Virus record (IMG/VR): IMGVR_UViG_2703719354_000010
Length of the DNA: 5,710 bases
Reading direction: 5' to 3' (one strand)
Source of the DNA: a virus
Taxonomy: Duplodnaviria; Heunggongvirae; Uroviricota; Caudoviricetes
This document shows, piece by piece, positions 1 to 5,710 of this stretch. The translations under genes were made by a program, and so were the position numbers. Numbering within the stretch: position 1 is the stretch's first letter; the number at the start of each line of letters is the position of its first letter. The notes under the pieces are model-generated. The model was given only the letters and a program-made list of their open reading frames with translations. It had not been told where the DNA came from and made no database searches.

Positions 1-82
1 AGTCATATTCGCCCTGACTTTCCAGAACCATACGGACTGCCCGTTGACGGACTTCAGGGGAAAAACGAGTATTTTTAGTCAT
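1..82 (-). CDS. IS3-family transposase OrfA (HTH protein), N-terminal 27 codons only; 3' part lies outside the window
   Basis: The reverse complement of 1..82 translates as MTKNTRFSPEVRQRAVRMVLESQGEYD, which matches the N-terminus of IS629/IS1203-type OrfA as I recall it. ATG is the complement of 80..82, with AGAGG a few nt upstream. The ORF track misses it because the ORF has no stop inside the window. Confidence 0.8.
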   Translation of the reverse strand, partial: MTKNTRFSPEVRQRAVRMVLESQGEYD

Positions 83-136
83 CCTGTTTACCTCTTTCTC
101 AGGAAGTTTAGTCTCCAGGATTCCCGGGGCGGTTCA
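1..136 (-). mobile_element. Terminal ~136 bp of an IS3-family insertion sequence (IS629/IS1203-like end); the element continues beyond the left edge of the window
   Basis: On the - strand the outer end reads TGAACCGCCCCGGGAATCCTGGAGACTAAACTTCC... (reverse complement of 121..136 and inward), a TG-initiated terminal inverted repeat as in IS3-family elements, followed by AGAGG and the orfA ATG. Lambda ninB homology begins immediately at 137. Assignment to IS629 specifically is from memory. Confidence 0.8.
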
Positions 137-476
137 AACCATTCAGGAACGCAACCGCAGCTTAGACCAAAACAGGAAGCTATGGGCCTGCTTAGGTGAC
201 GTCTCTCGTCAGGTTGAATGGCATGGTCGCTGGCTGGATGCAGAAAGCTGGAAGTGTGTGTTTACCGCAGCATTAAAGCAGCAGGATGTTGTTCCTAACC
301 TTGCCGGGAATGGCTTTGTGGTAATAGGCCAGTCAACCAGCAGGATGCGTGTAAGCGAATTTGCGGAGCTATTAGAGCTTATACAGGCATTCGGTACAGA
401 GCGTGGCGTTAAGTGGTCAGACGAAGCGCGACTGGCTCTCGAATGGAAAGCGCGATGGGGAGACAGGGCGGCATGA
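137..476 (+). pseudogene. ninB: ninB (lambda Orf146 family recombination protein), 5'-truncated by the IS insertion; C-terminal ~112 codons remain
   Basis: Frame 0 from 138 reads TIQERNRSLDQNRKLWACLGDVSRQVEWHGRWLDAESWKCVFTAALKQQDVVPNLAGNGFVVIGQS...ARWGDRAA, ending at TGA 474..476. This is co-linear with the C-terminal two thirds of lambda NinB. The N-terminal part and start codon are absent, and the frame runs straight into the IS end at 136/137. Confidence 0.8.
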
Positions 477-655
477 GACGACAGCGACGAAGTTTCACCG
501 ACATCATCTGCGAAAACTGCAAATACCTTCCAACGAAACGCTCCAGAAATAAACGCAAGCCAATCCCAAAAGAATCTGACGTAAAAACCTTCAACTACAC
601 GGCTCACCTGTGGGATATCCGGTGGCTAAGACATTGTGCGAGGAAAACAAGGTGA
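473..655 (+). CDS. ninE: NinE-like protein (60 aa)
   Basis: ATG 473..475 overlaps the ninB stop (ATGA). Product [60 protein letters not shown] matches lambda NinE (orf60) in length and sequence as recalled. The track ORF 413..655 is the same frame with an upstream start. Confidence 0.75.
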
Positions 656-822
656 TTGACCAAAATCGAAGTTACGAACAAGAAAGCGTCGAGCGAGCTT
701 TAACGTGCGCTAACTGCGGTCAGAAGCTGCATGTGCTGGAAGTTCACGTGTGTGAGCACTGCTGCGCAGAGCTGATGAGCGATTCGAATAGCTCGATGCA
801 CGAGGAAGAAGATGATGGCTAA
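652..822 (+). CDS. ninF: NinF-like protein (56 aa), probable GTG start coupled to the ninE stop
   Basis: GTG 652..654 overlaps the ninE stop TGA 653..655 (GTGA). Product (V/M)[55 protein letters not shown], with Cys-rich CxxC...CxxC motifs, matches lambda NinF (orf56). An in-frame ATG at 610 would give 70 aa but overlaps ninE by 46 nt. Confidence 0.65.
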
Positions 823-1435
823 ACCAGCGCGAAGACGATGTAAAAACGATGAATGTCGGGAATGGTTTCACCCTGCATTCGCTAATCAGTGGTGGTGCTC
901 TCCAGAGTGTGGAACCAAGATAGCACTCGAACGACGAAGCAAAGAACGCGAAAAAGCGGAAAAGGCAGAAAAGGCAGCAGAGAAGAAACGACGACGAGAG
1001 GAGCAGAAACAGAACGATAAACTTAAGATTCAAAAACTCGCCTTAAAGCCCCGCAGTTACTGGATTAAACAAGCCCAACAAGCCGTAAACGCCTTCATCA
1101 GAGAAAGAGACCGCGACTTACCATGTATCTCGTGCGGAACGCTCACGTCTGCTCAGTGGGATGCCGGACATTACCGGACAACTGCTGCGGCACCTCAACT
1201 CCGATTTGATGAACGCAATATTCACAAGCAATGCGTGGTGTGCAACCAGCACAAAAGCGGAAATCTCGTTCCGTATCGCGTCGAACTGATTAGCCGCATC
1301 GGGCAGGAAGCAGTAGAGGAAATCGAATCAAACCATAACCGCTATCGCTGGACTGTCGAAGAGTGCAGGGCCATCAAGGCGGAGTATCAACAGAAACTTA
1401 AAAAACTGCGAAACAGCAGAAGTGAGGTTGCATGA
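812..1435 (+). CDS. ninG: NinG / Rap (recombination-associated protein, lambda orf204 family)
   Basis: 207-codon [37 protein letters not shown]... with a charged [20 protein letters not shown] stretch and a C-terminal HNH-like CxxC region, co-linear with lambda NinG. GAGGA lies at 803..807; the alternative start at ATG 815 has better spacing. The stop overlaps the next gene's start (ATGA at 1432..1435). Confidence 0.9.
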
Positions 1436-2097
1436 ATATCTACGAAAGAATTGATGGCAGCAAATACCGAAATATTTGGGTAGTTGGCGATCTGCACGGA
1501 TGCTACACGAACCTGATGAAAAAACTGGAGACGATAGGATTCGACACCAAAAAAGACCTGCTTATCTCGGTGGGCGATTTGGTTGATCGCGGTACAGAGA
1601 ACGTAGAATGCCTGGAATTAATCACATTCCCCTGGTTCAGAGCTGTACGTGGAAACCATGAGCAAATGATGATTGATGGCTTATCAGAGCGTGGAAACGT
1701 CAATCACTGGCTGCTTAATGGCGGTGGCTGGTTCTTTAATCTCGATTACGACAAAGAAATTCTGGCTAAAGCTCTTGCCCATAAAGCAGATGAACTTCCG
1801 TTAATCATCGAACTGGTGAGTAAAGGAAAAAAATATGTCATCTGCCACGCCGATTATCCTTGTGATAAATACGAGTTTGGAAAGCCAGTTGATCATCAGC
1901 AGGTAATCTGGAACCGCGAACGAATCAGCAACTCACAAGACGGGATCGTGAAAGAAATCAAAGGCGCGGACACGTTCATCTTTGGTCATACGCCAGCAGT
2001 GAAACCACTCAAATTTGCCAACCAGATGTATATCGATACTGGCGCAGTGTTCTGCGGAAACCTCACATTGATTCAGGTACAGGGAGAAGGCGCATGA
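1432..2097 (+). CDS. ninI: Serine/threonine protein phosphatase (lambda PPase, ORF221 family; calcineurin-like metallophosphoesterase)
   Basis: 221 aa, [32 protein letters not shown]...GDLVDRG...RGNHE..., carrying the canonical metallophosphatase motifs GDxHG, GDxxDRG and GNHE. Near-identical to lambda phosphatase as recalled. ATGA overlaps link it to ninG upstream and Q downstream. Confidence 0.93.
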
Positions 2098-2717
2098 GAC
2101 TCGAAAGCGTAGCTAAATTTCATTCGCCAAAAAGCCCGATGATGAGCGACTCACCACGGGCTACGGCTTCTGACTCTCTTTCTGGTACTGATGTGATGGC
2201 TGCTATGGGGATGGCGCAATCACAAGCCGGATTCGGAATGGCTGCATTCTGCGGTAAGCATGAACTCAGCCAGAACGACAAACAAAAGGCTATCAACTAT
2301 CTGATGCAATTTGCACACAAGGTATCGGGGAAATACCGTGGTGTGGCAAAGCTCGAAGGAAATACTAAGGCAAAGGTACTGCAAGTGCTCGCAACATTCG
2401 CTTATGCGGATTATTGCCGTAGTGCCGCTACGCCGGGCGCAAGATGCAGAGATTGCCACGGTACAGGCCGTGCGGTTGATATAGCCAAAACAGAGCAGTG
2501 GGGGATAGTTGCTGAGAAAGAGTGCGGAAGATGTAAAGGCGTCGGTTATTCAAGAATGCCAGCAAGCGCCGCATATCGCGCTGTGACGATGCTAATCCCA
2601 AACCTTACCCAACCCACCTGGTCACGCACTGTTAAGCCGCTGTATGACGCTCTGGTTGTGCAATGCCACAAGGAAGAGTCAATCGCAGACAACATTTTGA
2701 ATGCGATCACACGTTAG
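2094..2717 (+). CDS. Q: Late gene antiterminator Q (lambda Q type)
   Basis: 207 aa, [83 protein letters not shown]...[12 protein letters not shown]...[10 protein letters not shown]..., same length as lambda Q and near-identical, including the zinc-binding Cys cluster. Followed by a pR'-like promoter. Confidence 0.95.
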
Positions 2718-2759
2718 CGCCATGATTGCCACGGATGGCAACATATTAACGGCATAATA

Positions 2760-2805
2760 TTGACTTTTTGAATAACTTTGGGGAAACTTGACACCAATAA
2801 TGGGC
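2760..2805 (+). promoter_or_regulatory. pR'-like late promoter with Q-utilisation (qut) region: -35 TTGACT (2760..2765), 17-nt spacer, -10 GAAACT (2783..2788), then a -10-like pause element AATAAT in the initial transcribed region
   Basis: About 45 nt after the Q stop the sequence aTTGACTttttgaataactttgggGAAACTtgacaccaataatggg is co-linear with lambda pR' (TTGACTtattgaataaaattgggTAAATTtgactcaacgatggg) as I recall it. Similarity to lambda ends near 2806. Confidence 0.6.
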
Positions 2806-2929
2806 GTTTTTTACATGTCATTGATGAGTCTCAATAACCTGCCGCCGAGTAGTTTTTATGCTCTGAATTGTATTTGTGTAGTAAACATGCTGACTGCAAT
2901 GTAATAGAGTTTTTTTAGCCTGTAACCTC

Positions 2930-2958
2930 TTGACGGCATTGAATTGCTTTTGTTATGA
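2930..2958 (+). promoter_or_regulatory. Possible sigma70 promoter inside the AT-rich island: TTGACG (2930..2935), 17-nt spacer, TTATGA (2953..2958)
   Basis: Good -35 hexamer, mediocre -10, located just upstream of the membrane-protein ORF. Pattern match only; AT-rich DNA produces many such matches. Confidence 0.25.
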
Positions 2959-3713
2959 GTTGTAAGCCAATGTTATCATCTTGTATTGGGGTGGTTATGA
3001 AGGATGGTGCGCTGCTCAGGAGTTCTTCACTTTTTATTGCCTACATGGGATGCCTTGGATGGGGGAGTGCTTATTTCTATGGATGGGGTACTTCTTTTTA
3101 CTACGGCTTCCCATGGTGGATTGTAGGTGCAGGTGTTGATGATGTTGCCAGAAGTTTATTTTTTGCAGTTATCGTCATTGCTATATTTCTTATCGGTTGG
3201 GGTATTGGTGTTGTATTCTTTTTCGCAGTGAAAAGAAAACATTCTATGCAAGAGCTAAATGTATTTCGCCTTTATTTTGCTGTGGAATTATTGTTTGTGC
3301 CGGCAATTATTGAGTTTTCTATATTGAGACAGAAGATTCAGGTACCTCTTTTGCTACTGTCAGCAGCGATTGCGCTGGCGGTTACAATTTCGATAAGATC
3401 TTATGGGCGATTTTTATCGGTATCATGCTTCTATGATAAGCCATTTATAAAAAAACATTTTTTTGAGATTGTGATGATTGCTTTTGTGGCATATTTCTGG
3501 CTTTTTTCATTTCTGACAGGATATTACAAACCACAGTTTAAGAAAGAATATGAAATGATTAATTATAATGATGGTTGGTATTATGTTCTTGCTCGTTATG
3601 ATAATTGTCTGGTTTTGTCTACTTCTTTCAATGCAGGTAGTAAAAGGTTTGTCATTTATCAATCAGCACAAGATAAGAATCTTCAGGTTGATATTGTAAG
3701 GACCAGAATTTAA
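2955..3713 (+). CDS. Hypothetical polytopic inner-membrane protein (252 codons from the first ATG; alternative starts ATG 2970 and ATG 2997 give 247 or 238 aa), function unknown; cargo (moron) gene
   Basis: A 759-nt ORF in DNA that is AT-rich by eye, where stop codons should be frequent, so it is very unlikely to be open by chance. The product has an aromatic/Gly-rich N-terminus (GWGSAYFYGWGTSFYYGFPWW) and at least four hydrophobic helix-length segments (FFAVIVIAIFLIGWGIGVVFFFAV, LYFAVELLFVPAIIEFSIL, VPLLLLSAAIALAVTISI, FFEIVMIAFVAYFWLFSFLTGYY). A ~60-aa polar C-terminal tail (KPQFKKEYEMINYNDGWYYVLARYDNC...DIVRTRI) follows. No convincing SD for any start. I do not recognise the family. Confidence 0.7.
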   Translation: MSCKPMLSSCIGVVMKDGALLRSSSLFIAYMGCLGWGSAYFYGWGTSFYYGFPWWIVGAGVDDVARSLFFAVIVIAIFLIGWGIGVVFFFAVKRKHSMQELNVFRLYFAVELLFVPAIIEFSILRQKIQVPLLLLSAAIALAVTISIRSYGRFLSVSCFYDKPFIKKHFFEIVMIAFVAYFWLFSFLTGYYKPQFKKEYEMINYNDGWYYVLARYDNCLVLSTSFNAGSKRFVIYQSAQDKNLQVDIVRTRI

Positions 3714-3846
3714 TTGGCTGCATAAATAATATTTTAAGTTGCAAGTTGGCTATTCGTAGGAATAGAACCTTAGGCATGCTGAATGCGTTTTCTGAACATT
3801 GTTTTATAAACTGTGTCTGCTTGCTGTTGTGATCCTGCTTTTAGTG

Positions 3847-3957
3847 ATGGTGATGATGGATTTCACCAGCAGGATAATGTTGGTACTGACTGATGGCGCT
3901 CTGGTCTGCGGCATTGTGGTATTGCTGTGGCCGATGATGAAAGAACAGAATGAATAA
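3847..3957 (+). CDS. Candidate small hydrophobic protein (36 aa from ATG 3847; in-frame GTG 3829 or TTG 3799 would give 42 or 52 aa)
   Basis: Frame 1 reads MVMMDFTSRIMLVLTDGALVCGIVVLLWPMMKEQNE then TAA 3955..3957: one transmembrane-length hydrophobic segment with a charged C-terminus. No SD and below the ORF-track size cut-off. The region is also open on the - strand (3841..4047), so coding status is unresolved. Confidence 0.25.
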   Translation: MVMMDFTSRIMLVLTDGALVCGIVVLLWPMMKEQNE

Positions 3958-4092
3958 TTCTTGACTTTTTTGTTTACTGTTTATTAAAAAATCAACCGCA
4001 TGGTGAATCCTCCTTGGAGGGGCTAAATGATCGAGTTTTAAGGGCACGTAGCGAGTTCTGTTTGATCATTGCAGAACTTAGCGGGAGGCGCC

Positions 4093-4203
4093 ATGCGTAC
4101 ATCACTAATGTTATTTCCTTCTATCATTTTCCTTGTGAGTTCTGGCTGCGCATGGCGCGGCCTTTTTTTTATGACCTGCCACTGGCAGATGGTCATCCTG
4201 TGA
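4093..4203 (+). CDS. Candidate 36-aa peptide with a lipoprotein-like signal sequence; overlaps the terminator hairpin and may be spurious
   Basis: GGGAGG (4083..4088) lies 4 nt upstream of ATG 4093. Product MRTSLMLFPSIIFLVSSGCAWRGLFFMTCHWQMVIL, with a positively charged n-region, hydrophobic core and Cys at position 19. The mature part would be only 17 aa, and the FF run comes from the terminator T-tract. Confidence 0.2.
   Translation: MRTSLMLFPSIIFLVSSGCAWRGLFFMTCHWQMVIL
4144..4170 (+). terminator. Rho-independent terminator: GC-rich hairpin GGCTGCGC-(ATG)-GCGCGGCC followed by T8
   Basis: Read directly: 8-bp stem 4144..4151 / 4155..4162 (seven Watson-Crick pairs and one G-U), 3-nt loop, then tttttttt at 4163..4170. 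The complementary strand has no T-tract after the hairpin, so it is oriented with the late operon. Confidence 0.7.
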
Positions 4204-4256
4204 TTTGATTCCGCTTCCGGCTTTTTAACTCTGTTCCTCTACACGGGAGAAATTCG

Positions 4257-5710
4257 ATGTCGATTAAACATTACGATGTTGTCAGGGCGGCGTCGCCGTC
4301 AGACCTTGCGGAAAAGCTGACACACAAACTGAAAGAGGGCTGGCAGCCATACGGCGGATCGGTTGCCATTACGCCGTACACACTGATGCAGGCGGTGGCT
4401 ATTGAAGGAGAGCCACAGGTCGGCCCTTCATCTGAGCCGGATTGGTACTACGTCATCGTACTGGCCGGGCAGTCCAATGCCATGGCTTACGGTGAAGGGC
4501 TTCCGCTGCCGGATTCATACGATGCTCCGGATCCGCGCATTAAACAGCTGGCGCGCCGCAGTACAGTGACGCCGGGCGGGGCTGCCTGCAGATATAACGA
4601 TATTATTCCGGCTGACCACTGTCTGCATGATGTGCAGGATATGAGTACGCTGAATCATCCGAGGGCTGACCTGAGCAAAGGGCAGTACGGCTGTGTCGGC
4701 CAGGGTTTACATATTGCCAAAAAACTGCTCCCGTATATCCCGAATAACGCGGGGATCCTGCTGGTACCATGCTGTCGTGGTGGTTCGGCATTTACCCAGG
4801 GCGCGGAGGGGACATTCAGCGAGTCCACGGGGGCCAGTCAGGATTCGGCACGCTGGGGGGTGGGCAAGCCGTTATATCAGGATCTGATTTCCCGCACAAA
4901 AGCGGCATTGCAGAAAAATCCCAAAAACGTTCTGCTGGCCGTCTGCTGGATGCAGGGTGAGTTTGACATGAGCGCCGCCACCCACGTACAGCAACCTGCG
5001 CTGTTTACAGCCATGCTGACACAGTTTCGTGCTGACCTCTCCGTGTTTAACGCGCAGTACCATGGTGGCAGTGCTGCAGATGTGCCGTGGGTTTGTGGTG
5101 ACACGACGTATTACTGGAAAAATACATACGCTACCCAGTACGACACCGTGTACGGCGGGGATAAAAACAGGGGGAGGGAGGGGGNNNNNNNNNNNCATGG
5201 TGGCAGTGCTGTAAATGTGCCGTGGATTTGTGGTGACACGACGTATTACTGGAAAAATACATACGCTACCCAGTACGACACCGTGTACGGCGGGTATAAA
5301 AACAGGGAGAGTGAGGGCGTTTATTTTGTGCCCTTCATGACAGACGGTAACGGCGTCAATACCGCCACTAACGCGCCGGCAGAAGATCCGGATATTCCGG
5401 CATCAGGATATTACGGTGCGGCATCGAGAACGAATGGAAACCAGGTATCATCAAACCGCCCGACACATTTCAGTTCATGGGCGCGCAGGAGCATTATTCC
5501 GGATCGTCTGGCAACCGCTATTCTGAACGCAGCCGGGCGCACCTCCGCCTTCATCAGTGGTAAGGCACCGGAAATCAAACCCTCGCCCGGCGGCAACACG
5601 CCATCGGGTCCGTCTGCAGATACGTCCGTTCGCACAATCTCCCTGCTGCCGGCAGCCGGAGAGGCTGCTGCGCAGGGCTGGAGCATTAAGGATGGCGGAA
5701 TTCAGTTGTC
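4257..5710 (+). CDS. nanS: Prophage-encoded sialate (9-O-acetyl-Neu5Ac) O-acetylesterase, NanS-p / YjhS family (SASA/SGNH-type esterase); 3'-partial, interrupted by a scaffold gap
   Basis: GGGAGA (4245..4250) lies 6 nt upstream of ATG 4257. Frame 0 is open from 4257 to the window end: MSIKHYDVVRAASPSDLAEKLTHKLKEGWQPYGGSVAITPYTLMQAVAIEGEPQ...YYVIVLAGQSNAMAYGEG...LLVPCCRGGSAF...CWMQGEFD... It has the N-terminal domain typical of these prophage esterases and a GQSN catalytic-serine motif. Missing from the ORF track because of the N run and no in-window stop. Confidence 0.88.
   Translation, partial: MSIKHYDVVRAASPSDLAEKLTHKLKEGWQPYGGSVAITPYTLMQAVAIEGEPQVGPSSEPDWYYVIVLAGQSNAMAYGEGLPLPDSYDAPDPRIKQLARRSTVTPGGAACRYNDIIPADHCLHDVQDMSTLNHPRADLSKGQYGCVGQGLHIAKKLLPYIPNNAGILLVPCCRGGSAFTQGAEGTFSESTGASQDSARWGVGKPLYQDLISRTKAALQKNPKNVLLAVCWMQGEFDMSAATHVQQPALFTAMLTQFRADLSVFNAQYHGGSAADVPWVCGDTTYYWKNTYATQYDTVYGGDKNRGREGXXXXHGGSAVNVPWICGDTTYYWKNTYATQYDTVYGGYKNRESEGVYFVPFMTDGNGVNTATNAPAEDPDIPASGYYGAASRTNGNQVSSNRPTHFSSWARRSIIPDRLATAILNAAGRTSAFISGKAPEIKPSPGGNTPSGPSADTSVRTISLLPAAGEAAAQGWSIKDGGIQL
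5061..5319. repeat. Direct duplication of ~124 bp flanking the N gap (copy 1 5061..5184, copy 2 5196..~5319); probable unmerged overlapping contig ends
   Basis: Both copies begin catggtggcagtgctg...gtgccgtgg...tgtggtgacacgacgtattactggaaaaatacatacgctacccagtacgacaccgtgtacggcggg. They differ at a few positions; copy 1 ends in a G-rich run (cagggggagggagggg) directly before the Ns, where copy 2 reads cagggagagtgagggcg. Confidence 0.85.
5185..5195. other. Scaffold/assembly gap (11 N)
   Basis: A run of n characters inside the nanS-p reading frame. Confidence 0.99.

Follow-up and report, generated by a model that had tools for sequence, protein, structure and literature searches.

A probable lysogen-expressed moron block behind a lambda-type late promoter that appears to have lost its proximal terminator

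In the usual description of Q-mediated late control, the late promoter pR' is followed at once by the terminator tR', which in lambda lies about 200 nt downstream. Promoters of the lambda pR' family are constitutive, and pausing soon after initiation, at the element AACGAT + GGG, is established lambda biology. Lambdoid phages also carry morons (the concept of Juhala and Hendrix), examples being bor and lom of lambda and stx1 with its promoter Pstx1. Constitutive pR' activity has been restated for Stx phages, where the lysogen output of pR', a 258-nt transcript ended by an intact tR' from which StxS comes, can be used by the host-prophage pair (PMC7547250). A further element, the sRNA PasD (PasD1 and PasD2), has been validated by northern blot, is Hfq-dependent and is viewed as a distant relative of STnc100; it lies upstream of esterase or lysis genes, no more than 10 kb away from Q (Pearl Mizrahi 2021; Zhu, Shabalina and Storz 2026 preprint). 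The locus described here belongs to a lambda-like E. coli prophage, lies in a window of 5,710 nt (the whole stretch of DNA that was analysed, IMG/VR record IMGVR_UViG_2703719354_000010) and is a modest departure from a known arrangement.

The upstream part of the locus contains the following features.

2094-2717, + strand: gene for a lambda-type antiterminator Q (PF03589, E = 1e-57; 203/207 residues identical to lambda Q, 98%)
2760-2788, + strand: predicted pR' with its qut spacer, aligned to lambda pR' (-35 TTGACT at 2760-2765, -10 GAAACT at 2783-2788)
2796-2812, + strand: initial transcribed region, with a -10-like AATAAT + GGG (2796-2804) and then a T6 run, by comparison with lambda

Counted from the Q stop codon, the -35 element starts 43 nt downstream, so that the promoter stands directly behind Q as in lambda. 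The promoter aligns position by position with that of lambda (pR', TTGACT-17-TAAATT), with an equal -35 and the same 17-nt spacer between hexamers. Homology with lambda spans from inside Q to about 2796 and ends there, at the predicted start site (about 2795-2796). An earlier note on this DNA, made from the letters alone, had placed pR' at 2760-2788; the alignment and the position behind a lambda-type Q bear this out, and by sequence the site is confirmed as a true homologue of lambda pR'. The AATAAT + GGG element appears to correspond to the lambda pause element, which likewise lies early in the transcript, and by analogy may induce pausing here. The promoter differs from that of lambda in four substitutions in the Q-binding (qut) spacer and in its -10, GAAACT instead of TAAATT, which matches the consensus at 3/6 positions against 4/6 in lambda; because of this low match pR' is missing from the list of a generic promoter scan. 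Since TAAATT is kept in a rarer variant of the same lambda-Q junction, GAAACT would be the derived state. This raises the possibility that pR' is crippled, in which case the loss of tR' would be without consequence in the lysogen and the prophage may be defective in late expression. The poor -10, its omission from the scan and its derived character would fit such a view, as would the fact that many lambda-Q-type prophages are degraded, with nanS-p absent from EPEC PP4 and O26. However, neither the -35, the 17-nt spacing nor the critical -11A and -7T has been lost, the same pR' sequence occurs in O26 11368, EPEC PP4 and phage 2B8, the last deposited as a phage genome, and 556 genomes carry the lambda-Q-type junction at 99% identity or more. 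We therefore consider a crippled pR' very improbable.

Downstream of pR' we searched for terminators with a program scan and with a home-made score of the d'Aubenton-Carafa type using ViennaRNA energies. When hairpins were limited to 45 nt the lambda tR' was missed, and our conclusions are drawn from a final scan allowing hairpins up to 80 nt, in which the positive controls scored +15.3 (lambda tR', a modest value), +32.2 (phage 434 tR') and +52.1 (4144-4170 of the window). The program scan found no + strand terminator in 2789-4143, and no hairpin plus U-tract in this interval scored positive. These results agree with the earlier note, which had seen no convincing terminator between pR' and the downstream membrane-protein ORF (hereafter the cargo). 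Two elements of the leader deserve description.

2839-2859, + strand: decayed relic of a Q82-type tR', CTGCCGCCGAGTAG + TTTTTAT, homologous to phage 434 CCCGCTGCCGAGTGGG + T8
2861-2916, + strand: long, weak A-U-rich hairpin abutting U7 (dG -7.3 over 49 nt; d = -15.7)

The first forms a 4-bp stem (dG -1.2, U5, d = -33) and is not a G-C-rich terminator, whereas its intact homologue in phage 434 is a hairpin with dG -8.5 and d = +32; three substitutions and a 4-nt deletion separate the two. The late regions of phage 434, EPEC PP2 and Sakai Sp3 have the order Q82-type Q, pR', tR', the same cargo, PasD and nanS-p, and are 99% identical to our sequence from 2853 to the end of the window (cargo, DUF3927, PasD, terminator and esterase), but they differ in that their antiterminator and promoter are of Q82 type and their G-C-rich tR' hairpin, of 6-8 bp and followed by T7-T9, is intact. 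The lambda-type leader is unique over 2796-2852, and 2853-2900 has 8 SNPs relative to the Q82-type copy; O26:H11 11368 is a strain with the lambda-Q copy alone. The same division is seen among 72 IMG/VR loci with this cargo: none of the 40 lambda-Q-type leaders has a positive site (best -15.7), whereas each of the 32 leaders of Q82 type does (+22.9 to +38.4). As judged from these comparisons, the pR'-proximal terminator is decayed in the lambda-Q lineage and intact in Q82-type prophages carrying the same cargo. The transcript HnrS was considered as a relevant Q82-type pR'-tR' product and set aside, being encoded in Sp9, Sp10 and Sp12 and not in the cargo-bearing Sp3 (PMC13502914).

The second element, at 2861-2916, is the best-scoring candidate of the leader, still below the terminator threshold, and could possibly be a weak attenuator. 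If pR' transcripts were attenuated within the 200-nt untranslated leader, by this hairpin and U7, by Rho or by H-NS bound to the AT-rich DNA, the cargo would be expressed from its own promoter only and the late operon would be gated by Q near pR'. A perfect U7 does follow the 49-nt hairpin of -7.3 kcal/mol, the hairpin is stabler in the lambda-Q allele (-7.3) than in the 434 allele (-1.7), the GC content of leader and cargo (30-44%) is typical of H-NS targets, and cargo read counts (see below) are modest. Against this, the score of the hairpin is well below threshold, the 434 allele does not share its weak closing stem, and the leader is poor in C (14% C, C/G < 1, no window with C>G), so that it offers no obvious Rho loading site. 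Attenuation in the leader is thus in our judgement quite unlikely as the general explanation; weak or factor-dependent termination there may nevertheless occur.

The region beyond the leader is organized as follows.

2930-2959, + strand: predicted sigma-70 promoter of the cargo (-35 TTGACG at 2930-2935, TGt at 2951-2953, -10 TATGAG at 2954-2959)
2988-2994, + strand: Shine-Dalgarno sequence of the cargo, GGGGTGG, by sequence
2997-3713, + strand: cargo ORF for a membrane protein of 238 aa, assigned to phrog_1521 (E = 2e-154) and, by a precomputed label, to the PF27470 'TfpB' family
3799-3957, + strand: DUF3927 / TciB-like small membrane protein of 52 aa (PF13064, E = 3e-14, 53 bits against a cutoff of 25; phrog_1470)
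3961-3989, + strand: putative PasD promoter (-35 TTGACT at 3961-3966, A/T-rich -10 region at 3982-3989), a consensus match only
3998-4170, + strand: sRNA PasD1 (PasD/STnc100 family; homologue of EcOnc13 in EHEC), 100% identical to E2348/69 pasD1
4144-4170, + strand: PasD1 intrinsic terminator (8-bp stem with 7 G-C pairs, loop of 3, T8; dG -14.0, d = +52.1)
4257-5710, + strand: nanS-p-type SASA esterase gene (PF08410, PF03629), interrupted by an assembly N-run and running off the window

The cargo protein is predicted to have about five TM helices and a small C-terminal beta domain; its AlphaFold2 model is of low confidence (mean pLDDT 62, pTM 0.49). The PF27470 label was precomputed on a 100%-identical cluster (P0001) and on all 108 homologues, while a local Pfam-A search gave no match; nor did the protein match anything in PADLOC or NCBIfam, and literature searches for TciB, TfpB and the locus tags brought up no usable information on function or expression. 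Homologues recur next to lpxR, LT and STb loci, which suggests that the protein acts in the envelope or in virulence. GC content is 30-44% over 2800-3900, compared with 45-55% upstream and 53-60% in nanS-p, and the composition of the cargo block is distinct from that of the neighbouring phage genes, as in morons.

Terminator scoring found no terminator directly after the cargo ORF or DUF3927, and the block ends at the PasD1 terminator. As the earlier note had proposed, 4144-4170 is the first canonical intrinsic terminator, upstream of nanS-p, and the cargo lies between pR' and this first strong terminator, which is about 1.37 kb from pR' (compared with about 200 nt in lambda) and ends 87 nt before the nanS-p ATG (4257). 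The note did not recognise this terminator as part of PasD1. The identity to E2348/69 pasD1 (1060260-1060432) extends over all 173 nt, and the published PasD northern probe matches 4129-4152. The Rfam model RF02076 (STnc100) gives 37.7 bits (E = 1e-5), below the gathering score of 47, consistent with PasD and STnc100 being distant relatives. Four loci show almost no variation in the putative PasD promoter, which precedes the mapped 5' end of PasD by 9-37 nt; a single substitution, at 3959, falls immediately before it. Neither AgvB nor AsxR turned up in an Rfam scan, so that the locus lacks the convergent anti-sRNA known from other prophages of Sakai; matches to asX2, SorX and GcvB at the terminator were at chance level and were discarded. 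A scan of the window for tRNAs found none, unlike in Stx phages. The esterase gene is 99% identical to those of phage 434 and EPEC PP2.

The earlier note had also pointed to a weaker second promoter, TTGACG-17-TTATGA at 2930-2958, as a possible addition to pR'. Its -35 is conserved, but the better -10 register is the extended TGt-TATGAG rather than TTATGA, giving TTGACG-N15-TGt-TATGAG with an 18-nt spacer and a predicted start at about 2966. A search of the window for TTGACK-N15-TGNTAT gave this single match, and none of 200 shuffles contained the pattern. A motif of the form cTTGAC(G/T)-N15-TG(T/C)-(T/A)AT recurs, at -67 to -74 relative to the start codon, upstream of homologues that are 57-68% identical to the cargo, located next to eltAB on ETEC plasmids and in other E. 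coli islands; it is also present, with TG absent, upstream of the Citrobacter rodentium homologue beside lpxR. The upstream DNA of these motif-bearing homologues is otherwise unalignable and has no Q or pR' nearby. Homologues of Salmonella, Yersinia and Klebsiella, which are more distant, do not show the same motif, and the proposed -10, TATGAG, is without the usually invariant T at -7. Conservation at a fixed distance from the ATG suggests that the cargo carries its own conserved sigma-70 promoter, and a promoter maintained where there is no Q or pR' is a more economical explanation of cargo expression than pR'. A second extended -10, TGtTATCAT at 2971-2979, is plausible, only partly conserved in homologues, and is not taken as the main promoter. 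A CII-dependent promoter, annotated in the phage 434 record (TTGYN6TTGY at 2950-2963), was rejected, since the pattern has 3 matches against 1.5 expected and 40/200 shuffles equal this.

Expression was evaluated from published RNA-seq base means of uninduced EPEC E2348/69 (PMC8550237, Table S2) under two growth conditions, given here as activating / non-activating. The EPEC prophages are 99% identical to the window here, PP4 with the same lambda-Q junction and PP2 with the intact-tR' type. In PP4 the counts are 147 / 90 for the cargo, 6.0 / 1.3 for Q, 5.4 / 1.2 for holin and 8652 / 502 for pasD1; in PP2 they are 226 / 120 for the cargo, 37 / 27 for DUF3927, 102 / 16 for nanS-p and 3.5 / 1.1 for holin. 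Overall, the cargo stands at 90-226 against 0.6-6 for the lambda-type Q and lysis genes (PMC8550237). With only 3 SNPs in 717 nt to tell the two cargo copies apart, cargo counts are not assignable to the PP2 or PP4 copy and cannot show expression of the copy behind the intact tR' itself; the PP2:PP4 count ratio was rejected as a means of assignment over the read length and multi-mapping policy of the source study. These data support transcription of the cargo while the prophage is repressed, and hence Q-independent expression in lysogens. The earlier claim that the cargo is transcribed from pR' in every lysogen is thus upheld as regards lysogen expression, pR' being a possible driver, and the associated claim that nanS-p and the lysis genes depend on Q is compatible with the silent holin and less so with nanS-p, which in PP2 is low but not silent.

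The earlier note took pR' as the main cargo promoter, producing one transcript (membrane protein, DUF3927 and PasD) to 4170, with the internal promoter minor. Such a transcript would meet no scoring terminator from pR' to 4144, in the window or in the 40 related loci, pR' belongs to a constitutive family and retains its -35, spacing, -11A and -7T, and in EPEC PP4 the cargo and DUF3927 are expressed with Q and holin silent. However, the same cargo is equally common behind an intact tR', with counts at least as high within the ambiguity of copy assignment noted above; the internal promoter is also kept where pR' is absent; the pR' -10 is weaker than that of lambda; and cargo read density, about 0.1-0.3 per nt and roughly 25-250 times below PasD1, is modest for an unterminated lambda-type late promoter, a point that stability differences could explain. 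On balance we regard pR' as the main cargo promoter as unlikely.

The reading that we favour, and hold to be probable, is that 2930-4170 represents a moron block that is expressed in the lysogen and was inserted after pR', at the classical site for morons; it would comprise the TfpB-family protein, the DUF3927 peptide and PasD1. The cargo would be driven mainly by its own sigma-70 promoter, independently of Q in the lysogen, and PasD1, with its own promoter, would supply the only strong terminator of the block. With the proximal tR' decayed to a 4-bp stem in the lambda-Q lineage, nothing in the sequence would halt constitutive pR' transcripts before the PasD1 terminator, and we infer that this terminator would be the barrier that Q must overcome for nanS-p and the lysis genes. 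Read-through from pR' may also contribute to cargo expression, possibly substantially. The locus would then be in large part a moron of the ordinary kind, set apart by a single feature, the terminator-less pR'. As in other lambdoid morons, an AT-rich insert at the pR'-proximal site has a predicted promoter of its own, expression in the repressed prophage and a terminator after it; it differs from them in that the terminator comes from a separate sRNA gene and not from the ORF, and in that the insert is, in this lineage, also exposed to a constitutive late promoter. Whereas StxS is ended by its tR', no such short transcript is predicted here, and a 1.37-kb coding transcript could arise from pR'. 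A bolder version can be offered tentatively, and we find it rather doubtful: that a widespread lineage has lost tR', that pR' co-transcribes a 1.4-kb conversion unit (TfpB-family protein, DUF3927 and PasD), that the PasD terminator now serves, by co-option, as the one barrier before nanS-p and the lysis genes and is gated by Q, and that GAAACT is a tuning mutation.

A search of complete E. coli genomes (n=5426) showed 572 with the lambda-Q-type decayed junction and 620 with the intact Q82-type. The lambda-Q lineage is present in about 10% of these genomes, including O157, O26, O103, O111 and EPEC. Some 570 sequenced E. coli genomes, among them major EHEC and EPEC lineages, carry a genuine lambda Q/pR' pair without a proximal terminator; the first predicted barrier after pR' lies 1.37 kb downstream and is the terminator of an sRNA associated with virulence. 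Should pR' read through, every lysogen would have a conversion gene, and perhaps PasD, fed in part by a constitutive phage promoter, and an sRNA terminator would set the release of the lysis genes and, in Stx phages, of the toxin genes that occupy the corresponding position. If the cargo's own promoter explains all of its expression, the block would be an ordinary moron and the decay of the terminator neutral. The question is directly testable, because the same cargo behind an intact terminator, as in phage 434, EPEC PP2 and Sakai Sp3, constitutes a natural matched control.

The window comes from a lambdoid E. coli prophage and is its late-control region, with the following layout:

812-1435: ninG
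1432-2097: Ser/Thr phosphatase gene
2094-2717: Q antiterminator gene, 203/207 identical to lambda Q
about 2800-4170: AT-rich insert
2997-3713 (+): cargo gene, coding for a membrane protein
from 4257: nanS-p-type SASA esterase gene

At least 99% identity over 2700-4260 is found in 308 records of complete E. coli genomes, O26, O103, O111, O157 and EPEC among them, and in phage 2B8. The cargo most likely starts at ATG 2997, with GGGGTGG ahead of it.

The late promoter pR', placed at 2760-2788 by the earlier note, aligns column by column with that of lambda (TTGACT at 2760-2765, a 17-nt spacer and GAAACT at 2783-2788, vs TTGACT-17-TAAATT). Similarity to lambda stops at about 2796, where transcription is predicted to start, and AATAAT-GGG in the early transcribed region takes the position of the lambda pause-inducing AACGAT-GGG. 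Judged by homology, the site is a genuine pR'. Its -10 has one consensus match fewer than that of lambda, and for this reason a generic promoter scan did not list it; that pR' is crippled we regard as very improbable. Q differs from lambda Q at four residues only (L135Q, R138I, V140A, V205I), of which three lie close together next to the zinc-binding CxxC motifs, and the qut spacer and -10 (2766-2788) carry five substitutions relative to lambda; these changes may reflect protein-DNA co-variation. The pause position predicted by analogy with lambda (+16/+17) falls inside a T6 run right behind GGGCG (2802-2813), where a paused complex would have a very weak rU:dA hybrid. On the minus strand inside Q, TTGCGAGCACTTGC (2381-2394) fits the CII-site consensus and sits where lambda has its antisense promoter paQ. 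Another such match (2950-2963) coincides in part with the predicted cargo promoter; the CII-site pattern is not enriched in the window (3 seen vs 1.5 expected).

The earlier note had seen no convincing hairpin and U-tract between pR' and the cargo, had set the first canonical terminator at 4144-4170, and had proposed terminator prediction downstream of pR'. We scored all U-rich tracts with our own implementation of a d'Aubenton-Carafa-type discriminant and ViennaRNA hairpin energies, allowing hairpins of up to 80 nt (a 45-nt limit misses lambda tR', the terminator close behind pR') and calibrating on three positive controls: lambda tR' (+15.3), phage 434 tR' (+32.2) and window 4144-4170 (+52.1). 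The top site in the leader, the untranslated stretch between pR' and the cargo, scored -15.7 (an A-U-rich 49-nt hairpin of -7.3 kcal/mol, then U7 at 2910-2916). A generic plus-strand scan found no terminator-like site in 2789-4143 and a terminator at 4144-4162 followed by T8, so both readings hold. Taken as a whole, the leader is no more stably folded than shuffled sequence (z = -0.57) and, being C-poor (14% C, 0 windows with C>G), shows no obvious Rho entry site; cryptic attenuation within it seems improbable.

Phage 434 (OL657226), EPEC PP2 and Sakai Sp3 have this insert as well (99% identity from window 2853 on), behind a Q82-type antiterminator and promoter. In these, CCCGCTGCCGAGTGGG and T8 (dG -8.5) come after the promoter and are annotated as a terminator in the phage 434 record. 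The window homologue, CTGCCGCCGAGTAG and T5, differs from CCCGCTGCCGAGTGGG by three substitutions and a 4-nt deletion and retains a 4-bp stem only (dG -1.2). By this sequence comparison, the terminator absent from the leader is a decayed copy of the Q82-type one. Just two junction classes occur among 72 IMG/VR loci coding for an identical cargo protein: a positive-scoring terminator is found in 32/32 Q82-type leaders (+22.9 to +38.4) and in 0/40 lambda-Q-type leaders (-15.7 to -24.2), the latter including a divergent lambda-type variant that retains the -10 TAAATT. In 5426 complete E. coli genomes the lambda-type junction is present in 572 and the Q82-type in 620, with both together in many O157:H7 strains. 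The lambda-type and Q82-type alleles diverge by about 15% in 2836-2900 and by <1% beyond, and recombinants between them were found.

Of the two prophages of EPEC E2348/69 considered here, PP4 carries the lambda-Q junction seen in the window (99% identity over 2075-4281), PP2 the Q82-type one.

RNA-seq of uninduced EPEC E2348/69, DESeq2 base means, activating / non-activating (PMC8550237 Table S2)
PP4, Q (lambda-type): 6.0 / 1.3
PP4, cargo: 147 / 90
PP4, pasD1: 8652 / 502
PP4, holin: 5.4 / 1.2
PP4, lysozyme: 3.9 / 0.6
PP2, Q (Q82-type): 69 / 43
PP2, cargo: 226 / 120
PP2, DUF3927: 37 / 27
PP2, pasD2: 11017 / 1476
PP2, nanS-p: 102 / 16
PP2, holin: 3.5 / 1.1

Nearly all remaining PP2 and PP4 genes lie at 0.1-10, the main exceptions being genes presumed to belong to the immunity region and, for PP2, lpxR together with the Q82-type Q. 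The cargo is among the few prophage genes transcribed under repression, at about the level of ordinary housekeeping genes. With cargo counts of 90-226 (not assignable to one copy, because the PP2 and PP4 copies differ at 3/717 positions) and the lysis genes silent in both prophages, Q-independent cargo expression in lysogens, as proposed earlier, is well supported, and so is the inferred role of the 4144-4170 terminator as a gate for the lysis genes; pR' as the promoter behind cargo expression is only a possibility. The Q82-type Q gene of PP2 (E2348C_0685) gives 43-69 normalised counts uninduced, vs 1-6 for the PP4 lambda-type Q, and the holin downstream of it is silent despite those reads.

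The cargo is a member of phrog_1521 and, by precomputed annotation, of a family labelled PF27470 'TfpB', which is confined to Enterobacteriaceae; PADLOC and NCBIfam gave no matches for the protein, and its AlphaFold2 model (pLDDT 62) has about five TM helices and a small beta domain. Homologues of 45-68% identity were compared, in widely differing locations:

ETEC plasmids, beside eltAB (LT toxin)
Citrobacter rodentium chromosome, beside lpxR
near an STb/AraC locus
Salmonella, near an sseJ-like gene
Yersinia, behind an unrelated Q family

Their aligned upstream regions share hardly anything beyond one conserved block, cTTGAC(G/T)-N15-TG(T/C)-(T/A)AT, located 67 to 74 nt upstream of the ATG and found in the window and in four independent E. 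coli/Citrobacter lineages (in one of them without the TG). The pattern occurs once in the window and in 0/200 shuffles:

2930-2935 (TTGACG), 2951-2953 (TGt), 2954-2959 (TATGAG): predicted cargo promoter, from sequence conservation

A weaker second promoter had been suggested at 2930-2958; its -35 TTGACG is real and conserved, but the -10 register was off by one base. The strongest argument for an autonomous moron, an insert expressed on its own in the lysogen, is that loci lacking both Q and pR' keep the predicted promoter. Read-through from pR' would meet no recognisable terminator in the leader, yet the cargo is equally common behind an intact tR', with RNA-seq representation at least as high, and per nucleotide it has roughly 25-250 times fewer reads than PasD1, naively unexpected for an unterminated lambda-type late promoter. 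Because of these observations and its own promoter, we rank an autonomous moron above pR' as driver: it is the probable reading, in which read-through from pR' may add to expression, and pR' as principal driver is unlikely.

A further promoter-like element lies 18 nt ahead of the ATG, at 2971-2979; it has the extended -10 TGtTATCAT, which pairs with TTGTTA at 2950-2955, and is only partially conserved among homologues. TfpB-family homologues repeatedly adjoin virulence or envelope genes (eltAB (LT), an STb locus, lpxR in three separate contexts, an sseJ-like gene), and in phage 434, EPEC PP2 and Sakai Sp3 lpxR is likewise found a short way upstream of Q. These neighbourhoods hint at a conversion function related to the envelope.

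Positions 3998-4170 are 100% identical to pasD1 of EPEC E2348/69, the published PasD northern probe matches 4129-4152, and an Rfam STnc100 match at 3968-4173 is below threshold. On sequence identity, the 4144-4170 terminator belongs to the known sRNA PasD1. Both PasD1 and PasD2 are abundant sRNAs that depend on Hfq and have been verified by northern blot and RIL-seq (PMC8550237); EcOnc13 of Sakai Sp3 is their homologue, and a 2026 preprint places PasD sRNAs immediately 5' of the sialate esterase gene, <10 kb from Q. A TTGACT -35 at 3961-3966 fits the mapped PasD 5' end, which makes a separate PasD promoter probable. Two short ORFs overlapping PasD1 and its terminator, 4014-4208 (+, 'putative membrane protein' in phage 434) and 4038-4196 (-, RefSeq 'hypothetical protein'), have no family matches and are probably over-annotations; the 2064 Hfq-dependent counts of the minus-strand ORF E2348C_1013 in the EPEC RNA-seq table are most likely captured PasD1 reads. 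The T8 of the PasD terminator is followed directly by another hairpin, ATGACCTGCCA-C-TGGCAGATGGTCAT (4171-4196), which is imperfect and has a U-tract on neither strand. Other prophages carry a bidirectional terminator or a convergent anti-sRNA at the equivalent site, whereas the window locus has neither.

The moron concept and the pR'-proximal moron site are established, as is the PasD sRNA. sRNAs flank this site (PMC4104026), and StxS puts constitutive pR' output to use (PMC7547250). A limited literature search gave no account of a true lambda Q/pR' pair without a proximal terminator, of a visibly decayed homologous tR' hairpin, of the PasD terminator as first barrier, or of lambda-Q-type and Q82-type contexts as natural matched controls.

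Within nanS-p, a run of 11 N (5185-5195) has near-identical copies of about 122 nt on both sides (5061-5320), and 2853-5182 and 5196-5710 align to overlapping parts of the intact esterase genes of phage 434 and EPEC PP2. By these alignments, the break in the esterase ORF appears to be false, an artefact of scaffolding.

Follow-up and report, generated by a model that had tools for sequence, protein, structure and literature searches.

A probable lysogenic-conversion cassette with the sRNA PasD1 in the Q-to-nanS-p interval of a lambdoid prophage

Described late-leader cargo and the present locus

The late leader of Stx-converting phages is organised as Q, pR', optional tRNAs, stxAB, nanS-p and lysis genes. 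For EHEC prophages, a layout of moron coding sequence plus sRNA genes downstream of pR' has already been published, in which one or more sRNA genes separate the cargo CDS from the phage ORF that follows (Tree et al. 2014, PMC4104026); the anti-sRNAs AsxR and AgvB of that study are short (51-60 nt) and convergent. Phage 434 (OL657226; Feiss et al. 2022, PMC9119081) carries in this region CPT_434_68 (putative membrane protein), CPT_434_69 (TciB) and CPT_434_70, followed by a SASA esterase, a pinholin and a SAR endolysin; its Q is Q82-like and has a promoter of its own, the leader terminator is intact, and lpxR lies upstream. In phage 434B, DLP12 sequences stand in place of this region (PMC9119081). 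Best characterised is the sRNA PasD1 of EPEC, a Northern-validated transcript of ~173 nt with Hfq-dependent stability that is abundant in uninduced lysogens, ranks among the most abundant accessory sRNAs of EPEC, and, bound to Hfq, forms chimeras with mRNAs of core and virulence genes that bear CUCACA, the complement of its UGUGAG seed (Pearl Mizrahi et al. 2021, PMC8550237). The RIL-seq partners of PasD1 include aceE, uspA, yhdW and perB. PasD2 forms a ternary complex with CsrA (bioRxiv 10.64898/2026.08.12.744399). In NC_049952, pasD lies directly upstream of an esterase, and common ancestry of PasD and STnc100 has been proposed, with the seed regions described to date differing and no BLAST connection between the two (Zhu, Shabalina & Storz 2026, bioRxiv 10.64898/2026.05.13.724894).

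The window analysed here is the whole 5,710-nt stretch of the IMG/VR record IMGVR_UViG_2703719354_000010, and its features around the interval 2806-4256 are as follows.

2094..2717, + strand: lambda-type antiterminator Q gene (PF03589 Antiterm, E 1.2e-57; 96% nucleotide identity to lambda Q)
2760..2804, + strand: pR'-like late promoter region, identified by alignment with the annotated pR' of lambda and HK446
2836..2857, + strand: degenerate leader-terminator remnant (as in phage 434/EPEC PP2); homology to the 434-type module starts here
2930..2979, + strand: candidate promoter or promoters of the membrane gene, TTGACG (2930-2935) with TGtTATGAG, or TTGTTA (2950-2955) with TATCAT (2974-2979)
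2997..3713, + strand: gene of a 238-aa polytopic membrane protein (phrog_1521, E 2e-154; Pfam PF27470, 'TfpB'; PGAP 'STM1630 family')
3799..3957, + strand: gene of a 52-aa DUF3927 ('TciB-like') small hydrophobic protein, TTG start (PF13064, E 3.4e-14; phrog_1470, E 2.5e-17)
3961..3990, + strand: putative PasD promoter read from sequence, -35 TTGACT (3961-3966) and AT-rich -10 region TATTAAAAA
3998..4170, + strand: PasD1 sRNA gene, EcOnc13 homologue (173/173 identity to PasD1, NC_011601.1 1060260-1060432)
4014..4208, + strand: ORF overlapping PasD, annotated 'putative membrane protein' in phage 434 (CPT_434_70)
4144..4170, + strand: Rho-independent PasD terminator, 8-bp GC stem plus U8 (-15.2 kcal/mol, z -2.8)
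4257..5710, + strand: 5' part of nanS-p, SASA family sialate O-acetylesterase (99% identity to annotated SASA esterase genes), continuing beyond the window end (5710)

Identity, borders and spread of the cassette

The interval is very likely a conserved three-part lysogenic-conversion ('moron') cassette, composed of a PF27470 inner-membrane protein, a DUF3927 mini-membrane protein and the sRNA PasD1, a degree of confidence that covers cassette identity and architecture only. The first-pass annotation of this DNA had placed an AT-rich island in the Stx position, taken as the classic moron slot of lambdoid phages, and in both respects it read the locus well. The island is assigned to the stx position because stx1AB lies directly upstream of yjhS/nanS-p in the Stx1a phage LC567819, and compositionally foreign cargo stands here between Q/pR' and the nanS-p/lysis genes in place of stx and tRNAs. 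Slot, nanS-p and lysis genes are shared with the Stx-phage late leader, whose cargo is an AB5 toxin, whereas the window has two membrane proteins and no tRNAs. ARAGORN detected no tRNA in the window, and no stx homology was seen, Stx phages matching only from ~4244 on, in nanS-p; with neither stxA/stxB nor tRNA genes downstream of Q, as the first reading had also stated, the interval differs from a Stx-converting cassette. It is likewise missing from lambda and HK446, in which S comes after pR'. The sRNA gene between cargo CDS and next phage ORF repeats the published EHEC moron layout, PasD being co-directional with pR' in contrast to the convergent AsxR and AgvB.

As expected of extra DNA acquired as a moron, the interval has 38.8% G+C against about 50% in the left flank (nin region 48.5%; Q 50.6%, GC3 48.6%) and 56.3% in nanS-p on the right (GC3 61.9%). 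The visual estimate of a mid-30s G+C content is accurate for the membrane gene (36.3%, GC3 30.5%) and the leader (36.6%) and slightly low for the interval as a whole, the DUF3927 gene having 43.4% and PasD 47.4%. A 300-nt sliding profile revealed the compositional break that had been anticipated, with a minimum of 0.30-0.34 at about 3300-3800. Regarding the control elements that a moron may bring along, the terminator is clear, the promoters are candidates only, and RNA-seq of EPEC lysogens shows expression.

The borders of the island are module boundaries, as suspected. Lambda (J02459) aligns to window positions 2000-2792 at 96% identity and HK446-type phages align up to about 2804. Inspected by eye, the alignment with lambda/HK446 spans the -35, the Q-binding region, the -10 and ...AATGGG to ~2804 and then diverges, so the proposed end of lambda similarity near 2806 is correct. 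A second boundary on the left is at 2836, the start of homology to phage 434 and EPEC PP2, which have a different Q type. At the right edge, similarity to Stx phages sets in at 4244-4264, where nanS-p begins (ATG 4257).

Where the first-pass annotation suggested an unusual and unrecognised occupant of the slot, database comparison points the other way. Window positions 2601-4281 are 99.35% identical to prophage PP4 of EPEC E2348/69, positions 2836-4400 are 98.6% identical (blastn) to phage 434 and to EPEC PP2, and phage 2B8 matches at 98.9%, so that 434, 2B8 and two E2348/69 prophages all have the cassette at 98.6% identity or more; 80% or more of 2700-4400 is present in 682 of the 5426 complete E. 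coli genomes. Judged from these matches, the cassette is already known, already sequenced common prophage cargo. A high-identity match to a conserved segment of known function in common prophages was the outcome that the first reading had set against itself; identity and commonness were indeed found, and a known function applies to the sRNA only. Occurrence in roughly one-eighth of complete E. coli genomes, in the textbook phage 434 and in EPEC and EHEC prophages lends the cassette modest importance.

The window joins a PP4-type left side (lambda-type Q, PasD1 allele) to a PP2-type right side (nanS-p), the same combination as in phage 2B8. The EPEC pasD1 and pasD2 loci both have a 717-nt membrane gene and a 159-nt DUF3927 gene upstream, as in the window, and the pasD2 locus also has nanS-p downstream. 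Gene order from cargo through esterase, pinholin and endolysin is that of phage 434, from which the window differs by its lambda-type Q/pR', its degenerate leader terminator and its PasD1-type allele, that of 434 being PasD2-type.

The membrane proteins and their possible roles

The 238-aa protein comprises five predicted TM helices and a C-terminal five-strand beta domain. Its AF2 model reached a pLDDT of 81.2 and a pTM of 0.74 after distant relatives from the profile search had been added to the alignment (23 close homologues gave an unusable pLDDT of 59, the enlarged set 81). As for the start of the gene, homologues of other genera begin at the residue that corresponds to ATG 2997, and in the ETEC copy a stop codon comes immediately after the position of the upstream ATG 2955; the true start is ATG 2997. 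The gene had passed for unrecognised, yet its product already belongs to Pfam PF27470 and phrog_1521. PF27470.1 is precomputed on every homologue, including the 100%-identical cluster representatives, and RefSeq WP_001299184.1 is named 'STM1630 family protein'; the PF27470 label is taken from such precomputed annotations only, and our own Pfam-A and NCBIfam scans of the protein gave no match, the PF27470 model apparently not being in the Pfam-A release scanned. In a full-length alignment with 22 members, 18 columns are invariant and about 50 nearly so. The Salmonella protein STM1630 is 46% identical over its full length and, like the PF27470 family, shares the layout of five TM helices plus beta domain and the motif AY.YGWG..YYGFPWW; it differs in being chromosomal, adjoining sseJ, outside a prophage late leader and without DUF3927 and PasD.

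Searches for function returned little beyond the family itself. A profile search of 1.84 billion representatives gave only 76 clusters, all unnamed and all of this family; a second, word-indexed profile search gave no named relative; and a genome-contig scan for the protein gave only 5 loci. The AF2 model showed no similarity to any viral or PDB protein, and no enzyme-like fold or motif was found in the protein. Both island proteins are called hypothetical in all sources, and the literature on tciB, DUF3927, STM1630 and TfpB yielded no functional study of either, in agreement with the first-pass description of a long membrane ORF without demonstrated function. TfpB is presumably the name of an ORF in the pilin-inversion region of Moraxella; none of the examined neighbourhoods of membrane-gene copies has a type IV pilin gene, and the homologues found include no named TfpB/FimB protein.

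Common, conserved, lysogen-expressed and predicted to reside in the membrane, the 238-aa protein is perhaps a factor of the cell envelope or of membrane homeostasis and not a toxin, a low-confidence guess made from predicted topology and gene neighbourhoods only. The protein would act alone. Its distant homologues in Neisseria and Avibacterium are solitary genes amid housekeeping genes, and enteric copies also occur outside prophages, adjoining sseJ, lpxR or eltAB. The DUF3927 protein was considered as an obligate partner and rejected, being absent or broken beside many homologues: it is missing at the membrane-gene loci of Salmonella, ETEC, Neisseria and Avibacterium and broken in the E. albertii and Escherichia sp. 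copies. The family assignment of this 52-aa protein is secure at 53 bits against a cut-off of 25 over residues 7-50 of 52, and the gene is annotated TciB in phage 434 and DUF3927 in RefSeq. The name comes from tciA-tciB-tciC of phage P1, where TciB, which has phrog_1470 and DUF3927 in common with the 52-aa protein, has tciA and tciC as its neighbours; P1 does not require its tci genes, for whose function the literature offers only a guess between two alternatives.

Many morons encode small membrane proteins that protect the lysogen from other phages, and several exclusion proteins (P22 SieA, T4 Imm, lambda RexB) are membrane proteins. The 238-aa protein, alone or with DUF3927, might by analogy be a superinfection-exclusion or abortive-infection determinant guarding the lysogen from other phages. 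Expression of the moron in the lysogen and the predicted polytopic fold with a small soluble domain would suit this role, and the DUF3927 label 'TciB-like ... resistance to colicin' points to envelope-entry phenotypes. However, all four island ORFs were without a family among the 5027 defence models of PADLOC-DB at E <= 0.1, structural similarity to viral or PDB proteins was lacking, and the distribution of the gene is not that of a defence gene, the distant homologues being outside defence islands and the enteric copies partly outside prophages. On balance we regard exclusion as unlikely.

Still less probable is a role as accessory factor of envelope lipids or LPS, travelling with virulence genes whose products are surface-associated or modify the outer membrane or lipids (LpxR, PmrD, SseJ, LT), although the neighbourhoods on which it draws are several and independent. 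The gene has lpxR as a neighbour in phage 434 and EPEC PP2, and lpxR and pmrD lie directly downstream of it in another lambdoid prophage. In Salmonella, sseJ (GDSL lipase/acyltransferase) is divergent from STM1630; at the same chromosomal sseJ/STM1630 site, C. rodentium has an lpxR pseudogene divergent from the membrane gene; and eltAB is divergent from it on ETEC plasmids. STM1630 is also listed among SPI-2 co-regulated genes (PMC2639726). Against this, no lpxR occurs within about 12 kb in PP4 or in the window's best-matching chromosome, so that LpxR was rejected as a constant neighbour; the adjacency may reflect merely shared AT-rich, horizontally moved DNA; and the protein has no enzyme-like fold or motif. 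The recurrence beside LT, SseJ and LpxR nonetheless makes the 238-aa protein a reasonable, non-urgent knockout target.

The stand-alone envelope factor favoured above can be extended into a larger proposal, which we hold to be speculative and rather improbable. The PF27470 protein would be a new factor repeatedly co-inherited with toxin, effector and lipid A-modifying genes (Stx slot, eltAB, sseJ, lpxR/pmrD) and would have a direct part in phage exclusion, toxin/OMV release or the remodelling of the envelope; the version described here would link expression of the protein to constitutive transcription from pR', the PasD terminator being a Q-controlled gate to lysis. That the island carries a genuinely new toxin or conversion function found in this prophage only, as an occupied Stx slot, a foreign composition and a membrane protein without known function or structural relative might suggest, is very improbable and largely refuted by the distribution data, the cassette being present in 434, 2B8, EPEC PP2/PP4 and the 682 complete genomes. 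Its protein has five TM helices instead of a secretion signal and soluble-enzyme architecture, and the family is already in Pfam and PHROGs.

PasD1 and the transcription of the cassette

In describing the island as one long membrane-protein ORF plus small ORFs, the first-pass annotation was right about the long ORF (2955/2997-3713); the small ORF at 4014-4208 is an sRNA gene, and PasD1, the sole experimentally supported component of the cassette, was missed. Positions 3998-4170 contain the 5' stem-loop domain, the seed UGUGAG (4134-4139) and the intrinsic terminator, and seed, terminator and full sequence are the same as in EPEC PasD1, with no sequence difference. The complement of the PasD1 Northern probe matches exactly at 4131-4154. 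The RNA folds at -56.9 kcal/mol (z -2.1), the seed being partly paired in the MFE structure and unpaired in the centroid structure. PasD1 and PasD2 are identical in 168 of 173 aligned columns (4 substitutions and a 1-nt indel). The genomic context is that of PasD, namely a lambdoid prophage, downstream of Q and upstream of nanS-p, in the order of E2348/69 PP2. The Rfam model RF02076 (STnc100, Salmonella prophage-associated sRNA) aligns over its full length (1-206) at 3968-4173, including 5' hairpin, central stems and terminator, with a score of 37.7 bits (E 1.1e-5) that falls short of the gathering threshold of 47. Weak Rfam matches to GcvB, SorX and asX2 (4046-4208, over PasD) scored far under the respective gathering thresholds and were set aside; those to SorX and asX2 rest mainly on the terminator hairpin.

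Following the 434 annotation, position 4014-4208 would encode a small membrane protein and the RNA would be merely its mRNA, a reading hardly credible in spite of the 62-64-codon ORF and of the RBS noted by the 434 annotators: the 1-nt indel that separates PasD1-type (window, PP4) from PasD2-type (434, PP2, 2B8) sequences is a frameshift among natural variants that rewrites the C-terminal half of the ORF, changing its last ~30 residues completely; the ORF begins with TTG, and Pfam, NCBIfam, PHROGs and PADLOC gave no family for it; the region matches the STnc100 covariance model full-length; and what is transcribed is a discrete, Hfq-dependent sRNA of 172-173 nt whose targets match its seed (PMC8550237). 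The ORF is thus very probably not a gene, and the pseudogene annotated antisense to PasD in RefSeq is probably not real either.

Expression of the cassette is documented in EPEC, by DESeq2 baseMean values that are not length-normalised and that come from another strain than the window's (PMC8550237, Table S2). In the uninduced lysogen, PP4 shows Q at 6, the membrane gene at 147, pasD1 at 8652 and holin at 5; PP2 shows Q at 69, the membrane gene at 226, DUF3927 at 37, pasD2 at 11017, nanS-p at 102 and holin at 3.5 (PMC8550237). A cassette expressed while Q and holin are nearly silent fits a lysogenic-conversion moron.

Several elements could drive this transcription. The pR'-like region has a -35 TTGACT (2760-2765), a Q-binding-element homologue and a -10 GAAACT (2783-2788), with AATAAT (2796-2801) in the start region, and by homology it would function as pR'. 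The membrane gene may have a promoter at 2930..2979. With the copy on the ETEC LT plasmid (75% identity), homology starts at 2926, just upstream of TTGACG, and the sequences are unrelated further upstream; the promoter scan lists the 2950/2979 pair. It found 3 promoter-like sites versus 4.5 expected in shuffled sequence, no excess; the candidates are weak consensus matches. The putative PasD promoter is invariant in 434, 2B8 and PP2 and precedes the published 5' end of PasD by a fitting distance; because the consensus scan did not call it, we only infer its presence.

Termination appears better defined. The annotated leader terminator of phage 434 folds at -12.5 kcal/mol (z -3.6) and is followed by U8, whereas its homologue in the window reaches only -4.6 kcal/mol (z -0.9), with no hairpin before the U run. 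A tR'-type terminator ~200 nt after the pR' start, as that of the lambda 6S RNA, has no counterpart here, 2600-4143 being free of terminator-like sites. The PasD terminator (stem 4144-4162) is the sole such site in 2600-4400 and the first strong one downstream of pR'.

From these elements a model of transcription can be drawn that we consider moderately likely, an even call in our estimate. The cassette would be transcribed in the lysogen independently of Q, either from own promoters (TTGACG 2930; TTGACT 3961) or, in the lambda-Q version, from pR' transcripts, which may enter it because the 434-type leader terminator is degenerate. Rho-dependent termination or H-NS silencing of the AT-rich DNA could override such simple read-through. 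Transcription in the lysogen would end at the PasD terminator (4144-4170), which would therefore be a tR'-like barrier before nanS-p and the lysis genes, and after induction the Q-modified polymerase would traverse the entire cassette and reach the late genes. In lambda-Q versions of the cassette, no strong terminator other than that of PasD stands between pR' and the lysis genes.

Composition, boundaries and spread of the island

The interval 2806-4256 has a computed G+C content of 38.8%, against 48.5% in the nin region and 50.6% in Q (GC3 48.6%) to the left and 56.3% in nanS-p (GC3 61.9%) to the right, and so bears out the first-pass annotation, which proposed an island of deviating composition in the Stx slot. 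The minimum of the 300-nt profile (0.30-0.34) lies at ~3300-3800. G+C is 36.6% in the leader (2806-2996), 36.3% in the long ORF encoding a membrane protein (GC3 30.5%), 43.4% in the DUF3927 gene and 47.4% in an sRNA gene. As had been stated, the island carries no tRNA detectable by ARAGORN. The breakpoint proposed at about 2806 was also placed correctly: window 2000-2792 is 96% identical to lambda, the alignment with HK446/mEp234-type phages extends to ~2804 and, in the multiple alignment, divergence from the lambda type starts after ...AATGGG. The elements of the lambda late promoter pR' are retained in that alignment, with the -35 element (TTGACT, 2760-2765), the Q-binding region and a -10 element that reads GAAACT (2783-2788) against TAAATT in lambda. 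In one Stx1a phage, stx1AB is located immediately 5' of yjhS/nanS-p, and the similarity of Stx phages to the window begins only at ~4244-4264; the island is therefore the positional equivalent of stx.

The suggestion that the slot has an unrecognised occupant did not hold, for the segment is widespread and already sequenced. By megablast, 2700-4400 is matched in 2151 of 5426 complete E. coli genomes, with at least 80% covered at one place in 682 of them, and 250 records show at least 99% identity. Among phage genomes, Escherichia phage 2B8 matches the same stretch with 100% coverage and 98.8% identity, and the classical phage 434 with 91% and 99.0%. Pairwise blastn gives 99.35% for 2601-4281 against prophage PP4 of EPEC E2348/69, and 98.6% for 2836-4400 against phage 434 and prophage PP2 of the same strain. 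The left side exists in two versions, lambda-type Q/pR' (window, 2B8, PP4) and a Q82-like Q (434, PP2), and the cassette common to both begins at 2836. The 434 record annotates a putative membrane protein, TciB, a second putative membrane protein, a terminator and a SASA esterase; RefSeq has a hypothetical or 'STM1630 family' protein, a DUF3927 family protein and the SASA esterase. A 3-kb contig labelled as a Veillonella sp. MAG (JAIITD010000172.1) matches window 2601-4373 at 99.5% identity, and its membrane protein is the same residue for residue; the contig almost certainly comes from an E. coli prophage and was assigned to the wrong bin. What fills the slot is a known cassette of wide distribution, with the sRNA PasD1 as its best-characterised product. 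The interest that remains is in the uncharacterised PF27470 protein and the arrangement of terminators.

Features of the cassette
2997-3713, + strand: PF27470 membrane protein (phrog_1521; Pfam label precomputed for homologues)
3799-3957, + strand: DUF3927 protein, 52 aa, TTG start (PF13064, phrog_1470)
3998-4170, + strand: PasD1 sRNA gene (173/173 identical to E2348/69 pasD1)

PasD1 and transcription of the cassette

The small ORFs noted earlier for this region left PasD1 overlooked, and one of them, ORF 4014-4208 (+), overlaps the RNA. The reference gene pasD1 occupies NC_011601 1060260-1060432 (173 nt) and pasD2 occupies 741157-741328 (172 nt; supplement to Pearl Mizrahi et al. 2021, PMC8550237). 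The same supplement gives the PP2 order as E2348C_0686 (717 nt), E2348C_0687 (159 nt), pasD2 and E2348C_0688 (1851 nt). Window 4131-4154 is the exact complement of the published Northern probe, and TGTGAG, the seed, occupies 4134-4139. In the predicted fold, an extended 5' stem-loop domain is followed by a seed region that is mostly unpaired and by an 8-bp GC terminator with U8. A full-length match to the Rfam family STnc100 (3968-4173) is sub-threshold (37.7 bits, gathering score 47; E 1e-5); PasD and STnc100 are described as structurally related, and in phage 2B8 (NC_049952) pasD is placed immediately 5' of the esterase gene (Zhu, Shabalina, Storz, 2026 preprint). For the identical or near-identical RNA in EPEC, size by Northern blot, Hfq-dependent stability and many Hfq RIL-seq partners, virulence genes among them, have been reported (PMC8550237), and the most abundant CsrA-bound RNA pair includes PasD2 (bioRxiv 10.64898/2026.08.12.744399). 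ORF 4014-4208 corresponds to a 62-aa 'putative membrane protein' overlapping PasD in 434. Its last ~30 residues differ entirely between PasD1-type and PasD2-type alleles, owing to a 1-nt indel; because the frame is thus not conserved, the ORF is very unlikely to be a gene and, judged from sequence, is probably an annotation artefact. Antisense to PasD (~4039-4280, - strand), RefSeq has a frameshifted pseudogene call and PP4 a 399-nt ORF.

Expression in uninduced EPEC (DESeq2 baseMean, not length-normalised; Table S2 of PMC8550237)
PP4: Q 6; membrane gene 147; DUF3927 not listed; pasD1 8652; nanS-p absent; holin 5
PP2: Q 69; membrane gene 226; DUF3927 37; pasD2 11017; nanS-p 102; holin 3.5

This pattern implies that the cassette is expressed from the repressed prophage and that expression collapses past the PasD terminator. 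Candidate promoters are a -35 element TTGACG (2930-2935) with an extended -10-like TGtTATGAG downstream of it, and TTGACT (3961-3966) upstream of PasD; neither matches the consensus well, and the promoter scan was not enriched over shuffles. Homology to a 75%-identical ETEC plasmid copy begins at 2926, just 5' of TTGACG, with unrelated DNA farther upstream, which suggests a promoter travelling with the gene. In 434 and PP2 a strong terminator (-12.5 kcal/mol, z -3.6, U8) stands in the leader ahead of the cassette. The homologous stretch at window 2836-2857 is degenerate (-4.6 kcal/mol, z -0.9): CCC has become CCT, and the 3' arm and U tract are short of two or three G as well as one or two T. 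The single terminator detected in 2600-4400 lies at 4144-4162; with the 434-type leader terminator degenerate, no intrinsic terminator intervenes between pR' and the PasD terminator. In the lambda-Q version, pR' transcripts may thus also feed the cassette, provided that pR', like that of lambda, is constitutively active. The PasD terminator would then be the equivalent of tR', overridden by Q-modified polymerase for expression of nanS-p and the lysis genes. The general arrangement, with a moron CDS and sRNA genes 3' of pR', has been reported for EHEC prophages (Tree et al. 2014, PMC4104026).

In the RIL-seq data for PP2, 57 Hfq chimeras join the 5' region of the membrane-gene mRNA E2348C_0686 (740203-740290) with PasA, an sRNA encoded across nanS-p from the cassette. 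The statistics are weak (p = 0.02), and the chimeras hint at possible cross-regulation within one prophage.

The PF27470 membrane protein

Three in-frame ATGs (2955, 2970, 2997) are available to the membrane gene, the first giving 252 aa (ORF list) and the second 247 aa (current RefSeq, 744 nt). The 238-aa form from ATG 2997, preceded shortly by a Shine-Dalgarno-like GGGGTGG, is the conserved one, since homologues in Salmonella, Citrobacter, Klebsiella and Yersinia start at the equivalent residue and the ETEC copy has a stop immediately after the position equivalent to ATG 2955. Local Pfam and NCBIfam scans of the 238-aa protein gave no match. It matches phrog_1521 (function unknown) at E 2e-154, and its family label comes from PF27470.1 (elsewhere 'TfpB'), precomputed on every homologue in a 5.8-billion-protein collection. 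The family is small (76 clusters in a profile search of 1.84 billion representatives), and its close members are enterobacterial. The distant full-length members examined are unnamed proteins from Neisseria, Actinobacillus, Gallibacterium, Avibacterium, Pasteurella or unnamed read assemblies, 20-29% identical except for a Klebsiella protein at 14%. With distant sequences added, AlphaFold2 (pLDDT 81.2, pTM 0.74) predicts five long helices (6-36, 47-78, 89-111, 116-136, 155-181) and a C-terminal five-strand beta domain. The best-conserved stretches of the family alignment are an N-terminal aromatic/glycine-rich one, AY.G.LGWGSAYFYGWG.S.YYGFPWW, and YFW.FSF..G.YKPQ.KKEY at the junction of TM5 and beta domain.

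No reported function was found in the literature. The Salmonella orthologue STM1630 is listed among SPI-2 co-regulated genes (PMC2639726), and its marked deletion was hypermotile in a screen (PMC4219756); a follow-up study with the marker cassettes excised suggests polarity behind some motility effects of that screen (PMC4534456). We tentatively regard the protein as an envelope factor that resides in the inner membrane, acts on its own and is expressed in the lysogen. Recurrent neighbours suggest a role connected with the envelope or with lipids: lpxR in 434 and PP2, lpxR with pmrD in a different lambdoid prophage, a C. rodentium lpxR pseudogene at the position of sseJ in Salmonella, and, on ETEC plasmids, eltAB. 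In PP4 and the best-matching chromosome, however, the neighbourhood lacks lpxR. An exclusion or defence determinant was also considered, against which stand the lack of a PADLOC match and the occurrence of distant homologues as single genes amid housekeeping genes. A toxin does not fit the predicted 5-TM architecture.

In Salmonella and C. rodentium the PF27470 gene occupies the same chromosomal site, adjoining ADH, MCP and LysR genes, with sseJ or a split lpxR, respectively, as divergent neighbour. On IS-rich ETEC contigs that also carry the STb toxin gene, a 59%-identical homologue (6001-6714) is oriented divergently to eltAB, the genes for heat-labile enterotoxin, at a distance of ~870 bp upstream. 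The variant is a very frequent one (1285 blocks in the index), and its homology to the window runs from the candidate promoter (2926) to a point inside the gene. An E. coli lambdoid prophage with another Q type (two copies, 4001-8717) has a 68%-identical PF27470 gene between Q and nanS-p, accompanied by a DNA methyltransferase gene, lpxR and, in one copy, pmrD, so that the envelope-related cargo held by the slot around this gene is variable.

Neighbouring DUF3927 and nanS-p genes

The DUF3927 protein, hydrophobic almost throughout, scores 53 bits against PF13064 (cut-off 25) and matches phrog_1470, 'TciB-like inhibition of cell division or resistance to colicin'; the name derives from phage P1 tciA/B/C, non-essential genes whose stated function is an either/or guess. 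An obligate partnership with PF27470 is ruled out: no DUF3927 copy adjoins the Salmonella, ETEC, Neisseria or Avibacterium homologues, and in cassette copies 83-86% identical, from E. albertii (4805-4977) and Escherichia sp. (4790-4920), the DUF3927 gene is frameshifted or stopped while the PF27470 gene is intact (94-97% amino-acid identity).

Within nanS-p, a run of 11 N (5185-5195) separates direct repeats of 122 nt (5061-5182 and 5196-5317; 95% identical), across which the reading frame stays open. The intact nanS-p of E2348/69 and of two other chromosomes has one copy only. Phage 2B8 aligns continuously through 5061-5317, its esterase being annotated as split; the repeat reflects either an error of scaffolding or an in-frame duplication of 135 nt common to the window and 2B8.

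Follow-up and report, generated by a model that had tools for sequence, protein, structure and literature searches.

A TfpB/STM1630-family inner-membrane protein gene in the toxin slot of a lambdoid prophage, a possible lysogenic-conversion factor

Organization of the locus

The window is the whole 5,710-nucleotide stretch of viral DNA analyzed here (IMG/VR record IMGVR_UViG_2703719354_000010, Caudoviricetes). It derives from a lambdoid prophage and carries, between the late antiterminator gene and an esterase gene, an AT-rich gene that is referred to below as the cargo gene. The relevant features, all on the plus strand, are the following.

2094..2717, + strand: lambda-type late antiterminator Q (Pfam PF03589 Antiterm, E 1e-57), the upstream neighbor that defines the slot
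2760..2788, + strand: PR'-like late promoter with an overlapping qut-like site (TTGACT-17-GAAACT), from alignment to phage mEp234
2931..2979, + strand: candidate promoter belonging to the cargo gene itself (CTTGAC block at 2930-2935; TTGTTA-18-TGtTATCAT at 2950-2979)
2955..2996, + strand: in-frame upstream extension of 14 codons, including the start at 2970 of a 247-aa RefSeq version
2988..2994, + strand: Shine-Dalgarno-like GGGGTGG just ahead of the common ATG, where most homologous loci have GAGGG in the alignment
2997..3713, + strand: TfpB/STM1630-family inner-membrane protein gene, the cargo gene (PF27470, phrog_1521, hhalign, AlphaFold2 model, dN/dS, RefSeq)
3799..3957, + strand: co-directional downstream gene for a DUF3927 small membrane protein, "TciB-like" (PF13064, E 3e-14; phrog_1470)
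4014..4208, + strand: small ORF of 64 aa from a TTG, candidate coding, a "putative membrane protein" in phage 434
4144..4171, + strand: intrinsic-terminator-like hairpin and T-run (8-bp stem, 7 GC pairs, T8), annotated as a terminator in 434
4257..5710, + strand: NanS-p-like SASA-family carbohydrate esterase gene, open from ATG 4257, matching the SASA esterase of 434/2B8

The putative PR'/qut site can be aligned, column for column, with the PR'/qut annotated in mEp234; two positions of the -10 element are different (GAAACT vs. TAAATT). In mEp234, one 51-aa ORF is all that separates PR' from the holin gene, and the slot is nearly empty in related phages. The cargo gene is a foreign insert, with PR'/qut (after Q) on one side and the lysis cassette on the other; its windowed GC of 0.31-0.41 compares with about 0.50 in the nin/Q region and the flanks. 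Insertion between genes that adjoin each other in related phages, combined with deviant GC, is a trait of morons, and the description of the gene as single-gene polytopic prophage cargo, offered in an earlier note on this DNA, is borne out.

No terminator and no significant RNA structure were detected between PR' and the ORF (2786-2960), and the first terminator found downstream of PR' is the hairpin at 4144..4171, placed after the block of three ORFs. The DUF3927 gene accompanies the cargo gene in 434, 2B8, O26, and O157 and is absent from non-prophage contexts. Scans against PHROG, NCBIfam, and PADLOC gave no family match for the 64-aa ORF. The esterase gene contains an N gap and runs past the end of the window. 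The evidence for a promoter of the cargo gene's own at about 2930-2979 is suggestive only: in a consensus scan, the number of promoter matches was not above shuffle expectation, whereas both the CTTGAC and the TTTGTTATG block recur, conserved, in the ETEC-plasmid and ExPEC-island copies, in which the coding DNA is just 64-66% identical.

Reality and extent of the cargo gene

Counted from its first ATG, the ORF at 2955-3713 (plus strand) encodes 252 aa. The probability that 252 codons stay open by chance at the local composition (A.25, C.14, G.23, T.39) is about 2e-8, and the longest open run spans 256 codons against a maximum of 174 in 2000 shuffles of positions 2901-3800, in agreement with the earlier judgment that the ORF is too long to be fortuitous. 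Overlapping ORFs in the other frames all have 52 aa or fewer. Because dN/dS is 0.06-0.20 in comparisons with seven homologues, close alleles included, 2997-3713 codes for protein and evolves under purifying selection, as a real and selectively maintained gene.

Translation likely starts at ATG 2997, yielding 238 aa, rather than at 2955 as originally proposed, because most full-length homologues have 236-238 aa and because their start codons and Shine-Dalgarno sequences (GAGGG/TGGGG) line up on 2997. The newest RefSeq annotation of the identical gene is the 717-nt version, with its start as at 2997. The upstream extension is probably not translated; no Shine-Dalgarno-like sequence precedes 2955 or 2970, and the extension overlaps the candidate promoter.

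A catalogued family

The cargo protein had been described as unrecognised and unassignable to a family. By sequence, it is a member of a catalogued family, known as PF27470 (TfpB) in Pfam, PHROG 1521, and the STM1630 family in RefSeq, and an identical gene had already been annotated. A precomputed match to PF27470.1 covers the 100%-identical cluster P0001 and all 103 homologues, phrog_1521 matches the protein with E 2e-154, and in RefSeq the identical gene goes by the name "STM1630 family protein". Phage 434 encodes the identical protein (CPT_434_68), and a prophage of O157:H7 carries identical DNA. A homologue with 46% identity (P0075; 94% of the 252-aa query, full 238 aa, E 1e-70) was recognized as Salmonella STM1630 by its sseJ neighborhood, its 717-bp length, and a primer sequence. 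More distantly, Moraxella bovis TfpB aligns with the cargo protein over 227 of 238 columns at 26% identity (hhalign, 99.7%, E 2.9e-25), and its locus was also found by tblastn (E 1e-19). To our knowledge, no member of the family, Moraxella TfpB included, has a known molecular function.

The family is restricted to Enterobacterales, Pasteurellaceae, Neisseriaceae, and Moraxella. Among 50,697 phage records, tblastn matched 434 and 2B8 only. Many family copies are truncated or frameshifted (P0092, P0094, and P0103; fragment PHROGs 14371, 17164, and 3985). A scan of the cargo protein against NCBIfam gave no match, one against PADLOC-DB gave none at E <= 0.1, and a profile search of PDB sequences gave none. 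With a Pfam set that lacked PF27470, the only hmmscan result was DUF4501 at E 0.23, which was taken as noise. Profile searches matched no enzyme family and no housekeeping transporter family, the kind of match on which the earlier reading would have foundered.

Several names invite confusion. The annotations of 434 and 2B8 suggested a "Tci" lead (tellurite, colicin, cell division), which was rejected: the Tci names are by-similarity labels from phage P1, only the neighboring DUF3927 product is "TciB-like", and tblastn over the 50,697 phage records found no similarity of the cargo gene to the P1 tci products TciA and TciC. The "TfpB" of recent literature is a PilB-like ATPase of Acinetobacter, unrelated to PF27470, and "TFPb" denotes type IVb pili (PMC4628258).

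Predicted architecture

Kyte-Doolittle analysis identifies four strong hydrophobic segments and an aromatic, Gly-rich first segment, as the earlier note had observed in reporting a Trp/Tyr/Gly-rich N-terminus and at least four hydrophobic helices. With a diverse alignment as input, AlphaFold2 gave a model (pLDDT 79.8, pTM 0.73) that was used in place of one from a shallow alignment (pLDDT 58.8). Numbered from M15, it has five long helices (10-36, 47-79, 84-111, 116-137, and 155-181) and a C-terminal five-stranded β-domain of about 50-55 residues (184-235). From this model, we infer five transmembrane helices with a cytoplasmic N-terminus, and the β-domain probably faces the periplasm. The invariant aromatic- and glycine-rich TM1 sequence GWGSAYFYGWG and the YYGFPWW loop would then lie at the periplasmic face.

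Alignments and the model point to an architecture common to the family, with about 240 aa, the conserved aromatic/Gly TM1 and loop, five transmembrane helices, and the C-terminal β-domain. Residues A15, A25, Y26, G37, G175, and Y195 are invariant or nearly so. No family-wide conserved polar residue that would hint at catalysis was found in the alignments, so the absence of a recognisable enzymatic motif, reported earlier, holds at the level of the family.

Genomic settings of the family

The gene is present in 1197 of 5426 complete E. coli genomes, about a fifth, including O157:H7 and O26 STEC, and it is intact and near-identical in hundreds of STEC genomes. Its phage carriers belong to two unrelated temperate types, lambdoid and P2-like. 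The closest arrangements are those of 434 and of a CP-933K-type prophage of O157:H7, which share the downstream DUF3927 gene and the terminator with the window but have a Q82-type antiterminator and LpxR upstream, in contrast to the lambda-type Q and PR' of the window. The cargo block has therefore moved between late-control modules. In the other contexts examined (prophages, virulence plasmids, and islands), the family gene is always solitary, with no conserved partner.

The slot between Q and the lysis genes is the one used by stx in Stx phages and by LT-II prophages. There, stx1/stx2 and LT-II likewise follow Q/PR' and precede nanS-p and the holin gene, but they encode secreted toxins, whereas the cargo of the window is a membrane protein. 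Relatives adjoin sseJ, eltAB/STb, lpxR, and iroBC/iss and also occur on Shigella pINV, that is, beside key virulence genes in Salmonella, Shigella, ETEC, ExPEC-type islands, and C. rodentium. The family gene flanks eltAB on ETEC toxin plasmids, and STM1630 lies next to sseJ/steB, sseJ encoding a lipid acyltransferase effector. Such locations are guilt by association, as AT-rich cargo gathers in virulence islands whatever its job. Non-phage chromosomal copies are conserved in Salmonella, Citrobacter, Avibacterium, and Neisseria, and across the Salmonella subspecies and C. rodentium the gene occupies a fixed chromosomal site.

STM1630 resembles the cargo protein in length and architecture, and its gene is an AT-rich, horizontally acquired singleton beside virulence cargo; it is, however, chromosomal rather than prophage-borne, and its upstream region cannot be aligned with that of the window. 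Published data on STM1630 (SL1344_1560) show that the gene is bound by H-NS, has its own mapped promoter, and is induced under SPI-2 conditions and in macrophages. Its mutants were attenuated in calves and chickens in a transposon screen, and its deletion led to higher net intramacrophage replication in one strain. All Salmonella ST313 carry an inactivated promoter, and S. Typhi lacks the gene. A role in motility has been dropped: hypermotility was first reported, and a clean deletion had no phenotype. Taken together, the attenuation in calves and chickens and the raised replication in macrophages suggest that STM1630 restrains growth or alters the interaction with the host. All phenotypes of the family come from this Salmonella homologue, which is 46% identical, and the effects are modest; its regulation, too, was measured in Salmonella only.

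Proposed role in the lysogen

The reading that best accounts for these observations, to which we assign a probability of about one half, is that the 238-aa protein is a non-enzymatic envelope factor of the inner membrane that serves lysogenic conversion or host adaptation and is expressed from its own promoter in the lysogen. By analogy with STM1630, the lysogen probably expresses the gene once H-NS silencing is lifted, and the Q-modified polymerase would also transcribe it late in lytic growth. The protein would alter the envelope physiology of the bacterium within its animal host. As it bears no catalytic signature, it most likely binds or packs against another envelope component, and a role as enzyme or transporter is less likely. 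Since the gene works without a partner in Enterobacterales, Pasteurellaceae, Neisseriaceae, and Moraxella, the target of the protein would have to be a conserved core component of the envelope. A role in life within the animal host is likelier than one in phage defence because the relatives reside in virulence islands and plasmids of Salmonella, Shigella, and toxigenic E. coli. Of the possibilities raised at the outset, conversion is the best supported, by the family contexts and the STM1630 data, whereas exclusion or abortive infection is unsupported.

Alternative explanations

Under the exclusion explanation, the leading idea of the earlier note, the protein would shield the lysogen by blocking the entry of phage DNA or by collapsing the membrane. 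RexB, SieA/SieB, Imm, and HK97 gp15 are precedents; RexB/SieB, P22 SieA, and HK97 gp15 are small accessory membrane proteins expressed by prophages. The presence of a small polytopic membrane protein as lone cargo in both lambdoid and P2-like phages is the pattern that an exclusion gene would also give. In the PADLOC scan, however, the cargo protein showed no similarity to RexB/SieB, SieA, or HK97 gp15, which are encoded in immunity/early or tail-end regions, unlike the cargo gene with its late-operon position. No defence genes lie beside the family gene in any context examined, stable non-phage chromosomal copies exist in Salmonella, C. rodentium, Avibacterium, and Neisseria, and Shigella pINV and ETEC toxin plasmids retain the gene. 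STM1630, moreover, is regulated with SPI-2 and affects the outcome of infection, and we know of no phage-resistance phenotype for any TfpB-family member. Exclusion is thus improbable; were it the function after all, the gene would represent a new single-gene defence.

A role as an accessory of type IV pili or type II secretion, in which the protein would bind pilin-like subunits in the inner membrane and tune filament assembly, carries a rather small probability. The founding member, TfpB of Moraxella bovis and M. lacunata, shares with the cargo protein the TM1/loop motif AY.YGWG...Y.G.PWW and a C-terminal YY.L β-domain, and it is encoded within an invertible type IV pilin cassette next to piv; in M. 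bovis, the tfpB ORF lies between two pilin gene segments and is co-directional with one of them. The four groups to which the family is confined include many bacteria with type IV pili, and one ETEC copy adjoins eltAB, the genes for a toxin that leaves the cell by type II secretion. In size and plan, the cargo protein also recalls the FimB-like TfpX/TfpY/TfpZ proteins, which are non-enzymatic inner-membrane proteins of about 235-245 aa with an N-terminal transmembrane region and a C-terminal periplasmic β-containing domain (PMC11841053). Compared by description, however, TfpY-like proteins have three transmembrane helices and a far larger, mixed β/α/β periplasmic domain, against five helices and an all-β domain of about 55 residues in the cargo protein, and they are always encoded downstream of a pilin gene, which the cargo gene is not (PMC11841053). 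The window contains no pilin gene, and within 5 kb of the family gene a pilin N-terminal motif occurs at the Moraxella loci only. STM1630 is retained by S. Typhimurium, which is not known to us to make type IV pili.

Of similarly low probability is a partnership in envelope-lipid or LPS remodelling, in which the protein would act with lipid A- or lipid-modifying cargo such as LpxR to adjust outer-membrane lipids in the host. LpxR is a neighbor in three differently arranged contexts: lpxR is divergent and adjacent in C. rodentium, convergent and adjacent in another prophage type (in one case alongside a PmrD-like gene), and about 1.4 kb upstream of the cargo gene in 434 and O157. In Salmonella, SseJ holds the same position, and lpxR of EHEC has been placed within the Ler/LEE modulon. 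Nevertheless, lpxR is absent from most contexts, among them the window, the O26 prophage, and the ETEC, Shigella, ExPEC, Pasteurellaceae, and Neisseria loci; the cargo protein lacks an enzymatic motif, and the adjacency may reflect only common cargo slots.

Two explanations are very improbable. A late lytic function driven by PR'/Q, which would modify the envelope of the dying cell to time lysis or to block re-adsorption of progeny to debris, fits a first gene after PR'/qut with no terminator detected between, directly upstream of the lysis cassette, but homologues function in non-phage settings, the gene is missing from related lambdoid phages, and a decayed prophage whose lysis genes are gone still carries it together with iss. 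A selfish or decaying gene, currently functionless in the prophage, would fit the many broken family copies, the inactivated promoter in ST313, and the absence from S. Typhi, but not the low dN/dS, even among close alleles, or the intact copy in hundreds of STEC genomes.

Broader implications

As it stands, the gene encodes an ordinary hypothetical membrane protein from a catalogued family. The link between the prophage gene, STM1630, and Moraxella TfpB nonetheless offers a tractable entry, with lambda/434 genetics, Salmonella mutants, and a structural model at hand. If the family modulates host interaction, as the lysogenic-conversion reading implies, the cargo gene would be a further example of toxin-slot cargo that shapes pathogen behavior.

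A bolder generalization, which we consider doubtful, is that TfpB/STM1630 proteins form a hitherto unrecognised class of single-gene inner-membrane modulators, spread among mucosal pathogens by phages, plasmids, and islands, that act on one conserved envelope machine and restrain growth or host visibility. If so, the prophage copy would be a true lysogenic-conversion virulence modulator in the stx slot. Examples of such a machine would be the handling of pilin-like subunits or the remodelling of lipid A and the outer membrane. The carriers of the class would comprise EHEC/EPEC prophages, 434, Shigella pINV, ETEC plasmids, Salmonella, Pasteurellaceae, Neisseria, and Moraxella.

Gene model and family assignment

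The open reading frame at 2955-3713 (+) is present as the earlier note described it, and its openness lies beyond chance. At the local base composition, 252 open codons would arise with a probability of about 2e-8, and the longest open run in 2000 shuffles was 174 codons. GC drops from about 0.50 in the flanks to 0.31-0.41 in the gene, and comparison with seven homologues, at 48-97% amino-acid identity, gives dN/dS values of 0.06-0.20. Taken together, these data identify a real gene under purifying selection. It contains three in-frame ATGs, at 2955, 2970 and 2997. Because full-length homologues mostly span 236-238 aa, the start codons of nine aligned upstream regions fall on 2997 just after a GAGGG (TGGGG in the window), and the current RefSeq annotation of the identical O157:H7 gene is the 717-nt form, the start is placed at 2997. 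The earlier note was thus correct about the frame and its description, but not about the start codon (2955) or the claim that the product was unrecognised and not assignable to a family.

The target has no match in NCBIfam, PADLOC or a Pfam set without PF27470; it matches phrog_1521 of PHROGs (function unknown) with an E value of 2e-154. The 103 relatives found by protein search are almost all labelled Enterobacterales, and the precomputed Pfam domain PF27470 (named TfpB in the context tables) is present on every one. Recent RefSeq records call the gene an STM1630 family protein. A profile search run exhaustively over 1.84 billion cluster representatives yielded only 72 relatives, with Pasteurellaceae (Avibacterium, Gallibacterium, Actinobacillus, Pasteurella) and Neisseria as new groups; scanning genomes extended the family to Aggregatibacter, Glaesserella, Conchiformibius and four Moraxella species. 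In the invertible pilin region of M. bovis, the match is a 261-aa frame with a pilin gene segment on either side, and that of M. lacunata lies between piv and the pilin gene; the Moraxella pilin-region match is the classical tfpB. A profile-to-sequence comparison aligns the target family with M. bovis TfpB across 227 columns, at a probability of 99.7%. P0075, a Salmonella relative with 46% identity and a divergent neighbour of sseJ, is STM1630, since its length and neighbours are the same and a published deletion primer encodes its residues. Membership of the target in the TfpB/STM1630 family is secure.

The sequence, family and name of the target are already public, with annotated copies of the identical gene in phage 434 and many E. 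coli genomes. CPT_434_68 of phage 434 matches the target protein at 100% identity, and a phage 2B8 product does so at 98%; O157:H7 strains share the coding DNA at 100% identity, and DNA searches found the cargo block at 99.9% identity in many STEC genomes, including O26:H11 11368. No family member is known to have an assigned function. The finding itself is real and modestly interesting. Truncated or frameshifted members are frequent (several E. coli copies; the relatives P0092, P0094 and P0103; the fragment PHROGs 14371, 17164 and 3985), and M. lacunata tfpB, at 195 aa (L036 4974-5561), is a further example. Aggregatibacter actinomycetemcomitans carries two members at different loci (L026/L028 and L027/L037). 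The target protein is also encoded, at 100% identity, on a contig of 3 kb that bears the label 'MAG: Veillonella sp.' (L017); mis-binning of E. coli prophage DNA is the likeliest explanation.

Position and expression signals

The window covers the region of late regulation in a lambdoid prophage.

Features of the window
36-476: NinB gene, N-terminally truncated (Pfam)
3' of NinB: NinF, then NinG genes (Pfam)
Between NinG and Q: lambda-type Ser/Thr phosphatase gene (Pfam)
3' of the phosphatase gene: antiterminator Q gene (Pfam)
2760-2788: PR'/qut-like site, aligning with the annotated PR'/qut of phage mEp234
2955-3713 (+): target, between the PR'/qut-like site and the DUF3927 gene
3799-3957: DUF3927 gene, 3' of the target
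3' of the DUF3927 gene: small open reading frame, then a strong terminator-like hairpin at 4144-4171
Last in the window: NanS-p-like SASA esterase gene, continuing past the edge

NinB lacks about its first 30 codons: 5' of '...VQTIQERNRSL', the frame reads as unrelated sequence with a stop codon. In the esterase frame, 11 N (5185-5195) separate 122-nt direct repeats (5061-5182 and 5196-5317, 95% identical), a pattern that suggests either an artefact of scaffolding or assembly or a genuine duplication in frame. The DUF3927 label 'TciB-like inhibition of cell division or resistance to colicin' derives by similarity from phage P1 tci names; a search for its experimental basis found none.

The target is the first gene 3' of the PR'-like promoter, the -10 element of which is weakened (GAAACT versus the lambda-type TAAATT). 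Between this site and the target there is neither a terminator pattern nor significant RNA structure (z = 0.06), and the first strong terminator is the hairpin after the small open reading frame; Q-modified transcription must therefore cross the target late in infection. A terminator-like hairpin about 50 nt 3' of PR' in mEp234 is degenerate in the window (2760-2960), so that the cargo genes fall between PR' and the first strong terminator, and constitutive transcription from PR' might cover them in lysogens. A σ70-like element, TTGTTA-18-TGtTATCAT, lies at 2950-2979 just 5' of the target, in a scan whose consensus hits do not exceed shuffle expectation. An upstream CTTGAC block and a TTTGTTATG block are kept in the ETEC-plasmid and ExPEC-island copies, in which the upstream 75 nt are 64% conserved, equal to coding DNA. 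This conservation suggests that a putative promoter travels together with the gene.

Predicted structure and topology

AlphaFold2 gave a poor model on a shallow alignment (pLDDT 58.8) and a better one on a 44-sequence family-wide alignment (pLDDT 79.8, pTM 0.73), in which five long helices are followed by a C-terminal domain of five β-strands, about 50-55 residues in size. The K+R counts per loop (2/1/4/2/5) favour an N-in, C-out topology. In this orientation the β-domain would be periplasmic, and the invariant TM1 and loop, rich in aromatic residues and glycine (GWGSAYFYGWG...YYGFPWW), would sit on the periplasmic side of the membrane.

Genomic contexts

In all contexts examined, the family gene is solitary, with no conserved partner.

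Contexts of family genes
Lambdoid prophages with lambda-type Q (window, 2B8, O26): directly 3' of Q
Lambdoid prophages with Q82-type Q (434, O157): directly 3' of Q
Third lambdoid type: Q-methylase-[gene]-LpxR-(PmrD-like)-NanS-p-DUF1378-DUF826-holin
ETEC plasmids: divergent from eltAB, STb nearby, IS elements on the flanks
Shigella pINV (106 Shigella plasmids): on pWR501, between virA and the spa genes
C. rodentium chromosome: adjoining LpxR
Copy adjoining iroB/iroC: bor/iss gene about 2 kb away
Rep3 plasmid: one copy
Distant branch: end of P2-like prophages, adjoining umuDC
Neisseria arctica and Avibacterium: housekeeping neighbourhoods

In Stx phages, stx occupies the Q-to-lysis slot used by the family gene in the third lambdoid type. 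The ETEC-plasmid member (L004-L007, 3987-6714; 59% identical) sits upstream of eltAB, the operon for heat-labile enterotoxin, at a distance of about 870 bp and is about 3 kb from STb, with the IS elements flanking the whole set. Salmonella copies, those of subspecies arizonae and diarizonae included, have the same downstream genes as the C. rodentium copy, which suggests a common site. The setting of the iroB/iroC-adjoining copy looks like a decayed prophage. The distant branch (L049-L051; Klebsiella aerogenes, Enterobacter bugandensis) has a fixed SRAP-[gene]-umuC-umuD/S24 order, adjoined in L051 by P2-like tail-fibre and baseplate genes.

Functional interpretation

The best-supported reading, with a probability of about 0.5, is that the target is a lysogenic-conversion or host-adaptation inner-membrane protein. 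The gene is foreign cargo, probably H-NS-silenced; the protein would need neither a partner nor catalytic activity, and would act on a conserved component of the envelope, with effects appearing in the host environment. Superinfection exclusion or abortive infection, proposed in the earlier note, has no positive evidence and is unlikely. Slightly less probable is pilin handling: the Moraxella context and a general plan like that of TfpY-like proteins speak for it, but the target lacks two features defining those proteins, and a type IV pilin motif occurs within 5 kb of a family gene at Moraxella loci only. A link to lipid A remodelling, to which the recurrence of LpxR as a neighbour points, is comparably doubtful. 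A purely late-lytic role and functionless cargo are both very improbable.

Published data on the Salmonella homologue

STM1630 is described as a gene of unknown function that is flanked by steB and sseJ and missing from S. Typhi (PMC6785131, S1 Text). Its transposon mutants are attenuated in calves and chickens (Morgan 2004, via PMC6785131 S1 Text), and an H-NS binding site explains the dearth of transposon insertions (PMC6785131, S1 Text). The -10 box is destroyed in all ST313 isolates, and macrophage fold-replication is increased in a 4/74 deletion mutant (PMC6785131, S1 Text). A motility role is not retained: one screen gave a hypermotile phenotype for STM1630, but a clean deletion did not reproduce this. 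The gene is expressed in SPI-2-inducing medium and inside macrophages (PMC6785131, S1 Text), and Yoon et al. place it in a cluster of genes co-regulated with SPI-2.
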